DNA of 64,000 nucleotides, from assembly GCA_041737595.1 (NCBI GenBank), contig JBGSRK010000010.1, forward strand, positions 32,001 through 96,000, read 5' to 3'. The position numbers and the translations under genes are program-made. Origin of the DNA: Patescibacteria group bacterium (GTDB lineage Bacteria > Patescibacteriota > CPR2 > UBA1875). Below the pieces are notes generated by a model. The model did not search any database, had not been told where the DNA came from, and saw only the letters and a program-made list of their open reading frames with translations. Positions 1 to 64,000 of this stretch are shown one piece after another; the stretch's first letter is position 1; every line of letters starts with the position of its first letter.

Positions 1-1278
1 TGTTTTAATATCCATATTTTCTATTAGAACAAAAACATCTTCGCTTACTGAACCGGGTGGGAATACTATTAAAATTGACTTATCTTTTGAGGTAACTTCT
101 CCACCATCTTTTTTTGTTACATTATATTTAACACGGTCCATTAATATCTCAAAAGTATTTGAATATTTTGAGTAATTGTTTGCTTCATCTTTTGCTCTTA
201 CCCTATATTTATAATTTTTACCTGGCTCTGCTGTAAAATCTGCATAACTATTTTCATATGATTCATCTATAACTTCCCATTTTTCTTCAGTTTTTAAAGT
301 TCTTTCAATTTCATAACTATAAATACCAATATTATCAGTAGATTCTGTCCAAAAAAGATTAATCGTGGCTTGGTCAGAATTATATTCTCCTTTTAGCCCA
401 CTAGGTTCAGTAGGTGCTTCTGTATCATCAGAATTTGAATCTTCATATGTATATTCTTCTGAATCATAATCTTCGTCAGCATATCCTTCATAGCTGCCTG
501 TCTCGTAATCATAATTTTCATCCGCACTTGGCTCATATTCACTATAATTATCTCCTCCATCAGAATAATCTGGCTCTTCGACAACTGGCTGTGTTGGAGC
601 CACAACCACAGGGGTAGGTTGTACTGATGGGGCTGGAGCGACAACCTGATATGAATTGATTTTTATAGTATAAGCTGTACTCCAACTTTTACTATAACTT
701 GTATGACCTTCTGAATCATAATAATCAAAAGCTCTAGTTCTCCAAACCCAGGTTCCGGGACTTAAAACAACAGTACCACTTGTAACTTCAGTGTTTTGAT
801 TTAAATTTAATTTCCAACCATAATCATTATAGCCACTTGTTTGTTTATTCGGGTAAGAACCACATTTAGGGTGGCTAGAGCTAATATCCCCGGGACAATT
901 AGACACTGGTGTTTTATCTGGATGGTGACCATCTGGGTCTTCGGCGGGCTTAGTACCATAACTTCGCCAAAAAGCTTCAGTTGATCTTCTATACATAACC
1001 TGAACACCAACCTTATTACCATTTGCATCAGTGGCTTTTGCAATAAATCTTACTGATCGAGATGATTCATTTGATAATAAATTTAAAGTAACCGTTGAAC
1101 CATTTGCACTAACAAATGCTCCACCGCTTGGACTATGTTGGATACGGACATTATAAGGGACTGGAGGTACATTTGTTGATGCATTACTTCTAAAACCAAA
1201 TATTGAAATTATACCCCCCATTAGAGCAAAAATAAAAATCAATAATGAAAACTTTTTAAAAAATAATTTCTTTTTCAT
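1..1278 (-). CDS. Secreted protein with acidic linker and fibronectin type III domain (3' end outside window)
   Basis: Absent from the ORF track because it has no stop in the window. ATG at 1278 reads MKKKLFFKKFSLLIFIFALMGG (signal peptide), then a D/E/Y-rich linker and DTEAPTEPSGL...LFWTESTDNIGIYSYEIER...YKYRVRAKDEANNYS (FN3 pattern). Confidence 0.8.
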   Translation of the reverse strand, partial: MKKKLFFKKFSLLIFIFALMGGIISIFGFRSNASTNVPPVPYNVRIQHSPSGGAFVSANGSTVTLNLLSNESSRSVRFIAKATDANGNKVGVQVMYRRSTEAFWRSYGTKPAEDPDGHHPDKTPVSNCPGDISSSHPKCGSYPNKQTSGYNDYGWKLNLNQNTEVTSGTVVLSPGTWVWRTRAFDYYDSEGHTSYSKSWSTAYTIKINSYQVVAPAPSVQPTPVVVAPTQPVVEEPDYSDGGDNYSEYEPSADENYDYETGSYEGYADEDYDSEEYTYEDSNSDDTEAPTEPSGLKGEYNSDQATINLFWTESTDNIGIYSYEIERTLKTEEKWEVIDESYENSYADFTAEPGKNYKYRVRAKDEANNYSKYSNTFEILMDRVKYNVTKKDGGEVTSKDKSILIVFPPGSVSEDVFVLIENMDIKT

Positions 1279-1311
1279 TGCTTAATATATTTTATCAACT
1301 ATTTAAGAATA

Positions 1312-3438
1312 TTACACTTTTTTTATTGGGGCATAATATGTTGAAAGAACCTTTTTGCCATAACCTGGGAAATAGATTGTAAGTTCGTCGTCATAAACCT
1401 TCCGAACTTCACCAACACCGAAATTTTCATGTTCAACCTTATCACCAATATTAATAGCCCCAGGGATTCTTTCTTCTAATATTTCATCTTTATTATCTAA
1501 ATCACTATCAGTATTAATAAAATTTAATAATTGAGGAGGTATATCAGATAAAAATCTAGAAGGCATATTTGATGAAATACTACCAAAAAATAATCTAGAC
1601 CTAGCATAAGTAAGATAAACTTCTTTTTTTGCGCGAGTCATACCGACATAAAAAAGTCTTCTTTCTTCTTCTAATTCTGATGGGTCAAGGTTAGATCTAG
1701 AATGAGGAAATATGTTTTCTTCAAGACCAACAATAAATACAACAGGATACTCAAGCCCTTTTGATGTATGTAAGGTCATTAAAGTTATCCCCTCTGCATC
1801 TGTATTATAATTATCAATATCAGCTATTAAAGAAACTTCCTCTAAATAATCAGTAAGTGTAATTTCGCCTTTTAAAACTTCATATTCTCGAGCGACAGAT
1901 AAAAGCTCATTTAAATTTTCTACTCTTTCTTCCGCTCCATAACTATCATCTGTGTAATAACCCTTCAAACCAGAAATTTGAATAGTAGCTTTTATCCCTT
2001 CTGAAAGTGATTCGTTAAATTTTTGTTTAATTTCATAAATCTTTTCAAAATATGTGCTTAAACTTTCATAGGTTCTCGTCATTAATATATTTTTAATATT
2101 TGAATCCAATATTCCATTTATTTTAATATCATTTTCATCACAATATTTTTTTATTTTATTTAAGGATAATTGGCCAATTCCAGAATTTGGATTTTGGATA
2201 GAACGTGTAAATGATACCCAGTCGTTTACCCCAGAACAAATTTTTAACCAAGAAAGTGCATCCTTTATTTCTTTTCTTTCATAAAATCTTACCCCTCCAA
2301 TTACCCTGTAAGGAATTCTGTACCTTAAAAGTTGTTCTTCGATTATACGACTTTGTGCATTTGTCCGATAAAAAATAGCCATATCTTTTATATTATATTT
2401 TGAAGAAAGAGATAATATTTGTCGACATATGAAAGATGCTTCCCCAGTTTCATTTGCTGATTCATAAACAATAATTGGTGTTCCTGCTTCGTTTTCTGTC
2501 CAAAGCTCTTTTTTTGATCTCTGATTGTTTTTTTCAATTACCTTTTGAGCGGCTGCAAGTATTGATTTTGTGGAACGATAGTTTTCTTCAAGTTTCACAA
2601 TTTTTGCATCTGGCCAATCTTTAGAAAAATTTAGTATATTTTCAAAATTTGCGCCTCTCCAAGAATATATAGATTGCCAATCATCACCAACAACACATAA
2701 ATTTCCATTTTTCTCAGAAATCATTTTTGCAAAAAGATATTGAGCTTCATTGGTATCCTGATATTCATCAATTAAGATATATTGCCAAATATTTTGATAA
2801 TAATTAAGAGACTCTGGATGTTCTTTAAAAAGTTTTACTGTATTTACTAATAGATCGTCAAAATCCATTGCTTCATTTTTTAAAAGTTCTTTTTGATATA
2901 AATTATAAATTAATGATATCTTGTCACCGTAATAATCTTCAGAATACGAATTATAATCGTTTGGAGAAATCATTTTATTTTTTGCATCAGATATTTTCGC
3001 TTTTATTGCCTTAGGAGATATTTTTGAGTCAGCCATTTCTGATTTTTTCATCGCGTCTTTAATTACTTTAATTGCATCATCTTCGTCAAATATTACAAAA
3101 TTATTTGGGTAACCAAGAAGATGCCCCCATTTTCTTAAAACACGTGCACAAACAGAATGGAATGTACCCATTGTGGGGAGATTGTTTATATTATTCGACT
3201 TTTCTGCACCATGAATCAGTTTACTCACCCTTGTTTTCATCTCAGTTGCAGCTTTATTTGTGAAAGTAATTGCAAGGATATTTTCTGGTTTTATTTTTTT
3301 TTCAGAAATCAAATAAGCAACTCTATGGGTGAGAGCTTTCGTTTTACCACTACCAGCACCAGCAAGAACAAGAATCGCTCCTTCGGTTTTTATAACAACT
3401 TCTTTTTGGGCTTCATTAAGCCCACTAAGCAAATCCAA
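1312..3438 (-). CDS. pcrA: ATP-dependent DNA helicase PcrA/UvrD
   Basis: AGAGSGKT, DEYQD, VGDDWQSIY, KGLEYP, EERRLFYVGMTRA, C-terminal Tudor-like VEHENFGVG; TTG start after AAGGAG. Confidence 0.95.
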   Translation of the reverse strand: MDLLSGLNEAQKEVVIKTEGAILVLAGAGSGKTKALTHRVAYLISEKKIKPENILAITFTNKAATEMKTRVSKLIHGAEKSNNINNLPTMGTFHSVCARVLRKWGHLLGYPNNFVIFDEDDAIKVIKDAMKKSEMADSKISPKAIKAKISDAKNKMISPNDYNSYSEDYYGDKISLIYNLYQKELLKNEAMDFDDLLVNTVKLFKEHPESLNYYQNIWQYILIDEYQDTNEAQYLFAKMISEKNGNLCVVGDDWQSIYSWRGANFENILNFSKDWPDAKIVKLEENYRSTKSILAAAQKVIEKNNQRSKKELWTENEAGTPIIVYESANETGEASFICRQILSLSSKYNIKDMAIFYRTNAQSRIIEEQLLRYRIPYRVIGGVRFYERKEIKDALSWLKICSGVNDWVSFTRSIQNPNSGIGQLSLNKIKKYCDENDIKINGILDSNIKNILMTRTYESLSTYFEKIYEIKQKFNESLSEGIKATIQISGLKGYYTDDSYGAEERVENLNELLSVAREYEVLKGEITLTDYLEEVSLIADIDNYNTDAEGITLMTLHTSKGLEYPVVFIVGLEENIFPHSRSNLDPSELEEERRLFYVGMTRAKKEVYLTYARSRLFFGSISSNMPSRFLSDIPPQLLNFINTDSDLDNKDEILEERIPGAINIGDKVEHENFGVGEVRKVYDDELTIYFPGYGKKVLSTYYAPIKKV

Positions 3439-3470
3439 AATAAGCTCCTTTTAATTATTATATAATAAAA

Positions 3471-4157
3471 CTAGTCTTCTTCTTCAATTTCTGAATCTTC
3501 AACAACTACAGAATAATGCTCGTCCGAAATTTTTTCTTGACTGTATTCATTTTTGCCTATTTTATAAGTTGCAAATATTGCACCAGCGTAAGCATACCAA
3601 AAAGCATAAATCATAATAAAACTAATAATTAAAATTATGCCAGTAGATGATTCCTTAATAGCATTATTTTCTATAAGATTAAGGATTATACTATCAGAAA
3701 TATTAAAACGAATTTTTTCTATTAAATCGGAGAATAAAGAAAAACCTGCAATAATGAGGGTGAAAGCACCACCAAAATATAAATAGTGAGTAAAATGTTT
3801 TTTAAAATCAATTGTTTGTTTTTTTAATAAGTTATTATAACTTTCATCTTGCTTATTAACAAAATCTTTCTTAATCTTTTGGTTATATATAAATATTTTG
3901 TATGACTGATAACCCCAAATCATAAAGAAAATAATAGAAGCTACGATTAACCAGATAATAACCATAAAACCACTTTTTATAAAGTAATTATCCCAACTTA
4001 CACCAGAAAGACCAACTTTAAAATAATCACCTATTAGATCTAAATAATAAAATCTAATTCCAAGATAACTATAAGAATATTGCCATGATAAAAAAATCAG
4101 AGAAAAGATTATTTTCCCTATAGTTGGTTTAAATATGTTTTTTATTTCTTCATTCAT
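3471..4157 (-). CDS. Hypothetical membrane protein (about 4 TM)
   Basis: 228-aa ORF with hydrophobic segments, overlapping the ferredoxin stop. Confidence 0.7.
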   Translation of the reverse strand: MNEEIKNIFKPTIGKIIFSLIFLSWQYSYSYLGIRFYYLDLIGDYFKVGLSGVSWDNYFIKSGFMVIIWLIVASIIFFMIWGYQSYKIFIYNQKIKKDFVNKQDESYNNLLKKQTIDFKKHFTHYLYFGGAFTLIIAGFSLFSDLIEKIRFNISDSIILNLIENNAIKESSTGIILIISFIMIYAFWYAYAGAIFATYKIGKNEYSQEKISDEHYSVVVEDSEIEEED

Positions 4158-4404
4158 TTTTTGTTTTAACTATAATAGCACAATCTGGACATATATTTTC
4201 ACATGTTTTACAACCAATACATTTTTCAATATCACACTTTACGGTAGCAGTCCCTAAATAGTTTTTGTTTTCATAATCAAATGAAAGACATTTTGCGGGA
4301 CACTTTTCTATACAAAAACCACAAGATTTACAAACTTCCGGGAAAGTTGACCAACTCTTATTATTTTTTTCATATTTTATTTCTTTAAAATTTTTTGACG
4401 CCAT
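4150..4404 (-). CDS. 2x[4Fe-4S] ferredoxin, delta subunit of 2-oxoacid:ferredoxin oxidoreductase
   Basis: CKSCGFCIEKCP and CIGCKTCENICP motifs. Confidence 0.92.
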   Translation of the reverse strand: MASKNFKEIKYEKNNKSWSTFPEVCKSCGFCIEKCPAKCLSFDYENKNYLGTATVKCDIEKCIGCKTCENICPDCAIIVKTKNE

Positions 4405-4976
4405 TTATCCTCTTTTTTTATTGATTTAATTATACCCATTCCCATTTCAAGAGCCTTGTGATTAAAATGCTTCAACTGAGGTTCTTTTAAATATTTATCT
4501 TTAAAAAATTCACTTAAAATTTTTATTGTTTCTTTTTCTTTAAGCCCACCAACCTCTCCCATGAGTGCCCCAAGGATAATAATATTAAAAACTTTTGGTA
4601 CTAGTTTTTCCTTAGCAAAAAATGTTGCAGGAATTGCTATTTTTGTATTTTTTAAACTCGAGATTTCTTCTTCTTTAATTAAACTATTATCAAAAAGAAG
4701 TATAGTTTTTTCATCAAAATATCTTTCAACCCTTTTTTTTGCACGAATAGCAAGTAAAACTACAATATCTGCTTTTTGAAATTTTGGAAAAGAAATTTTA
4801 TCATTAGAAATTTGAGTAAAAGCAAGAGAGACACCCCCCCTTTGTTCAACCCCAAAATTAGGCATATAAGTTACATCATAACCGGATTTATAGGCAACTT
4901 TTGCAAGTATTTTAGCAATTACTTGAATACCTTGCCCACCCTCACCAGCAATTAATATTTTATTTTTTTTCATCAT
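4377..4976 (-). CDS. 2-oxoacid:ferredoxin oxidoreductase gamma subunit
   Basis: IAGEGGQG, FGVEQRGG, NIIILGAL motifs. Confidence 0.92.
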   Translation of the reverse strand: MMKKNKILIAGEGGQGIQVIAKILAKVAYKSGYDVTYMPNFGVEQRGGVSLAFTQISNDKISFPKFQKADIVVLLAIRAKKRVERYFDEKTILLFDNSLIKEEEISSLKNTKIAIPATFFAKEKLVPKVFNIIILGALMGEVGGLKEKETIKILSEFFKDKYLKEPQLKHFNHKALEMGMGIIKSIKKEDKWRQKILKK

Positions 4977-5685
4977 CTACAATTCCTGTTTCATAAATTC
5001 TTTTAAGCGTATCTAAAAAATCAAAAGTTTTTTGAGTATTAGTTTTCCAGTTTGTGGGGCAATAAGATAATATCTCTAAAAAAGAAAAAGCATTATTATT
5101 TATTTGATTTTCAATTGCTAATTTTAAATATTTTTTTAATTGTGGGATATTATCAACACTTCCTCGTGCGATAAAAGCTTTTTTGTCTGCTACTTGTTTA
5201 ATTAAATTTGGTCCAAAAATTGGTCCTTCTACAAATTGACCTTCCGGGGTACTCTCTGTGTCTTCTCCAATTATAGTTGTAGGAGCTGCTTGTCCACCAG
5301 TCATTGCGAATACTGTATTATTAACCAAAATTACAGTTAATGGTTCATTTCTTTTGGCTGCATGTAAAAGATGATGTAACCCGATTGCATATCCCCCTCC
5401 GTCACCCATATAACTTATAACTACCTTTTTTGGCTGAGCTAACTTTATACCAGTTGAGACAGAAACACCTCTACCATGATGAGATTGTACTGAATTAATA
5501 TTATAATAATCCCAAGCAAGAAGAGAACAACCAATATCTGTAACAAAAACTGATTTATCAGAAATTCCAAGTTCATCTATTACAAAACCTAAATTTTTAA
5601 GAACAATACTATGGCCACAACCAGGACAAAAATCAGATGGTTTACTCTCTATTTTTACACATTTAGGGTATTTTGGTTCACTCAT
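4960..5685 (-). CDS. 2-oxoacid:ferredoxin oxidoreductase beta (TPP-binding) subunit
   Basis: FCPGCGH, DIGCS, GDGG...NN, MTGGQ, SYCPTNW. Confidence 0.93.
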   Translation of the reverse strand: MSEPKYPKCVKIESKPSDFCPGCGHSIVLKNLGFVIDELGISDKSVFVTDIGCSLLAWDYYNINSVQSHHGRGVSVSTGIKLAQPKKVVISYMGDGGGYAIGLHHLLHAAKRNEPLTVILVNNTVFAMTGGQAAPTTIIGEDTESTPEGQFVEGPIFGPNLIKQVADKKAFIARGSVDNIPQLKKYLKLAIENQINNNAFSFLEILSYCPTNWKTNTQKTFDFLDTLKRIYETGIVDDEKK

Positions 5686-6713
5686 TTTATCATCTCTCTT
5701 AATTTTTCTTCTATTTCTTCTGAAATAATACCTTGGGCAGGTTTATATAATCTTTCTACTGACAAATCCTTAACTCCAAAAAGTGACTCTAAAACTAACC
5801 TACCAAACTGGCCAAATGATGATTCTGCAATTAATATTTTTTTAGCATTTTTTACCGCAATCTTTGCTTTTTGTGCTCCAAATGGTTTTAAAGTAATCGG
5901 TCTAAATAAACCAACTTTTAAACCCTCTTTTCTCAATTTTTCAACTGCTTCTCGTGCTGCGCTCCCTACTGTCCCCCAAGCAAAAACTACTACTTCTGCA
6001 TCGTCACACTTTATGACCTCTGATTTTTCAACTTTTGAGCCTATTGCGGCAAAATCCTTTAATTCTCTTAATATTATTTGAGATAGCTCTTCTTCTTGAG
6101 AATAAGTATTTCTAATGTTCACAGGATGATCAAAGTCTAATATTGATTTTGCTGCCTTAACCTTACCAGCTTTTTTTAAAATTACTGATCCCATTGTTTT
6201 TGAAAGATATCCATCACCTAGAACTATAACGGGCAAGCGATATCTGAAGGCCCAATCAAAAGCAAGTATCATAAAATCATATAATTCTTGTAAATTTGAA
6301 GGCCCAAGAACTAACCTCATTGCTTCTCCATTTCCACCCCTTGTAGCAAGATTCAATTCTTGTTGAGAATAAATTACAGTACCGGTTGAGGGACCTCCTC
6401 TTTGACCAATATATGCAACAAATGGAATTCTTTCTGCCTCAGCCATTACAATAGGATCTTGCATAAGAATATGCCCCGCTGCAGCTGTTGCTGTCCAGGC
6501 TTTTTTACCACCAAGCGATGCCCCAAGTAAAGTAAATCCTGCTGATGGTTCATCTTCTGTTTGAAGAAATAATAGTTTTTTGTCTTTTGCAGCCTCCTTA
6601 GCCCAACCAGTTAATATTTCTGTGGTTGGAGTAATAGGGTAACCGAAAAAAGCATTAGCTCCCGCTGCTAAAGCTGCTTTAATAATTATTTCATTCCCAG
6701 TTAATAGCTCGAT
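5682..6713 (-). CDS. 2-oxoacid:ferredoxin oxidoreductase alpha subunit (probable ATC start)
   Basis: The frame stays open 83 codons upstream of the track start (6464) and reads (I)ELLTGNE...FFGYPITPTTE...QTEDE; RGGPSTG lies downstream. AAGGAGG is 5 nt before ATC at 6713. Confidence 0.88.
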   Translation of the reverse strand: MELLTGNEIIIKAALAAGANAFFGYPITPTTEILTGWAKEAAKDKKLLFLQTEDEPSAGFTLLGASLGGKKAWTATAAAGHILMQDPIVMAEAERIPFVAYIGQRGGPSTGTVIYSQQELNLATRGGNGEAMRLVLGPSNLQELYDFMILAFDWAFRYRLPVIVLGDGYLSKTMGSVILKKAGKVKAAKSILDFDHPVNIRNTYSQEEELSQIILRELKDFAAIGSKVEKSEVIKCDDAEVVVFAWGTVGSAAREAVEKLRKEGLKVGLFRPITLKPFGAQKAKIAVKNAKKILIAESSFGQFGRLVLESLFGVKDLSVERLYKPAQGIISEEIEEKLREMIK

Positions 6714-6739
6714 AAACCCCTCCTTATATTTCTATTCTA

Positions 6740-8830
6740 TCATATTTTTTCTGATATTTTCATCTTAGCATCAAGCCCAATTGCACCAACCCCATCATCA
6801 GTTAATATAAGTGGGTTAACTTCAACTGACTCTATTTCTGGGTGTTCAGATATTAATTGGGCTAGACCCATAAGAACATCGATTAATTTTTTTTCATTAT
6901 AAATAGTATTCTTCCTATATCCTTTAATAATTTTTGAAACTGAGGTACTCGCAATAAGATTTTTAAGTTTTTCTCTATCAAAAGGGCCAATAGTGACAGC
7001 AACATCTGAAATAAGCTCAACAAATATACCTCCTGCACCAAATAAAATAACGGGTCCAAAAACTTTATCTCTCTTTGCACCAATAATTAATTCTAAACCT
7101 TCTTTAGCTGTTTCCATCATAGTGATACCTTCTATTTTAGCTTTAGGAAGATGTGTATTAACATTTGAAATAATCTTATTAAAAGATTTTTCAGCCTCTT
7201 CAATTGTTGTAACTCCAAGAACAATACCACCTACATCAGTTTTATGGATAACATCAGGAGATAAAATTTTCATTACAATAGGCTTCGCCAACTTATCAAA
7301 ACTTTTTTTAATTTCTGATTTATTTTTAACTACCAGATTTTCTGAGATAGGTACATCATACAAATTTAAAAGACTAATTATTCTAGTTTGACTAATATTT
7401 TTATTAGAAAAATTAATTAATGATTTTGCAATTTTATGTTTTGGATGCTGAATTATTCTTTTAATTTCAACTAACTTTGTTTTTTTAAATTTAGATTGGA
7501 AAGAAAAAGCACGGATAGCTCTTTCAGGATATGAAAAAACAGAAATATTATTTTCTGAACATATCTCCTTGGCTCTCTTTATTAATTCTCCACCAATAAA
7601 ATTAACAAATATTGGTTTTTTTGTTTGCTGTTTTAACCTTGCGATTTTCCAAGCAATTTCTTCAATTTCTGTCATAGCTTGAGGTGTCGCGATTATTAAT
7701 AACCCATCAACTCCTTTATCTTTTTCGCATAAACTAATAGCTAGTGAAAAATCATCACTTGTTGCATCCCCCCTCAGATCTATTGGGTTTGCAACAGATG
7801 CTGCATTTGTTTTAGAAATTAAATTATGGGTAGTAAAACTTGAAAGTTTTGCAAGTTCAACTCCTTCTTCAGAACAAGCATCAGCCGCAAGAACGGAAGG
7901 GCCCCCTGCATTAGATATTACCGCCAAGCGATTCCCCTTAGGAAATGGATTTTGGGAAAAAGAAACCGCAAGCTCGAATAAATCACTTAGATTTTTAGCC
8001 ATAATAACACCTGATTCTTTTAGCGCTGCTTCAAAAACTTTCTCATCTTGAGCAAGTGCCGCTGTGTGTAAACTGGCGGCCATATTTCCATCATGGGTCA
8101 TACCACCCTTTAAAATAATAAGTGGTTTTTTTGAAGTAAATTTTTTAGCTGCGTCTATAAACCCCGGACCATCTTTAATATCTTCTAAATAACCAATCGC
8201 AAGTTCAACATTGTCATCGTCTTCCCAATCTGTAATAAGATCTTTTTCTGATATATCTGATTTATTACCCAAACTAACAAAATATGAAAAACCAAAATCT
8301 TCTCCATTAGCAAAATCAAGCATAGCAGCCCCCATTGCCCCACTTTGAGAAAAAATACCTACTCGATATTTTGCAGGAAGTTTTGCTGTCGCAAATGAAG
8401 CATTAAAATTATCAAAGTTATTTATAACCCCTAAACAATTAGGGCCAAGAACTCTTATCCCATAACTCTTTGCAATTTTAATAATTTCTTTTTCTTTTTC
8501 TAACCCTTCATTGCCTGATTCTGAAAAACCAGAAGTAATAATTATTACCGTAGGTATTTTCTTTTTACCACATGATTCAAGCACCTTAATAACTAATTTA
8601 TCTGGAACAGAAATAATAGCAAGATCAATATTATCTTTTACATCTAGCACCGATGAATACATTTTACTTCCTAAAATAGTTTCTGCATTTGGGTTTATAC
8701 CATAAACTTTTTTATCTTTTACGTTTTTTAAATTATCAAAAAGAATATAACCAATTTTACCTGGTTCTCGTGAAACCCCTATAACCGCAATTTTTTTAGG
8801 ATTTAATAAATTTTTCAAAAGACCCTCCAA
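6740..8830 (-). CDS. ADP-forming acetate--CoA ligase, fused alpha/beta
   Basis: PKKIAVIGVS, GPNCLG, SQSG, SLGN, HTAAL, NAGG, HKTDVGG, FGPVILFGAGG, EVNPL. The real start may be TTG at 8818 after GGAGGG. Confidence 0.92.
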   Translation of the reverse strand: MEGLLKNLLNPKKIAVIGVSREPGKIGYILFDNLKNVKDKKVYGINPNAETILGSKMYSSVLDVKDNIDLAIISVPDKLVIKVLESCGKKKIPTVIIITSGFSESGNEGLEKEKEIIKIAKSYGIRVLGPNCLGVINNFDNFNASFATAKLPAKYRVGIFSQSGAMGAAMLDFANGEDFGFSYFVSLGNKSDISEKDLITDWEDDDNVELAIGYLEDIKDGPGFIDAAKKFTSKKPLIILKGGMTHDGNMAASLHTAALAQDEKVFEAALKESGVIMAKNLSDLFELAVSFSQNPFPKGNRLAVISNAGGPSVLAADACSEEGVELAKLSSFTTHNLISKTNAASVANPIDLRGDATSDDFSLAISLCEKDKGVDGLLIIATPQAMTEIEEIAWKIARLKQQTKKPIFVNFIGGELIKRAKEICSENNISVFSYPERAIRAFSFQSKFKKTKLVEIKRIIQHPKHKIAKSLINFSNKNISQTRIISLLNLYDVPISENLVVKNKSEIKKSFDKLAKPIVMKILSPDVIHKTDVGGIVLGVTTIEEAEKSFNKIISNVNTHLPKAKIEGITMMETAKEGLELIIGAKRDKVFGPVILFGAGGIFVELISDVAVTIGPFDREKLKNLIASTSVSKIIKGYRKNTIYNEKKLIDVLMGLAQLISEHPEIESVEVNPLILTDDGVGAIGLDAKMKISEKI

Positions 8831-8835
8831 ATTAT

Positions 8836-9669
8836 TTAAGACAATATTATTGATCCAACTATTTTTGTAAGTTCATCTGCATAGCCACCGGTTTCTTCGA
8901 AGATAAATACTGTTGCCCCTTTTAATACTACAAAAGTAGTCATTTGAACCCCTGATGAGGCATTATATGTAAATTTTTTACCTGCTATACCTGATACTGT
9001 TATATTTTCAACAACAACATTTGATTGTTTTGATAAATCAGCCTCTACAATCTCTTGTGACTTCTTAGTCGTTCGGATAATTACTAATGGTAATTGTGAA
9101 GGATCAAGTGATGGTGATAACTGTGTTCCAAGTCCAACATAACTTTCAGATTCAGTCGCAGGGTTTGACCCATAATCTTGTACAACCCAACTTACGGGGT
9201 ATCTTAATGAATAACCAATATTTTTATTTTGATAAGTCTTCCAATCCTTAATTGGGTCTTCTGCTGGCGGTTGTGTAGTTGTATAACTTTTACTAATCCA
9301 ACCTGTTTTTTCTTGATAAGTAACTTTGTACCAATCTCCCTGAGTTTCTTCAGCTGTTAATTGTGTCCCATTAGGAATTATTAACAAAGAACGAGATTTA
9401 GGTTCCGGTTTTTCTCTCATAAAGAGTCCTCCATCGGCCGTTACCCATAAACTAAGTTTTTGAACAAGAGGACGATCCCCTGTTTCATATTTTACTTCTG
9501 TTTTTTTATTATTTTGAGGGATAACATGAGGGGTAAGCAAAACAACACCAAAAACTAATATAATTATTGAAAAAATTACAATTGAATAAATTACCCACTT
9601 ATTCATTTTTTTGAATTTTGGAATTTTTAGTGTCTTTTTTCTTGGATTTAAATTTTTTGCTAAAGCCAT
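8836..9669 (-). CDS. Membrane-anchored SH3b domain protein with PsbP-like C-terminal domain
   Basis: N-terminal TM; GLFMREKP...GDWYKVTY..GWI (SH3b); WKTYQNKNIGYSLRYPVSW. Confidence 0.75.
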   Translation of the reverse strand: MALAKNLNPRKKTLKIPKFKKMNKWVIYSIVIFSIIILVFGVVLLTPHVIPQNNKKTEVKYETGDRPLVQKLSLWVTADGGLFMREKPEPKSRSLLIIPNGTQLTAEETQGDWYKVTYQEKTGWISKSYTTTQPPAEDPIKDWKTYQNKNIGYSLRYPVSWVVQDYGSNPATESESYVGLGTQLSPSLDPSQLPLVIIRTTKKSQEIVEADLSKQSNVVVENITVSGIAGKKFTYNASSGVQMTTFVVLKGATVFIFEETGGYADELTKIVGSIILS

Positions 9670-10622
9670 TTTGAACTTCTGATATTATTATATGTCAAAA
9701 GTCCAGAAGTAGCACCCATTTTAGACACAACAGATGCAGCGTTAATAGAAGATATCTTTAAACAATATGAAATATCATAGTTATTTATTACACCAAAAAC
9801 AAACGTAGAACCAAATGAATCTCCAGCGCCAGTTGTGTCTATAACATTTTTAGAAAAAGCATTAGTATGAAATGTCTTACCACCCGAAATCGCATGTGAA
9901 CCTTCTCCATCTTCTGTAATTACCGAAATTTTAGCCCCCATTTTTTCAATTTCTGTAAGTAAACTTTTTTCATTTTTGGGGATTTTTTTATTTTTAGTAA
10001 AAACTAGTTGTTCAGCTTCTTGATAATTTAATATAATAATTTCTGCTTCAGATATCATCTCCTTAAGATAATGATATCCTTCCGAAAGTTGTTCAGAGCC
10101 TGGGTTAAAAGCAATTTTAATTTTATGTTTTTTTGCAAAAACAAAAAAATCAGGCAACAATTTAGCAGAAGAACCTGTTAAAGAACTAATATAAAACCAT
10201 TTAGTATTTTTAAATGGTCTCCATCTTTCGATCATAAGATGATTATTTGCTCCTCTTTCTAAAAATCCTGTATGCTCATTATCTTCCCCTAATATAAAAA
10301 TGGAAAGACCAGTATGTAATGATTTATCTTTTCTAATAAATTTAGTTGAAACACCATATTTTTTTAATTGTTCAATCGCAAGGCTACCAGTGCCTTCTGA
10401 ACCAATATTGCATACAGAAGCTGATTTAAGACCAAGTTTTGAAAAATTGATTGCGGTATTAAAAGCTCCACCTCCATAAGAATAAAAAGAAGATTCAGAA
10501 ACTAATTTTTCTCCATATGGTATTATTAAAGATTTTTTTTCGCCCAACTTTTCAACTTTTATTTTATTGTATTCAAAAAAAATATCTCTGGTTAAACCAC
10601 CTATGGAAATTACATCAAACAT
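9660..10622 (-). CDS. PfkB-family carbohydrate kinase
   Basis: GGGAFNTA, FNPG, DTTGAGDSFGS. Confidence 0.9.
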   Translation of the reverse strand: MFDVISIGGLTRDIFFEYNKIKVEKLGEKKSLIIPYGEKLVSESSFYSYGGGAFNTAINFSKLGLKSASVCNIGSEGTGSLAIEQLKKYGVSTKFIRKDKSLHTGLSIFILGEDNEHTGFLERGANNHLMIERWRPFKNTKWFYISSLTGSSAKLLPDFFVFAKKHKIKIAFNPGSEQLSEGYHYLKEMISEAEIIILNYQEAEQLVFTKNKKIPKNEKSLLTEIEKMGAKISVITEDGEGSHAISGGKTFHTNAFSKNVIDTTGAGDSFGSTFVFGVINNYDISYCLKISSINAASVVSKMGATSGLLTYNNIRSSKWL

Positions 10623-11853
10623 TTTTTGACTCCTCTCTTAATAATCCCATTATATCAGCTCCGCGAATATGGCCCAGCCCACCATTTAAACAACTTTTTT
10701 CATTGAATTTTAAACATTTATCATTGTGACCACCAAAAATCATAATTGGTACTGGGTCGTCGCTATGATCTTTTAAAATACAGGGTGTCGCATGATCGCC
10801 CGTAATACATAAAACTCCTTTATAATCTAAAAGTAATTTAAAATATTTATCTGCTTTTTCTAGAAAAGCTATTTTTTTTAGAAAATCTCCCTCTTCTTCA
10901 GATATTAAATCTGTTGCTTTAATGTGCATAAAAACAAAATCGTAGCCATGTTTTAACAATTCAAGTGATTTGGTTATTTTAGCTTTAACATCGGTTTTTT
11001 CATCACCCGTTGCACCTTTTACATTGATTACATCCATTCCCATATATTTTGCTATTCCTTTATAAAGATGGCCTCCAGCTACACAAGCAGCATTAAGATT
11101 ATATTTTTCATAAAATGATGGTATTTCGCCAATGAACCCTGCCCCACGTGTTAATAAAAAATTTGCTGGGAGTATACCACTTAAAACTCTTGCTTCATTT
11201 TCTGAAGCCATATCTAACTCTTGGTGTGTCTTAATTTGATATTCCCAAAGTGCATCTGCTGTCATTTTTGCTTCAATTGAATTATCAATAGGTTCTGGTC
11301 TAATAACTTTATTACCTCCTATATGATTTTTTGCCTTATGAGGATCTGTGTCCATAACAATTGTTGAGTGATGGTGGACTTCTTTAGAAACTGCGGGCCC
11401 TTTTATCACAAGTGTTGCTCGATGTAAGAGTCCAGCGGTTAAATAAAAATCAAATGTATTAATTTTTTTATGATGAATTAAATCAGTTAATGATCTTACA
11501 TCTTTTATATTCCCAGCCCGAGGGTCCAATACTACTAAATTTTCATCCACAGACCCAAAATTTACTCTTAAAGCAAGATCATTTTTACTAAGGTTAATAC
11601 TTATACCAAGGGCTTCGAGTACCCCTCTCCCAGGCAAATACTTTTTATAATCATATCCAAGAATTTCAAAATGAGAATCATCACTTGAAGGATATTCTCC
11701 TTTGGGATGAGCATTTTGGAGACCACACATACTCATTGAAGCAAGTCTATTTAGATTAGGGATTTTTGCCATTTCAAGAGGTGTTTTCCCCCCAAGATCT
11801 GCTATAGGTAAATCTGCTAAACCGTCAAAAATTATAAGTAATATTTTTCTCAA
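10615..11853 (-). CDS. apgM: 2,3-BPG-independent phosphoglycerate mutase, ApgM (archaeal-type) family
   Basis: DGLAD, KTPLE, GRGVLEALG, HIKATD, TGDHATP, HSDDPVP. Confidence 0.88.
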   Translation of the reverse strand: MRKILLIIFDGLADLPIADLGGKTPLEMAKIPNLNRLASMSMCGLQNAHPKGEYPSSDDSHFEILGYDYKKYLPGRGVLEALGISINLSKNDLALRVNFGSVDENLVVLDPRAGNIKDVRSLTDLIHHKKINTFDFYLTAGLLHRATLVIKGPAVSKEVHHHSTIVMDTDPHKAKNHIGGNKVIRPEPIDNSIEAKMTADALWEYQIKTHQELDMASENEARVLSGILPANFLLTRGAGFIGEIPSFYEKYNLNAACVAGGHLYKGIAKYMGMDVINVKGATGDEKTDVKAKITKSLELLKHGYDFVFMHIKATDLISEEEGDFLKKIAFLEKADKYFKLLLDYKGVLCITGDHATPCILKDHSDDPVPIMIFGGHNDKCLKFNEKSCLNGGLGHIRGADIMGLLREESKNV

Positions 11854-13113
11854 CTAATCCTCCGGACTATTTAACAGCTCCTCGATTCTAATAAGTCGGT
11901 TATATTTTGCTAATCTTTCAGAACGAGCTGGAGCACCAGATTTAATAAAATCAGCTCTACAAGCTACAGAAAAATCAGCAATGAAAGAATCTTCTGTTTC
12001 TCCAGAACGGTGTGAAACAATTACTTTCATTTTTTCTTTTTTAGCTTTTTTAACAGCCATAAAAGCTTCTGATACTGTCCCAATTTGATTTAATTTAATT
12101 ATTGTACCATTTGCTAAATTATTATTTGCTCCTATTCCAATTCTATTTTCATCAGTAACAAAAAGATCATCTCCGATTGATAAAGTAGGAGAAATTTTCA
12201 AGGTTAATTTTGCCCAATTTTTGTCATTTTCATTTAACCCATCTTCAATCGAAAACAATTTATATTTTTTCGACCATCGAGATAATAAATTTATTAGTTC
12301 CAAACTGGTTATATGTTTTTCATCAGCTGCTAAATAATAAATATCATGGCCAGCTTGATAAAATGAATTAGCAGCAACATCTAATGAAATTCTGACTTTT
12401 CCCTTTGAATAACCAGATTTTTCTATTGCTTCTTCAATATTTTTTAAAATATCTTCATTATTCAAAAAATTAGGAGCAAAACCCCCCTCATCTCCGACGG
12501 AAGTATCATACCCAGAGTTAATTAACATATTTTTTAAATAATGATATATTTCTGAACCGGCTCTTAACTTATCTCTAAAATAATTAAAACCAATGGGGAC
12601 AATCATAGTTTCTTGAATATCAATATTATTTGAGGAATGTTCACCGCCATTTAGAATATTAAACATTGGAGTGGGTATATTAAATTTTTTAATTTCTTTT
12701 CCTGAAAAATTAAAACTTAAATATTCAAAAAGTTCTTTTGATTCAGCAATTGCCATTGCTCTTGCAAATGACATTGAAACTGCAAGTATTGCATTAGCTC
12801 CAAGAAATGATTTTTTAGGGGTACCATCTAAATTACATAAAAATTTATCTAAAGAAATTTGATCATCAAAATTTTTTCCGACTAAATTCTTTCTAATAGT
12901 TGTATTTACCCTTTCCACTGCAGTAAGTACTCCCATCCCCATATATCTTTTCCCACCATCACGTAATTCTTTCGCTTCCTGCGCCCCGGTTGATGCCCCA
13001 GACGGAACACTGGCTTGTCCAAGCGCGCCATTTTCGAGCTCACAAACAGCGGAAACCGTTGGGTTTCCGCGCGAATCCAATATTTCAGAAGCGGTAATTG
13101 ATATAATTTTCAA
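11854..13113 (-). CDS. eno: Enolase
   Basis: EILDSRGNPTV, VPSGASTG, GDEGGFAP, SHRSGETED, RSERLAKYN. Confidence 0.96.
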   Translation of the reverse strand: MKIISITASEILDSRGNPTVSAVCELENGALGQASVPSGASTGAQEAKELRDGGKRYMGMGVLTAVERVNTTIRKNLVGKNFDDQISLDKFLCNLDGTPKKSFLGANAILAVSMSFARAMAIAESKELFEYLSFNFSGKEIKKFNIPTPMFNILNGGEHSSNNIDIQETMIVPIGFNYFRDKLRAGSEIYHYLKNMLINSGYDTSVGDEGGFAPNFLNNEDILKNIEEAIEKSGYSKGKVRISLDVAANSFYQAGHDIYYLAADEKHITSLELINLLSRWSKKYKLFSIEDGLNENDKNWAKLTLKISPTLSIGDDLFVTDENRIGIGANNNLANGTIIKLNQIGTVSEAFMAVKKAKKEKMKVIVSHRSGETEDSFIADFSVACRADFIKSGAPARSERLAKYNRLIRIEELLNSPED

Positions 13114-15327
13114 TTAGCCCTTACCTCCGTATTTATCTGAAGCTTTTATTATTGTGGTTTCAATAGGTTTTACTTCTGTATCTTTTTGTACAATAGATTG
13201 AGTGATATTTTCAGCTACTGGTTCTATAATTTTTACTGCAACAGGTTTCTTAATTTCTAATTCATCTTTGTAGTCATAACTAGCGGTTGAAGTAATATTG
13301 ATTGAACCGTTAAAGTCATCTGTTTCTACTTCAACACTTCCTTTGACTGTAACTTTGTATATTTTACCATCTTTATTCAACCAAGCCAGAATCTCTAATG
13401 AATCAAGATTTATTGAGTTATAAACTGTTTCTGCTAATAATGGGTTAGATTGCGCAATAATTGATTCTATAAATTCTACTTTAGGAACAATTTTAAATTT
13501 ATCGTAAGTAGTACCTTTCACCTCTTCTTGCCCCAAGTTTTCAAAACTTTCTACTTGAGCCATATAAAATAATTTACCCCTGCTTTCAGCTCCATAAAAT
13601 GATGGGACAGAGTTAATAAGAAAACCATCATTTCTATCCCAAGAATCAGTTGTTTGATTATAAGAAAAACTAGCGTCATCTTCTGAAACATAAATTTTTT
13701 TGTCTGGAATCGAGTTAACCGTTGATAATAACTCTGTATTACCAGTTGAATTAACTTTCCAGACACCTTTATTTGTTGATGGAGTTTTAATTAGATTTTG
13801 ATATGCTTCTGCACTTGTTTTTTCTGGATCACTTGTTTCTAATAAATTTATATCTTTAAAATCTAGTGTTTGTTCAAAAGTAACTATTGCATTAATTTCA
13901 CCTTCCATGGCATTTTGAACATTCGTCGAAAGTTCTTGATCAATAATACTTTGGTTCTGTTCAGCAGGTTGTTCTTTTGAAGAATTGATTACTGCAAAAA
14001 TTATACCGATTAATAATATAAGACCCAAGATAGCTCCACCAATAATTAATAGCATCTTTTTATTAGCCAAAAGGTTAAATTTTTGTGCCACAGGTTGAGG
14101 GGTTTGATTTACTGTTTGAGGGGCTTCATTAGATGAACCAAAAACACTTTCATAGCTTGGAACTTGACCAGGTTGTTTTTCATTTTGTTGAAGATTTGGT
14201 GTAGCACTTTGGACTGTATCAAATGAACCAATTGGTGGTTGGGTTGGTTGTGGAGTTATACCTGGTGTAATTGGTGTTGAATATGCATCTAATAAATTAT
14301 CAAGTTGATTTGAAGCACTATTTTCGGCTGGCATTTGAATGTTTTGAGTAGGAGGTTCTATGGTTGGTGCTATATTTGAAGTCGGTTCGACCATTGGGTT
14401 AGCTTCTGCAGGACTAATCATAGGTTCTCCTGCGCCTATACCTGAAGGTGTAGACATGGTATCAAAATTTGGGTCAACTCCTGACATATTTGTAGGTTGA
14501 TTATTGGGGGTTATATTCATTGATTGTGGTTGAAAATAATTTTCTGGAGTTGGCTGAATTGGAGTTTGAACAGTTTGTGGAACATCTTGAACCATATCTG
14601 GCTTAATAGAAGATTCTGTTGGGTTAATTGCTACTGGTGATTCTTCGTTTATTGTTTGTACATCTGTCTGAATATTATTAGCAATTGGTTGTTGGGTTTG
14701 AGAATTATCGTTAGATGGTTCTGTTGTTTGGTCATTTGTTATTTGTTGAGGTTGAGACTCATTTATTTGAGATTGGTTAATTTGAGGTGTAATTTCCTCT
14801 GAATGTTCTGAATTTTGTTTTTCTTCTACAACTTGCGCAGAATTAATTCCATCGTTTGGGATTACATCTAAATTAGGGGTATTCTCTTTAGGATTACTCC
14901 CTACTGATGATGGAAAATCTGGGATTGGTATTTTGGGACTATTATCCTGTTCTACTGGTGTATTAAAGGATGGAGTATCAGAAGCCTGTTCAATCTCTTT
15001 TTGTATTTCATCTCTAACAGGAGTTTTTATATCTGATTCGTTTGGTTGGTCAGCAGAAATATAATTTTCTTGCAAGCTAGTATCATTTTGGGGGACAACC
15101 GGCGCAATAGGCTCTGTTTGAATTATTGGTTGTGATTGATCTGGCTCTACTTGTGCTGTATCAAATTGTGGTGCATGATTTTCAATATTTATAGAGGGAG
15201 GAACAGTTGGCTGTTCTGTTTGATTATCGGTATTAGTTTGGTCAGCAGAAATTTCAATACCACAATCAAGACAAACGTATTTACCGTTAACATTTATAGC
15301 TTCTTTGTGGCAATTAGGACACTGCAA
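13114..15327 (-). CDS. Hypothetical protein: Zn ribbon, long P/Q/T/N-rich region, one TM, extracytoplasmic domain
   Basis: CPNC..CLDC N-terminus; low-complexity middle; LLIIGGAILGLILLIGIIFAVI helix. Confidence 0.8.
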   Translation of the reverse strand: MQCPNCHKEAINVNGKYVCLDCGIEISADQTNTDNQTEQPTVPPSINIENHAPQFDTAQVEPDQSQPIIQTEPIAPVVPQNDTSLQENYISADQPNESDIKTPVRDEIQKEIEQASDTPSFNTPVEQDNSPKIPIPDFPSSVGSNPKENTPNLDVIPNDGINSAQVVEEKQNSEHSEEITPQINQSQINESQPQQITNDQTTEPSNDNSQTQQPIANNIQTDVQTINEESPVAINPTESSIKPDMVQDVPQTVQTPIQPTPENYFQPQSMNITPNNQPTNMSGVDPNFDTMSTPSGIGAGEPMISPAEANPMVEPTSNIAPTIEPPTQNIQMPAENSASNQLDNLLDAYSTPITPGITPQPTQPPIGSFDTVQSATPNLQQNEKQPGQVPSYESVFGSSNEAPQTVNQTPQPVAQKFNLLANKKMLLIIGGAILGLILLIGIIFAVINSSKEQPAEQNQSIIDQELSTNVQNAMEGEINAIVTFEQTLDFKDINLLETSDPEKTSAEAYQNLIKTPSTNKGVWKVNSTGNTELLSTVNSIPDKKIYVSEDDASFSYNQTTDSWDRNDGFLINSVPSFYGAESRGKLFYMAQVESFENLGQEEVKGTTYDKFKIVPKVEFIESIIAQSNPLLAETVYNSINLDSLEILAWLNKDGKIYKVTVKGSVEVETDDFNGSINITSTASYDYKDELEIKKPVAVKIIEPVAENITQSIVQKDTEVKPIETTIIKASDKYGGKG

Positions 15328-15381
15328 GTGACCCCCCTTGTTTACATATTAATTATTATATCTTTAACTGAATTTGGCAAG

Positions 15382-17763
15382 TTATTCTTTAATTTTGCTT
15401 TTCAATTCTTCTATCTCTTTTTGAACATTTGCAAGTTCAGACATTATAAGTCTTTCTTCAACTTCAGCAATTAATTTTCTAGTATTAGAAAGAGCATCTG
15501 GCATCACTGAAATTGATGTTGCCCCCCATTCTACTAATTTTTGGGTAATTTCTGGATAAACACTTGGTGCCTGACCACAAATTGAACAGGTTATGCCTGC
15601 TTCTTTACAACCTCTTACAGTTCTTTCAAGCATCCATAACACTGCTGGATTCCTTTCATCAAATTCTTCTGCCACAACAGAGGAATCACGATCAAGCCCT
15701 AATGTAAGTTGGGTAAGGTCATTTGAACCAATTGAAACACCATCTATGCCTTCACGAGCAAATTCATCAATTAATATAACAGCAGAAGGGACTTCAACCA
15801 TAATCCATAGTTTAAATGAAGAATCTGTCTCTTTAGAAAGCCCAGCCTCTGCCATTATTTTCTTAACGCCACGAAATTCATCAATTGTTCTTACAAAAGG
15901 AACCATTACATGTAAATTATTGTATTGCTCACGAACTTTTTTAATTGCTTCGATTTCTAAATTAAATACTTCAGGATCTTTATGATATCTAAAACAACCA
16001 CGATACCCGATCATAGGGTTCTCTTCTTCTGGTTCAAACTTTTCACCACCAGAAAGATTTCTATATTCATTTGTTTTAAAATCAGTAAATCTATAAACAA
16101 CTGGTCGAGGATAAAAACTTTGAGCAAATTTCATTAAACCCGTGGTTAATTTGTCGGTAAATTCTTTACCTCTTCCTTCAGCTATCATTTTTTTAGGATG
16201 TTCTTTAATATCTTCTGCAATTATAAATTCAGCTCGAAGAAGTCCTACACCGTCAACATCTTTTGCTGCCATTTTTTCAGCCATTTCTGGTTCGGCAGAA
16301 ATTACATAAAGTTTTGTTGCGGTAATTATTTTAGATTCTTGTTGGGTTACTTGAACTTCTGGGTCTATTTTTTCTTTTTGAGGAGTAACATTACCTTTAT
16401 AAACATTCCCACTATGACCATCTACAGTAATAGTACCTATATTCAAAAGATCTTTTGTCGCAGTGTCTGTACCAACCACACAAGGAATGCCTAATTCTCG
16501 AGAAACAATTGCAGCATGACAAGTTCGTCCCCCCTTATCTGTTACTATTGCAACGGCTCTTTTCATTGCTGGTACAAAATCTGGAGTTGTCATTTCAGTT
16601 ACAAGAATATCTCCCTCTTTTATCTTATCCATTTCTTTTGGAGAATGAATAACAACAACATTTCCAGAAGCTATACCAACTGAAGCGCCTGCACCACTAA
16701 GAATTACTTCTGCTGTTGTAATATCTCCATCTCTCGGCTCATCTCCAGTATCTTTTTGAGGGTCTTTATTATCTAATGTTGTAACAGGTCGAGATTGAAC
16801 CATATATACTCTTCCACCTTCTATCGCCCATTCTGTATCTTGGGGCTTACCATAATGTTTTTCTATCGCAAGTGCTAAATCAAATAATTTAAAAATTAAT
16901 TTATCATCAATTTTTTGAGAATTTTGTTTATTTATTGGAACATCAACCCCCGATTTTGAAAGATCATCTAAATTATCTGTATCAGAAGAACCTGATTCAC
17001 GTGTAAGCATCCATGTTTGTTTTGTAATTTCTTTTTCTGATATTTCTCTAGTTTTTTTATCAATTAAATATCTATCTGGAGTTACTGCTCCAAGAACTAC
17101 TACTTCTCCAAGACCATAGGCAGCTTCAATTGAAACATGGTTTAAATCATTATTTGTCGGATCAATAGTAAACATTACGCCTGCTGTGTCAGAATTAACC
17201 ATTTTTTGGACAGGGACTGCTATCCCAACAGAAAGTTGGTCAAATCCATTATCATTTCGATAATAAATAGCACGAGCTTCAAACAATGAGGCCCAACATT
17301 TTAAAACAGCAACACAAACTTCGTTATCACCTATTACATTTAAATAGGTTGCTTGTTGACCTGCAAAAGAAGCGTCTGCTAAATCTTCGGCCGTTGCAGA
17401 TGATCGCACTGCTACATAAAGTTTTTCAGTATTAGTATCTTTAGCTAATTTTTTATATGCTTCAACTATTCCTTTATGTAAAAAATCCGGGAGCGGAGTA
17501 TCCACAATTAATTTTTGAGCTTTTTCAGCTCTGTCTTGAAGGTCTTTATTATTTTCAAAATCAAGCCCGTCTAATAATTTTTTAAGTTTTTCGTCCAGGC
17601 CAGTTTTTTTAATATAATCGAAATATGCTTCTGATGTAATAATATATCCCGGCGGGACAGGGAAACCTGCTCTGGTGAGTTCACCAAGATTAGCGCCTTT
17701 CCCACCAACTAATTGACCATCATCTTTCCCTACTTCTGAAAACCATACTATATTTTTAGACAA
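15382..17763 (-). CDS. ppsA: Phosphoenolpyruvate synthase
   Basis: VGGKGANLGE, AVRSSATAED, TCHAAIVSRE, SIGSNDLTQ. Confidence 0.96.
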   Translation of the reverse strand: MSKNIVWFSEVGKDDGQLVGGKGANLGELTRAGFPVPPGYIITSEAYFDYIKKTGLDEKLKKLLDGLDFENNKDLQDRAEKAQKLIVDTPLPDFLHKGIVEAYKKLAKDTNTEKLYVAVRSSATAEDLADASFAGQQATYLNVIGDNEVCVAVLKCWASLFEARAIYYRNDNGFDQLSVGIAVPVQKMVNSDTAGVMFTIDPTNNDLNHVSIEAAYGLGEVVVLGAVTPDRYLIDKKTREISEKEITKQTWMLTRESGSSDTDNLDDLSKSGVDVPINKQNSQKIDDKLIFKLFDLALAIEKHYGKPQDTEWAIEGGRVYMVQSRPVTTLDNKDPQKDTGDEPRDGDITTAEVILSGAGASVGIASGNVVVIHSPKEMDKIKEGDILVTEMTTPDFVPAMKRAVAIVTDKGGRTCHAAIVSRELGIPCVVGTDTATKDLLNIGTITVDGHSGNVYKGNVTPQKEKIDPEVQVTQQESKIITATKLYVISAEPEMAEKMAAKDVDGVGLLRAEFIIAEDIKEHPKKMIAEGRGKEFTDKLTTGLMKFAQSFYPRPVVYRFTDFKTNEYRNLSGGEKFEPEEENPMIGYRGCFRYHKDPEVFNLEIEAIKKVREQYNNLHVMVPFVRTIDEFRGVKKIMAEAGLSKETDSSFKLWIMVEVPSAVILIDEFAREGIDGVSIGSNDLTQLTLGLDRDSSVVAEEFDERNPAVLWMLERTVRGCKEAGITCSICGQAPSVYPEITQKLVEWGATSISVMPDALSNTRKLIAEVEERLIMSELANVQKEIEELKSKIKE

Positions 17764-17838
17764 GAATAACCCTCCGTTATTTATTTAATTTTGACATACT
17801 ATTAAGCTTATTTCAATCTTGTTTTAATAAACAATTTG

Positions 17839-18525
17839 CTACTTATTTATTAAATAGGCAATTAAATACTTTCGCTTATATACTTTACTAGATATCTCTA
17901 CTCGACCCTCTGTTTTAATAATTTTGTCTACATTAAAAAATTCTTTATACATATCCAAGAAATCAGACAAAGCAAAAACTCTTTCTGTGATTCCTAATTC
18001 TTTCATTAAATATGTATCCTTTTCTGGACCGGGTGACAATTTTATTAAATTCTGAGCATTTTTATCACCATCTTTTAAAAGTGTTCTAACAAAAAAGTAT
18101 CCTCCTTTTTTAAGCACTCTGTGAACTTCGGATAAATATATTTTTCTTTCTTTTTCTGTTAATGCATTTGAGGTTGTAATATCAAGAACTATTCCAAAAC
18201 TTTTATCTAAAAATGGGAGAGGTTCACCTATACTTTTTTTAATATATTTAACAGTAACATTATTCTTTTTGGCTTCAGATTCTGAAATTTTTATTGCCTC
18301 TTTCGAAATTTCAATTCCAATAACTTCATTGCCCAAACTCGCAAGATAATTTGCGTTACGGCCAGTCCCTGAACCTAAATCTAATATTTTATAATTTGTG
18401 ACTGACTTATTATTTTGCTTTTTCAAATATTTTAAATAAGTTAAAAACGCATTTTGCGGTTTTACAAAACCACTAAGCATTTTTTTATTTCTATATTCTT
18501 TATCCCAACTATTTGCTTGAGCCAT
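17839..18525 (-). CDS. Class I SAM-dependent methyltransferase
   Basis: ILDLGSGTGRN; RVLKKGG. Confidence 0.85.
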   Translation of the reverse strand: MAQANSWDKEYRNKKMLSGFVKPQNAFLTYLKYLKKQNNKSVTNYKILDLGSGTGRNANYLASLGNEVIGIEISKEAIKISESEAKKNNVTVKYIKKSIGEPLPFLDKSFGIVLDITTSNALTEKERKIYLSEVHRVLKKGGYFFVRTLLKDGDKNAQNLIKLSPGPEKDTYLMKELGITERVFALSDFLDMYKEFFNVDKIIKTEGRVEISSKVYKRKYLIAYLINK

Positions 18526-18552
18526 AAAAATATTTTATCACAACAATCTTAA

Positions 18553-19410
18553 CTAAGCTTTTCCAGCACTCCCAAATAATCTGATTTTCTCAATAACAAC
18601 TTTTTCTACTGCTTCACCACCAGCTGGTAAGTATTTATAAGGGACTACTTGGTCTGGGTGAACCTCAAATTCATGTAAAATTCCTTTATGAAATGCCACT
18701 CTTAATTCAGTATTAACATTAATTTTTACCACACCAAGCGCGATGGCTTTTTTAATTTGATTTTTAGGTATTCCAGAACCTCCGTGTAGAGAAAAATATT
18801 TTTTTACTAGTTTTTTAATTTCTTTAAGTCTTTCAAAATCAAGTTGAGGAGGATTTGAATATATACCATGGATATTACCAATAGAGACAGCGAGAACATC
18901 TACTCCTGTCTCTCTTACAAATTTTAAAGCTTCTTTAGGATCAGTTAAATTTTCTTCTGCAATTTCAATTTTCTTTGAATGAGATTCAGAACTACCTGCT
19001 ATATGACCTATTTCCCCCTCAATTGAAAGATTATGTAAATGGGCTAATTTTGTTGCAACTTTTGTTAGTTTCACGTTTTCGTTGTATGGGAGTGATGAAC
19101 CATCTAGGTGGATTGAAGTATAACCAGCCTCAATCGCATTTTTAACAGACTCTAATGAAGCACCATGATCTAAATGTAAAACAATTGGTATTTTAGATTT
19201 TTTTGCTAACTCTTTCACTTCTGCGGCGGATATTTCAGGTGTAAGATGCTTCATTTCTCCTTCTGAAGTTTCAATAATTACAGGTGAATTCATTTTTTCA
19301 GCAGCAGAAATAATTGCTTTCGTTATTTCTAAATTTGAAGTATTAAAAGCACCAATCGCATAACCACCTTTTTGGGCTTTTTTAAATATATTTTTTGATG
19401 TTGTTAACAA
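18553..19410 (-). CDS. fba: Class II fructose-bisphosphate aldolase
   Basis: AIGAFN, LHLDHG, EGEIGHI, GNIHG, LHGGSG, KINVNTE. Confidence 0.93.
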   Translation of the reverse strand: MLTTSKNIFKKAQKGGYAIGAFNTSNLEITKAIISAAEKMNSPVIIETSEGEMKHLTPEISAAEVKELAKKSKIPIVLHLDHGASLESVKNAIEAGYTSIHLDGSSLPYNENVKLTKVATKLAHLHNLSIEGEIGHIAGSSESHSKKIEIAEENLTDPKEALKFVRETGVDVLAVSIGNIHGIYSNPPQLDFERLKEIKKLVKKYFSLHGGSGIPKNQIKKAIALGVVKINVNTELRVAFHKGILHEFEVHPDQVVPYKYLPAGGEAVEKVVIEKIRLFGSAGKA

Positions 19411-19424
19411 ACTCGTATCCTCTC

Positions 19425-19451
19425 GTCATTCCCGCGAAGGCGGGAATCTAG
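19425..19451. repeat. REP-like palindrome GTCATTCCCGCGAAGGCGGGAATCTAG
   Basis: GC-rich hairpin ATTCCCGC/GCGGGAAT with a GTCA foot in AT-rich intergenic DNA; ends shared with 23821..23848. Confidence 0.7.
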
Positions 19452-19498
19452 ATTGCCAATCAATTGTTGTAACTATTTAATTATAAAATAATGTCAAA

Positions 19499-20335
19499 TT
19501 ATTTTTTCTTTTTTGTTTTTTTATTTGAATCTATTTTTTTAGATTTAGAATTTAGAATTAAGACTTCGGAAATTTCATCTTTGCCCTCAACTATATTTAC
19601 TATTTTTGTAAAAACTTTAAAATCTGGAGAAACTGTTCCTACAAGTACACCATCAATATCTGTTTCTTTTATAAAACTTTCTACATTTTTATCATCAACA
19701 CTACCACCATAAATAATATGTGTTGAATTTGCAGTTTTTTCTCCATAAAGTGCCTTAATCAAATCCCTAATTTGTTTTATTGCTTCATTTGCTTTTTTGG
19801 GTTCACAAACATGACCAGTTCCGATTGCCCAAACAGGTTCATAAGCAATAATAGATTTTGCAATCTCATCCTTAGTCAAATCAGAAAGTGAAGCTTCAAG
19901 TTGTCCAGTTACAACAAGCTTTGTTAAACCATCCATTTTTTCATGTAAAGATTCACCAACACAGATAACTGGAGTAATATTATGTCGTACTAAAGATGCT
20001 GCTTTTTTTGCCACAATTTTGTCTGTTTCTAAAAAATATTTTCTTCTCTCAGAATGGCCAACGATACAATATTTAGCAAACCCTTTTAATTGATGAGCTG
20101 AAATCTCACCAGTGTAAGCACCAGCATCTTCCCAAAAAGTATTTTGGGCACAAATCTCAATATCGGAATTTTTAACTATATCAGAAGCTGGATAAATAGA
20201 TAAATATGAAGGGCAAACGGCCACAATTGTTTTGTCAACTTTAATTGTTTTTATTAAACGCTCTAAAAGAAGTGTGCTCTCTGGTACAGTTAAATTCATT
20301 TTCCAATTACCAATAACAATTTTAGTTCTATTCAT
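19499..20335 (-). CDS. tpiA: Triosephosphate isomerase
   Basis: GNWKMN, GHSERR, AYEPVWAIGTG, YGGSV. Confidence 0.95.
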   Translation of the reverse strand: MNRTKIVIGNWKMNLTVPESTLLLERLIKTIKVDKTIVAVCPSYLSIYPASDIVKNSDIEICAQNTFWEDAGAYTGEISAHQLKGFAKYCIVGHSERRKYFLETDKIVAKKAASLVRHNITPVICVGESLHEKMDGLTKLVVTGQLEASLSDLTKDEIAKSIIAYEPVWAIGTGHVCEPKKANEAIKQIRDLIKALYGEKTANSTHIIYGGSVDDKNVESFIKETDIDGVLVGTVSPDFKVFTKIVNIVEGKDEISEVLILNSKSKKIDSNKKTKKKK

Positions 20336-20410
20336 TTTCCCTCCCTGATTTATCTTTTTCTATTATGAAGAAAAATATATGATAAATCAATTTTTAATTA
20401 AAATTAAAAA

Positions 20411-21583
20411 TTATTTTTTAAGTACTTCTAACCCGGGTAATTTCTTTCCTGATAAAAATTCTAATGTTGCTCCCCCACCAGTTGAAACAAAATCAAATTT
20501 AAGATCTAAATCATTTACAGCAGCCAAAGTATCTCCACCACCAATGATAGAATTCGCATTCGATTGACTTATTATTTTTGCAACTGCGATAGTCCCTTTT
20601 GCACTATTTTTGTGTTCAGAAATTCCAACTGGCCCATTCCAAAAAATCATTCCAGCAAATTTCAAAGGTTCTGAATATTTTGAGATAGTATTGGGCCCCA
20701 CATCAACAATAATGTCAGATTTTTCAACTTCATCTATCGATTTTGATTCAGTTTTGGCTGAAATATTTATACTTTTAGCACAAATAACATCATCTGGGAG
20801 AATAAGTTCAACTCCTTTTTCATCACATAATCTTTTAATATCATCCGCCACATTTTCAGATTCTGGTTCATAAAGAGATTTGCCGACATCGTAACCTTCT
20901 GCTGCCAAAAAAGTATTTGCCATTGCTCCGCCGATTATTAAAACATCTGCTTTTTGAATTAAGCCAGAAAGCACATCAATTTTATCAGATATTTTTGCTC
21001 CTCCAGAAACAACCACAAATGGTCTCTTGGGGTTTAGGAGTATATTATCTAGATATGTAGCTTCTTCTATTAATGAAAAACCTGCATAAGATGACAAAAA
21101 TTCTGTAATAGCAACAACAGAAGCATGATTTCGATGTGAAGCAGAAAAAGCATCATTTACATATAAATCACATCCTTCAGCTAATTTATGTGCAAAATCT
21201 TTATCGTTTTTTTCTTCAACATCATAAAATCTAACATTTTCAAGGAGTAAAACATCCCCAGATTTTGAAGATTCTATAGCTTTTAACTTTTCATGTCCGA
21301 TACAATCAGTTACAAAAGTAATTTTTTTATCTAAGTTTTTTTCGAGTTCGGAAACAATTATTTTTAAACTAAATTCTTTATTTTTTTTACCTTCAGGACG
21401 TCCAAAATGTGAACATAAAATCACTGTCGCGCCTTCAGAAAGAAGCCACTTTATAGTTTTTAAACTTGATAAAATCCTTTCATTATTCGTTACTTTGCCA
21501 GAAGCAATAGGAACATTATAATCAACTCGAACAAGGACTTTTTTACCCCTTACAGAAATATCTTTAATATTTTTTAATTTCAT
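20411..21583 (-). CDS. pgk: Phosphoglycerate kinase
   Basis: RVDYNVP, SHFGRP, LLENVRF, GGAKISDK, STGGGATLEF. Confidence 0.96.
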   Translation of the reverse strand: MKLKNIKDISVRGKKVLVRVDYNVPIASGKVTNNERILSSLKTIKWLLSEGATVILCSHFGRPEGKKNKEFSLKIIVSELEKNLDKKITFVTDCIGHEKLKAIESSKSGDVLLLENVRFYDVEEKNDKDFAHKLAEGCDLYVNDAFSASHRNHASVVAITEFLSSYAGFSLIEEATYLDNILLNPKRPFVVVSGGAKISDKIDVLSGLIQKADVLIIGGAMANTFLAAEGYDVGKSLYEPESENVADDIKRLCDEKGVELILPDDVICAKSINISAKTESKSIDEVEKSDIIVDVGPNTISKYSEPLKFAGMIFWNGPVGISEHKNSAKGTIAVAKIISQSNANSIIGGGDTLAAVNDLDLKFDFVSTGGGATLEFLSGKKLPGLEVLKK

Positions 21584-21643
21584 TTATTGCCATCCCTTGT
21601 TCTTTTGTAATTTTAAAATTAATTTAAAATTTAGAACTTAAAA

Positions 21644-22657
21644 TTATAAATTTCTAACGACTAGATCTGTAAGATCTGCAAGTCGGTTAGCGTATCCCCA
21701 TTCATTATCATACCAACCGAATACTTTAAAAAAATTACCACCAATATTCTTTATTAAAAGACCGTCAAAAATAGATGAATAATTACTTCCTCTCCAATCA
21801 GTTGAAACGGTTGGATCCATAGAAACAAAAAGATAATTTTTCATTTGCCCCCTTGATGCTTTTAGCATTGCTTTTGTTATTTCTTCTGGGGTTGTTTCTT
21901 TTTCTAATTCAACAACTATGTCATTTATTGAAACCGTAGGAGTCGGAACACGGATTGCGACACCATCCATAATATCTTCTAATTCTGGGATAACTTCTTT
22001 AAGTGCTTTTGCGGCACCTGTAGTGGTCGGAATAATATTAACGGCTGCGGCCCTTGCTCTTCTTAAATCTTCATGTGGAACATCTAATATTCTTTGATCA
22101 TTAGTATAAGAATGAACCGTAGTTAAAAACCCTCTTTTGACACCAAAAGAATCAACCAAAACCTTCATAATTGGAGCAAGACCATTAGTTGTACAAGAGG
22201 CATTTGAAATAATATGATGCTCTTTTGAATTGTATTTTTCTTCATTAACTCCTAATACAATTGTTATATCATGGTTTTTAGCAGGTGCGGAAATAACTAC
22301 TTTTTTTGCACCAGCTCTAATATGTTGACCAGCGAGTTCTCCGTCAGTAAAAAAACCTGTGCATTCAAGTACTACATCAACTCCAAGTTTTTTCCATGGA
22401 AGTTTTGACGGAATTTTTTCTGCAAATGTTTTAATTTTTTTACCATTTACCTTAATACAATCCTTTCCTGGTTCTATTTTTGCTTTCCATGTACCATAAT
22501 TTGAATCAAATTTTAATAAATGCGCAAGAGTCTCATTATCTGTAAGATCATTAATTGCAACTACTTGAATTTTTTTATTATATTTTTCTGTCAAAATCTT
22601 AAATACTTGTCGACCTATTCGTCCAAAACCGTTAATTGCTACTTTTGTCATTTTCAT
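21644..22657 (-). CDS. gap: Type I glyceraldehyde-3-phosphate dehydrogenase
   Basis: INGFGRIGR, SNASCTTN, WYDNEWGY; start may be 22651. Confidence 0.97.
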   Translation of the reverse strand: MKMTKVAINGFGRIGRQVFKILTEKYNKKIQVVAINDLTDNETLAHLLKFDSNYGTWKAKIEPGKDCIKVNGKKIKTFAEKIPSKLPWKKLGVDVVLECTGFFTDGELAGQHIRAGAKKVVISAPAKNHDITIVLGVNEEKYNSKEHHIISNASCTTNGLAPIMKVLVDSFGVKRGFLTTVHSYTNDQRILDVPHEDLRRARAAAVNIIPTTTGAAKALKEVIPELEDIMDGVAIRVPTPTVSINDIVVELEKETTPEEITKAMLKASRGQMKNYLFVSMDPTVSTDWRGSNYSSIFDGLLIKNIGGNFFKVFGWYDNEWGYANRLADLTDLVVRNL

Positions 22658-22862
22658 TCCCCTTTTTCTTTTGCTTTTTTATTTTCTCTTTTGCATACTC
22701 TTTTATTTTATCAAAAAAAACTAAATTTATCCCTATAAGTTCTAAACCTACAAAAATAAGAAGCCAGCCAGGAACAATTGGGAATAAAAGACCTGCAATC
22801 CCAGCGAATATTAAAATAAATCCAGCAATTCTTTTTAAAATAAATTTTTTTTCTTCATTCAT
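22632..22862 (-). CDS. Small PGPGW-like membrane protein
   Basis: GIAGLLFPIVPGWLLIFVGL hairpin helices. Confidence 0.7.
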   Translation of the reverse strand: MNEEKKFILKRIAGFILIFAGIAGLLFPIVPGWLLIFVGLELIGINLVFFDKIKEYAKEKIKKQKKKGNENDKSSN

Positions 22863-22947
22863 ACTTCTATTATGACTGTTTTATAAAACAATTGAAATAC
22901 AAAAGAACTAGAAAAAATTAAAATTTTAGAGTAGTTTTTATAAATTA

Positions 22948-23553
22948 TTATAATATTGTTTTACCGCGTTTATTATAGCGGTCATATTCATTAAAATTTC
23001 CGCCTGGATTAACTTTTTTCAATACTTCGTGTCTAGCTTTCACTGCAATATCATTTTTAAGTACATTATCCATTTGGCTCATATGTTCTGGGTCGGAAAT
23101 AACTCCTTTTTCTTCCATGGCCATTTCTGAACTATTTATCGCAACATCTCTTGTCAATTTTCTTTGTGATGGAACTCCTCTTTTAATATATTCTATTTCT
23201 TTTTTATAAGAGTCTCTCGTAGATTCTCTACCAGTAATTACATCTTTAATTTTCTCAAATTTTGTTGTTGGTTCTTCTTCGGATGCTAGTTTTTCTTCCA
23301 ATTCGTCGATTCTTTTATTATCTTCTTCGGCCATTTTTTGAGCCATTTCTTTATCATCTACTCTCAAGTAATTTTCATCACTTTTATCAGCTACAAGTGC
23401 ATTTCTTGCTTTTTCTATTGCACTTGTTTCTAAGGATTTTAATTGCCCAGTAGTTAAATCACTTAACCCTAATATTTTTTTTCTTTCATGAAGATCTTCA
23501 GATTTATAATCTACATCTTCGTTTTCTGCTTGATCTTTTTCTAATTCAGTCAT
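22948..23553 (-). CDS. Hypothetical charged protein
   Basis: 201-aa ORF with an AAGGAG SD. Confidence 0.7.
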   Translation of the reverse strand: MTELEKDQAENEDVDYKSEDLHERKKILGLSDLTTGQLKSLETSAIEKARNALVADKSDENYLRVDDKEMAQKMAEEDNKRIDELEEKLASEEEPTTKFEKIKDVITGRESTRDSYKKEIEYIKRGVPSQRKLTRDVAINSSEMAMEEKGVISDPEHMSQMDNVLKNDIAVKARHEVLKKVNPGGNFNEYDRYNKRGKTIL

Positions 23554-23736
23554 ATAAATAACTCCTTATAAAATTTTGAACTGCCTATATAATACTCCAA
23601 TTAATATTTGTATTGCAAGGGGGGAAGGTTATTTTACGTTATTGTGAACAATAGCACGACAATCTATTTTCAACCACTCAGGGGTTCTTATACCTTGACC
23701 ACTAAAAAAGCCAGCGAGGTGCAAGCACTTCTCTGG

Positions 23737-23756
23737 CTTTTTGGCAGTCCCAAGGG
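23737..23756 (-). repeat. Duplicate of the tRNA-Glu 3' end (att-like), followed by a terminator
   Basis: CTTTTTGGCAGTCCCAAGGG identical to 23919..23938; hairpin at 23704..23742. Confidence 0.85.
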
Positions 23757-23820
23757 AACGACAAGTCGTATTCTCACCGCTATTCATAGTTATATACTAG
23801 TGAAAGCAGAGCACTTTAGC

Positions 23821-23848
23821 TGTCATTCTGAACTTGTTTCAGAATCTA
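23821..23848. repeat. REP-like palindrome TGTCATTCTGAACTTGTTTCAGAATCTA
   Basis: ATTCTGAA/TTCAGAAT stem with a GTCA foot. Confidence 0.7.
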
Positions 23849-23923
23849 TGTTTTTATCATGCAGGGCTTCTTACCCCTTGAAACTAAAAAGAGCCCGAGC
23901 GGATAAACCGTTCTGACTCTTTT

Positions 23924-23998
23924 TGGCAGTCCCAAGGGGATTCGAACCCCTGTTACTAGGATGAAAACCTAGCGTCCTAACCCCTAGACGATGGGACC
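23924..23998 (-). tRNA. tRNA-Glu(TTC)
   Basis: GGTCCCATCGTCTAG...CTAGG-TTTTCAT-CCTAG...GTTCGAATC...GGGACTGCCA. Confidence 0.95.
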
Positions 23999-24247
23999 AT
24001 AAAAATTTATGTCACGTAATAACCTTTCTCTGATCTGCCCGTGACTTTTAAGCTGTTTTTCTCTCTTTCGAGCATCTGCATAGTTTTTATACTGCTCTAG
24101 GTGTGCAATAACAAACGGTGCTCTTCCTTTAGTTGATTTATTATAACCTCTATTATGTTGATATAGTCTAGATTCAAAATTTTTTGTTATACCAATGTAG
24201 AATCCTTTGTCCCTATCACTTTTCAAGATATAAACATAACAAATCAT
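23984..24247 (-). CDS. Stand-alone GIY-YIG nuclease
   Basis: MICYVYILKS...FYIGIT...RLYQHN...STK...ARKREKQLKS; the stop codon lies inside tRNA-Glu; ATG at 24247 is 6 nt after TATAAT. Confidence 0.88.
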   Translation of the reverse strand: MICYVYILKSDRDKGFYIGITKNFESRLYQHNRGYNKSTKGRAPFVIAHLEQYKNYADARKREKQLKSHGQIRERLLRDINFYGPIV

Positions 24248-24269
24248 TATTCGATTATAAAGGTTTTTT

Positions 24270-24313
24270 GTCCTAACCTCTAGACCCTGCCTGCCGCAGG
24301 CGGGGATGGGACC
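24270..24313 (-). pseudogene. 5' fragment of tRNA-Glu interrupted by a 19-bp palindrome
   Basis: GGTCCCATC[CCCGCCTGCGGCAGGCAGG]GTCTAGAGGTTAGGAC; 24/25 identical to the tRNA 5' end once the insert is removed. Confidence 0.85.
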
Positions 24314-24326
24314 GTGGACGCCACAA

Positions 24327-24355
24327 ATTATACCATTCTTGAGCGTAAATTTCAA
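24327..24355 (-). promoter_or_regulatory. Sigma70 promoter for the tRNA-Glu locus
   Basis: TTGAAA-17 bp-TATAAT with an extended TG. Confidence 0.75.
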
Positions 24356-24473
24356 TTCTAAATTATAAAACAAATACTAAAGCTATAAAGATAGTTATTA
24401 AATCTTTTTTTATATTATTATTTGGATTAGTTATGCTCATATCCACCTTAATGAATCAGATGGTTTATTCCAT

Positions 24474-25004
24474 CTATCTCTCAAGCCACTGCTGTTTAAG
24501 ATAAACTTCAGAATCGTGATTATTTTGTAACCAATCTCGAAGTGAAAAAATATTAAGAACTACTAATGGTTTTGCCTTCATGATTTTGTTATTTAGTTTG
24601 TAATAAATTTCTTCCTTGCCACCCAGAAATCCTAAGGCTATCGACTTCTTAATATTTGAAGTTTTTTTATTAACCCCATATGCACTTAAATCTAAAGTTG
24701 GTGTTATTTTCCAAAACCTTGGCAGATTATCATATGTGAATCCTTGATCACCTATATTCCCAACCTTCTCGACTCCCAGTTCTTGCATATTCTTATTATT
24801 TAAACCAACAAAAACAGTAAAATCAGGCTTTTTTGCGAACATTTTTCTAAGTTTTTCTTCTGCTGGTCTTTTATTAAATTTTTGATTGTAACAATTCATT
24901 AATAACCCATATTTTGGTAATTTTTGATAATCGAAAACAGCCAATACATAAGTAAGTCCTAAGCTTGTTGGTATTTCTAAAATATCACCAATTTTTATGT
25001 TCAT
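24474..25004 (-). CDS. Probable immunity protein (Imm26-like)
   Basis: Directly downstream of the Rhs toxin; KIGDILEIPTSLGLTYV N-terminus. Confidence 0.65.
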   Translation of the reverse strand: MNIKIGDILEIPTSLGLTYVLAVFDYQKLPKYGLLMNCYNQKFNKRPAEEKLRKMFAKKPDFTVFVGLNNKNMQELGVEKVGNIGDQGFTYDNLPRFWKITPTLDLSAYGVNKKTSNIKKSIALGFLGGKEEIYYKLNNKIMKAKPLVVLNIFSLRDWLQNNHDSEVYLKQQWLER

Positions 25005-25032
25005 CGATTCTCCAATGATATAATATTATCTA

Positions 25033-28000
25033 TTATCTTAATAGGGCTTTCGTACCTTCATTTATGTAATGGCTATAATTAGGGTTTAGTGTAGATATCC
25101 CATTAATTTTATTTGCTAAATTAGTCAAGCCACCGTTATTATCTATTAATATCTGTTCAACGCCTCTCGCCTGAGCGTAAGTAAGATTACTATAAACTTC
25201 CTGCACGATACGACCATCAGAAGACCACTCTTTTGCCCTTCGTACTATATCAACCGTTCTCCCTACGTAGTTTATAACCCCAGCAGATTTCTCCACATAT
25301 ACCGAATAGGTCCTGTCTGCTAACCCATTAGCGGCGGTAATGGTTGTACTAGATGCCACCAAGGCTTTGGCCAATATCGTTACGGAAGCTGCTGTAATGC
25401 CAGCGCTAATAGCGCCACTAATTGCCCCGCCAATTGCACCCGCAGTACTGCCCTTACTAAAACCATTATTAAATGAGTTACCGATGCTTGACTTTTTACC
25501 ACTCGCCCTGTCGATAGCCACCTGGGTAAGACCTCCAGCAACCCCACCAGCCACATAACCGGCAAGTGCACCCGTTATTGCACCTGCAACGAATGCACCA
25601 GCAACATAACCAGCACCTGTGCCAAGCCCTCCCGTAGCTAAGCCGACCACCGCACCCACCGCAACACCAACTACCGTCCCAACAACCCCACCAACAATGG
25701 CTGCAGCATTGTTTTTCACCCAGCTAAAAAAACCTTTACCACTAGGGTCAATCCTAGTAATTGGGTTATTGGCCGTGTAAAGATATGGATTTTGATCTAG
25801 CGCAAATTCACTGGCCACCACAGGATCTTTTGAAAAGAACCGGCCCGTTTCGGGATCATACATACGAACCTTCATGAAGTACTGTGCAAGGTCAGAGTCG
25901 TACCAATAAGAAGCATATAATCTAGGGTTAAGTTCATTGAGATTTGCAGGTACGGTGTCTGATATAGTTTCCGACTTAAGAACGTTACCCCAAGAATCAT
26001 ATTCATAATTAACCACCTTAGCACCGGTGGTGTCCGTAAGCCCCAGTACATCGCCCTTAGCATTTTTTACATATTGATACGTTTTAAATGTCCCATCTGA
26101 ATTGTATATAGAGATACTGATAAGGTTTTCATTTTCATCCCAAGTATATGCCCTAATCAAATTGCCATTTAAATCAGACTCAGAAATCAGCATATCTCCG
26201 TCATAAGAGAAATTTATATAAGATTTAGTACCCGCTGTGTCGGTTTTAATACGTTGGATTCTCCGTCCAGAATTTGAATCATAAATGTACTCAATAACAA
26301 CACCAGAAGGCAAAATTGCTTTCTTGAGCTTATTTGAACTATCATATTCATAGTTGGTAATACCTGATTTACTGTTGTTGCGACTTGTAACATTCCCTGA
26401 TTTATCATAAGAAAAAGTAGCCGAATAACTATTATTTTCGTCGTTGGCCGTGTAATTATACTGAGTAAGCTTATTACCATCACCGTTCTCATCATAAGTA
26501 TAATTTATAACGCCATCAGAACCATTTCGTGTGAGTCGGTTACCGGCAATATCATAACTATAACTATATTTTTCATCTTCAGTTAATTGGTTCCTTACAT
26601 CATAGGAATAATTAAATCTTTCTTGCCTTACTTTATCAATTATCGAGGTAACGTTTGAATTGGCATCATATTCATAACCAAACGACGCCAGAACCATAGC
26701 ATTGCGATTAGTAGTTACCGTTGATATAGTACGTCCACCATTGTCATAACCAAATCTAGTTATATCACCATTTGCTTTTGTAATTTGAGTAATTTTACCT
26801 TCCGCATCTCGCAATATTTGACCACTTGCCAGTACAGCGCCATTACTATTTTGTATATTAGTCACACCAGTCACCTGGTTATTCACATCGTAAGTCAGAC
26901 TCACTGTATTTGTTGCGGAAACAGATTGAGTGATATTACCGGCTGCATCTACAGCATCTCTTGCAATACCATTAGTATTTGTTGCAATTTGAGTAGGTCT
27001 ATTAACTGGGTCATAACTTACTGAAACGGTTTCGGAACCAGATGAAACCTGGAGATCATCAAAGGAAGCATTAGTTTGATAAGTCGCAAGTTCTATTTGA
27101 CCTTCTTTAAGTCCACGCGTAAAGGTGTAATCAATAACTTTTACATTATTTACATATAGTTTTACATTTTCACCCAAAGACACAATTTTTATGTTGTACC
27201 ATGTATTTACAGCCAAAGTCCCAGTACCATTTGCGTATTGTTCTGTCTGACCAGTTATTACTGCCCCGGCACGCCATAATGAACCGATGTAGCCAATATA
27301 ATAGTTATTGGCTCCACTAGAGCGATAAAGTAATCTAAAATACGGAGCAGTGGTTGAAGAACGGCGTACTCTAAATTCAACTGTACCATTAGAAAAGTTT
27401 AGATTTCGAATAGTGCTTTTACGATAAGTAGTTATAGCAGTTGAACTATCGGTTTGATTATATGTACCGCCAGTTAGATTCCAGCTACCAGATATAGGCG
27501 CAAGTGAATCTTGGCGTGTAATATTAAAATCGTTTTTATATAACAATTTATTCACACTTGTAGTACCAGTAACTGCTGTTACATTATGATTTTTGTCATA
27601 AATATTATTTGAGCCACCCTCAGGAGTTACTGAATTTACAACAGCGCCCATCTTGTCATAAGTAGAAGTAGAGGTATTCCCCTTTTCGTCAGTAGTAGAA
27701 ACAATATTCCCATTTCTATCATAAGTTACATTTATCGTATTACCTTCTGGGTCGGTCTGTGAAATAATTTGATTTAATACATCAAAGTTATAAGTAAAAA
27801 TCTTTCCTTTTGCGTTTATCATTTTTACTTTATTCCCCACCTTGTCATATTCAAATTGAGTAGTAGCACCAGCTTCATCTGTCGCTTTTATCATACGACC
27901 CAGTAAATCATAATCCATTAATCTTGCATTGCTTTTAGGGTCAGTTGTCTTGATTACATTACCACCTACACTATATTCAGTAATAATTGTTGTTCCTAAA

Positions 28001-31000
28001 GGATCAGTAACTTTTACTGGCCGATTAAGTCCGTCATATTCAATAGTAGAAATCTTACCAAGCGTAGATATATTCTTTATAATTAGCCCAATACTGTTAT
28101 ATTCGTTAGTCATAATTTCTCCTTTAGGAGTAACAGCCGTAAGAATATCTCCCTCCGAATTATAGGTATAACGGCTTACTTGTAATTTAGGGTCAGTAAC
28201 CGAAACTATTCTGCCCATCGCATCATACCCATAAGTAGTAACCTTGGCGTTACTGTCGGTAACACTTAAAAGAAGTCTTTTACCATCTGTAGAATAAGTA
28301 TATCTTGTAATTTGACCCTTCATATCTGTAGAAGAAGTCATATCATTCCCTACATATACATAAGTAGTTTTATTACCATCAGGATAAGTTGTCTCTAATA
28401 GATTACGATTAACATCATATTTATAATTTATGGAGTAGTAATAAATATCGTTTGTAGCAAGATCAGGGAATGTTTTTGTAAGATTAAAATTTATATCATA
28501 AACATATTTTTCACGATAATTTTTAGCATTTGTCATCGTAGACAACATATTTGCACTATCAAACCCCAATTTAGTCACTCGACCAAGAGGGTCAGTAATA
28601 GTTGTTAATCTATCGACATATGTAATATTTGTTGCATTTCCGAGAGCATCCGTAATTGCATTAACTTTGTCCCCAGTATATGTTATCGAAGTAACAGCAC
28701 CAGCTTTATCCCTAAATCTTTCTAATTTACTTGTTTCAATATATGAATATTCATAATAATTATCTTGACCATCAAACACTTTAGATAACACTCCATTTGC
28801 ATCATATTCGTAACGAACCGCTTGATTTGCATTATTATTAACCTTTATTAGGCGACTGGCGGCATTATACTCAAACGCAAGTGACCGATTCTGATTAATT
28901 ATACGTGAACAAAGACCATTAACATATTCATAACTTAAAGTATTACCTAATAAATTCGTTTTACGACTTATTTTCCCATCGGTACCAAAATAGCTTTTGT
29001 TACCAGATTTATCTAAAAGATAATATGTTCCATCCAAATTTTTAGTTAGAGATACAGTTATTCCTGCTGGTTTCTTATAGGTACCATCAGTATTTTTTGT
29101 ATATACATTAATATTTCCTGATCCATTTTTGTAATAGATATTTTCAGGATCAGATATATACAACCTCTCCTCAAAACTAGCACTCCAACCACTCCCTAAT
29201 ACACCTTGATCTTTCCAAATTTCAGGGTTATAAGTACTATATATAAGCCCACTTAATGGTTGAGCAGATGTATTTGTAAATCTCGCCGACATCTGCCAGC
29301 TGGCGGAGCCTTGAGAAACCTTTAAGGTAAGTGAGTTCCAGCCCTGTCGCAAATTTGCAGATACTATGTCACTATCAAGAGTTAGTGTTCTAGTAATTTC
29401 TCGAGAAATAAGAACTGTTCCATTTAACCAAGCCTTAATCCCATCATCAGAACCTAATCTTAATTGTACTGTCTGATCTGACGGTGAATAGACATAAACA
29501 TGAGCGTAGGCAGAAACATTAGTGGCCGTATCTACTTGGAAATTTGATAAACGGTGAAAAACCTGATTAAGTCTAACTTGAGTAGTCTCTGTTTCTGTTT
29601 CGGGGGCCCATAGATTATTACTTCCAGTCATACCTGGGCTTGGTTTCATAGTAGCTTCACCAGGTATAAATGCTTTAGTCAGCCTACTAGCAACCACTGC
29701 TTCTTTATATGGACCATTAAAAAGCCATGTCTTTATATACCCATTTGCATCTTGATTAAAAGTCTTATTAGAAAGCTGATTTGAATCATAGCTTCTGCTA
29801 AATGAAACACCACCAATACTTGAAGGTACTGACATATCAGTAGAACTATAAGAAATTCCACCCGTTACAGCATCAACTGGCCCTACTTTAGAATAAATCG
29901 AGTCAGACCCAATATGAGTTATAGAAGAAAATGATGGAGCACTTACCGTAACGGTTTTGAGACCCTTAACTACACCTTGATCAGAAAACCAAGTAATACC
30001 TGGCTGTATCATATCCCATTGAAGAGTATATGACCCAGCAATAGTTGGCACCTTCACTTTTGCTAAAACCGTTGTTATCCCACCCTTAGCAGCCACATTT
30101 GCTGGTATATCTGTCTGTAGCCCTGATTTTAAGACGGCACCGGTAGTATTATTAACCCAGTGATAACTAACCTTAGTTTGGCTAGATAACCAAACATTTC
30201 TACCCGTGTTTACAACTGTAATTGGAACTTCCGTCGTTGTACCTGCAAACATGGACGGTACATCAGTAGGATAATAAGTAGCATTATAATCATTATAACT
30301 AACGGTTAATTTAGGATAACTATTACTGTAGTCAGGGTTATTCTTGGAAACCCAGGTGCGATAGCCCCAAGTACCTTCTGCGGTAGAGGCAAAACCAATA
30401 GAACCAATCCAAGATCCCGTGCTATTTCCACCTTCATACCAATGTCTCACTAGACTCGATACATCTTGATGGTACCAACCATATGGGTTTGCTTGTGAAG
30501 CAGACCCCCAACTATTAAGAAAAGCTGGTTTATTATTCCAATAAACATTAGTGGGGTTATAAGAAGCAGTTGTATAAGCAGTTACACTACTTGTAGGACA
30601 AACTCCATTACAGTTACCATATTGGTAAACATCAAAAGCAGCACTTAAAATTCGAGCACCAGAAAGGTCAGGTAAAGTAAACTTTGTTTCGGTTCTCATA
30701 ATCCCTTTTGTTGAACCAGTCCCTACATATAATGCACGTTGATCCCACGATGTTGTTGTAGGATAACCACTTTGGACATAAGAATCCTCGGTTACATATT
30801 GAGTAATTGTAGGATCAATATAAATTGGGAATACACGCTCAGGTGCACTAAGCCACCTTAAGTCAGGTTTTACTGTTAAACGATAACCACCAGTAATAGT
30901 GCTTAAAACAGTGGGTACATTATAATTATATGAATTCTGTTCATTATCTTTACCACCTTTCGAATCCCACATTAAAAAACGTGGGATACGAAATATTTCA

Positions 31001-31701
31001 GTATTAGTTCTTGCACTTACAATTTTATATGAACCATCACCTATCGCCGCAATTGTCCCACCACTTACAGCTAAGTCAAAAGAAAATTCTCCTAAAGAAC
31101 TCTGTTTATAAAGTGTAATATATTCTTTTATACCATCATTAACTGAGTAAAAAGTTAAATCAGTATTTGGTATTACATTGGCATAATTAAGTTTATTAGT
31201 ACCAGTTGTATAAGTTTTTGATGAAGCAGTTGATTTTGTAAGAAGCGTAGCACCTGTTTTAGATTTGAATTCACCAATATTGGCAGTAATAGAAACACCA
31301 TCTTTATTTAATGAAAAACTTTTTTTTGAAAGATTCTTACTGAGTCTTAAATCAAAACTATTTTTATTATTTTTATAATCATCACCATATAAAAGACTAC
31401 TTAAAAGACCAGTATCCGTAATATTTGAATCAATGTCCTCAAAAGTCCTTACATTATTTATTGTACTTTCATAATGCATAGGTATTTCGGCTGTTACTAG
31501 CTCCTTACTACCATCGGACTTAAGATAAATTTTGCTATTTTCTGTTCTTTTTGATGTAAGTTCTATTTTACCAGTGGCGGGTGGGGTAGGTTCTGCCTCA
31601 GCCGTAGCATCAGCAGCAGCAAAAGCAACTGATGGAGTAACTGGTAAAAGAGAAAACATCATTATAAATATTAAAAACCAGGAAAACATTTTTCTAAGCA
31701 T
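25033..31701 (-). CDS. Secreted Rhs/YD-repeat polymorphic toxin (WapA-like) with GIY-YIG-like C-terminus
   Basis: Signal peptide, many YD repeats, RMYDPETGRF..DP...PITRIDPSG core end, Gly/Ala-rich segment, then YSVY...NYVGRT...ARGVEQILI. Confidence 0.92.
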   Translation of the reverse strand: MLRKMFSWFLIFIMMFSLLPVTPSVAFAAADATAEAEPTPPATGKIELTSKRTENSKIYLKSDGSKELVTAEIPMHYESTINNVRTFEDIDSNITDTGLLSSLLYGDDYKNNKNSFDLRLSKNLSKKSFSLNKDGVSITANIGEFKSKTGATLLTKSTASSKTYTTGTNKLNYANVIPNTDLTFYSVNDGIKEYITLYKQSSLGEFSFDLAVSGGTIAAIGDGSYKIVSARTNTEIFRIPRFLMWDSKGGKDNEQNSYNYNVPTVLSTITGGYRLTVKPDLRWLSAPERVFPIYIDPTITQYVTEDSYVQSGYPTTTSWDQRALYVGTGSTKGIMRTETKFTLPDLSGARILSAAFDVYQYGNCNGVCPTSSVTAYTTASYNPTNVYWNNKPAFLNSWGSASQANPYGWYHQDVSSLVRHWYEGGNSTGSWIGSIGFASTAEGTWGYRTWVSKNNPDYSNSYPKLTVSYNDYNATYYPTDVPSMFAGTTTEVPITVVNTGRNVWLSSQTKVSYHWVNNTTGAVLKSGLQTDIPANVAAKGGITTVLAKVKVPTIAGSYTLQWDMIQPGITWFSDQGVVKGLKTVTVSAPSFSSITHIGSDSIYSKVGPVDAVTGGISYSSTDMSVPSSIGGVSFSRSYDSNQLSNKTFNQDANGYIKTWLFNGPYKEAVVASRLTKAFIPGEATMKPSPGMTGSNNLWAPETETETTQVRLNQVFHRLSNFQVDTATNVSAYAHVYVYSPSDQTVQLRLGSDDGIKAWLNGTVLISREITRTLTLDSDIVSANLRQGWNSLTLKVSQGSASWQMSARFTNTSAQPLSGLIYSTYNPEIWKDQGVLGSGWSASFEERLYISDPENIYYKNGSGNINVYTKNTDGTYKKPAGITVSLTKNLDGTYYLLDKSGNKSYFGTDGKISRKTNLLGNTLSYEYVNGLCSRIINQNRSLAFEYNAASRLIKVNNNANQAVRYEYDANGVLSKVFDGQDNYYEYSYIETSKLERFRDKAGAVTSITYTGDKVNAITDALGNATNITYVDRLTTITDPLGRVTKLGFDSANMLSTMTNAKNYREKYVYDINFNLTKTFPDLATNDIYYYSINYKYDVNRNLLETTYPDGNKTTYVYVGNDMTSSTDMKGQITRYTYSTDGKRLLLSVTDSNAKVTTYGYDAMGRIVSVTDPKLQVSRYTYNSEGDILTAVTPKGEIMTNEYNSIGLIIKNISTLGKISTIEYDGLNRPVKVTDPLGTTIITEYSVGGNVIKTTDPKSNARLMDYDLLGRMIKATDEAGATTQFEYDKVGNKVKMINAKGKIFTYNFDVLNQIISQTDPEGNTINVTYDRNGNIVSTTDEKGNTSTSTYDKMGAVVNSVTPEGGSNNIYDKNHNVTAVTGTTSVNKLLYKNDFNITRQDSLAPISGSWNLTGGTYNQTDSSTAITTYRKSTIRNLNFSNGTVEFRVRRSSTTAPYFRLLYRSSGANNYYIGYIGSLWRAGAVITGQTEQYANGTGTLAVNTWYNIKIVSLGENVKLYVNNVKVIDYTFTRGLKEGQIELATYQTNASFDDLQVSSGSETVSVSYDPVNRPTQIATNTNGIARDAVDAAGNITQSVSATNTVSLTYDVNNQVTGVTNIQNSNGAVLASGQILRDAEGKITQITKANGDITRFGYDNGGRTISTVTTNRNAMVLASFGYEYDANSNVTSIIDKVRQERFNYSYDVRNQLTEDEKYSYSYDIAGNRLTRNGSDGVINYTYDENGDGNKLTQYNYTANDENNSYSATFSYDKSGNVTSRNNSKSGITNYEYDSSNKLKKAILPSGVVIEYIYDSNSGRRIQRIKTDTAGTKSYINFSYDGDMLISESDLNGNLIRAYTWDENENLISISIYNSDGTFKTYQYVKNAKGDVLGLTDTTGAKVVNYEYDSWGNVLKSETISDTVPANLNELNPRLYASYWYDSDLAQYFMKVRMYDPETGRFFSKDPVVASEFALDQNPYLYTANNPITRIDPSGKGFFSWVKNNAAAIVGGVVGTVVGVAVGAVVGLATGGLGTGAGYVAGAFVAGAITGALAGYVAGGVAGGLTQVAIDRASGKKSSIGNSFNNGFSKGSTAGAIGGAISGAISAGITAASVTILAKALVASSTTITAANGLADRTYSVYVEKSAGVINYVGRTVDIVRRAKEWSSDGRIVQEVYSNLTYAQARGVEQILIDNNGGLTNLANKINGISTLNPNYSHYINEGTKALLR

Positions 31702-31731
31702 TTTAGACCTCCTCCCCCAATTTATTAGTAC

Positions 31732-31754
31732 AAAAAAGACCGCACAGGGCGGTC
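31732..31754 (-). terminator. Intrinsic terminator in the Rhs 5' leader
   Basis: GACCGC-CCTGT-GCGGTC followed by TTTTTT, 30 nt before the start codon. Confidence 0.8.
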
Positions 31755-31761
31755 GTAAAAA

Positions 31762-31860
31762 TATCCTCTAACGCTATTATAGCCAGTGAGTTGTAAAACG
31801 ACAGGCTTGTATGCCTGTCCCCCTTTCTCAAAACATTAAGCGAACTGCTCAACATTGATA
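31762..31860 (-). ncRNA. Putative structured cis-regulatory leader RNA
   Basis: TATC/GATA closing stem around three hairpins, between the promoter and the terminator. Confidence 0.55.
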
Positions 31861-31882
31861 ATCCTTATATTTAATTAAGCTA

Positions 31883-31911
31883 ATACTATACCTAGGTATA
31901 ATTAATGTCAA
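31883..31911 (-). promoter_or_regulatory. Sigma70 promoter of the Rhs gene with a palindromic spacer
   Basis: TTGACA-17 bp-TAGTAT; perfect palindrome TATACCTAGGTATA at 31887..31900. Confidence 0.7.
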
Positions 31912-32003
31912 TAGTTTTTATTTGTCATCTTAGTTATGGCTAATAATAGTAAGTAAGCGGTAGAGTATATTATTTTTGCTTGTCCCTAAATTTCAATTAT
32001 AAA

Positions 32004-34409
32004 TTATGATTTTACTTTTAGTTCTTTTGCAGTTTGTTCGAGGTCTTTTTTATCTACACTATCAGGAAGGGGCGTTTCAATCCCTGCTGCTTTTGTTGCA
32101 ATCACATCTCCTGTGGCAATTGGACTCCCAGGTGTAACAGTTGCTCCTATTTCTGCTTTTGTATTTTCTAAAACTGATGGGCTAACCCCTATTCCTGCAG
32201 CAAGTTCTCCAATAGCTGGGGTTGTAGGAGAACCAGGTGTTGGGGCAGGAGCAGAAGCTCGTTTTATTTTTAATTTTGATTTTATTGGTAATTTAAATCC
32301 AAATACTGATCCTTTGCCTTCTTCTGAATGAAAAATAAGTTCTCCACCATGATCATCCATAACACGTTTTGCAAGATAAATCCCAAGCCCTGTTCCATCT
32401 GGACGAACATGTCTTGCGTTATCGGCTCGATAAAACTTAGTAAACAAATTTGCCTGTTGAGCCTTAGGGACACCAATACCTGTATCTGTTACTTTAAAAA
32501 TAACGTTTTCTTTATCATGTTCAAGGGTTATTGTGGCACTTCCTTCAGTCGTATAATAAACCGCATTATCTATAAAATTCATCATTACCTGTCTTATTTT
32601 TGTTTCGTCGGCCCAAACATGAGGAGTTTTGCCCTTTATTACAAGTGATAATTTTAATTTCTTTTCTTTAGCATGATTTTGTAATTGTTTAACTTCTTCC
32701 CCTGCCACTCTTTCCATATCAATCTCCACTGGTTCAATAAAAAATCTGCCTGTTTCCATTCTTGATACATTCAAAAGATCATTTATTAACCCAACCATAC
32801 GATTTGCGCCCGAAAAAGCCTCGTTTACGAAGTCGTATTGTGAAACTTTTATTTCCCCTGCATCACCTTCAAGCAACATAGAAAGATAGCCCTTGATGGC
32901 TGTAAGTGGTGTACGAAGCTGATGAGAAGCCATTGAGATAAATTCATCCTTAGCTTTATCAAGTTCTCGGAGCTGACTATTCTTTTTTTCAAGTTCATGA
33001 GTTGCTTTTTTAATCTCCTGCCGTAAAGTAACATTAAATTTTTCAATCTTTTCAAAAGACTTTGCATTAGTAATCGCAACTGCCATTTCTGGAGCAATAA
33101 TTTCAAATATTTTATGATCAGAACCAGAATACATATCACCAGATTGTTTTTCGCCAAGAAGAAGTACACCAACTGTGTCTGCATTTGTTTTTATCGGCAC
33201 AGAAACAGAAACATTATATTTTTTTAGAAGTTTTTTATAATGAGATGAGTCTTCTAATTCATCACTAATTAATATGCCATCTTTTGCAAGCTTAACTATA
33301 TCTGCTTCTTCTAATTTTATTGCTTCTTTATAACCTATGGTTTGAGAATTATATATCTCGCCAACATCTGTTAAAACAACTAAAACCCCTCTTGTAATTT
33401 TCATTTCACGCTGCAGAAGTTCAAGTATTTTATACATCATTTCAATAAGAACAATTGTGGAACCGATTGTATGCGCAAAAGTATCTAGAAGTGCCTCTGG
33501 ATCATATTGATTTTTAAAGAATATTTTATCTGTAATACGCGTAATCCAACGCTTAAGTGGTTGGAAAGAGAAAGCCATAAGAACAGCAAGAGTTGTACGA
33601 ACGGCCATTTGTCCAAGATTTAATGTGTTTTGTCCTGGGAATAAAATACGCTCAAATCCAAAAACACCTCCAGCGTAAATTGCCGCCATTGAAAATACCA
33701 GAATTGAATACGCCACAGACCGCGCCACCACCATCCGAATATCCATCATTTTATGTTTGACAATCGCATAAGCAGTAAATGATAAGAAGAAAATTAAAGA
33801 AGAAGGGATAATGCTTGAACCAACAATCTTCCCTAACATTAAAGAAATCCCCAAAATTGACAATGCAATAACAGCAGTTAAAAATACTCCAAAAAACATC
33901 AGTTTAATCTGTTCTCTAACTATCCCTTTTGATTTATAGCGCTTATATAAAAGCATGCTAAGGGCTAAAATTGAATATAAAATAAAATATATTTGAAAAT
34001 ATATATAAAGTTGGCCTGGAATCATTTCAGCTATATTCCCATCAACTATATTTACAGATAAATTTGAATTACTTAATAAATAAGGGAGAAAGAATAAAGG
34101 TGGCAAAAATAAAACTAGTTTGAATATTTTATTAATTTTTGGTTTTTCAATAGGAAAATATATAGAAAAAAGCAATAAAAAAGAAGCAATAAATAATGCT
34201 CCTAATAATGTGGTCCTAGACCAAAAAAGTTCTCCACTTACAGTACTTGAAAAATCGGCAAGTATATTAGTTATTAACCATAACACCATTGATGCACCAA
34301 TCCCGGCAAAACTAATATTGATACTGTTTTTTATATTACGCAACAAAACTAATATTGAAATAAATATTGTTACTAATAAAACTAAAATTCCAACGTATGT
34401 TCCAAACAC
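32004..34409 (-). CDS. Sensor histidine kinase: N-terminal 7TM-type region, GAF, HisKA, HATPase
   Basis: Multiple TM helices; LLLGEKQSGDMYS; ASHQLRTPLT; NFIDNA, DTGIG, GTGLG. Confidence 0.92.
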   Translation of the reverse strand: MFGTYVGILVLLVTIFISILVLLRNIKNSINISFAGIGASMVLWLITNILADFSSTVSGELFWSRTTLLGALFIASFLLLFSIYFPIEKPKINKIFKLVLFLPPLFFLPYLLSNSNLSVNIVDGNIAEMIPGQLYIYFQIYFILYSILALSMLLYKRYKSKGIVREQIKLMFFGVFLTAVIALSILGISLMLGKIVGSSIIPSSLIFFLSFTAYAIVKHKMMDIRMVVARSVAYSILVFSMAAIYAGGVFGFERILFPGQNTLNLGQMAVRTTLAVLMAFSFQPLKRWITRITDKIFFKNQYDPEALLDTFAHTIGSTIVLIEMMYKILELLQREMKITRGVLVVLTDVGEIYNSQTIGYKEAIKLEEADIVKLAKDGILISDELEDSSHYKKLLKKYNVSVSVPIKTNADTVGVLLLGEKQSGDMYSGSDHKIFEIIAPEMAVAITNAKSFEKIEKFNVTLRQEIKKATHELEKKNSQLRELDKAKDEFISMASHQLRTPLTAIKGYLSMLLEGDAGEIKVSQYDFVNEAFSGANRMVGLINDLLNVSRMETGRFFIEPVEIDMERVAGEEVKQLQNHAKEKKLKLSLVIKGKTPHVWADETKIRQVMMNFIDNAVYYTTEGSATITLEHDKENVIFKVTDTGIGVPKAQQANLFTKFYRADNARHVRPDGTGLGIYLAKRVMDDHGGELIFHSEEGKGSVFGFKLPIKSKLKIKRASAPAPTPGSPTTPAIGELAAGIGVSPSVLENTKAEIGATVTPGSPIATGDVIATKAAGIETPLPDSVDKKDLEQTAKELKVKS

Positions 34410-34445
34410 TTTCCCTCCGAATTTAATAAGCTATAAACCATTATA

Positions 34446-35111
34446 TTATTTTTTAGCAATAATTAGAACACTAGTATTACAGTAAACTAATTTTTTTGTA
34501 ATAACATTTAGCCCACTATTATTAATGGCTTCGATTATTTCGTCTTTTTTATATATTCTAATATTTTTCGGATTAACTAAAAATATATTTAACAAAAAAA
34601 CTAAAATTAGACCTGGAGTATATATAATAATTTTAGGGATATATTTAGCCTTAATCCCAGTTAATGAACATTTTATAATTTTTAAAATATTATTTTCAAT
34701 TGAACTGGTTATTACTAATTCTCCATTTTCTGTTAATAATGAGTTAATTTCTAAAAAAAATTTATTTATATCATCTACCCCTATTAGAGAATTTATTGAA
34801 ATTATTTTTTCAAATTTTTTATTTAATGGATAATGATATTTATTCATATCATGGATAATAAAACTACCTTTTTTGATTTTTTTCTTCGATATTTTAACCA
34901 TCTGTTTTGAACTATCCATCATAGTAAAATTGCCAGTATCACCATATAATCTTTCAAAATTACCAGTACCTGAACCAATATCTAACACATTTTCATTGGA
35001 GTTTATATTTGAAGCAATAAATATGTTATTTAATAATTGATTATAAGAGGGTAACGCTAATAAAGAATTATATAAATATGAATAAACATGCCATAAATAT
35101 TTTTCTTTCAT
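34446..35111 (-). CDS. Class I SAM-dependent methyltransferase
   Basis: VLDIGSGTGN; ATGA overlap with the ThiF gene. Confidence 0.85.
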   Translation of the reverse strand: MKEKYLWHVYSYLYNSLLALPSYNQLLNNIFIASNINSNENVLDIGSGTGNFERLYGDTGNFTMMDSSKQMVKISKKKIKKGSFIIHDMNKYHYPLNKKFEKIISINSLIGVDDINKFFLEINSLLTENGELVITSSIENNILKIIKCSLTGIKAKYIPKIIIYTPGLILVFLLNIFLVNPKNIRIYKKDEIIEAINNSGLNVITKKLVYCNTSVLIIAKK

Positions 35112-35923
35112 TTTTTTAATAACTCATAAAAATCAATTTCATAATATTCTGGGGTGATTTTTAATTCTTTTTTATACACAAATTGTTTTATTATAGCCAT
35201 CTCAATAAGAGATGCTGCGGCCGTAACACCTAAACTAGTACTGGGAATATATGTTTCTCTTTTGAATATTTTTTGAGCCAAAGCTTTTGCAGTATAAGTA
35301 GGAATTTTAGGGCAAAACTTATTTATTGGGATTCTATGTTTGTTTATGGCCTCTGTTGTCATTTTTTCTGGTTTTTTTAATCCAATATAATCTTCAAATT
35401 TTATACTTTTATCAGAAAAAACAAATAAATTCGCCCCTAAACCAATTGCTTGAGCCGCAAGAACAATTTTATTATTTTCTCTGGCTACCTTATGAAGTAA
35501 GTATAAATAGTAAGGCAGATTATATTCTATAGCATCTACAATAATATCTGATTGTACAAATCTTTGTACATTTTCTTCTGACACACCCTCTTTAAATATC
35601 TCTATCTTGAGATTGGGATTTATTTTTTTACAATTATCTAAAATTATATCGATTTTTTTTCTATTTATATTAGTAGAATCCGAAAAAATTTGTCTATTTA
35701 AATTTGAAATTTCAAAAATATCAGGTTCAGCAACTTTAAATTTTTCTATTCCAAGCCGAACAAGTCTTTCAAATAAAATTCCACCCACACCACCAAGCCC
35801 AGCTATTGATACTGAAATATTTTTTATTTTCTCTTGTTCTTTTTCTGTAAAAACTCCAATATTCCTCTGAAAAATTTCATCATAAGTATATTTTTGTTTT
35901 TTATCGGACTTTTTGTCGGTCAT
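35108..35923 (-). CDS. ThiF/MoeB-family adenylyltransferase
   Basis: FQRNIG, IAGLGGVGG, SNLNRQ, KINP, VDAIE. Confidence 0.88.
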   Translation of the reverse strand: MTDKKSDKKQKYTYDEIFQRNIGVFTEKEQEKIKNISVSIAGLGGVGGILFERLVRLGIEKFKVAEPDIFEISNLNRQIFSDSTNINRKKIDIILDNCKKINPNLKIEIFKEGVSEENVQRFVQSDIIVDAIEYNLPYYLYLLHKVARENNKIVLAAQAIGLGANLFVFSDKSIKFEDYIGLKKPEKMTTEAINKHRIPINKFCPKIPTYTAKALAQKIFKRETYIPSTSLGVTAAASLIEMAIIKQFVYKKELKITPEYYEIDFYELLKK

Positions 35924-36017
35924 AAATCCCCCTTGCTTTGTGCTTCCATAATAACATAAATGATACTTTCATAAAATTATAAATATAAATACAAATTTAA
36001 AAGAACTGACCTTATCA

Positions 36018-36048
36018 AAATTGATGGAAGTCGGACTTCCATCAATTT
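36018..36048. repeat. Long perfect hairpin AAATTGATGGAAGTC-G-GACTTCCATCAATTT
   Basis: 15-bp inverted repeat next to the first 52-bp repeat. Confidence 0.7.
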
Positions 36049-36051
36049 ATC

Positions 36052-36103
36052 TACTTCACTTTATAAAAGCACAAGCAAATTATGTACTTCACTTTAGTGA
36101 CGT
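36052..36103. repeat. Recombination-site-like repeat, copy 1
   Basis: TACTTCACTTTATAAAAGCACAAGCAAATTATGTACTTCACTTTAGTGACGT. Confidence 0.85.
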
Positions 36104-36138
36104 ATCTAAATATTTATATGTTTATTTTTTCTTTTAAT

Positions 36139-37152
36139 TTATTCCGAGGTAGCATGTTTAATCATTACCTCTACTTCTTGACTTGCATTAATGTATTTTA
36201 CTTCTCTTTTCTTGTTTTGATTTGCCCAAACTCTAAAAATCTCATCAGCAAAGCCCTGCCCTATCATTTTTATACCCTTAAAATCTAAAGTTAAAATATC
36301 AAATTTACCAAGACCAAAAAGAATTCTTCTTGCTTGAGATCTGGAAATATAAACTGTATCGTTTTTATAAAGATTTACTTTTATTTCTGTTTTAGTAAAC
36401 TTAAATGTTTCAGGATCGGAATACTTATTAAAAACATCAGAGAGATTTTTGATAGCGTCTTTTTTAATAGAAAAAGAAACCCGAGTCCCGCATCTTTTTG
36501 GGTTAGTAGCAAGAAAAACGTCGGGTATGGTATTATCAAAAATAATTTTATGCCCCGAGCCATATATTATAAATTTATCTGCAATCTTTGAGGTAAAAAA
36601 AATCCCTTCACCCGAATGTGCCTCTGGCGCGGTGGTTTGTTTCCCTTTCATTAAATCTTGTATTGCTTCAATATCTGACTTTAATTTTTTTTTCTTCCTT
36701 ATATTATTAAAAATACCAACACCATCATCTGAGATATTAAAATTAATCAGATTATTATCTTTTTCAAATTGAATATTTATTTTTTCAGATTTTGAATGAT
36801 CTATCGCATTATTAAGCATTTCGGTAAATGCATAAGTAATAATTTCTTTTGTTTTTTTACTAACATCACTAAACAATGTTTCATCTTTTATTCTGTCCCA
36901 AATAAAATCCTCGCTCAGGTCCTTATTTTTAAATTCCCGCATTAAAACCTTGCTTGCAAAGTTTTTAGAACCAAGAACATAAATAGCTTTGTTGGCCCTA
37001 CCAATAAGAGATATTTCACCTAGGCGAACCATTTCACTCATCTTTCGTTGTATATACGCACGACTATAGCCAGTTTCAAGTGTAATATCTGAAACTTTAA
37101 TTTGCCCTTTTTCTTTTATTCTCTTCTTTACTATTTCTTTTATTTTTTCCAT
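36139..37152 (-). CDS. HTH + HATPase_c + STAS-like (DUF4325-type) protein
   Basis: N-terminal HTH; EMLNNAIDHS, DDGVGIF, HSGEGIFF; SRSQARR...LDFKGI...GFADEIFRVW. Confidence 0.85.
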   Translation of the reverse strand: MEKIKEIVKKRIKEKGQIKVSDITLETGYSRAYIQRKMSEMVRLGEISLIGRANKAIYVLGSKNFASKVLMREFKNKDLSEDFIWDRIKDETLFSDVSKKTKEIITYAFTEMLNNAIDHSKSEKINIQFEKDNNLINFNISDDGVGIFNNIRKKKKLKSDIEAIQDLMKGKQTTAPEAHSGEGIFFTSKIADKFIIYGSGHKIIFDNTIPDVFLATNPKRCGTRVSFSIKKDAIKNLSDVFNKYSDPETFKFTKTEIKVNLYKNDTVYISRSQARRILFGLGKFDILTLDFKGIKMIGQGFADEIFRVWANQNKKREVKYINASQEVEVMIKHATSE

Positions 37153-37161
37153 GATTTGTTT

Positions 37162-37208
37162 ACAACTTATTATAATTAGATTTTATATAGTTGTATATAA
37201 GTTGTCAA
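37162..37208 (-). promoter_or_regulatory. Promoter overlapped by ACAACT(T)AT repeats
   Basis: TTGACA-17 bp-TAAAAT; two direct copies and one inverted copy of ACAACT. Confidence 0.6.
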
Positions 37209-37211
37209 CTA

Positions 37212-37595
37212 TTAAACTTGATTATTAATCTTTTCTTTTAACTTATTCCAAAATAAAAAGGTTGAAATAAAAATCCAACCAATAAAAAGCACCCAGAACC
37301 ACCAAGGAATATTTCGGCCCCAACCAATTACATAAATATATGGCATAACCCAAGCGGCTCGATTAACCACTAATGGGAAAATAAATCCGTTTTCGGTTAG
37401 AATATCTGTAATTTTAAGATTTAAATTTTTGTCTTTATATCTTTTTCTAAAATCTACTGCCTCGCGCAAAAGCCCATACCAACCGAAGTAATAGAATGGG
37501 ACAGAAAATAACATCAAAAAAATAAATATTTTTGGGTCAACATGATATTGGTTAACAGCGAGATCGTTCCATATCTGAATAATATTAATATTCAT
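37212..37595 (-). CDS. Small membrane protein
   Basis: Trp-rich hydrophobic segments; overlaps the upstream GNAT gene. Confidence 0.7.
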   Translation of the reverse strand: MNINIIQIWNDLAVNQYHVDPKIFIFLMLFSVPFYYFGWYGLLREAVDFRKRYKDKNLNLKITDILTENGFIFPLVVNRAAWVMPYIYVIGWGRNIPWWFWVLFIGWIFISTFLFWNKLKEKINNQV

Positions 37596-38373
37596 CCCTT
37601 ATGAGCCCCCCTAAACTAACAATAGAACGAACCACAACTTCGTTACCTGGTTTTAAATAATGTTTTGCAAAAATTCGAAGCTTTTTATCTGGGATATTTT
37701 CTGTTTCTCTAAAAATAAGATTCGGCTTATCATCATAAAAACCTATCATTACGTCACCACATCTATCAAGTTTTCGATAAGTTTCACCTGTTGCTTTAAG
37801 ATAAAGATTGATCGTTTCCCAAGTTCTATCATCTGCATAATCAATCTTCCCTGTTTTCTCGTCTACTTTATACGGGTTAGGATAAATAAAATCAGCCACT
37901 TTTGCTAAAGCCCCAATAGTTCTAATATTAGGAGTAATAAAAACAAACTCAATTTTTGTTTTAAAGTGTAATAAATTTTCCATGAATATTTTAAGGCCAA
38001 GAGTAGCATGCATTTTTTTCATAAAGCCAAGCCCTTGATAATCAGGGTCAACAGCCGTAAGCCCAAATGAATACACATATCTTCCATCAATATGAATTTT
38101 TTTAATCGGGGCTACCCCAATTAGATCATCCTTATTATTTCTTAAAAGCATTAAATATCTTGTATGTAAAATACTGTTTTCCAAATATTTCTTAGGAAAT
38201 TTGCCCCAAGCTTTTTCAACCACTTTTGAAATCTCTTCAAGCGCTTCGGATTGATTTTTTTTAGGGATATTGTTTAGCGAATCTTTAATTATTTCGGCAT
38301 AAAAATGAACACTCTCTGCAGAGCGTACCACTCTTAATTCTTTAACATTACTAAATTTAGAATAACGCTTCAT
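37585..38373 (-). CDS. GNAT-fold acyltransferase-like protein
   Basis: TAVDPDYQGLGFM acetyl-CoA-binding motif A. Confidence 0.7.
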   Translation of the reverse strand: MKRYSKFSNVKELRVVRSAESVHFYAEIIKDSLNNIPKKNQSEALEEISKVVEKAWGKFPKKYLENSILHTRYLMLLRNNKDDLIGVAPIKKIHIDGRYVYSFGLTAVDPDYQGLGFMKKMHATLGLKIFMENLLHFKTKIEFVFITPNIRTIGALAKVADFIYPNPYKVDEKTGKIDYADDRTWETINLYLKATGETYRKLDRCGDVMIGFYDDKPNLIFRETENIPDKKLRIFAKHYLKPGNEVVVRSIVSLGGLIRDEY

Positions 38374-38499
38374 TAATAATTGCTTTAACCACTACATTTT
38401 AACATAATTTATTATTTTTTATCATAAAACTTGTAATTCAAAAAAAACTAAAAATCAATTAACTCCATTCACAATAAATGTGTATATACCACACTACTA

Positions 38500-38551
38500 T
38501 ACTTCACTTTATGAAAGCATAAGCATGTTATGTACTTCGCTTTAGCGAAGT
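38500..38551. repeat. Recombination-site-like repeat, copy 2
   Basis: TACTTCACTTTATGAAAGCATAAGCATGTTATGTACTTCGCTTTAGCGAAGT. Confidence 0.85.
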
Positions 38552-38566
38552 GGTTAGACAAAAAAA

Positions 38567-39235
38567 TTAAGAAACTTTTTTTCTATATTTTTTTAGAAAA
38601 ACTTTAATTGTTTTTGATAAAATCTTTCCAAAGTCTTTTTCTGATTTCGCAATTTTTTCGATATCTTTTCTAAGATTTTGGTGGTTTGGATATCCTTTAG
38701 ACGGTATACTCCATTTTTCAAATTCAGGGTTCAGAAGTACTGTTAGCGCTTCTTTAATATCATGTGCTTGTTGATTTGAAAGACCAGCATCAAGCATCAT
38801 CTTCCAATAATATTTATGAACTATAAGATGCATACATTCATGCATCGCAGTTTTATAAAACCAATCTGGACTTGCCCCATAATGGGCATAAAATCCCCCA
38901 TCATCCGAATCATATGGACAACGCATATTAGTTGTAAAAATTACATAAACTTCTTTAAATGGTACTTTTTTACCAGTTATTTTTATAAGAGGTTCTTCTA
39001 TATTTTTTGGATTTATGGCAACCTGCATCCATTCAATATATTTTTTTACTGCACCACTCTTATAATATTTATTATTTAAATATGCACGCATTTTCTTTTT
39101 ATCATGAGCATCCTTTTTTGTTAGATCTTTGGGCCAATTTTTAAGCCAATCCTGCCCATAGGAACCTGTATTATTTAAGGTTTCTTGCCAATTCCAAACA
39201 TCACTAGATATACTTTCCTTATATATTAATTTCAT
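38567..39235 (-). CDS. Hypothetical protein with HExxH...E motif (zincin-like)
   Basis: TAMHECMHLIVH ... IKEALT. Confidence 0.65.
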   Translation of the reverse strand: MKLIYKESISSDVWNWQETLNNTGSYGQDWLKNWPKDLTKKDAHDKKKMRAYLNNKYYKSGAVKKYIEWMQVAINPKNIEEPLIKITGKKVPFKEVYVIFTTNMRCPYDSDDGGFYAHYGASPDWFYKTAMHECMHLIVHKYYWKMMLDAGLSNQQAHDIKEALTVLLNPEFEKWSIPSKGYPNHQNLRKDIEKIAKSEKDFGKILSKTIKVFLKKYRKKVS

Positions 39236-39327
39236 TTTATCTCCTTTTACTACTTATAATTATTCTACCACTAATTACTTAAAATATTATATTCCTTATC
39301 TTAAAAATATAGACCTAGATATTATAA

Positions 39328-39361
39328 CATAAGCATGTTATGTACTTCACTTTAGTGACGT
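39328..39361. repeat. Recombination-site-like repeat, copy 3 (core and right part only)
   Basis: CATAAGCATGTTATGTACTTCACTTTAGTGACGT. Confidence 0.85.
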
Positions 39362-39492
39362 GACTATATAAATTTTACTAAATATATTTATTTTTATTCA
39401 CTTTACTAATGTACATTAGTAAAGTAGTTAAAAATATTTTTAAAAAAATGAATAAATATCGGTGTTTGTGATAAAATTTATCTACATATTTT

Positions 39493-39963
39493 ATGAACTA
39501 TTTATATTTAACCCCAGAAGATAAAGATAAGGTCGAAATAAAAATCGACCTGTTAAAACATGAAAAGGAGTTATTTTCACGAAAACTTGGAGAAGCTGCA
39601 GCACACGGTGGGTCATTCCCCCAAGGAATTCCAGAATATGTTGTTCTTGAAAATAAAATTCATCGGTTGGAAGATGAAATGATTTTGCTTAAAAAAATAT
39701 TAGATGAATACGAAATTATCGAAATAGAAAAATTACCAAAAAATATTATTACTACTTATTCCAATGTAAAAGCAGAAAATAATGAGAATATAACTACCTT
39801 TCAAATAATCGAGTCTATAATATCTAAAGAAAAAGATGGAATAAAAATAGTTTCTCCCAAAAGCCCTGTTGGTTCGGCGTTTCTTGGGAAAAAGAAAGGA
39901 GAGGTTGCAAAAGTCAACCTCCCCCAAAAAAACGAGATATATAAAATTCTAGAAATTAATTAA
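39493..39963 (+). CDS. GreA/GreB-family protein, divergent
   Basis: YLTPE, coiled coil, VSPKSPVGSAFLGKKKGE. Confidence 0.8.
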   Translation: MNYLYLTPEDKDKVEIKIDLLKHEKELFSRKLGEAAAHGGSFPQGIPEYVVLENKIHRLEDEMILLKKILDEYEIIEIEKLPKNIITTYSNVKAENNENITTFQIIESIISKEKDGIKIVSPKSPVGSAFLGKKKGEVAKVNLPQKNEIYKILEIN

Positions 39964-39969
39964 TCTTTT

Positions 39970-40290
39970 TTATATTTTCCCAATATCATCTGTCTGAAGT
40001 GCTTGATTCATTTCAATAATTCTATTTTTTAATAATTCAAATTCTTCTCGAGCAATGATATCAATATTAGGAACATTATCTACAATATATTTATTTGCTT
40101 CTTCATTTTTACCTTCAGCAATAATTTTCTCAAGTTCTTTAACTTTTTCTTCAGGTAATTCATCCATAATTCTTGATGAAATTTTTTCTTCTAAAATCTC
40201 TGCGTATTTCTTGCGCATCTCGTCTTTTTCTTCATTACTTAAATGTTCAAGTTTAAGTTCTTTAATTAAATCAAATTTTAGATCTGTCAT
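39970..40290 (-). CDS. Small acidic helical protein (DUF5663-like)
   Basis: ELKLEHLSNEEKDEM...VPNIDIIAREE pattern common in CPR genomes. Confidence 0.6.
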   Translation of the reverse strand: MTDLKFDLIKELKLEHLSNEEKDEMRKKYAEILEEKISSRIMDELPEEKVKELEKIIAEGKNEEANKYIVDNVPNIDIIAREEFELLKNRIIEMNQALQTDDIGKI

Positions 40291-40300
40291 AATTCCTCCT

Positions 40301-42682
40301 TTAACCCATTAATGTACCAACCCAAGTTAACGAACCTGCAGGTAATCCAACTGCAATGCCAGCAATGCCCATATTTCTTAATATATGATTTCTAACAATA
40401 TTCTCTTCATCATGTCTCTTATCTATAGATCTATCAAAAGTTCTTATAGACTCTAACAATATCTTACTCCTAGCTGCTTCAATTTCTCCAAGAGTTAATG
40501 GGATTTTTTCACCTTTTTTTTCTTGAGCTTTTTTTAGTTCTTTTTTAAGTTTCTCGACTGTAAGCACTTTAAGTCTTTTCGTCATTTCTTCTACTTGGTG
40601 TTCATAACTTAGTCTATCTTCCTCATGTGCACCTCTTATCGGATGTACACCAGTCCCAATTCTTTCGCCAACTCTTATATTATGTGCAGCCTGTGCACCA
40701 AGTCTTTTATAAATATCATCTTCTGACATTGCATCAATTACTCCAGATTCTTGTTTATGTAATAAACTATCTCTATTTCTATTCCTTGTCTCAGAGAAGG
40801 CGTGAGTTGCAGATGCTGCAGATGTGGCACCAAGTAGCCCAACAACTATTGGTAAACCGCCACTAGCTGTTAGAGTAATGGCTGCACCAGAAATAGCAAT
40901 TGATGCGACAGATGAAATAACTGGATGTTTTCTAATAAAATTTTTCACCTTCCGATAGGCACCACCAAACAAACCTTCATTATCTTCTTTATCAGCTTCT
41001 TCATTAATTCTGTTTTTACTTTCTTCTTCAAAAAATAATTTTGCGGTTTCTTCGTGAACTAAATCAAAGAAAGATTTTGCCCATTTTTCTAATTTTTTAT
41101 TGTATTGTTCAAGAGTTTCTTTAGGTTTTGGTTTTAATCTTTCCCATTCATCCATTTGCATAGGTCTCTTTGGTTTTATATCTCTTTTTGCATTCTCATA
41201 TTCTTCTATTGTTAATGGTTCTTGAGGTTTTTCATCTTTATGTTTAATTAATGATTTTTCATATTTAGCCACTTTAAGATCAAAATCAATTTGTGTTTCG
41301 TTTACCCCTCTTTTTGGTGGTACTGGTTCACTGCCTTTCCAAGCCTTTAATTTTTTATCATACTCATATGGGTTTCTCGATTCATAATTTTCTTTCCATT
41401 CTTTTTCTCTCAAAGTATATTTATATGGGCTCACATCATCATTAGCTTCTTCCCATTCTTTTAATGTTTTTTCATAAGTCTCTTCTGTTTCTATTCTTTC
41501 GGGCCTTCTTCCACGTTCACTTCTTTTAGCCCTTGCTAATCCTTCTTGATTCGCATAATTTAGGATACCTGATTCATATTCAACACGAGCACGATTTAAT
41601 TCACCCTGTTTAGCTGGGTTCCAAGTGAATTGTGATCTAAGTTTTCTTTTATCTAAAAGTCTATCAGTATAATTGTTTCTTAGTGTTGAAATATCAATAT
41701 ATCCGCCTGTTTCTCCTGAACTTTCATATAACTTAGTTGCAGTTTCAATTAATGTATAGTTTGTATCATCGATTTTTTCAGTTTCAGACGGTTCAACAGA
41801 ATCACCATCTTCACTCCTTGGCTTGTTCCCACTCCCATCATTATCACTATTTTCTCCATCCTCCCCAGTAGTTGCTGGGGGAGTATTATTTGGGTCTGGT
41901 GGAGTTGATGGTTGAATTGGAGGTTGAACAGGCTCTTCGTCTTCATCTTCTTTAGTTTCTTTTTTACCCTCTTCTTCTAAAATTTTATCTATAGTTGAAA
42001 TAGTATCGTTAATCCATTCTAATGTGGTTCTTATTTCAGTTGAAGTCCCTTCGTCTTCGACATGAGATCTTATTAAAATTTGAATCGCAAGAAGAACTTT
42101 TTTCATTTTTTTCGCATCTATCATATCTTCTACAAATTCAGCGGGGTTATTACTAATTTGTTCTAACTTAGCCAATAAACTTTTGACCCCTTTGGGAGAA
42201 ATTTCAGTTAATACTTTTAATATTTCTTCTGATAGAAATTCACCACCTTTGGCTTTTTCACCTTTTTCTTCTACTTCTTTAGCCTCTTTTTCTGCTCGTT
42301 CTTTTGCTATAATTTCATCTAATTTCTCTTTTTGAGCCTTTTCCATTTCTCTTTTTGCAGCATTTTCTTGTCTTTGAGTTACTTCAAAAAATGGTCTTAT
42401 TTCACCAACTCTATCCCCAGTTTCATCTATAATATCTCCTATACGCGCGCCTCCACGTACTAAAGAATCATTCGATTTTATTCTAGAATTAATTTGATTT
42501 CTAGTTTGTTCGACTGTCATATCTGACTGCTCGGCAATTTCTTGAACATTGGTTGCACCTAAACCTTCGGCAGTTTTAAAATCATCACCAAACTCTCCAT
42601 TATGCATAGAGTCTGTATATTGAGTAGTTGGAGACTTATCTCCTCCCCCCTCTAATTCATGATATGAAATAACTTCGCTCAT
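40301..42682 (-). CDS. Large charged hypothetical protein with C-terminal hydrophobic helices
   Basis: 793-aa ORF, K/E-rich, Pro-rich linker, Gly/Ala hydrophobic hairpin. Confidence 0.75.
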   Translation of the reverse strand: MSEVISYHELEGGGDKSPTTQYTDSMHNGEFGDDFKTAEGLGATNVQEIAEQSDMTVEQTRNQINSRIKSNDSLVRGGARIGDIIDETGDRVGEIRPFFEVTQRQENAAKREMEKAQKEKLDEIIAKERAEKEAKEVEEKGEKAKGGEFLSEEILKVLTEISPKGVKSLLAKLEQISNNPAEFVEDMIDAKKMKKVLLAIQILIRSHVEDEGTSTEIRTTLEWINDTISTIDKILEEEGKKETKEDEDEEPVQPPIQPSTPPDPNNTPPATTGEDGENSDNDGSGNKPRSEDGDSVEPSETEKIDDTNYTLIETATKLYESSGETGGYIDISTLRNNYTDRLLDKRKLRSQFTWNPAKQGELNRARVEYESGILNYANQEGLARAKRSERGRRPERIETEETYEKTLKEWEEANDDVSPYKYTLREKEWKENYESRNPYEYDKKLKAWKGSEPVPPKRGVNETQIDFDLKVAKYEKSLIKHKDEKPQEPLTIEEYENAKRDIKPKRPMQMDEWERLKPKPKETLEQYNKKLEKWAKSFFDLVHEETAKLFFEEESKNRINEEADKEDNEGLFGGAYRKVKNFIRKHPVISSVASIAISGAAITLTASGGLPIVVGLLGATSAASATHAFSETRNRNRDSLLHKQESGVIDAMSEDDIYKRLGAQAAHNIRVGERIGTGVHPIRGAHEEDRLSYEHQVEEMTKRLKVLTVEKLKKELKKAQEKKGEKIPLTLGEIEAARSKILLESIRTFDRSIDKRHDEENIVRNHILRNMGIAGIAVGLPAGSLTWVGTLMG

Positions 42683-42735
42683 TAACCCCCTTTTGGTATA
42701 AGTATTATAAGATAATTAGTATAAAAAAGAAATGT

Positions 42736-44442
42736 TTAACAGGTATAGAAAGAATCAATCTGTTTTTTATACTTTTCTGTGATTTCTTTCCGGCGAGCTT
42801 TTAAAGTTGGAGTTAGAAGACCATTCTCAACCGTAAAAGGCTTCTGAATAATTAAAAATTTTCTAATTTGTTCATAAGTCGCTACATCTTTATTCAAAAA
42901 GATATCTATTTCTTTTTGGATAACTGCGTACTGTTTTTCTTTATTAAAACCCTGAATTTTTGTTTTTTCTGGGACAATTAATGCAGCAACATGTTTTTCA
43001 CAATCTCCAAAAACAAATGATTGTGAAATATATGGAGACATTTGCATCTTTTCCTCAAGGTGAGCTGGCCCGACATTTTTGCCCGTTGAAAGAACTATTA
43101 TTTCTTTTTGTCTTGCTCCAAATTTTATAAATCCTTCTTTATCTATAGTGACAAGGTCACCGGTCTTAAACCAACCATCAGTTGTAAAAGCTTCTTTAGT
43201 TGCTTCTGGATTTTTATAATAAGACTTAAAAACATTTGGACCCTTTACTAAAAGTTCTCCATTTTTTACTTTTACTGAAACATTTGGAAGAGCCTTCCCT
43301 ACAGTCCCATATTTTCTATTTTTTAAAGTATTATTAGCTAAAATCGGGGATGTTTCTGTTAGCCCAAATCCCTCTAAAACTGGGATATCAAGTGCATCAA
43401 AAAATTCACCAATTTCTTGTGCAAGTGACGCTGCGCCTGAAACAAAAAATCTTAATTGCCCACCAAACGCATTTTTTATTTTATGAAAAACAACTTTGTC
43501 GGCTAATTTATATGCAATTGTATCTCTTGGAAAATCTTTACCTATTTTAAAAGCAATTTTAAATATTATTTTTGTAATCGGTGATTTTTCGGCTGACTCT
43601 TTAACTTTGGCGTAAACTTTTTCAAAAAGACGTGGGACCGCAATTATTATAGTTGGTTTCTCTTTTTGAGCAAATTCGGAAAGCTGATTTGAATCAATAA
43701 CATAAGAAATTGTTGCACCGCGCACGAGAGGAATATAATATCCAACTGTTCTTTCAAACACATGAGAGAGTGGCAAAATTGATAAAAACTTATCATTTTC
43801 GGTTATTTCTACACCTGCAAGAACGCCCTCAATGTTTGACATAATATTTCGATTAGTTAACTCAACCCCCTTAAATCTACCAGTTGTGCCCGAGGTATAA
43901 ATTATAGTAATAATTCTATCTTCATCATGTTTTATTGGATTAATTTTAGTTTCATATTTTCGATCATATACTTCAGTTTTAAAAAGATAAGTTGATTTAT
44001 CTAATAAGGTTGGGTGGTCAGATTCTAAATCTGATTCCATATAAATTATTTTTGTATTTTTTGGGAAAATATTTTTAATTTCAGAAACCTTATCAAAAAT
44101 TTCTCTGTCGGACACAAATATCATTTTAGGTTCTGTTTCTTCAATTATGCTACTAATTTGGGTAGCAGAAAGGACACTATGAATAGGGACCAATATTGCT
44201 CCTAAAATTAATGAAGCAATATCTGTTATAACCCATTCTGGTCGATTTTCTGAGATAATCATAATTCTATCATTAGAAACAACACCCATGTCTTTCATGA
44301 AGATAGCTAACTTCTCAGCATATTTATATATCTCAGCATATGAAAGTGATTCAAAATGATGATTTTCTTTATAAAAAAGTGCAGTTTTTTCTGGAAACTT
44401 CCCTACACTTTCTATAAATGAATCTATAACAGTTGTTTTCAT
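42736..44442 (-). CDS. Long-chain fatty acid--CoA ligase (AMP-forming)
   Basis: IIYTSGTTGRFKG, LPLSHVFER, EGFGLTET, GWFKTGD, LLTPTLK. Confidence 0.92.
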   Translation of the reverse strand: MKTTVIDSFIESVGKFPEKTALFYKENHHFESLSYAEIYKYAEKLAIFMKDMGVVSNDRIMIISENRPEWVITDIASLILGAILVPIHSVLSATQISSIIEETEPKMIFVSDREIFDKVSEIKNIFPKNTKIIYMESDLESDHPTLLDKSTYLFKTEVYDRKYETKINPIKHDEDRIITIIYTSGTTGRFKGVELTNRNIMSNIEGVLAGVEITENDKFLSILPLSHVFERTVGYYIPLVRGATISYVIDSNQLSEFAQKEKPTIIIAVPRLFEKVYAKVKESAEKSPITKIIFKIAFKIGKDFPRDTIAYKLADKVVFHKIKNAFGGQLRFFVSGAASLAQEIGEFFDALDIPVLEGFGLTETSPILANNTLKNRKYGTVGKALPNVSVKVKNGELLVKGPNVFKSYYKNPEATKEAFTTDGWFKTGDLVTIDKEGFIKFGARQKEIIVLSTGKNVGPAHLEEKMQMSPYISQSFVFGDCEKHVAALIVPEKTKIQGFNKEKQYAVIQKEIDIFLNKDVATYEQIRKFLIIQKPFTVENGLLTPTLKARRKEITEKYKKQIDSFYTC

Positions 44443-44468
44443 CTTGCCCTTAGTATAACAAAAAGTTT

Positions 44469-45275
44469 TTAATAATCTATCTTAAAAAATTTGCAGGCTT
44501 CATAAAAAATTGTTCTTTTTGCGGGTTCAGAAAGAAATGCATGATAAACATTATCAATTTTAAATATTTGCTTTCTTTTTGAACTAACTGAATCAATTAT
44601 TATTTGAGGTGATTCAGGTCTAATTAAGTTACTTTTTTCTGATTGAATGACAAGAACGTCACAAGTAACTTTTTTTAAAAAACTTTTTTGTTTCTCAATA
44701 AATTCAATAACTTGTGCAATATTATCTAGTGGCATCTTATCAAGCACTCCTTGTTTAAAAACAATTTCTTTTTCAGGGTGTTTTAAAACTTTCAAATATT
44801 GTTTATTCCAATATTCCATTCCTATTTTTTTAGCATAAGGTATGGCTCTTTTCGTTATAGGTTGATATTTGATTTTCATTGGTGTTTCGATACATACAAG
44901 GCCTTTAATTATACCCGGATGGATTGCATCGAATTTTAAAGCTAAATTACCACCAAATGAAATAGCGACAATATATATTTCTTTAACATTTTTTGATAAT
45001 TCTAAAATTCCTTTTTCAACTTCATTATACCAATCCTTAGGGGTGGTTTTAGCTAAATCTTCCCAATTAGTCCCATGACCTGGCAATAAAACTCCCTTAG
45101 TAGTTATTCCTCTTTTTGAAAGAAATTTTGCAAAGCCATTAACCCGACAAAGTGAATCAGAAAAACCATGGACAAAGAATATAGCTCTTTCACCGGCTGG
45201 ATAATAAAAGGCTTGAGCTTCTTTTGGGACCTCATTAATTTTTATATCATTTTTTTCAACAGTTAATGTATTCAT
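44469..45275 (-). CDS. Alpha/beta hydrolase (carboxylesterase/monoacylglycerol lipase-like)
   Basis: VHGF, LPGHGT..EDL, AISFGG nucleophile elbow. Confidence 0.8.
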   Translation of the reverse strand: MNTLTVEKNDIKINEVPKEAQAFYYPAGERAIFFVHGFSDSLCRVNGFAKFLSKRGITTKGVLLPGHGTNWEDLAKTTPKDWYNEVEKGILELSKNVKEIYIVAISFGGNLALKFDAIHPGIIKGLVCIETPMKIKYQPITKRAIPYAKKIGMEYWNKQYLKVLKHPEKEIVFKQGVLDKMPLDNIAQVIEFIEKQKSFLKKVTCDVLVIQSEKSNLIRPESPQIIIDSVSSKRKQIFKIDNVYHAFLSEPAKRTIFYEACKFFKIDY

Positions 45276-45367
45276 ATAATTAAAACGGAAAGCCCATTAA
45301 GCTTTCCACCTTGCAATAATTATAACATACTTTTATAATTAGAATGCAATAATATATTGAAGGACAT

Positions 45368-45754
45368 ATGGCTATAAAAATTATACTTGCGGAAGATGAC
45401 CTACAATTAATCGACATGTATCGTCGAAAGTTCGAGATGGAAGGTTTTGAAGTCCAATTTGCTGAAGATGGAGAAAAAGCAATTACAATTTTAGAAGGTT
45501 GGAAACCCGATATTGCACTCCTTGATATTATGATGCCGAAAGTAAATGGATTAGATGTTTTAAAATACATTAAAGAAAAACAAGGGTATGAAGATGTAAT
45601 CACTGTAATGCTAACCAACCTCGGTAATGAATCAACTGCTGAAGAAATTTATAAACTCGGGGCAACTGAATATATTGTAAAGGCAGATATGACCCCTCTA
45701 GAAGTCTCGGATAAAGTGAAAGCTTTAATAAAATTTTACAAAAAAGGCGCATAA
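45368..45754 (+). CDS. Single-domain response regulator
   Basis: LAEDD, LLDIMMP..NG, MLTN, YIVK. Confidence 0.92.
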   Translation: MAIKIILAEDDLQLIDMYRRKFEMEGFEVQFAEDGEKAITILEGWKPDIALLDIMMPKVNGLDVLKYIKEKQGYEDVITVMLTNLGNESTAEEIYKLGATEYIVKADMTPLEVSDKVKALIKFYKKGA

Positions 45755-45765
45755 AAGCGCCTTTT
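45742..45765. terminator. Bidirectional terminator
   Basis: AAAAGGCGC-ATAAAA-GCGCCTTTT between convergent genes. Confidence 0.7.
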
Positions 45766-45788
45766 CAGATTGTTATTTAATAAGATAT

Positions 45789-46280
45789 TTAGTTTTTAGA
45801 TATCTCTTCTAAGGTTTCTATAATTTTATCTTTTTCCTGTTCCCCTATTAATCTTTTAACTTCTGTACCATCTTTAAAAAATATTAATGCTGGGACACTT
45901 TCAATCTTATAATCAGTTGCAGATTTTGAAGAAGTCATAACATCAAGTTTACCAATTTTATATTTTCCTTTAAATTCTTTGGCAATTTCAGTGATAACGG
46001 GACCAAGGTTTTGGCAATGAGGACATGTTGGTGAAAACATATCAACCATTACAATCCCCTTATATTCTAAAACCTCTTTATCAAAATTATCGTCGGTTAT
46101 TTTTATCTCAGGCGCTTCGATCTTTGAAGCTGCATTTTCTACTGTATTATCTGTTTGGATTATACTTTCTGACTTTGAATCTGTTGATCCACTAGAAAAT
46201 TTAATTGCGACCCCTACTCCTAAGATTGCAAGAAATGCTACTATCCCAATAACTATAGGCGTAATGTTTTTTGTTTTCAT
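45789..46280 (-). CDS. Membrane-anchored thioredoxin
   Basis: N-terminal TM; CPHC; SVPALIFFKDG. Confidence 0.88.
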   Translation of the reverse strand: MKTKNITPIVIGIVAFLAILGVGVAIKFSSGSTDSKSESIIQTDNTVENAASKIEAPEIKITDDNFDKEVLEYKGIVMVDMFSPTCPHCQNLGPVITEIAKEFKGKYKIGKLDVMTSSKSATDYKIESVPALIFFKDGTEVKRLIGEQEKDKIIETLEEISKN

Positions 46281-46364
46281 AATGATTATTCTACTCCATT
46301 AATTATTATTTTCATAATAGATTTATAATATATTTTTCTATTAATTCTATGGCTTATTTTGAAC

Positions 46365-46440
46365 TGGTGGGCCCGGTGCGGCTCGAACGCACGACCAATT
46401 GCTTAAGAGGCAACTGCTCTACCAGCTGAGCTACGGGCCC
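46365..46440 (-). tRNA. tRNA-Lys(CTT)
   Basis: GGGCCCGTAGCTCAG...TTGC-CTCTTAA-GCAA...GGGCCCACCA. Confidence 0.95.
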
Positions 46441-46586
46441 ACGTCGGAATTCGCTGACGGATTCCGACGTGGGCCAAACCAAGTCTTCATCCTTTCGCAA
46501 ATCCTCCTCTTTCGGCAAAAATCAATAGATTTTGTCGATTTAAAATGAAAATCTGTTGGTTTTCATTTTTGAGGAAGAATAACGAG
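46441..46586 (-). ncRNA. Conserved structured tRNA-leader element, copy A
   Basis: Collinear similarity to 49995..50124; several hairpins. Confidence 0.6.
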
Positions 46587-46635
46587 AAACCGAAAAAAAT
46601 ATATAATTTTGAAGGTTGTCAGTTTATTCTGATGA

Positions 46636-46711
46636 TGGTGCGCCCGGTAGGATTCGAACCTACGACCAATAGCTTAGAAGGCTACTGCTCTATCCCCTGA
46701 GCTACGGGCGC
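46636..46711 (-). tRNA. tRNA-Arg(TCT)
   Basis: GCGCCCGTAGCTCAG...TAGC-CTTCTAA-GCTA...GGGCGCACCA. Confidence 0.95.
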
Positions 46712-46900
46712 ACGTCAGCGAAAGCTGACGTGCTTCAAAATAATTTATATTATTTATTCCGCACTTACGCTACGCTTCCTTTGCAATTTAAATCAACAGA
46801 TTTAAATTGTCTTTTTAACTTCGATATTATAACGTATTTCAAGAAAATATTCCATTGTTTAAACTAGTTTGATACAATATAATATGTAAAAGAGGGGAAA

Positions 46901-47575
46901 ATGGACTCAACAATAAAACCACAAAATGAATTTTATACACCTGAAACAGGAATAGTTCCTGGCGCTGAATCTCAGGTCGCTCAGGCTGGACAAGATATTA
47001 GTGCAGAAAATCCATTCCCAAATATCCAACCTTCTGAAATTCTCACAAATACAATGGCTTCAGAGGTTACTCAACCACAGTCAGAATTACCAGTTGAGTC
47101 TGATGATGAATTGGCAAAAGAAATTAACGCTGGGCCAGATTTAAAAGTTGTACCAGACCCTGCAGAAATTTCTATTGATTCTACTTATACTAATGATGTC
47201 CCCGAAGCTACCCCAACAGTGATTGAACCAGCACCAATTGAAACTGTTCAACCCGAAATTGTAGCCGAAACACCTGAAGTAATAGAAGAAGTAAAGGAAG
47301 ATCCAGAAGCAATATTATCAGAAATTGACGAAGACTTTGAAGCTATAGATGGGAAAATTGCAGAATATCTAAGTGCAAACCGAGAAAAAATAACCTCTTT
47401 AGAAGATTCTATTAAAGAGGCCGAAGATAGACTTGAGAATACAAGACTTGCAACAGAACAAAGTATTAAAGATAAAAAAGCTGAAATTGTTGAACTTAAA
47501 AAAATGCGAGACAGAATAAGTGCTTATAAAGAGAGAACTAAAATAAATAAAAATCCTACTGAAATCGCAGCATAA
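46901..47575 (+). CDS. Acidic disordered protein with C-terminal coiled coil
   Basis: 224-aa ORF, GAGGGG SD. Confidence 0.75.
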   Translation: MDSTIKPQNEFYTPETGIVPGAESQVAQAGQDISAENPFPNIQPSEILTNTMASEVTQPQSELPVESDDELAKEINAGPDLKVVPDPAEISIDSTYTNDVPEATPTVIEPAPIETVQPEIVAETPEVIEEVKEDPEAILSEIDEDFEAIDGKIAEYLSANREKITSLEDSIKEAEDRLENTRLATEQSIKDKKAEIVELKKMRDRISAYKERTKINKNPTEIAA

Positions 47576-47589
47576 AATACCCGTGTTTA

Positions 47590-48306
47590 TTATTTTATAA
47601 CGAACCCGATATACCTTGCAGATATATTTTTAGGTAATAAATCTAGTATTTTACCAAAAAAATTTATTACATTTTCTAATATAGAATAGTATCTGCCTTT
47701 TTTGGTTACAAATCTAAAATAAAAATGTCCAACATAATCTGCTTTCGTTAAATTATGGTCAGTTGTCCTGATATATCTTTTTATTTTATTTAGAGACATA
47801 GCATCAGATATATGATTTTCAAGAACCTTAGGTTCTAATATTTTATAAAGAAAATGGTAAAGTGGAGAATTTAGATTTGGAACTTCTATTAAGCATATTC
47901 CATTTTTACCCATTAAATTTAAGTGTTTATCAATTATTTTTGTCCAATTATTAAAATGTTCAATAAATCCAAAAGAACATACTAAATCATATTTTCTAAA
48001 AGATCTGTAATTAAGAAAGTCATTTTTTTGGAATACCCCACATTTATAGTTTTTAGACTTAAACCACTCTTCCATAACATTAATATTTTCGTTCCAATCT
48101 ACACCGTTTATTTCATAGCCCATTTTGCCTATTAAAGCTAGAAATTTTCCTGGATAACAACCTATTTCAAGACATTTTAGATTATCCCCTGTTGGAGTAT
48201 TATTATTTATCCATAAAGCAACAGGATGAGTAGTTATAGTAGCCTCTTTATATATAACTTTTCCCCAATGTTCTTCCCAATAATTAATATCTGTTATTGA
48301 CCCCAT
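47590..48306 (-). CDS. Class I SAM-dependent methyltransferase
   Basis: LEIGCYPG, SFGFIEHF, EVPN. Confidence 0.85.
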   Translation of the reverse strand: MGSITDINYWEEHWGKVIYKEATITTHPVALWINNNTPTGDNLKCLEIGCYPGKFLALIGKMGYEINGVDWNENINVMEEWFKSKNYKCGVFQKNDFLNYRSFRKYDLVCSFGFIEHFNNWTKIIDKHLNLMGKNGICLIEVPNLNSPLYHFLYKILEPKVLENHISDAMSLNKIKRYIRTTDHNLTKADYVGHFYFRFVTKKGRYYSILENVINFFGKILDLLPKNISARYIGFVIK

Positions 48307-48312
48307 AAATTG

Positions 48313-48392
48313 ATTTTAACACAAAAAAGAAACTGTTTAAGGTTTCTTTTTTATAATAATTACTGGGGTCGGATAGTGAGAGATATCAGAAC
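48313..48392. repeat. Cassette boundary 1 (promoter + terminator + tRNA-His-end-like att site)
   Basis: ATTTTAACACAAAAA, hairpin, TGGGGTCGGATAGTGAGAGATATCAGAAC. Confidence 0.85.
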
Positions 48393-48406
48393 CGAGATTT
48401 TTAGAA

Positions 48407-48745
48407 CTATTTAACACACGCTAATATAATAAAAGCAAAAACTGCTAAAGTTATACCAAAATATCCTATTGGCGACAAAACTTCTTTCAAAAATAAAAAA
48501 CTTAATAAATTAACAAGAATAATAGAAAAAGCACCAAACATTGCCATTGTTTTTCCAACTGGCATTGTGGTGAAAACATATAATTGTCCAAATGTTGCTA
48601 CGGTTCTCATTAATGTATATCCCAGAAACCACCAGGTAAGAAATGTTGAAATAGTAAAACCATTTCTTTGCATACCACTTTTTGCTAAGATGTCCCCTGA
48701 GGTAAAAAGAATCTGAGATATTGCTAAAACTATTAACGGATTCAT
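48407..48745 (-). CDS. Small 4-TM DMT/EamA-like membrane protein
   Basis: GDILAK...FLFLKEVLSPIGYFGITL. Confidence 0.75.
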   Translation of the reverse strand: MNPLIVLAISQILFTSGDILAKSGMQRNGFTISTFLTWWFLGYTLMRTVATFGQLYVFTTMPVGKTMAMFGAFSIILVNLLSFLFLKEVLSPIGYFGITLAVFAFIILACVK

Positions 48746-48751
48746 AAAATA

Positions 48752-48831
48752 ATTTTAACACAAAAAGGAACCTAAATCGGTCCCTTTTTGTAATATTTAA
48801 AATGGGGTCGGATAGTGCGAGAAGTCAGAAC
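48752..48831. repeat. Cassette boundary 2
   Basis: ATTTTAACACAAAAA, hairpin, TGGGGTCGGATAGTGCGAGAAGTCAGAAC; same 51-nt internal spacing as boundary 1. Confidence 0.85.
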
Positions 48832-48870
48832 TAAAATAGTACAAAATGCTATTAATTTTGCAAAATTGGT

Positions 48871-49578
48871 TTGATGGTGCTAAAATTAAATATGGATAGA
48901 GACGTCAAACAGATTGAGTCGATTTACGGAAGCAACACCTTCCTGAGCGAACAAAAAGAAAATAAAGAAGTGAAGCACCTAAGAAGGGTGTTTTTTTCGT
49001 TAACAAAGGATTTGCACGGCAAAAGAATATTATTCATTGGTTGTGGTGATGGCGAAGAATCCATCCAATACAGCAAATGTGGTGCAACAGCATATGGTGT
49101 TGATATTAGTCCCTTATTAATCGCGGAAGCGAAAAAAAACAATCCTTTGGGTAAATTTATGGCAGGAGATTTTCGGAATATTGCTATAAAGAACTCTTTT
49201 GATATTGTTGTATCTATTTTGTCACTGCATTACTCAAAAGATTTAAATAACTCGTTTTCAAAAATATACACACTTCTTAAGCCTGGTGGGATTTGCTTGA
49301 TAGCGACCACTCACCCAACCCATAAAATGGTTACATACAACAACGGGAATTATTTTCGAAAAGGTAAGGTTTGGTATGAATGGAAGGGGTTAAAAAGATT
49401 TAATTATTTCTATCTTATAGAAGATTATATAAACGGTTTTGCAAAAAGTAATTTTCAGATAAAAGAAATGCTTGAAGTTTTTACCCCAGTTAAATTCCGT
49501 TCAGTAGAAAATAAAAATAATGAAAACCCTATCTTTACTATATATAAGATTAAAAAACCATTAAATCAAATAGATTAA
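48871..49578 (+). CDS. Class I SAM-dependent methyltransferase (start uncertain)
   Basis: ILFIGCGDG, GVDIS, LLKPGG, THP. Confidence 0.82.
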   Translation: MMVLKLNMDRDVKQIESIYGSNTFLSEQKENKEVKHLRRVFFSLTKDLHGKRILFIGCGDGEESIQYSKCGATAYGVDISPLLIAEAKKNNPLGKFMAGDFRNIAIKNSFDIVVSILSLHYSKDLNNSFSKIYTLLKPGGICLIATTHPTHKMVTYNNGNYFRKGKVWYEWKGLKRFNYFYLIEDYINGFAKSNFQIKEMLEVFTPVKFRSVENKNNENPIFTIYKIKKPLNQID

Positions 49579-49659
49579 TTCTGATAAGGCATCTTCTAGG
49601 GTAAATATTAGAACTAAAAAAGAAGTCCTTTTGAACTTCCTTTTTAATCTTTTCAAAAC

Positions 49660-49737
49660 TGGGGTGGCTGATGGGATTCGAACCCACGACCCTCGGCACC
49701 ACAAGCCGATGCTCTAACCAACTGAGCTACAACCACC
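49660..49737 (-). tRNA. tRNA-His(GTG), G-1 encoded
   Basis: G-GTGGTTGTAGCTCAG...TCGG-CTTGTGGT-GCCGA...CAGCCACCCCA. Confidence 0.95.
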
Positions 49738-49741
49738 ACGT

Positions 49742-49818
49742 TGGTGCGCCCTGAGGGATTCGAACCCCCGGCCTTCTGGTCCGAAGCCAGACGCTCTATC
49801 CAGCTGAGCTAAGGGCGC
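49742..49818 (-). tRNA. tRNA-Arg(TCG)
   Basis: GCGCCCTTAGCTCAG...CTGG-CTTCGGA-CCAG...GGGCGCACCA. Confidence 0.95.
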
Positions 49819-49841
49819 ACATTTTTTAGTTTCTTATATAT

Positions 49842-49916
49842 TGGAGCGGGTAAGGAGAGTCGAACTCCTGTCTTCAGCTTGGAAGGCTGACATAATAGCC
49901 ACTATACGATACCCGC
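49842..49916 (-). tRNA. tRNA-Gly(TCC)
   Basis: GCGGGTATCGTATAG...TCAGC-CTTCCAA-GCTGA...ACCCGCTCCA. Confidence 0.95.
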
Positions 49917-49918
49917 AT

Positions 49919-49994
49919 TGGTCGGGGAGACAGGACTCGAACCTGCGACCTCATGGTCCCAAACCACGCGCGCTACCAGCTGCGCCACTCCCCG
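49919..49994 (-). tRNA. tRNA-Pro(TGG)
   Basis: CGGGGAGTGGCGCAG...CGTGG-TTTGGGA-CCATG...CCCCGACCA. Confidence 0.95.
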
Positions 49995-50124
49995 TCATCG
50001 TCGAAATCTGCTTATGAGTTTTGACATGGCCATCCAAGTCTTAACCCAACTGCAGTTTCTCCTCTTAGAACAAAATCAACAGATTTTGTTCTTTTGAAGC
50101 AAATTACAAACAAGTTATAACGAG
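49995..50124 (-). ncRNA. Conserved structured tRNA-leader element, copy B
   Basis: Similar to 46441..46586; begins just after TTGATA-17 bp-TATAAT. Confidence 0.6.
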
Positions 50125-50164
50125 GATAATTATAACCGATTTATAGCTATTTATCAATAAATTT

Positions 50165-50189
50165 AAAAAGGAGCCAGTGGCTCCTTTTT
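50165..50189 (-). terminator. Intrinsic terminator after hup
   Basis: AAAAAGGAGCC-AGT-GGCTCCTTTTT. Confidence 0.8.
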
Positions 50190-50190
50190 A

Positions 50191-50463
50191 TTATCTAACT
50201 TCTTCTTTTAAACCTTTACCAGCACGGAAACGAGGAAGTTTCATACTTGGTATAGTGATTTCTTTCCCAGTTTGAGGATCACGTCCTCTGCGTTTAGCAA
50301 TTTGCCCAAGATAAAATGTTCCAAATGAAGTAATAGAAACTTTTTCGCCTTTTTTTATTTTTTCAGTTATTGATTCAACCATGCTATTCATTATTTTTTC
50401 AATTTCTCTTTTTGAATGGCCGGTCTTTGTTGCAAGTTCTGATACTAATTCTCTTTTTGTCAT
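50191..50463 (-). CDS. hup: DNA-binding protein HU
   Basis: MTKRELV, FGTF, RRGRDPQTG, PRFRAGKGLKE. Confidence 0.93.
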   Translation of the reverse strand: MTKRELVSELATKTGHSKREIEKIMNSMVESITEKIKKGEKVSITSFGTFYLGQIAKRRGRDPQTGKEITIPSMKLPRFRAGKGLKEEVR

Positions 50464-50531
50464 TTTTACTCCTTTTATTTCAACTTAAATATTTTATCAA
50501 TCGTTTATCCCTATGTCAAAGGATTTTTTTA

Positions 50532-51320
50532 TTATTTATCAATCCTTTTAATTTTTATTGGTTTAAATTCTTTATCAAATGAAATTAAAACTGAATTAAA
50601 AACACCTTTTCCATCGGCTACTTCAAATTTACCACCTGTACCCTTTATAAATCGTTCAAGTATAATTTCGCTTTTAACTCCAAGCACAGAATTTTTTGGA
50701 CCTGTCATTCCAACATCTGAAATATAAATGGTACCATTTTTTAGAATCTTTGCATCTGCTGTTGGAACATGTGTGTGAGTACCAATTACTGCTGATATCT
50801 TACCATCTGCATGAAACCCCATTGCAACTTTTTCTGATGTCATTTCTGCATGAAAATCTAGAATTGAAATATCATAATCTTTTTTGCTAGCAAGGATTTC
50901 ATCAAGTTTTTTAAATGGGTTAGAAGTTTTTTCATTTATTCCTTCTTTACCAAGAAGATTTATTATTAACAACCTGCCGAAAGAAGTTGTAAGAACACGA
51001 TAACCGTGACCTGGATATTTAGAGGTAAAGTTTGCTGGTCTTAAAACAGGCATTCCTTTTTTTGCGATATCTGTAATAAATGATTTTTCTCTCCAAACAT
51101 GATTACCTGTAGTAAAAAAATCTATTCCCACTTCGTGCATTTCAAGTAAAATATCGCGGTTAACACCTACTCTTTCAGAAAGATGTTCACCATTAGCAAT
51201 AACATAATCAATCTTATATTTTTCTCTTATTATCGGTAAATATTTTTTTACAGTATCTCGACCAGCTTTACCTATAATATCTCCGATAAATAATATGTTT
51301 ATTTCTTTTTTTGAGGTCAT
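50532..51320 (-). CDS. ymdB: YmdB-family metallophosphoesterase
   Basis: FIGDIIG, TGNH, DFHAE.TSEK, GTHTHVPTAD, DVGMTG. Confidence 0.93.
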   Translation of the reverse strand: MTSKKEINILFIGDIIGKAGRDTVKKYLPIIREKYKIDYVIANGEHLSERVGVNRDILLEMHEVGIDFFTTGNHVWREKSFITDIAKKGMPVLRPANFTSKYPGHGYRVLTTSFGRLLIINLLGKEGINEKTSNPFKKLDEILASKKDYDISILDFHAEMTSEKVAMGFHADGKISAVIGTHTHVPTADAKILKNGTIYISDVGMTGPKNSVLGVKSEIILERFIKGTGGKFEVADGKGVFNSVLISFDKEFKPIKIKRIDK

Positions 51321-51371
51321 TTTTTTCCTTCTTCAGTTAGATACTGATCCATTTATAATGGAAACCCCTGT

Positions 51372-52895
51372 TTATTTTGCGTATTCTACTGCCCTCGTCT
51401 CACGAATAACATTTACTTTAATTTGACCTGGATATTTAAGATCAGACTCAATTTTTCGGGCTACTTCTTTGGCTAATTTTTCAGCACCAAGATCGTCTAT
51501 TGCTTTAGGAGTAACCATCACACGAACTTCGCGGCCAGCTTGAATTGCAAAGGCTTTTTCAACCCCTTCAAAAGAAGTAGCTATGCCTTCTAGCTCAGTT
51601 AAGCGCTTAATATAATTATCCATTGAGTCTCTTCTTACCCCTGGGCGAGATGCAGAAATTGCATCAGCTGAAAGAATAATAATAGCTTCAACGGTTTTTG
51701 GTTCAACATCTTCATGATGAGCTTCAACTGCATGTTGTATTTCTTCAGAGATTCCATATTTTTTACAAATATCTCGAGAAATAATAGCATGAGAGCCAGT
51801 CATTTCTTGATCAATTGCTTTACCTATATCATGCAGGAGACCAGCTTTTTTCGCAATTGCAACATCTGCACCCATCTCAGCAGCCATTGTACCTGCAAGG
51901 TGTGCTGTTTCGATTGAGTGATCTAATACATTTTGAGAAAATGAGGTTCTAAATTTTAAACGGCCAATAACTTTTAAAAGTTCAACTGGAAGCCCAGCAA
52001 CACCAGTTTCATAGGCTGCTCTTTCTCCGGCTTCTTTAACAATTTTATCAATATCAGCTTGTGCTTTTTCAACAGCTTCTTCAATTTTTGAAGGATGAAT
52101 GCGACCGTCTGCTATTAAACGTTCTAGAGTTAGCTTAGCAACTTGTCGACGAACAGGGTCAAAACCTGAGATAACAATAGTTTCTGGAGTATCATCAACA
52201 ATAATATCGCAACCAGTTAATTTTTCGATTGCTTGGATATTTCTTCCTTCTCGGCCAATTATTCTTCCTTTCATTTCATCGCTTGGTAGGGTAATTGCAG
52301 TAACTGTGGATTCGGCGGTTTGATCTGAAGAAAGTCTTTGAATAGCAGTTGCAATTATTTCTCTTGCCTCTTTGTCTGCATCTTCTTTGGCGTCATCTTT
52401 TACTTTTCTAATTCTTTCAACAATATCTTTCTTATAATCTTTTTCTACCATTTCAAGTAATTTTTTTTGAGCATCGTCTTTTGAAAGTTTAGAAATCTTT
52501 TCTAAATTTTTTTCTTGTTTTTCTCGTAGGTCACGAAGATAATTTTTGTTTTCATCTATCTCTGCTTTATCTTTTTCTATTGCATCTCTTTTTGTGTCAA
52601 TATCTGTTAATTTTTTATCAATTGATTCTTCTTTGATCGCAAGTCTTTTTTCCAGGTCTAATAGGTCTGATCTTCTTTCCTTTTCTTCTTTTTTTGCAAT
52701 GTCAGTAATTTTTGAGGCTTCTTCTTTTGCATTAAGAATTGTTTCCTTTGCTTCGGACTTTGCGCTATCAATTACTTTTTGGGCCTGGGCTTCAGCATTT
52801 GAGGTTTGTGTTTTTGCTTTTACGTTGCGCGCCACCCAACCAGAAACACCCCCAGCCGTAAGCCCGACTACAAGCCAAACTAATATCGGTGTCAT
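51372..52895 (-). CDS. rny: Ribonuclease Y
   Basis: N-terminal TM, coiled coil, KGRIIGREGRNI (KH), LLHDIGK (HD); ATG at 52895 after AAGGAG. Confidence 0.96.
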   Translation of the reverse strand: MTPILVWLVVGLTAGGVSGWVARNVKAKTQTSNAEAQAQKVIDSAKSEAKETILNAKEEASKITDIAKKEEKERRSDLLDLEKRLAIKEESIDKKLTDIDTKRDAIEKDKAEIDENKNYLRDLREKQEKNLEKISKLSKDDAQKKLLEMVEKDYKKDIVERIRKVKDDAKEDADKEAREIIATAIQRLSSDQTAESTVTAITLPSDEMKGRIIGREGRNIQAIEKLTGCDIIVDDTPETIVISGFDPVRRQVAKLTLERLIADGRIHPSKIEEAVEKAQADIDKIVKEAGERAAYETGVAGLPVELLKVIGRLKFRTSFSQNVLDHSIETAHLAGTMAAEMGADVAIAKKAGLLHDIGKAIDQEMTGSHAIISRDICKKYGISEEIQHAVEAHHEDVEPKTVEAIIILSADAISASRPGVRRDSMDNYIKRLTELEGIATSFEGVEKAFAIQAGREVRVMVTPKAIDDLGAEKLAKEVARKIESDLKYPGQIKVNVIRETRAVEYAK

Positions 52896-52942
52896 TTTCT
52901 CTCCTTTTCTCAACACTTAAAAGGCGGTTGAGTATAAGCCGC

Positions 52943-53086
52943 AAGCTGACAATATTTAGTCACATAACCTAGGTAGTTTTTAACTAGCCTGATTATTTAT
53001 ATTTGAGATTTAAAGACAAAATAATATTTTGAGTCGGATTAATATGAATTTTTTAATATATTTTAGTTTCTCTAGGTTGTCAGCTT
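52943..53086 (-). ncRNA. Candidate 6S-like RNA / long rny leader hairpin
   Basis: AAGCTGACAA...TTGTCAGCTT and AACCTAG...CTAGGTT stems; promoter TTGCAA-17 bp-TATAAT at 53108..53136. Confidence 0.5.
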
Positions 53087-53172
53087 TTTATTTTAATTTC
53101 TAATTGGATTATAGCTCAAAATTAACTATTTTGCAATCTGTATTTTTCTCTATTTTAAAGTAAAATAGAGTT

Positions 53173-54030
53173 ATGAAACCAAAAATTTCTTACCATTTTG
53201 CAAAACTTCCATTAACAAAACTTCATTATGCTAAATGTGGTAATGGAGAACCACTTATTATTGTCCCTGCAACTATCTCTGAAATTGATAATTGGAAAGG
53301 TTTAATTGAATTTTTTGGGCAAAAATATACTGTATATTTTTTTGAACTTCCGGGCCATGGTAAATCAGAAAAGTTTTCAGGTAGATTTAAAAGCGAACTT
53401 GTTACGAAAACAGTCTCTGATTTAATTGACTTTTTAGGCTATAAAAAAGTAAATTTGATGGGTTTTTCTTTTGGAGGTATTTTAACAATTAAAATTTTAA
53501 ATAAACTTACTTCAAAAATAGAAAAAACTATTTTAGTATCCCCTTGTTTAACAAATAAAGCACTTACTCATAAAAAATGGCAACTTTTGTCTATTAGATT
53601 ATTAACTAAAATATTGCGACCAAAAATATCTCAAAAAATTATTTTAAAAATAATGCATGGTCAAAGAACATCAAAAATCATAATGTGGATATTAGAAAAA
53701 ATTGGTAAAGTTGAACATTTGAATGAATTAAGAAAAAAAATACTCATATTCCCAGCGGAAAAACTAGATGTTGTTATATATCAAATAGATGAAATCCTAA
53801 ATACTAATTTTAAATATATTAAAGAACAATTTGAAAATAAATTATATTTTGCAATGTCTACAAATGACCCTTTGCTTAATTATCAAACCACTGAAAATGA
53901 AATAAAAAGACTATTTAAAAAAACCTACATCCATAAATTTGACTTCCCTTATCACCAACCCCCAAAACCATTTACTTGTGAAGGATTAAATGAAAATTAT
54001 AGAGATTTACTAAGTGAAATAGTTAAATAG
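53173..54030 (+). CDS. Alpha/beta hydrolase
   Basis: ELPGHGKS, GFSFGG, D and H in the expected order. Confidence 0.85.
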   Translation: MKPKISYHFAKLPLTKLHYAKCGNGEPLIIVPATISEIDNWKGLIEFFGQKYTVYFFELPGHGKSEKFSGRFKSELVTKTVSDLIDFLGYKKVNLMGFSFGGILTIKILNKLTSKIEKTILVSPCLTNKALTHKKWQLLSIRLLTKILRPKISQKIILKIMHGQRTSKIIMWILEKIGKVEHLNELRKKILIFPAEKLDVVIYQIDEILNTNFKYIKEQFENKLYFAMSTNDPLLNYQTTENEIKRLFKKTYIHKFDFPYHQPPKPFTCEGLNENYRDLLSEIVK

Positions 54031-54573
54031 TTATAGTTTTAGATATTTTTTTAATTTCTCAAAAGCTAATCTTCTCATACTAATTTTGTTTTTTTCTGCA
54101 GGTGACATTTCTGCAAAAGTTTTATTATAACCTTCTGGAATGAATATTGGTTCCCAACCAAAATCACTTGAACCCATTTGATCAACAATTTTCCCTAAAT
54201 TTTCACCTTTAAAAAATTTTATTTCATCTCTGTTTTTTGCATATCCAATTAGTGTTACTGCTCTTGCCCCATCTTTACCTATTTTTTTAGCAATATTTGA
54301 AAGACCAGTATTCCCAATCGTTTTCATAAACCATTTAATTAACGGTCCAGGTAAATCTTTCCCTAGAGCTTCCATATATAATGAAGTATCTTCAACAATA
54401 AATGGTCCTTTGTGATGTTTAAATGCTTCTTTTAATTTTTCATTGATTATTTTATGTGGGTCGATTTCTTGTATTTCTGGCAAATCAATATCAATCCCTT
54501 CGATCTTATCATCCCCTAATATAGCTTTTGCTTCAGCTAATTTAAATTTACTCCCAGTAATAAAATATATCAT
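54031..54573 (-). CDS. Non-canonical purine NTP pyrophosphatase (Ham1/ITPase family)
   Basis: FITGS..K..E, PEIQ, VEDTSL, PGPLIKWF, FGWEPIF, KNKISMR. Confidence 0.9.
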   Translation of the reverse strand: MIYFITGSKFKLAEAKAILGDDKIEGIDIDLPEIQEIDPHKIINEKLKEAFKHHKGPFIVEDTSLYMEALGKDLPGPLIKWFMKTIGNTGLSNIAKKIGKDGARAVTLIGYAKNRDEIKFFKGENLGKIVDQMGSSDFGWEPIFIPEGYNKTFAEMSPAEKNKISMRRLAFEKLKKYLKL

Positions 54574-54977
54574 TTTAATCCTTTAGGTTTAGTTATTATT
54601 GGTTCTGAGCCATAGAATGGCAATGCGATTTTTTTTGGATCGTCTAAATTAATTATTTTTTTTGTCTTTGTTTCGTAAATTGGTATATTAAGAGCAAATG
54701 CAATACCATTAGCAAAAGAAATACCTATTCTAAGACCCGTAAAACTTCCTGGTCCAACAAAAACACAAATACCCAATAAATCACCGGGTTTAATAATAGA
54801 TTCATTGAAAATATCGGTGTACTTTTTTGAAAGAGTAGCTGAAAGTTCTCTCCCTGCCATCCAAGTAATCGATTTTATAATTTCTTTTGATTTACAAATA
54901 GAAATAGTAGCTTCTACATCTGCTGTATCAATATATAAAATGTAATTATCTGATTTCAAGTTCTCTTTCATGTTCAC
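54570..54977 (-). CDS. tsaB: t6A biosynthesis protein TsaB (short form)
   Basis: LYIDT, GPGSFTGLRIG. Confidence 0.88.
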   Translation of the reverse strand: MNMKENLKSDNYILYIDTADVEATISICKSKEIIKSITWMAGRELSATLSKKYTDIFNESIIKPGDLLGICVFVGPGSFTGLRIGISFANGIAFALNIPIYETKTKKIINLDDPKKIALPFYGSEPIITKPKGLK

Positions 54978-55359
54978 CTTTCCATTTAAAATTAATTGAA
55001 GTATATTTACTCGGTTTAAAATCTCCTAATCTATCTGCCCATTCAACTGCTAAAACACCATTTTTATCTTTAATTGCTTCTTCTATTAAAAGTTTTATAT
55101 CCTGGTCTAACACTTCTTCTCTATATAAATCAAAATGATAAAGACTAATTTTAGGTCCGTTATAAATTTTTTCATATGTAAATGTTGGGCTTGTTATATC
55201 TTCTGAAATTAAAAGCCCTTTAGCTAACCCTTTTACAAATTGAGTCTTTCCACCGCCGAGCTCTCCGGACAATAGAAAAACTTCGCCACCTTTGCATTTT
55301 TTGCCATAGGTTTCTCCAATATTTTTCGTATCCTTCTCGCTCGATGTTAAATGTAGCAA
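54946..55359 (-). CDS. tsaE: t6A biosynthesis ATPase TsaE
   Basis: GELGGGKT, ITSPTF, HFDLYR, VEWA. Confidence 0.93.
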   Translation of the reverse strand: MLHLTSSEKDTKNIGETYGKKCKGGEVFLLSGELGGGKTQFVKGLAKGLLISEDITSPTFTYEKIYNGPKISLYHFDLYREEVLDQDIKLLIEEAIKDKNGVLAVEWADRLGDFKPSKYTSINFKWKGEHERELEIR

Positions 55360-56521
55360 ATATTTTTTCCTTGTTTACGTATAAAGTATAGGCAAAGGCA
55401 GAAAAAATTGCTACCCCGATAAATATTATTCCAAGCATTTTATCTGAAGGACTAGTGTTATTAAATGGTTTATCAAATATATTACTTATTTTGGGTTCAT
55501 TTTGTGACCCCATTACCTCAGCTGAAGGGACTGTCCCCTTTTTTGTTTTAATTTTTATGTCTGATGCTTCTGTTTTTTTTTGGGACATAACTGCCCCTAA
55601 AGTATCTGTAATTGATTCATATGTAATAATATTCTTTGCCGCAGGAGTTGGGGTTTTTGTCCATTGCCATTTTTCACCATTAAAAGCATATGAATAACCT
55701 TTTTTTGAGGCCCCAAAACTTGTACCACTATCATCAAAAATAACTCCCATACCATCTATTAATACTAACCCATCACCATCATTATTTAATGATATGCCGG
55801 TTTTATCAGAATAAAAAACCATATACTGGCCTTCTGAAATATTTATTCCTTCTGGAACTGTATATTTTTTTATACTTCCAAGTTTATCTGAAATTATTAG
55901 GCCTGAAATATCCTTTGAAACTTCAGAATTATATATTTCAAACCATTCTTTACCATCTTCGGGGGATGGCATAATTTCTGTTAAACATAAACCACTATAA
56001 TCCTTGTTATTAATTATTTGTTTTTCATAGAAATCATAATAGTTATTATCTGTGTCAGTTGTATTTTTACGGTACCAAATATTGTTTTTAGCAGATGGAG
56101 CAGGCTTTGTTTCAAAATCTGACGACTTACCAAAACCAACTTTATCAACTATTGTTTTACCCGAATCAGAAAAAAGTATTATCGAGTTATCTTCAGATAT
56201 AGAATAATCTGTGGAATAATAAATGTCTGGATTTTCAGTACTATCTTTGTGCCCTATTATTAATGACTCATTTGGCCTGATTTCTGCTGAGGGGAATTCT
56301 GTAATTAAATTGTATTTACTCCCTGATGCAGTTTTTTTAGCAAGTTGCCAACCTATAATATTAATATTTTCAGATGAAATATTTCTTAGTTCAACAAACT
56401 CATCAGTAGTTTTTTCACCAGCCACTTTATAAGAATAAATTATTATATTGTTTGATACGGCAAATACAGGAAGTTGGACAGATAATAATAAACAAAATAA
56501 TATTATCATTTTAATAAACAT
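55220..56521 (-). CDS. Secreted, C-terminally anchored protein with two lamin-tail domains
   Basis: Signal peptide; DEFVELRN..INIIGWQL; EIMPSP..EWFEIYN..LNNDGD..TPTPAAKN; C-terminal TM. Confidence 0.85.
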   Translation of the reverse strand: MFIKMIILFCLLLSVQLPVFAVSNNIIIYSYKVAGEKTTDEFVELRNISSENINIIGWQLAKKTASGSKYNLITEFPSAEIRPNESLIIGHKDSTENPDIYYSTDYSISEDNSIILFSDSGKTIVDKVGFGKSSDFETKPAPSAKNNIWYRKNTTDTDNNYYDFYEKQIINNKDYSGLCLTEIMPSPEDGKEWFEIYNSEVSKDISGLIISDKLGSIKKYTVPEGINISEGQYMVFYSDKTGISLNNDGDGLVLIDGMGVIFDDSGTSFGASKKGYSYAFNGEKWQWTKTPTPAAKNIITYESITDTLGAVMSQKKTEASDIKIKTKKGTVPSAEVMGSQNEPKISNIFDKPFNNTSPSDKMLGIIFIGVAIFSAFAYTLYVNKEKIFATFNIEREGYEKYWRNLWQKMQRWRSFSIVRRARRWKDSICKRVS

Positions 56522-56669
56522 AAGTATATTATAATACTTATGTTTGGATACTCAAGAGTTATTTATAAAAAATCATTATTATATAGCCAAAAAAAATATA
56601 ACTTTTTTTCTGCTTTTTTTAGTCCTCTTAGTGCGTTAAAATAATATTATCATATTGGAGGGGAAGTAC

Positions 56670-58625
56670 TTGATTAAACTAAAAACTGAAGAGTTAAAAA
56701 AACTATTAACTAGCAATCATCTTATTACCGATGCAAAAATTATTGAGATTGAAAAGCTTGCCGAAAGCCAACATAAATCTTTTCAAGATATGCTAGTAGA
56801 TAAGAAAGTGATTACTGAAAAAGACCTAGTAAAAATTTATGGTCAAGCTTTTGACATTCCATATATTGATCTCTCACAAATTGAAGTTAAAAAAGATATT
56901 TTAAATAGGCTATCAGAAAAAATTGCTAGAAGATACCAAGCGGTTGTTTTTGATGAAGAAGAAGGTGCACTTTCACTAGCAATGGCAGACCCATTAGATG
57001 TTCAAGCTGAACAATTTATAGAAAAAGAGTTAGGATATTCAACAAAAGTATATATATCATCATCTTCAGATATTTCCCAAATTTTAGATTTATATAAAGA
57101 AGGAATATCTTCAGAAATTTCAAAAGTAATTAAAGATACAGAAGAAATTTCAATAGACGAAGAAGGTATAGAAGAAAATGCTTCTGCAGAAAATGTACAA
57201 GAAATTGTTCAAGAAGCCCCAATAGCAAGAGCTTTAAATATAGTTTTAGAATATGCAGCTAAATCAAGAGCCTCTGATATCCATATTGAACCAAGAGAAG
57301 GTTTTATACAGGTTAGATTTAGAGTTGATGGCATTCTTCAAGACACAATGACACTCCCAAGACAGATTCTTTCAGCAATTGTTACAAGAATTAAAATTTT
57401 ATCAAACCTAAGAATTGATGAACACCGAATCCCTCAAGATGGGAGAATAAAGATAAAAGTTGGGACAAGAACTATTTCAATTCGTGTTTCAACGCTTCCA
57501 ATTATTGATGGTGAAAAAGTTGTTATGAGACTTTTAGATGAATCAAATAAAGCTCCAACTCTTGAGGAACTTGGTTTTTCTGGAATGGCACTTTTGGGTA
57601 TAAAAACAGCCCTATCACAACCACATGGTATGCTTCTCGTAACAGGACCAACGGGTTCTGGAAAATCGACAACGCTTTATTCAGCAATTTCTATGCTTAA
57701 TTCAATGGAAGTAAATATTTCTACTGTTGAAGACCCTATTGAATATAAAATACCAGGGGTAAACCAAACTCAAGCAAATGTAAAAGCAGGGATGACTTTT
57801 GCTTCTGGTTTGAGAGCCCTTTTAAGACAAGATCCTGACATAATAATGGTAGGTGAAGTAAGAGATAAGGAAACTGCCGAAATGGCTGTCCACGCTGCCC
57901 TAACAGGTCATGTGGTTCTTTCTACTCTTCATACAAACAATGCGGCTGGTTGTCTCCCAAGACTTTTAGATATGGAAGTTGAACCTTTTCTTATTGCCTC
58001 AACCGTTAATGCTGTAATTGGCCAAAGATTAGTAAGAAAACTTTGTCCAGAATGTCGAGAGGCATATCAAGTATCTAAAGAAGAAATTGAGGAAATTATT
58101 AATGCTTTCGACCTCGATCGTAATTTCCTTTCCACTACTCCTCCAAAAGAAGCTATACGTGAAATACAAAAAGTTACAGCAAATTATGGTGAAAAAATAA
58201 TTGCAGCCCCAAAAACAATTACTCAAAAAGAATCAATATTAGATCGAATTGCAAAAGACCCTAATATAATTAATCGTTCTCTTTCTGAAGCGGACAAAAA
58301 TGAAGGTGTATCAATTGGAGAAACTATATTTTCAAATGAAGATAAAAAAAGTGTATCGCATAATCACGAACTTTCATTAACACTTTATCGGGCAAAAGGG
58401 TGTAAAAAGTGCGCATCTACTGGCTATTTGGGAAGAGTTGGAATATATGAGGTACTTCAAGTGACAGAAAAAATTGGCTCAATGATAATTTCCCATGCTT
58501 CAACAGATACAATTCAAAAAGAAGCAGTAACAGGTGGAATGGTTACAATGGCACAAGATGGATTTATTAAATCATTAATCGGAGTAACGAGTGTTGAGGA
58601 AGTAATGAGAGTCACAAGAGAATAA
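56670..58625 (+). CDS. pilB: Type IV pilus assembly ATPase PilB/GspE
   Basis: ASDIHIEP, GPTGSGKSTT, LRQDPD, TGH..STLHTN, two CxxC; TTG at 56670 after GGAGGGG. Confidence 0.93.
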   Translation: MIKLKTEELKKLLTSNHLITDAKIIEIEKLAESQHKSFQDMLVDKKVITEKDLVKIYGQAFDIPYIDLSQIEVKKDILNRLSEKIARRYQAVVFDEEEGALSLAMADPLDVQAEQFIEKELGYSTKVYISSSSDISQILDLYKEGISSEISKVIKDTEEISIDEEGIEENASAENVQEIVQEAPIARALNIVLEYAAKSRASDIHIEPREGFIQVRFRVDGILQDTMTLPRQILSAIVTRIKILSNLRIDEHRIPQDGRIKIKVGTRTISIRVSTLPIIDGEKVVMRLLDESNKAPTLEELGFSGMALLGIKTALSQPHGMLLVTGPTGSGKSTTLYSAISMLNSMEVNISTVEDPIEYKIPGVNQTQANVKAGMTFASGLRALLRQDPDIIMVGEVRDKETAEMAVHAALTGHVVLSTLHTNNAAGCLPRLLDMEVEPFLIASTVNAVIGQRLVRKLCPECREAYQVSKEEIEEIINAFDLDRNFLSTTPPKEAIREIQKVTANYGEKIIAAPKTITQKESILDRIAKDPNIINRSLSEADKNEGVSIGETIFSNEDKKSVSHNHELSLTLYRAKGCKKCASTGYLGRVGIYEVLQVTEKIGSMIISHASTDTIQKEAVTGGMVTMAQDGFIKSLIGVTSVEEVMRVTRE

Positions 58626-58626
58626 T

Positions 58627-59835
58627 ATGAAAACATATAACTATTTAGCAAAAAATAATAAGGGTGAAATTTCCAAAGGTTCATTAGAAGCTGAAAATAA
58701 TGAATCAGCAGCAGAAGCAATAGAAAACCAATCACTTACACCAATTTCAATAAAAGCAAAAGAGAAAACAGATGTAATCGCTTATATAAATACAATTGGC
58801 TCAATCCCTACTTCAGAAAAAGTAATGTTTGCAAAACAACTTGCAACTTTAATTTCTGCTGGAATTCCTATTTCACAATCAATGCATATTTTAGAATCTC
58901 AAACTCAAAATGATAAATTAAAAAAAGCAGTTGTTGAGATTGCAGCTGATATTGAGGGGGGTCTTTCACTTTCTTCAGCGATGGAAAAACAAAAAGGTGT
59001 TTTTAATGCATTGTATGTAAGTATGATAAAGGCTGGTGAAGTCGGGGGGATTCTTGAACAAACTCTTGAAAAAATTTCTGAAGAGATTGAAAAAGAACAT
59101 GACCTTGTAGTAAAAATTAGAGGAGCAATGGCTTACCCTGCAGTTATATTTGTTGCAATGATTGGGGTTGTAATATATATGGTTACCTCTATTATTCCTC
59201 AAATTGGAAAAATATTCGGAGAATTAGGTGGTAAATTACCCGCAAGTACCCAATTTATGATGGATTTGAGTGAGATAATTAAGAATTATGGTATTTTAAT
59301 CGCAATTGGAATTGCATTCTCAATTTTTGGAATTAGAATTCTATTAAAACGTAATGATAAATTTAGATATAATTTCCATAAAATTCTAAATAAACTCCCA
59401 TTATTTGGCAAATTAATTGTTAAGGTTAATGTTTCTAGATTTTCAAGAACACTTGGATCGCTTCTTTCTTCTGGGGTAACGGTTCTTGAGGCTATGAAAG
59501 TTGCTGCAAATACAATCCAAAATGAAGTTTTTAGAAAAGAAATAAAAGAAGCCGCAGAAAAAGTAAAAAATGGCTCCTCTGTTGCAGATTCACTAAAAAA
59601 TTCTAAAAATTTTCCTATGATTGTTTCTCAGATGATTGCCGTTGGAGAAGAAACTGGAACAATGGATAAAATATTAGATAAACTCACCGAATATTATGAA
59701 AAGGAAATTTCGAATGCTGTGGGAACACTTTCAAGTCTTATAGAGCCATTAATGATGATCATTGCAGGTATTGTTGTAGGGTTTATTGTTATATCAGTTA
59801 TATCTCCAATATATGAGATGGGTAATTTATTTTAA
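58627..59835 (+). CDS. pilC: Type IV pilus platform protein PilC
   Basis: GEVGGIL, AMAYP, VGEETG, LIEP. Confidence 0.93.
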   Translation: MKTYNYLAKNNKGEISKGSLEAENNESAAEAIENQSLTPISIKAKEKTDVIAYINTIGSIPTSEKVMFAKQLATLISAGIPISQSMHILESQTQNDKLKKAVVEIAADIEGGLSLSSAMEKQKGVFNALYVSMIKAGEVGGILEQTLEKISEEIEKEHDLVVKIRGAMAYPAVIFVAMIGVVIYMVTSIIPQIGKIFGELGGKLPASTQFMMDLSEIIKNYGILIAIGIAFSIFGIRILLKRNDKFRYNFHKILNKLPLFGKLIVKVNVSRFSRTLGSLLSSGVTVLEAMKVAANTIQNEVFRKEIKEAAEKVKNGSSVADSLKNSKNFPMIVSQMIAVGEETGTMDKILDKLTEYYEKEISNAVGTLSSLIEPLMMIIAGIVVGFIVISVISPIYEMGNLF

Positions 59836-59911
59836 TATTGATTTGACATTAAAGAGTAAAGTTATCATAATTTAGAAGTAACTCAAAATGAGTTAGAAAG
59901 GGGGTGAAAAA

Positions 59912-60292
59912 ATGAAAAAAGGTTTTACGCTTATCGAGCTTCTTATCGTAATCGTGATCATCGGCATTCTTGCCGTGATTGTTGTTGGATTGGTGGCCAC
60001 CAATAGCAAGAATCGTGCGAACGACGCGCGCAAAAAATCAATTATGCGCGAAGTTCAAACTGCACTTGAACAATATATGATTGATAATGACACTTATCCT
60101 GCAGATATAGCTACGCTATATACGGATAATGATTATCTAACTGAGGCCCCTGAAGTAATAGATGAAGATGCTTATGGGTATGTTACTGCAAATGATGATA
60201 CAGAATATACTCTAACCGTTGATATGTCTAATGCTAATGATAAAGGACCAAACGTTGAAGATGGTGTTTATACATTAACTCAAAAGCAATAG
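59912..60292 (+). CDS. Type IV pilin (probable major pilin)
   Basis: MKKG|FTLIELLIVIVIIGILA; own promoter (TTGACA-17 bp-CATAAT), strong SD and downstream terminator. Confidence 0.92.
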   Translation: MKKGFTLIELLIVIVIIGILAVIVVGLVATNSKNRANDARKKSIMREVQTALEQYMIDNDTYPADIATLYTDNDYLTEAPEVIDEDAYGYVTANDDTEYTLTVDMSNANDKGPNVEDGVYTLTQKQ

Positions 60293-60301
60293 TTTAAATT
60301 C

Positions 60302-60333
60302 AAAAACTCCCAAGGATTTCTGCGGGAGTTTTT
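60302..60333 (+). terminator. Terminator after the major pilin
   Basis: AAAAACTCCC...GGGAGTTTTT. Confidence 0.65.
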
Positions 60334-60373
60334 GAATTATCAAATCCGCTGTATAATAATAAAGGGGGATACA

Positions 60374-60781
60374 ATAATTAAAAACTCAAAATTAAAAATT
60401 AAAAATTTTAAACATGGATTTACTCTTCTTGAAATCATTATTCTTCTTTCTATTATTTCTATAATGATGTCTGGAATATTAACTCTTTTTTTTAATGTAA
60501 TCACAGTAAATAAATCAGCTGAATATTATTCAACCGCATACAAATTAATGGATTCAAAAATTGAAGAGCTCAGAGGTACTTCTTTTGAAACTATAATAGA
60601 TGATACTTATCAAATATCTGAATTACCTCAAGGGGAAGGAATAATAAGTATATCCAATGAGATTGATGGCGCTCCCCAATCAGATATTATAAAAGTAGAT
60701 TTAAATATTTCTTGGTATTTTAAGAAAAAAAATCAAATTAGAGAAGTCACATATATTACTAAGGGTGGAATAAAAAAGTGA
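60374..60781 (+). CDS. Minor pilin (start probably ATA 60374 or ATT 60377)
   Basis: HG|FTLLE prepilin site; AAGGGGG SD 5 nt before ATA; the track's TTG at 60332 lies in the terminator. Confidence 0.8.
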   Translation: MIKNSKLKIKNFKHGFTLLEIIILLSIISIMMSGILTLFFNVITVNKSAEYYSTAYKLMDSKIEELRGTSFETIIDDTYQISELPQGEGIISISNEIDGAPQSDIIKVDLNISWYFKKKNQIREVTYITKGGIKK

Positions 60782-61371
60782 AATTTCAAATTAAAAATTA
60801 TAAATTAAAAATTATTAAAGGGTTTACCTTAATTGAACTTTTAATTTCAATTTCATTACTTGGGATAATACTTGCGGCAACTGTATCAATTTTTGTCACA
60901 GCATTAAAAAATTACCAGGTTAATTTCCAAAAAAGCACAATGCAAAAAGAAATTAACTTTACTTTAGATTCAATTGGAAATGACATTAAAAGTGGAGCTG
61001 TAATTGAAGGGTCTTATGAAGATTTTGTTAGCTCAGGTAATACTATAATAATTGGGATTCCAGCCGTAGATGATGACAATAATTTTATTTATACTGGAGA
61101 TGCAATAGAACTTGACTATTTTGTTTATTATCAGGCCGGGCAAACAATTAAAAAACATATTTATGCAAACTCTCTAGGCAAAAGAACCGGGCAAGACGGT
61201 AGTGACTATGTAATACTAGATAATTTAAACACTCTTTCTTTCGAATATACACCTGGGTTAGCTTCGGCAAATCAAATTAAAACAACAATTGAAACAGTAA
61301 AAAATATTAGCAATACAAATGTTAAAATGACCGAATCAAAAATTACTAACCTAAGAAATACAAATGAATAA
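60778..61371 (+). CDS. Minor pilin (PilW-like)
   Basis: KG|FTLIELLI. Confidence 0.85.
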   Translation: MKFQIKNYKLKIIKGFTLIELLISISLLGIILAATVSIFVTALKNYQVNFQKSTMQKEINFTLDSIGNDIKSGAVIEGSYEDFVSSGNTIIIGIPAVDDDNNFIYTGDAIELDYFVYYQAGQTIKKHIYANSLGKRTGQDGSDYVILDNLNTLSFEYTPGLASANQIKTTIETVKNISNTNVKMTESKITNLRNTNE

Positions 61372-62722
61372 GATAAAAGAATTAAAACTTAATAAAGGGA
61401 ATGCCTGGGTTGGGATTTTAATTATGTTAGTTATAATAACAGCGCTTGGTCTTTCATTGATTGCAGAAGTATTAGGGACAATTATTGCATCAAAAAAATC
61501 TGCACAAGTTATAACCGCTCAAGCTCTTTGTGATGCCGGAGTTGAAAAAGCAGTTTGGAAATTAAATCATGACACTAGCGGATATACTGGTGAAGATGAT
61601 ATTAATCTAGAAACTGGAATAATTGATATCGAGGTAACAAGTATTGATACTGAAACAAAGAGTGTACTTGTAACATCTTATGTCCCAGATAAAACAGATT
61701 CAAAAGTAACTCGAAAAGTGAGAGCCAAGGTTAAAGCAGATATAAACGAATCAAACATAAGTTTCCATTATGGTGTACAGGTTGGTGGTCTTGGAGTAAC
61801 AATGTCAAATAATTCTAAAATATTTGGGAATGTTTATTCAGATGGGCCAATAATAGGTGGGGGGGGATCTAAGATAACTGGAGATGCTATTTCTTCTGGT
61901 CCGACCGGTAGTATTAGGGGTTCTGGTAATAGCCAAAGAATAACTATTGGGAATGATGCCAGGGCAAATACGCTTCAATATTTAAATATTACAAGAGATG
62001 CTTATTATAATAATATTTCAAGTTCAACTGTAACCGGAATATCATATCCAGGGAGTACCAACCCTACACCCGTTGGATTACCAATCGACCAAAATACTAT
62101 TGATACTTGGGAATCTTGGGCTCAAACTGGTTCAACTTATAATGGTAATTATACTCTTGATGGCAATAATAGCACTCTTGGACCAATAAAAATTAATGGT
62201 AATTTAACTGTAATTAATGGTTCAGTACTTACCATGACTGGGGTTATTTGGGTTACAGGGAATATATCTTTTGCCAATAATGCCGTTATTAAACTTGATC
62301 CATCATTTGGCCAAAATAGTGGGATGATAATTACAGACAGCCCGACAGATAAAGCAACTTACGGTAAAGTTGAAGTTTCAAACAATGTTAGAGTTTGCGG
62401 TTCATATACACTTGACCAGTGTTTAGATGATGACCCACCAGAAAATAATAAAAGTTATATAATGATTCTTTCTACAAATACAGGTTCAACTACCTCAAAC
62501 CCGGCTATTGATGCTGGTAACAATTCTAAGGCCGTAGTATATTATACAACTGTTGGGATGCTTGAGGTTGCAAATAACGGCAGACTTCGAGCAGTTACTG
62601 GTGGTGGGCTTCATCTTTCAAATGGTGCAGAAGTTCAATATGATATTGGGCTGGCGGATGCAAATTTTTCTGGTGGGCCAGGCGGATCATGGGTTTTAAC
62701 AGAATGGCAAATAGTCCATTGA
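61364..62722 (+). CDS. PilX-like pilin with beta-rich C-terminal domain
   Basis: KG|NAWVGILIML, QALCDAGVEKA. Confidence 0.8.
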   Translation: MNKIKELKLNKGNAWVGILIMLVIITALGLSLIAEVLGTIIASKKSAQVITAQALCDAGVEKAVWKLNHDTSGYTGEDDINLETGIIDIEVTSIDTETKSVLVTSYVPDKTDSKVTRKVRAKVKADINESNISFHYGVQVGGLGVTMSNNSKIFGNVYSDGPIIGGGGSKITGDAISSGPTGSIRGSGNSQRITIGNDARANTLQYLNITRDAYYNNISSSTVTGISYPGSTNPTPVGLPIDQNTIDTWESWAQTGSTYNGNYTLDGNNSTLGPIKINGNLTVINGSVLTMTGVIWVTGNISFANNAVIKLDPSFGQNSGMIITDSPTDKATYGKVEVSNNVRVCGSYTLDQCLDDDPPENNKSYIMILSTNTGSTTSNPAIDAGNNSKAVVYYTTVGMLEVANNGRLRAVTGGGLHLSNGAEVQYDIGLADANFSGGPGGSWVLTEWQIVH

Positions 62723-62768
62723 GGAATTTATTCTTTTAAGTTAAAATTAGTTTACTAGGAGGGGTTCA

Positions 62769-63803
62769 ATTAAAGATCTGATTTACAAAAAAAAGGATGT
62801 TTTAGGACTAGATATCGGTGTAAGCACTGTTAAATTTGTCCAGCTTAAAGTTTCTGGCAAATTAACTAAACTGGTCGGTTATGGGAAAATTGAACTCCCT
62901 AAAGATATTATTATTGAAGGGATAATATCAGAACCGGAGAAATTAGCTGATATTCTAACAAAATCATTCAAAACACCTCCTTGGGGTAAAATAACAGCTG
63001 AACGAGTAATTGCCTCTCTCCCGGAATCAAAATTATTCACCCGTATAATAGATTTACCAACTCTAACAAAAAAAGATATTACAGAAGCTATAAAATATGA
63101 AGTGGAACAATCGGTCCCTATCTCTGTAGATGATTTATATATTGATTGGCAAATAATAAATGAAACAAAAGATAAAACTACTGTTTTTCTAGCTGCCGCA
63201 CCTAAAAGTATTGTTAATTCATATATGCAACTTTTTACGCTACTTAATCTTGATCCTATTGCACTTGAAATGTCTCTTGGAGCAATAGCAAGGTCAATGG
63301 TTTCAAATAAACAAAAAATTGAACCAGTTATAATATTTGATATTGGTGATCAATCATCAAATATTGCTGTTTTTGATTCTAATTTACAAGTAACTGGGAG
63401 CCATCCGATTGGTGGTGGGACAATTAGACAACTTCTTGAAAATACTCTAAAAATTTCTGATAAAGAATCATACTTATTAACTAGAGGTGGTATAAAGGGT
63501 AAAACAAAAGAGGCAGATATTATTCGTGCAGAAGTAGATAAATTAATTTTAGAAATTAAAAAGATCGATCAATACTATAAAGAAAAAACCAATTATGATA
63601 AACCTTTAAGTGTTCTAATTTGTGGGGGGCTTGGATTTATGCCAGGTTTACCAGAATATTTAAAAGAACATGGGTATGAATCAAGGGTGGGTAATCCTTG
63701 GGTTAATATATCAATTTATCCAATAAAACCCGTCCCAAAAGAAGAGGTCCCTGGTTATGCAACGGCAATAGGTTTAAGTTTAAGAGGGCTTGAGAATGAT
63801 TAA
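62769..63803 (+). CDS. pilM: Type IV pilus assembly protein PilM (probable ATT start)
   Basis: The frame is open 111 codons upstream of the track start and includes VLGLDIGVSTVKFVQL; later FDIG, CGG, YATAIGLSLRG. Confidence 0.88.
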   Translation: MKDLIYKKKDVLGLDIGVSTVKFVQLKVSGKLTKLVGYGKIELPKDIIIEGIISEPEKLADILTKSFKTPPWGKITAERVIASLPESKLFTRIIDLPTLTKKDITEAIKYEVEQSVPISVDDLYIDWQIINETKDKTTVFLAAAPKSIVNSYMQLFTLLNLDPIALEMSLGAIARSMVSNKQKIEPVIIFDIGDQSSNIAVFDSNLQVTGSHPIGGGTIRQLLENTLKISDKESYLLTRGGIKGKTKEADIIRAEVDKLILEIKKIDQYYKEKTNYDKPLSVLICGGLGFMPGLPEYLKEHGYESRVGNPWVNISIYPIKPVPKEEVPGYATAIGLSLRGLEND

Positions 63804-64000
63804 AGTAAATTTATTACCAGAAGAAGCTAAAGAAAGTATTAACCAAGCTAAAAATAACTCCGCACTTGTAAATATTTTCATAAAAACTGTGTTTTTATTA
63901 TTCTTAACAATAATATTCCTTGGTGGGTTATATTTTTATTATAAAGGTGCTCTAGATTCCAGTGTAAAAGTCCTTACTGAAAAACAAAAATTAATAGACC
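63796..64000 (+). CDS. PilN-like protein (runs off the window)
   Basis: MIKVNLLPEE followed by a TM helix, directly after pilM. Confidence 0.8.
   Translation, partial: MIKVNLLPEEAKESINQAKNNSALVNIFIKTVFLLFLTIIFLGGLYFYYKGALDSSVKVLTEKQKLID

Follow-up and report, generated by a model that had tools for sequence, protein, structure and literature searches.

Element E, a self-folding repeat of about 100 nucleotides that behaves like a miniature element homing to tRNA gene boundaries in one class of Patescibacteria

A non-coding, self-folding repeat of ~100 nt (copies of ~95–107 nt), termed element E here, was found at tRNA and tmRNA gene ends in a Patescibacteria genome and its relatives. Taking the evidence together, we favor, with modest confidence, the view that E inserts at tRNA boundaries as a miniature element that is mobile or at least spreads by copy-and-paste.

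Copies of E in the window and their architecture

The window, the whole 64,000-nt stretch of DNA that was analyzed, holds four copies of E, one of which is inverted and was overlooked in the initial annotation. A forward copy (46441..46542, minus strand; 89.9 bits with the covariance model) places its GACGT tail directly at position 1 of tRNA-Lys(CTT) (46365..46440, minus; ARAGORN; Rfam tRNA 69.3 bits). The inverted copy (46539..46635, plus; 73.8 bits) lies head-to-head with the Lys copy, with its GAUGA tail against the CCA 3' end of tRNA-Arg(TCT) (46636..46711, minus; ARAGORN; Rfam tRNA 73.8 bits). This tRNA has E on both sides, its position 1 being abutted by the GACGT of a forward copy of type B (46712..46813, minus; 92.0 bits). 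The fourth copy, also forward (49998..50096, minus; 83.9 bits), is located 3 nt (49995-49997) ahead of position 1 of tRNA-Pro(TGG) (49919..49994, minus; ARAGORN), the first gene of a Pro-Gly-Arg-His operon. The Gly(TCC), Arg(TCG), and His(GTG) genes (49660-49916) are separated by spacers of 2–23 nt, in which the covariance model gave no E match.

The initial annotation had described the leaders of tRNA-Lys (46441-46586, minus) and tRNA-Pro (49995-50124) as collinear, with a shared AAAATCT(A/G)TTGATTTT hairpin, AAGAGGAG, AAGACTTGG, and tail, and had regarded the tRNA-Arg(TCT) leader as related. The collinearity was confirmed, the Arg leader proved to be a full third copy at 92 bits, and the resemblance is well beyond chance, with the three leaders scoring 84–92 bits at expectation values of about 1e-14 to 1e-15. 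A further block, CTCGTTAT, had to be reassigned: what was taken as part of the Lys leader copy is really the reverse complement of the inverted copy (46539-46635, plus), and the 8-mer in the Pro leader lies just past the -10 box, its homology being unsupported.

In order, E consists of a P1 hairpin, a AAGAGGAG linker, a long-range helix P2, a 4x4 internal loop (GAAA/GUCA), P3, a variable P4, and a single-stranded tail of 5 nt, GACGN. The element is AT-rich, and the monomer has two ends that are unlike each other, without terminal inverted repeats. The linker is made of purines, and E keeps near-invariant unpaired purines, inverted copies included. As read off the alignment of the copies from this genome, the Lys copy (minus strand) comprises the P1 hairpin (46538-46512), the linker AAGAGGAGG (46511-46503), the 5' strand of P2 (46504-46497), the GAAA loop (46496-46493), P3 (46492-46489 with 46462-46459) with the variable P4 between its strands, the GUCA loop (46458-46455), the 3' strand of P2 (46454-46446), and the tail GACGT (46445-46441). 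Its P2 is formed by GGAUUUGC paired with GCGAAUUCC, and its P3 by GGAU with AUCC. The P2 sequence varies freely among copies (GGAAUUGC, AGCGUAGC, AGAAUAAC, and others); it is AGCGUAGC/GCUUUCGCU in type B copies and AGAAUAAC/GUUUAUUCU in the inverted copy of the window, the latter being a subtype found at 3' ends only.

A promoter-like site, TTGATA-17-TATAAT (50129..50157, minus), lies upstream of the Pro copy; it was the best site of a consensus promoter scan, with 11/12 consensus matches, suggesting that E would form the 5' end of the primary transcript. A possible promoter of the Arg(TCT)-Lys operon, TGGAAT-17-TATAAT (46826..46854, minus), was noted by eye upstream of the Arg copy; it is absent from the list of the consensus scan, and its first hexamer matches at only 3/6 positions. 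At other loci, a -10-like box is common 14–36 nt upstream of solo 5' copies. The 5' copies would thus be transcribed as leaders from a promoter 15–35 nt upstream, and RNase P would have to cut behind the single-stranded tail for the tRNA to be released. In this respect, the earlier suggestion of a non-coding RNA released by RNase P holds trivially: a 5' copy must be cut off, and RNase P RNA is present in the genome. Judging from the sequences, it is quite improbable that the released 5' copy is a putative trans-acting small RNA for which RNase P merely forms the 3' end. Such an RNA would have defined ends, near the promoter and at the RNase P site, and would fold stably, its unpaired purines being conserved, but 48 of the 111 copies assigned to a gene end are inverted and would not give it, and the variable P2–P4 argues against one common target.

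Conservation of the fold

The initial annotation had stated that stems differ in sequence yet still pair, and this was strongly supported by covariation. Among 14 copies of this genome, 95.0% of cells were paired, and 19 of 23 pairs had changed in both partners; this level of pairing and covariation was never reached in 500 shuffles, and slid controls gave 30–54%. For 122 copies from this genome and its relatives, 94.2% of cells were paired and 22 of 23 pairs had double changes, in an alignment that had been fitted to the covariance model. Model-independent folding gave probabilities of 0.86 for P1 and 0.75 for P2/P3, the latter above 0.5 in 103/122 copies. In single-sequence folding, the GACGN tail was mostly unpaired (mean paired probability 0.23, above 0.5 in 14/122 copies).

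We also compared the two strands. G.U exceeded A.C on the E sense strand in both inverted copies (41 vs 24) and forward copies (51 vs 28), and the sense strand was more stable than the reverse complement by -4.4 kcal/mol in inverted copies (43/47) and by -6.2 kcal/mol in forward copies (58/62). The reverse complement forms a mirrored fold too (0.70–0.74; above 0.5 in 40/48 inverted copies), and inverted copies could therefore act as structured trailers.

These data bear on the proposal that E is a maturation switch, in which a hairpin at or inside tRNA position 1 competes with P2 and the acceptor stem and gates RNase P. A local GTC...GAC hairpin had been put forward, and long-range P2 together with P3 is better supported; the hairpin beside position 1 is a minor conformer. 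The claim that pairing extends into the tRNA was upheld for the Lys copy, in which ACGUCGGAAU can pair with AUUCCGACGU, reaching 5 nt into the tRNA, and type B copies can form CGUCAGC/GCUGACG. In general, however, the effect is weak: forward copies are only slightly more complementary to their own tRNA than to permuted tRNAs (pairing gain -4.61 vs -4.10 kcal/mol; 7/200 permutations as low), a marginal difference. The tail is unpaired in the ensemble while P2/P3 dominates in 103/122 copies, the covariation supports P2 and P3, the alternative stem offers no partner columns that could be aligned, and a switch would be unworkable for inverted copies. We therefore consider a switch very unlikely.

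Of the three readings initially offered (a released RNA, a maturation switch, or a tRNA-targeting miniature element), the switch is unsupported and the miniature element fits best, because the same end of E faces the tRNA whichever way the copy is oriented.

Distribution and turnover at tRNA boundaries

The covariance model, built from 14 copies of this genome, gave 19 matches of at least 61 bits in its 1.09 Mb, the next best scoring 28 bits. All 19 strong matches are located at tRNA, tmRNA, or pseudo-tRNA ends, and each of the 10 exact AAATCTGTYGATTT words of the genome lies next to a tRNA. A search of relatives with the model, as the initial annotation had proposed, yielded tRNA-linked homologues with covariation: E is present in 16 of 40 relatives, all of one Patescibacteria class, and no copy was found in the other 24. 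The distribution is patchy by family, with E in 1/4, 9/11, and 2/9 genomes of families f1, f3, and f5, respectively. Scoring with ARAGORN assigned 57 copies to 5' ends (gap 0 in 52) and 47 to 3' ends (gap -1 in 31, 0 in 15) and placed no end for 18. After curation of truncated loci, the 122 copies included 63 at tRNA/tmRNA 5' ends and 48 inverted at 3' CCA ends, so that 111 adjoin an intact tRNA or tmRNA. A forward copy borders position 1, an inverted one follows immediately after CCA, and abutting copies do so tail-first. Per column, the G-A-C-G of the tail is kept in 59–63 of the 63 5' copies and 40–47 of the 48 3' copies. The 5' end of tmRNA carries a copy in four genomes. On metagenome contigs with a two-sided flank, every tail-proximal copy is at a tRNA end (L148 is cut by the contig end); one inverted copy (L146) adjoins no tRNA, which counts against E being mobile.

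Seventeen head-to-head pairs were found and five tRNAs carry E on both sides, and pairing is conceivable between the conserved linkers, AGAGGA and its complement. These arrangements raise the idea that leader and trailer copies pair into a long stalk, either surrounding the tRNA or bridging the spacer, which RNase III would cut as in rRNA operons. Yet the identity between partners is at background (head-to-head 0.30–0.53 and flanking 0.29–0.62, against genome means of 0.44–0.57), each copy has its own compensating P2/P3, and most copies are solo. Such a stalk is largely refuted and scarcely credible as an explanation of E.

The occupied tRNA ends change quickly between relatives. In two genomes without E (G001 and G008), spacers measure 1–20 nt and GACGN is absent; between Arg(TCT) and Lys, G001 has 1 nt and the present genome 195 nt, and pairs of copies make up such 195-nt inter-tRNA spacers. 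Sister genera without E, of the same family and order, have these short spacers of 1–20 nt and leaders of few nucleotides. Within one genus, E lies 5' of tRNA-Arg(TCT) in G010 and 3' of it in G020, and the Thr(CGT) copy, intact in two species, is a 29-nt relic in the third. Of 109 copies, 58 had their nearest relative in another genome at a different site and 44 had it within their own genome; for only 7 did it occupy the corresponding site of another genome. In the stacks of forward copies at loci L146 and L171, the copies differ in subtype; the tail is intact in the copy next to the tRNA and degenerate or truncated in the distal ones. Stacks L056 and L049 show the same pattern.

Insertion of a mobile element is suggested by several observations: the short spacers of sister genera without E, the differing occupied sites among close relatives, the occurrence of a given subtype at different tRNAs from one genome to another, the unlike subtypes within a stack, and the sense-strand signature kept by inverted copies. 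New copies would arrive at the boundary, and older ones would be pushed outwards and decay there; the E sense strand would have to fold single-stranded, as RNA or DNA, while propagating. Several observations count against such mobility. A DNA-level process would somehow have to find the mature boundary on both sides. Copies within one genome are old: their identity averages ~0.5, with maxima of 0.86–0.92, and a recent burst is not visible. Flanking direct repeats or a target duplication were not seen, the flanks sharing no more sequence than permuted flanks. RVT_1 (PF00078) gave no match in seven E-rich genomes (G002, G006, G010, G016, G018, G020, and G022) and is present in the present genome and in many genomes without E. 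Similarly, Y1_Tnp (PF01797) gave no match in those seven or in G024, and its matches occur in many genomes without E; an Rnl2-type ligase was matched in no genome of the class.

A serious but less probable alternative is that E is a cis-acting pre-tRNA module kept for the benefit of the host as a self-folding leader, spacer, or trailer. It would insulate neighboring tRNAs from misfolding and provide a structured transcript 5' end and a 5-nt linker for RNase P; 3' copies would mark or limit trimming, and the module would spread by duplication and gene conversion rather than transposition. The promoter-like sites upstream of 5' copies, the single-stranded tail beside position 1, the mirrored fold of the reverse complement in 40/48 inverted copies, and the tmRNA leaders of four genomes are consistent with this, as is the retention of the GACGN tail by only the tRNA-proximal copy of a stack. 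Copies that are only ~50% alike keep the fold and the unpaired purines, which also fits selection at each locus. In an orthologous copy, the P1 part is ~85% conserved and P2–P4 is swapped, suggesting conversion between copies. A linker column is side-specific (G in 46/63 5' copies, A in 37/48 3' copies), and inverted copies are more alike mutually than forward copies (0.574 vs 0.528); together with the 3'-only P2 subtype, these features hint at side-specific function or lineages. However, E is dispensable, because sister genera manage with short spacers and leaders of few nucleotides; 24 of 40 relatives have no copy, and occupied ends differ among species of one genus. Moreover, the inverted copies bear the sense-strand signature and not that expected from selection on the co-transcribed strand, and duplication hardly yields stacks of unlike subtypes.

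If E is mobile, its insertion points might be set by the mature tRNA termini rather than by DNA sequence, a specific version that we consider improbable. Sense RNA from a 5' copy would be liberated by RNase P with a precise ...GACGN 3' terminus, and this terminus would become linked to tRNA ends as RNA or cDNA. Priming from the 3'-OH of the tRNA CCA on E RNA would give 'tRNA-CCA | inverted E', template switching from the tRNA 5' end onto the E RNA 3' end would yield 'E | tRNA position 1', and recombination would then fix the chimera at the tRNA locus. If true, this would account at once for the exact register at either gene end, the tail always turned towards the tRNA, and the tmRNA targets, as well as for the missing target duplications, the stacking at the boundary, and the sense-strand signature of inverted copies. 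Against it stand the E-rich genomes without a detectable reverse transcriptase or Rnl2-type ligase, and the inverted copies, which form partly separate lineages.

Comparison with known systems

A scan of the window against Rfam 15 at gathering thresholds returned seven tRNAs only, and E-value scans of 46300-46900 and of 20 copy-bearing loci gave no recurrent match on E; thus, no known family matches. No description of E was found in the literature searched. In a window scan, no terminator-like site was found between E and a tRNA, and the tail is unpaired rather than held in a sequestering helix, so that a riboswitch, T-box, or attenuator leader was rejected.

In Di Nocera et al. (2013, PMC3733652), REPs are single hairpins of 20–40 bp spread through intergenic DNA, and CGTC-tagged REPs without a dedicated transposase are described, a trait in which E resembles them. 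Like the REPs and REPINs of that account, E is short, structured, and extragenic, with a terminal tetranucleotide tag (CGTC is the complement of the GACG of E), frequent head-to-head dimers with the tags outside, G.T pairs, compensating stem changes, and a patchy occurrence between species. Unlike REPs as characterized there, E is ~100 nt long, is built of two domains, and combines conserved internal loops with a purine linker, and it is confined to tRNA/tmRNA gene ends in a fixed register instead of being dispersed genome-wide. A REPIN-type inverted doublet with pairing arms was rejected on the background-level partner identity of the 17 head-to-head pairs, and an origin from REP/REPIN or IS200/IS605 elements because no Y1 (RAYT/TnpA) transposase tracks E. 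A retroelement-derived repeat was likewise rejected, as E-rich genomes have no PF00078 match.

Bacterial MITEs such as Correia and RPE are non-autonomous, structured elements of ~100–150 bp that are co-transcribed with their neighbors and vary between strains. E resembles them in being small, structured, co-transcribed, and variable in presence; its monomer, without terminal inverted repeats or a target duplication and with extreme target specificity, is not a MITE. Irregular stems with internal loops also occur in precursors of stable RNAs, as in the RNase III stems of rRNA and T7. E shares the irregularity and the internal loops, but its stem forms inside one copy, unlike the leader-to-trailer stems of rRNA processing.

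Integron attC sites and the CTX-phage attP(+) conserve a single-strand fold, not a sequence, and have strand-specific features. The P2, unpaired loop, P3, and variable tip of E formally resemble the R box, central spacer, L box, and variable terminal structure of attC. The attC consensus boxes are RYYYAAC...GTTRRRY, with one orientation within an array; E was rejected as an attC site, having no RYYYAAC/GTTRRRY boxes, a P2 free to vary, both orientations, and no cassette arrays. In Neurospora mitochondria, GC-rich palindromes flank tRNA genes, other mitochondrial genomes have hairpin elements, and such tRNA-flanking hairpins have been discussed as signals for processing and also as mobile DNA. 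E is likewise a repeated, hairpin-forming sequence on both sides of tRNA genes, but unlike these short, GC-rich, organellar palindromes it is bacterial, AT-rich, and multi-helical, in exact register with the mature ends. E behaves like a previously undescribed miniature mobile element, homing to tRNA gene boundaries.

Fold of E and its copies in the source genome

The leader blocks that the initial annotation had described as shared between two minus-strand loci, tRNA-Arg(TCT)-tRNA-Lys(CTT) (window 46365-46711) and Pro-Gly-Arg-His (window 49660-49994), were confirmed in the window sequence, and they belong to a larger repeat family, E, whose copies are ~100-nt structured repeats at tRNA and tmRNA gene ends. 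A search of the source genome (1.09 Mb, 143 contigs, 38.5% G+C) returned 10 exact occurrences of the hairpin core AAATCTGTYGATTT, every one adjoining a tRNA; 13 tRNAs and the tmRNA have the core in forward orientation 73-81 nt upstream of their mature 5' ends. With R1, the covariance model of E, 19 copies scored at least 61 bits, and the next match scored 28 bits. Five of the 19 lay on the opposite strand, with the tail directly after the tRNA CCA. One of these five occupies window 46539-46635, adjoining tRNA-Arg(TCT) on its 3' side, and accounts for the CTCGTTAT block of the initial annotation.

The structure alignment of 14 source-genome copies, covering positions -102 to -1, gave a consensus fold in the order P1, linker AAGAGGAG, P2, 4x4 loop, P3, P4, and tail. 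P1 is a hairpin whose top is conserved and whose base covaries, P2 is a long-range helix, and P4 is a variable hairpin; the loop is symmetric, with GAAA opposite GUCA, and the tail, GACGN, runs up to tRNA position 1. Paired cells amounted to 95.0%, with both-sided changes in 19 of 23 pairs, while none of 500 shuffles was as good and slid partners reached 30-54%. For 122 copies, the paired fraction was 94.2% and double changes occurred in 22 of 23 pairs, a covariation figure that is not independent of the model, as this alignment was fitted to it. Single-sequence folding, which is model-independent, gave probabilities of 0.86 for P1 and 0.75 for P2/P3, and only 0.23 for pairing of the tail. Because the covariation and the independent folding support P1/P2/P3, the terminal GTC...GAC hairpin proposed earlier is a minor alternative to the P2/P3 fold. 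The proposed pairing of a copy with its own tRNA fared no better, the complementarity being marginal, and both results weigh against the suggestion that E is a switch controlling tRNA maturation, which is unsupported and very unlikely.

Several other readings of the sequence were rejected. A small ORF in the leader, indicated by an SD-like AAGAGGAGG followed by ATG in some copies of the type A variant, was dismissed, as the frames are unlike one another and absent from type B. Inspection of GAUGA and CUGA as a C/D box or K-turn showed that no subtype has both motifs and that the loop has a symmetric 4x4 form. A -35 function of P1 was dismissed for want of a -10 box at the proper distance.

Reduced forms were also seen in the source genome. 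Two P1-type hairpins stand alone, without P2-P4, at C54:32903-32930, 4 nt before tRNA-Trp, and at C36:88512-88569, 34 nt before tRNA-Ile(GAT); their R1 scores are weak (25 and 24 bits, respectively), and they are probably deletion derivatives of E. At C67:108582-108625 (locus L011:263-306), a copy lies against an 18-nt tRNA-Thr(CGT)-like 5' remnant, with an intact, different tRNA-Thr(CGT) 45 nt downstream, which suggests that the tRNA gene was replaced while its former leader and a 5' stub stayed in place.

Placement and distribution

Placement was analyzed with 122 copies from the source genome and 16 relatives. ARAGORN assigned 57 to 5' ends (gap 0 in 52) and 47 to 3' ends (gap -1 in 31, gap 0 in 15), and after a by-eye check of truncated loci these counts became 63 and 48. 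Of the remaining 11, seven adjoin either a tRNA 5' remnant of 9-18 nt or a tRNA-like sequence that was not called, two incomplete ones are stacked on another copy, and two are without clear context. The tmRNA 5' end carries a copy in four genomes. E is thus a real and strongly structured repeat family associated with the boundaries of tRNA and tmRNA genes. Inter-tRNA spacers are occupied by head-to-head pairs in 17 cases, and five tRNAs have E on both sides; as the paired and flanking partners showed no identity above background, each copy folds on itself. On the same ground, leader-trailer or arm-arm pairing between copies was rejected, and a stalk built from a leader copy and a trailer copy, being unsupported, is hardly credible.

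Two kinds of unusual context were noted. In relative G006, the copies at L055:60-163 and L052:253-360 are followed by tRNA-like 5' parts (acceptor and D arm) that are broken by GC-rich hairpin inserts and uncalled by ARAGORN; these may represent tRNAs that are disrupted or that carry unusual insertions. On a metagenome contig (L146:442-545), the tail of an inverted copy abuts no tRNA; this copy follows a TATAAT box at a distance of 13 nt and is head-to-head with three stacked forward copies, which stand before tRNA-Arg(GCG).

The covariance-model search beyond the source genome found homologues in 16 of 40 relatives, all of one class, which comprises 32 genomes in the collection, and searches at the order and class levels brought in no further genomes; by family, the positive genomes were 1/4 in f1, 1/1 in f2, 9/11 in f3, 2/9 in f5, 1/1 in f7, and 2/3 in f8. 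None of 143 genomes sampled from other classes of the phylum matched at an E-value <= 1e-9, under strict filters by which 26 candidates were scored per genome. E is thus usable as a lineage marker. A 17-mer scan of metagenomes returned 48 loci, 10 with real copies and the others with chance word matches, and contigs of two DNA runs gave tRNA cross-matches only, with no empty site that could be interpreted. The Rfam scan yielded no family matching the element, and no published description of such an element was found in the openly available full-text papers searched; E is a previously uncatalogued repeat family. TIGR-Tas arrays (PMC12045711) are short dual-repeat arrays unrelated to E.

Proposed insertion at tRNA boundaries and possible host function

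Relatives lacking E, G001 (of the same family) and G008, have tRNA spacers of 1-20 nt without GACGN, and -10 boxes ~10 nt ahead of tRNA position 1. The Arg(TCT)-Lys spacer is 195 nt here, exactly two E copies, and 1 nt in G001. In one genus, two species carry the complete Thr(CGT) 5' copy and a third retains a 29-nt relic of it; tRNA-Arg(TCT) has E upstream in G010 and downstream in G020. Copies at the Gly(CCC) 3' site are ~85% conserved in P1 but have P2-P4 of different subtypes. Of 109 copies, only 7 had their nearest relative at the corresponding site of another genome; for 44 it was in the same genome, and for 58 it was in a different genome at a different site. Stacked forward copies on metagenome contigs differ in subtype, with the canonical tail only in the tRNA-proximal copy. 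Taken together, the spacer comparison, site turnover, copy relationships, and unlike stacks suggest that insertion at tRNA boundaries has occurred repeatedly.

The inverted copies were compared with the forward ones. On the sense strand, G.U outnumbered A.C by 41 to 24 in inverted copies and by 51 to 28 in forward copies; for 43 of the 47 inverted copies, the fold of the sense strand was more stable than that of its reverse complement, and the unpaired purines were equally conserved in both orientations. Judged by these sequence features, inverted copies retain the element's own polarity, which would not be expected from selection on the co-transcribed strand. On balance, we favor the view that E is a miniature mobile element, one of the possibilities raised at the outset; it would insert specifically at tRNA boundaries, fold in a strand-specific manner, and be co-transcribed as leader and spacer. 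RNA-level joining of E to mature tRNA ends, the most far-reaching reading, is improbable.

The main rival, that E is a functional, host-beneficial module for pre-tRNA processing or insulation, is possible though rather unlikely, and it is a serious one because of several observations. No target-site duplication was found flanking E, and neither reverse transcriptase, Y1 transposase, nor Rnl2-type ligase co-occurred with E among the genomes compared. The copies are old (~50% identity within a genome) and differ by side: the linker column is mostly G in 5' copies (46 of 63) and mostly A in 3' copies (37 of 48), 3' ends have a P2 subtype of their own, and inverted copies are more alike among themselves. 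The reverse complement also folds, as a mirrored fold. Finally, the 5' copies, with promoter-like sites upstream, are clearly leaders, and the source genome has RNase P RNA. Against such a module stands the sense-strand signature of the inverted copies, which is unlike selection on the co-transcribed strand. The mobile-element and functional-module readings are compatible, and neither excludes the other.

Neighboring structures and implications

Other structures were observed near tRNA genes. In relative G024 (L027:1360-1500 and L039:1290-1500), a different leader type lies between an E copy and the tRNA. It comprises a duplicate of the tRNA's first 6-9 nt, then a hairpin and ~55-65 nt ending in CTCCTA, after which comes the intact tRNA; the unit is present twice in L039 and appears to be a second insert family of tRNA 5' ends. 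The tRNA-Tyr/tRNA-Thr(GGT) spacer of the source genome (C54:33323-33442, L012), ~120 nt long, GC-rich, and unlike both E and the AT-rich genome, could represent a further structured RNA. Matches to bacterial type-A RNase P RNA lie at C90:1248-1648 (261 bits; C90 is a 2-kb contig) and at C36:5609-6028 (220 bits), and the tRNA flanks on small contigs C30, C118, and C14 are GC-rich; the genome bin, with contamination given as 3.5%, probably contains some foreign contigs. Within the window, a ~90-nt upstream region occurs at 48304-48392 and 48743-48831, 439 nt apart, preceding adjacent minus-strand genes for a methyltransferase (47590-48306) and a small membrane protein (48407-48745). Its core, GGGGTCGGATAGTG, has two exact matches in the window, against an expected number of 0.1 with up to two mismatches, and could be a promoter or 5' UTR motif common to both genes.

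If true, E would be the first bacterial repeat family in exact register with mature tRNA and tmRNA ends on both sides, and Patescibacteria genomes of ~1 Mb would tolerate or use structured inserts of 100-200 nt in tRNA operons whose spacers are nearly absent in relatives, raising the question of how a minimal RNase set, here including RNase P RNA and RNase Y, processes such precursors. Whatever recognizes the tRNA boundary would then target it precisely, guided by structure, and could itself be sought. The covariance model flags E regions and so guards against their annotation as ORFs or novel sRNAs.

Upstream of the Pro operon, on the minus strand, are genes for HU (window 50191-50463), a YmdB-like phosphoesterase (50532-51320), and RNase Y (51372-52916). 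The RNase Y is 77-82% identical to homologues from MAGs labeled 'Patescibacteria group' and 'Candidatus Saccharibacteria', and, on sequence grounds, the source organism is a Patescibacterium. The RNase Y and YmdB-like genes are adjacent (window 50532-52916), as are the RNase Y and YmdB genes of Bacillus.

Follow-up and report, generated by a model that had tools for sequence, protein, structure and literature searches.

The window analysed here is a stretch of 64,000 nucleotides from a Patescibacteria genome of 1.09 Mb. It contains a tRNA-His(gtg) gene on the minus strand (49660..49736; ARAGORN; Rfam tRNA, 68.4 bits), and beyond the 3′ end of this gene lie, in turn, a class-I SAM methyltransferase gene in the opposite orientation to the tRNA (48871..49578, plus strand; Methyltransf_11, E 9e-18), an open reading frame for a 112-aa membrane protein with four helices (48407..48745, minus strand) and a second class-I methyltransferase gene (47590..48306, minus strand; Methyltransf_23, E 2e-14). 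The preliminary description of this DNA had named the same cargo. Pfam bears out the methyltransferases, while 'EamA-like' is a loose label for the 112-aa protein, because its weak matches to NIPA (E 1.2e-4) and SMR (E 6e-3) both fall under the Pfam cut-offs.

The genes are set apart by two boundaries of about 90 bp at a spacing of 439 bp, each composed of a 29-bp site, a strong hairpin and the motif TGTGTTAAAAT upstream of an ATG. At this offset the boundaries align over 46 nt (48347-48392 versus 48786-48831, 76% match) and over 31 nt (48304-48334 versus 48743-48773, 87% match), and the 29-bp sites (48364-48392 and 48803-48831) differ at three positions (26/29 identical). The 15-mer that opens the site has exactly two exact copies in the window; with up to three mismatches there are three matches against 0.39 expected, a number reached in 0 of 100 shuffles. 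A profile of the site finds these two copies alone in the whole genome (E 9.7e-9 and 1.2e-7; next match, E 2.1). Site 1, the outermost, occupies 48364..48399 on the plus strand (site profile E 1.4e-9) and reads WGRIVRDIRTEI; site 2 occupies 48803..48838, also on the plus strand (E 1.7e-8), reads WGRIVREVRTKI in the frame of the integrases discussed below, and is the same as a site in relative G004 over its first 30 bases. The membrane protein gene forms a unit of 439 bp (unit 1), and the methyltransferase gene next to the tRNA a unit of 857 bp from core to core (unit 2). Both sites begin with TGGGGT, as does the tRNA-His 3′ end read on the plus strand (49660-49665). Translation in one frame gives WGRIVRDIRT and WGRIVREVRT at the sites and TGG GGT GGC TGA, that is WGG and a stop, at the tRNA junction. 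The repeated boundaries, their hairpins, the shared hexamer and these frame readings had all been claimed beforehand, and they stand.

To the left of each core lies an arm that would serve the minus strand. The arm of site 1 (48307..48363) consists of a spacer, a terminator hairpin (about 48324-48359), TGTGTTAAAAT (48313-48323) and 6 nt before the ATG at 48306, and thus holds the promoter of the outer methyltransferase gene. The arm of site 2 (48746..48802) has the same order: a spacer, a terminator hairpin (48760-48791), TGTGTTAAAAT as an extended -10 element (48752-48762) and 6 nt before the ATG at 48745. The spacing of exactly 6 nt agrees with the earlier claim. A relaxed motif, TGTGYTADAWT, has 12 copies in the genome; an ATG stands at +6 for three of them, two of which are these boundaries. 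Downstream of tRNA-His, on the minus strand, a spacer and a terminator hairpin that is called terminator-like occupy 49612..49659; this arm is kept in relatives G004 and G014. Folding gives -12.0, -19.6 and -17.0 kcal/mol for the hairpins of site 1, site 2 and tRNA-His (z -4.6, -6.3 and -4.9). All three are seen in this way, whereas a simple terminator scan calls the tRNA-His hairpin and misses both boundary hairpins, probably because the scan lengthens their stems into the A/T runs. Judged from the sequence, each gene of the array would have its own terminator and a leaderless promoter as immediate working parts, and the 112-aa protein is probably translated without a leader.

The outer limits of the array are less regular. 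The methyltransferase gene at 47590..48306, directly beyond the outermost site, is native to the neighbourhood of tRNA-His or else represents an older unit that has lost its site; neither inspection nor the site profile finds a site at 47576-47589, and in relative G002 a homologue of the 224-aa flank gene adjoins the outermost site directly. Beside the tRNA, directly ahead of its terminator, a possible decayed short site can be made out by eye (49595..49616, plus strand). It obtains no score from the site profile, and in G004 and G014 the same short element and hairpin also precede tRNA-His.

A signal acting in RNA is one way to read the sites: a tRNA-like 3′ end on the tRNA strand, or a processing or stability signal of the upstream mRNA. 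On the minus strand the site always has a stop codon before it and a terminator after it, and its last bases are ...CCCCA, like those of tRNA-His. However, no Rfam family or ARAGORN tRNA is found at the sites (at a permissive threshold, Rfam returns four tRNAs only in 47400-50200, with the remainder at chance level), no consistent hairpin is visible by eye within the site, copies occur only at the tRNA-His locus, and the same sequence encodes the C-terminus of an integrase and closes integrase elements at their far end. We regard a role in RNA as very improbable. Inspection for dyad symmetry and for a left-arm zinc-ribbon motif in the sites gave nothing convincing, and the conserved block (+1..+35) has no internal inverted repeat. 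Two further candidates were rejected: a small ORF, for which the start codon is absent and an in-frame stop lies 12 nt upstream at site 2, and a tRNA 3′ fragment, for which ARAGORN finds no tRNA and T-arm pairing fails by eye.

A serine integrase family and its probable attachment sites

The preliminary description had proposed recombination at these sites and had pointed to integrases that carry attP inside their own 3′ end; a search for a recombinase ending in WG(R/G)...RT now supports this, for a serine integrase. Relative G025 encodes a large serine integrase (LSR) of 549 aa, with Resolvase, Recombinase and Zn_ribbon domains, which ends in ...WGRIVCDVRT...; this C-terminus, ...HWGRIVCDVRTE..., is encoded by a copy of the site. 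Where relatives have integrated, the LSR ends in WGG*, exactly as at the tRNA junction of the window, and LSR reading frames of relatives run into the same tRNA-His end. Mismatches to the site consensus number 96, 59 and 138 at codon positions 1, 2 and 3 of the LSR frame, an excess at third positions that one minus-strand frame fits equally well.

The family is large, with 4918 proteins at E<=1e-20 among 8000 scored and 557 matches in bacteria represented by one genome per species. Of 80 genomic members examined, 64 end in or adjoin an antisense tRNA or tmRNA, which is tRNA-His in 10 cases. A rough sorting of the tails of the best 120 members gives 12 native tails (W..IV..VRT), 63 that are tRNA-antisense (DSNP-type) and 32 that are short, including three WGG*. 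In 8 of 11 cases the opposite strand of the last conserved integrase codons (KTEALASV) folds into a terminator-like hairpin that would serve the tRNA. A viral contig collection nearly lacks the clade, with just two close partial matches. In the class to which the window belongs, an LSR of the tRNA-His type is found in only one of 32 genomes; the two other full-length family members in the class (G001 and G007) are both at tRNA-Met. The assembly that holds the window has no cognate LSR, and the array is therefore static at present. This genome has four LSR genes, one of them cut short by a contig end; their identity to the G025 enzyme does not exceed 34%, and the terminal motif is absent from them all.

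Complete elements at tRNA-His are seen in L066 (~10.1 kb), L139 (~10.2 kb) and L150 (5.7 kb). The far end of each bears the site, with a hairpin before it, and the flanks are those expected of attL (B + P′) and attR (P + B′). In these three elements and in G025 the serine recombinase is physically linked to the site. Between sites, tRNA-His ends and LSR junctions nothing is shared but TGGGGT, the last six encoded bases of tRNA-His. This hexamer is the common core, and attB has the body of the tRNA as its B′ arm. The earlier proposal of tRNA-His as a target with a very short core is thus upheld. The right-hand arms differ in the position of GAAC. Counted from the T of TGG, it stands at +21..24 in all 26 tRNA-His genes examined and at +26..29 in 34 of 43 sites, site 2 among them. 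This shift of 5 bp is that published for the LI integrase, whose zinc-ribbon motif lies 5 bp further out in attP than in attB (PMC3783163).

The left-hand arms tell the same sites apart from the integrase end. A profile built from the arms left of orphan sites matches 14 of 26 tRNA-His 3′ flanks at E<0.01, including those of site-less genomes, and gives E 0.013 for the arm at 49612..49659; its lowest score is at the L150 junction, which is occupied by an LSR. Against 80 LSR 3′ ends the same profile has no match (a reversed control has two chance matches), and an origin of the orphan left arms from the integrase 3′ end was rejected on this ground. The left arms resemble the native tRNA-His 3′ flank and not the integrase end, and the window therefore reads as two attL followed by an intact attB.

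The position at a tRNA 3′ end, together with direct repeats, is also the classic signature of a genomic island (PMC4383910, in the text available). The repeats might be displaced tRNA 3′ fragments left by tyrosine-integrase islands, or stem from a simple tandem duplication. In tyrosine-integrase islands the direct repeat duplicates about 15 bp or more of the tRNA 3′ part, and the integrase lies at the end nearest the tRNA. Yet these sites have only 6 bp in common with the tRNA, the genome's single tyrosine recombinase gene (PF00589) is on another contig (C67), and the linked recombinase is a serine enzyme; tandem duplication is excluded because the genes of the two units are unrelated. These are the least probable of the readings weighed here.

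We read the array as a pair of single-gene inserts bounded by leftover half-sites and now without an integrase of its own. We consider it likely that the sites are P′ attP half-sites of large serine integrases that target tRNA 3′ ends, and that the window has the order attL, unit 1, attL, unit 2, attB (tRNA-His), presumably laid down by tandem accretion and alternative excision. In the free element, attP would lie across the integrase gene's final dozen codons (...W|GRIVxDVRTE...), where the tryptophan codon TGG would be the antisense of the tRNA CCA and TGGGGT that of the six bases with which tRNA-His ends. By recombination in the 6-bp core the integrase would be set against the tRNA, and its frame would then stop after WGG. 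The insert would keep the P′ half at its far end, where it would adjoin the former downstream flank of the tRNA (the B arm, with spacer, terminator and promoter). Both orphan sites would then be true attL, and the tRNA junction an unoccupied attB.

Variation among relatives and the origin of the units

Sites occur in 15 of the 32 genomes of the class; in 14 of these 15 genomes their place is 3′ of tRNA-His, taken in the direction of the tRNA. Arrays reach five sites, and the units mostly hold one ORF whose stop codon adjoins the site, followed by terminator and promoter. The comparison of cargo downstream of tRNA-His that had been proposed earlier finds it to differ throughout the site-bearing genomes; of the two outcomes named beforehand as refuting, cargo identical in the absence of a recombinase and simple tandem duplication, neither was seen. 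Related contigs match on one side of a site and diverge on the other, at a point within -1..+9. In two contigs whose flanks are 89-97% identical the units are not the same, several whole units setting them apart, and between L155 and L145 the entire junction of ~90 bp is kept between different gene pairs. Between L155 and L045 there is one homology break ~35 nt left of the core, not at the core. L046 has a gene-less unit, with its site 43 nt after tRNA-His. An LSR profile run against six-frame fragments of the 15 arrays met only the intact G025 gene, and none of the 14 LSR-less arrays (14/14) contains a remnant. In contigs of two runs (one study) the assembled arrangement alone is found, and contigs of three runs (one study), one run possibly from the source sample, contain neither a circle nor a joint at which 439 or 857 bp have been lost; rare forms are invisible in contigs, so this absence counts neither way.

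Our preferred route to these arrays is tandem accretion with alternative excision. Units would be deposited by integrase-bearing elements that integrate in tandem and are then excised from a different attL, and for this, together with mobilization in cis, the canonical attP × attB and attL × attR reactions would suffice. An alternative is decay in place, in which the units are residues of successive integrase-bearing islands at tRNA-His that lost the integrase and most genes by deletion. Complete elements do hold cargo at the P′ end, pointing to the site as in the units; genomes of ~1 Mb would be under reductive pressure; gene-less units and a short degenerate site exist; and decay is the usual route to cis-mobilizable elements (CIMEs) (PMC5704250). 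It predicts, however, P arms beside the tRNA and the inner sites, where the arms observed are B-type (P-type occurs only at the occupied L150): 14 of 26 tRNA flanks match the orphan-arm profile, and no LSR end does. The lack of any LSR fragment, and whole-unit differences between nearly identical flanks, also speak against it, and we hold decay in place to be unlikely.

A further reading, that of the preliminary description, dispenses with the larger element: minimal circles with one site and one cassette would be inserted at tRNA-His by a serine integrase acting in trans, in the manner of an integron. The regularity of the units, the intact junction between different gene pairs and the arrays without LSR remnants fit this reading, and helper LSR elements exist, though they are rare. 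The layout in G025, an LSR with a native tail and one unit between LSR and tRNA, is the product expected of an attL-type site recombining with attB; canonical reactions do not lead to it, and it needs attL × attB or attP × attL, or else an assembly error. Against free cassettes, the site on such a circle would be attL-like (B arm + P′ arm), and pairing of attL with attB is not among the reactions of serine integrases as published (PMC3783163). The window's genome has no helper, the gene-less unit of L046 points to plain deletion, and circle or deletion joints were not seen, in contigs only. We think free cassettes possible but doubtful. Equally tentative is a wider proposal, of a serine-integrase cassette system on tRNA-His in this small-genome class: promoter-bearing units, single genes that each end in a P′ half-site, might be captured, deposited and reshuffled at the 6-bp core by rare helpers, the helper would take its C-terminal tail from the adjoining cassette site, and orphan sites would be live, including in non-canonical attL × attB reactions.

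A large and widespread clade of serine integrases has been identified whose attachment sites can be read from the last codons of the integrase and the tRNA. This is of use in annotating islands in uncultured lineages and in picking natural attP/attB pairs. In genomes of ~1 Mb a small stock of accessory genes that changes quickly can persist at one locus although no recombinase is retained, and the array lends itself to a simple test for the use of attL-type sites by serine integrases.

Comparison with known systems

The attachment sites of LSRs of the A118/LI, Bxb1 and phiC31 type are the nearest relatives of the sites described here. The enzyme has the same Resolvase, Recombinase and zinc-ribbon parts, short sites share a minimal core, the half-site of attP exceeds that of attB in length and has its outer motif 5 bp more distal, and hybrid sites flank the elements. 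In contrast, the target here is the 3′ end of a tRNA gene and attP lies over the last codons of the integrase itself; each recombination therefore alters the C-terminal tail of the enzyme. In openly accessible main texts we found no paper on serine integrases that target tRNA 3′ ends with attP in their own 3′ end, and the available part of the LSR survey of Durrant et al. has 0 occurrences of 'tRNA'.

An attP site inside coding sequence, and a protein changed by integration, are shared with two groups of tyrosine integrases. Archaeal integrases of the SSV type have attP inside the int gene, and integration splits int mid-gene; certain mycobacteriophage integrases undergo integration-dependent switching of the C-terminus. 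Here, unlike in either group, the enzyme is a serine integrase, and in contrast to SSV only about 12 terminal codons are exchanged.

The array had also been called integron-like, which is apt for its appearance: ordered single-gene units carry a recombination site near each 3′ end, and content varies among relatives. Membership does not follow. There is no IntI, attI or attC hairpin, each unit has its own promoter, and the recombinase is a serine enzyme that is usually absent from the genome. No PF00589 gene is present in the 15 arrays scanned with Pfam, the single copy on C67 being away from the array. The conserved block lacks the imperfect inverted repeat by which attC folds as a single strand, and the hairpin lies outside the block and varies in sequence.

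A parallel for accretion is found in the composite islands of staphylococcal SCC elements with Ccr serine recombinases. Another is given by the CIMEs formed by tandem accretion at a tRNA or gene 3′ end (ICESt1-type), integrase-less segments bounded by att sites and mobilized by an adjoining integrase-bearing element (PMC5704250); in the array too, integrase-less segments are stacked beside a conserved target. Here, by contrast, each unit is one gene, 0.4-1 kb in length, that brings its own promoter and terminator; the arms are B-type and not decayed ends of elements, and a serine recombinase is aimed at a tRNA in hosts with genomes of ~1 Mb. The CIME architecture fits the array, and shuffling of units at the sites is seen between contigs.

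Repeated boundaries and unrelated cargo beside tRNA-His

Two repeat blocks recur in the window at a spacing of 439 bp: 48304–48334 matches 48743–48773 with 87% identity, and 48347–48392 matches 48786–48831 with 76% identity. Read on the minus strand, each boundary consists of a conserved site, 11–13 nt, a hairpin with A and T runs, the promoter-like motif TGTGTTAAAAT, 6 nt and an ATG. The two sites (48364–48392 and 48803–48831) are identical at 26 of 29 positions, and the hairpins are strong on folding (−12.0 and −19.6 kcal/mol; z −4.6 and −6.3). The tRNA-His(gtg) gene at 49660–49736 has TGGGGT (plus strand) as its terminal six bases, the same six with which the site starts, and is followed by a comparable hairpin (−17.0 kcal/mol). 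All of this agrees with the preliminary description of the region, which is confirmed by repeat, fold and profile analyses. The site is not a dispersed repeat, as a profile search of the whole 1.09-Mb genome finds these two copies only; nor does the promoter-like motif belong to a general genome syntax, its relaxed form giving 12 matches genome-wide, three with an ATG at +6, of which two are these boundaries.

The first unit (439 bp from core to core) carries a 112-aa membrane protein with sub-threshold matches to NIPA and SMR, the second (857 bp) a Methyltransf_11 enzyme on the opposite strand; a Methyltransf_23 enzyme lies beyond the array. Because the genes in the intervals are unrelated, tandem duplication is rejected. 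Public contigs of both sequencing runs that hold the region break within the membrane protein gene (48502–48584), where summed depth shifts slightly (from 11.8 to 8.5 in one run and from 6.6 to 5.7 in the other); strain variation could be the cause. Just past the array (46365–46711) is a tRNA-Lys(ctt)/tRNA-Arg(tct) pair that is also present in the relative G021 (locus L052, 3327–3484), in the opposite orientation.

The site is present in three of five genomes of the family, in 8 of 28 of the order using a strict pattern and in 17 of 32 of the class using a looser one, for which a reversed control gives none. Matches in the class at L031, L035 and L041 are without site context and look like chance. 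After context filtering, 15 of the 32 genomes bear sites and all 15 were mapped, yielding 28 sites (profile E ≤ 0.01), one to four per genome. In 14 the sites are located 3′ of tRNA-His and share its orientation, at distances of 43 nt to 7.5 kb; the exception, G028, has its site across the tRNA cluster on the opposite side, adjoining a tRNA-Arg. Neighbouring sites are usually separated by a single ORF that runs in the direction of the tRNA and stops beside the site. Comparison of the cargo downstream of tRNA-His, suggested in the preliminary description, reveals that it differs among the site-bearing genomes: array genes encode GDPD, GNAT, HIT, NUDIX, DUF1653, pyrophosphatase-like, ceramidase and cation-efflux proteins and an AAA_14 ATPase, and many have no family assignment. 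Flanking genes are sometimes conserved: in G025, G015 and G017 a DUF5667 gene comes after the last site. The layout is shared by nineteen site-bearing metagenome contigs, with up to five consecutive sites (L155, L156).

Individual relatives show further rearrangements. In one site copy of G008 (L043, minus strand, about 1866–1923), ~20 nt that include a small hairpin of their own are inserted after the conserved start, ahead of the remaining P′ arm. Between tRNA-Arg(tcg) and tRNA-His, G015 has a 158-aa ORF whose product contains an HNH_3 endonuclease motif (L046, 1028–1504), and G025 an ORF of equal length at the same place (L042, 10905–11381); the former may be a homing-endonuclease-like insert within the tRNA cluster. 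In the window (50191–52916), a block of HU, YmdB-like phosphoesterase and RNase Y genes lies past the tRNA-Pro end of the cluster; in G004 (L053, 2185–4860) the block is on the tRNA-His side and ends at an orphan site (one without an integrase gene in its array), as if the tRNA cluster had been inverted or transposed with respect to its flanks.

Serine integrases encoded through the site

The recombinase with a site-encoded tail that had been predicted from the window exists in G025: a 549-aa serine integrase with Resolvase, Recombinase and Zn_ribbon_recom domains ends in ...KTEALTSVLTHWGRIVCDVRTEMILQV, its last codons being a copy of the site. A second copy 6.8 kb away is identical over 28 bases. 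Of 8000 proteins scored, 4918 belong to the family of this enzyme at E ≤ 1e-20, and one-genome-per-species contigs contain 557 relatives. The family is nearly absent from a viral contig collection, where just two of 52 relatives are close, both of them N-terminal pieces at contig ends.

A rough sorting of the best 120 proteins by what follows the conserved ...KTEALASVRxRW gives 12 native tails of the form W-x-x-I/V-V/W-x-x-V/I-R-T (with two more added by eye), 63 tRNA-antisense tails (for example W..R.DSNP), which are a reading of the tRNA T-arm antisense, and 32 short tails with a stop 2–3 residues past the W. Three short tails end in WGG, the reading of the window's own tRNA-His junction. 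Of 80 genomic loci retained, 64 have an integrase frame that ends in or abuts an antisense tRNA or tmRNA gene (Asn 15, Gln 13, His 10, Trp 10, Ser 6, Asp 3, Met 2, Ile 2, Arg 1, Glu 1 and tmRNA 1); the remaining 16 mostly run off the contig or carry a DSN-type tail without an ARAGORN call. One family member, a large serine recombinase (LSR) on the 636-kb contig L132 (10001–11680), has a native-type tail (WRGIVNDVRT...) and no tRNA within 10 kb downstream; it was either integrated by another route or is resident in attP configuration.

TGGGGT is the only sequence common to sites, tRNA ends and integrase junctions. Of 43 distinct sites, 34 have GAAC at +26..29, counted from the T of TGG; all 26 tRNA-His genes have it at +21..24. 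For LI integrase, Rutherford et al. (PMC3783163) found the zinc-ribbon motif closer to the centre in attB than in attP, by 5 bp; by this rule the 5-bp offset makes the site a P′ half-site and the tRNA acceptor/T-arm region a B′ half-site. The same motif encodes the R-T of the integrase tail, and family members aimed at other tRNAs have R-T in the same position of their native tails. Mismatches over the 43 sites number 96, 59 and 138 at integrase-frame positions 1, 2 and 3, a third-position excess that fits one minus-strand frame equally well owing to shared wobble positions, so that the count alone cannot separate the frames.

Among ten integrases at tRNA-His, two (L066, L139) have a hairpin-preceded site about 10 kb upstream, and none was found within 10 kb for the other eight; a 5.7-kb element on the metagenome contig L150 has the same build. 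These elements contain DUF5659 genes, a Toprim primase-like gene, SpoVG, a type III restriction-modification pair and a Panacea antitoxin. In 8 of 11 tRNA-His-type integrase genes the last conserved codons form, on the tRNA strand, a hairpin and U-run 10–12 nt past the tRNA end (called at z ≤ −2.8; the other three are weak), and thus the element appears to bring the tRNA terminator inside its own integrase gene.

The window's own genome encodes four LSRs, none of them more than 34% identical to the G025 enzyme. No site-type tail was found in them, one gene being cut off by the end of contig C80. This gene (11536 to contig end) is the closest to the G025 enzyme, at 33% identity, with its C-terminus beyond the contig, whose last 55 nt are an inverted copy of about 11270–11324, an assembly artefact. 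On contig C36, an in-frame TGA within an LSR match (about 89416–90561) marks either a pseudogene or two genes. There is one tyrosine recombinase, on another contig. Within the class only G025 has a tRNA-His-type family member; those of G001 and G007 are at tRNA-Met, the G007 copy broken by a stop. Contigs of two runs from one study hold the assembled arrangement only and, with no cognate integrase, the array as assembled is static. Its predicted working parts here are terminators and leaderless promoters.

Origin and turnover of the arrays

Sequence to the left of orphan sites holds little position-specific information, and many left arms contain a common module of a reverse-complement promoter, a AAAAAGAG-type hairpin and a T-rich spacer. 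A profile of 42 left arms matches none of the 3′ ends of 80 integrase genes; at E<0.01 it matches 14 of 26 distinct tRNA-His 3′ flanks, some of them from genomes free of orphan sites (such as G011). For the flank in the window E is 0.013, and L150, the only integrase-occupied junction in the set, scores lowest. Likeness to tRNA-His flanks, not integrase ends, argues that orphan sites are strict attL (B arm, core and P′ arm) and that the window's tRNA-His junction is probably an intact attB.

A short degenerate site-like element (core, ~6 nt, TAGAAC) with a near-identical hairpin immediately precedes tRNA-His in the window (49595–49616), G004 and G014, with copies located at L017 (about 1878–1900) and L045 (about 6262–6285). 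It is weaker in the window than in G004 and conserved across two families, and could represent an ancient P′ arm with an internal deletion or else a piece of the native attB.

Among 861 site pairs, two have matching right sides (91% and 99% across the 100 nt that follow the site) next to unrelated left sides, and four have matching left sides (80–95%) next to unrelated right sides; the similarity junction falls within −1..+9. At the level of sequence these pairs show modular joining at the site; they do not locate the exact crossover, because with unrelated left arms the edge of similarity must coincide with that of the conserved site. L155 differs from L045 and L161 in its units within flanks 89–97% identical: there is one extra unit adjoining the tRNA, and three units versus one further out, one homology break lying about 35 nt left of a core, just past the short degenerate site. 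A gene-less unit in G015, with its site 43 nt after the tRNA, indicates that ordinary deletion also acts on arrays.

No integrase remnants were found in 14 of 14 integrase-less arrays. Decay of whole islands in place is therefore poorly supported, as P-arm remnants are missing too. We prefer accretion with alternative excision, whereby an integrase element would enter attB and later exit via a different attL, so that units are captured or deposited. Only canonical attP × attB and attL × attR reactions would be required; this route would account for the B-type arms and the missing integrase debris, and the coding-like pattern would be kept in P′ arms because they act in turn as integrase tails. 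The preliminary description instead had free unit circles integrating in trans at tRNA-His, and this remains the competing model: the site on such a circle would be attL-like and would need to pair with attB, contrary to the published directionality model, yet the G025 layout, with one unit between a native-tailed integrase and the tRNA, calls for one non-canonical event of this kind, unless it is misassembled.

The literature searched, as far as accessible, yielded no description of a clade of serine integrases that target tRNA 3′ ends and whose attP spans their own stop region, of integrase tail exchange at each recombination, or of single-gene attL arrays at tRNA-His in ~1 Mb genomes. There is precedent for the att logic of LSRs, for tandem accretion and for att-bounded segments that lack an integrase, and accretion with alternative excision would be the serine-integrase counterpart of CIME accretion as set out in PMC5704250.
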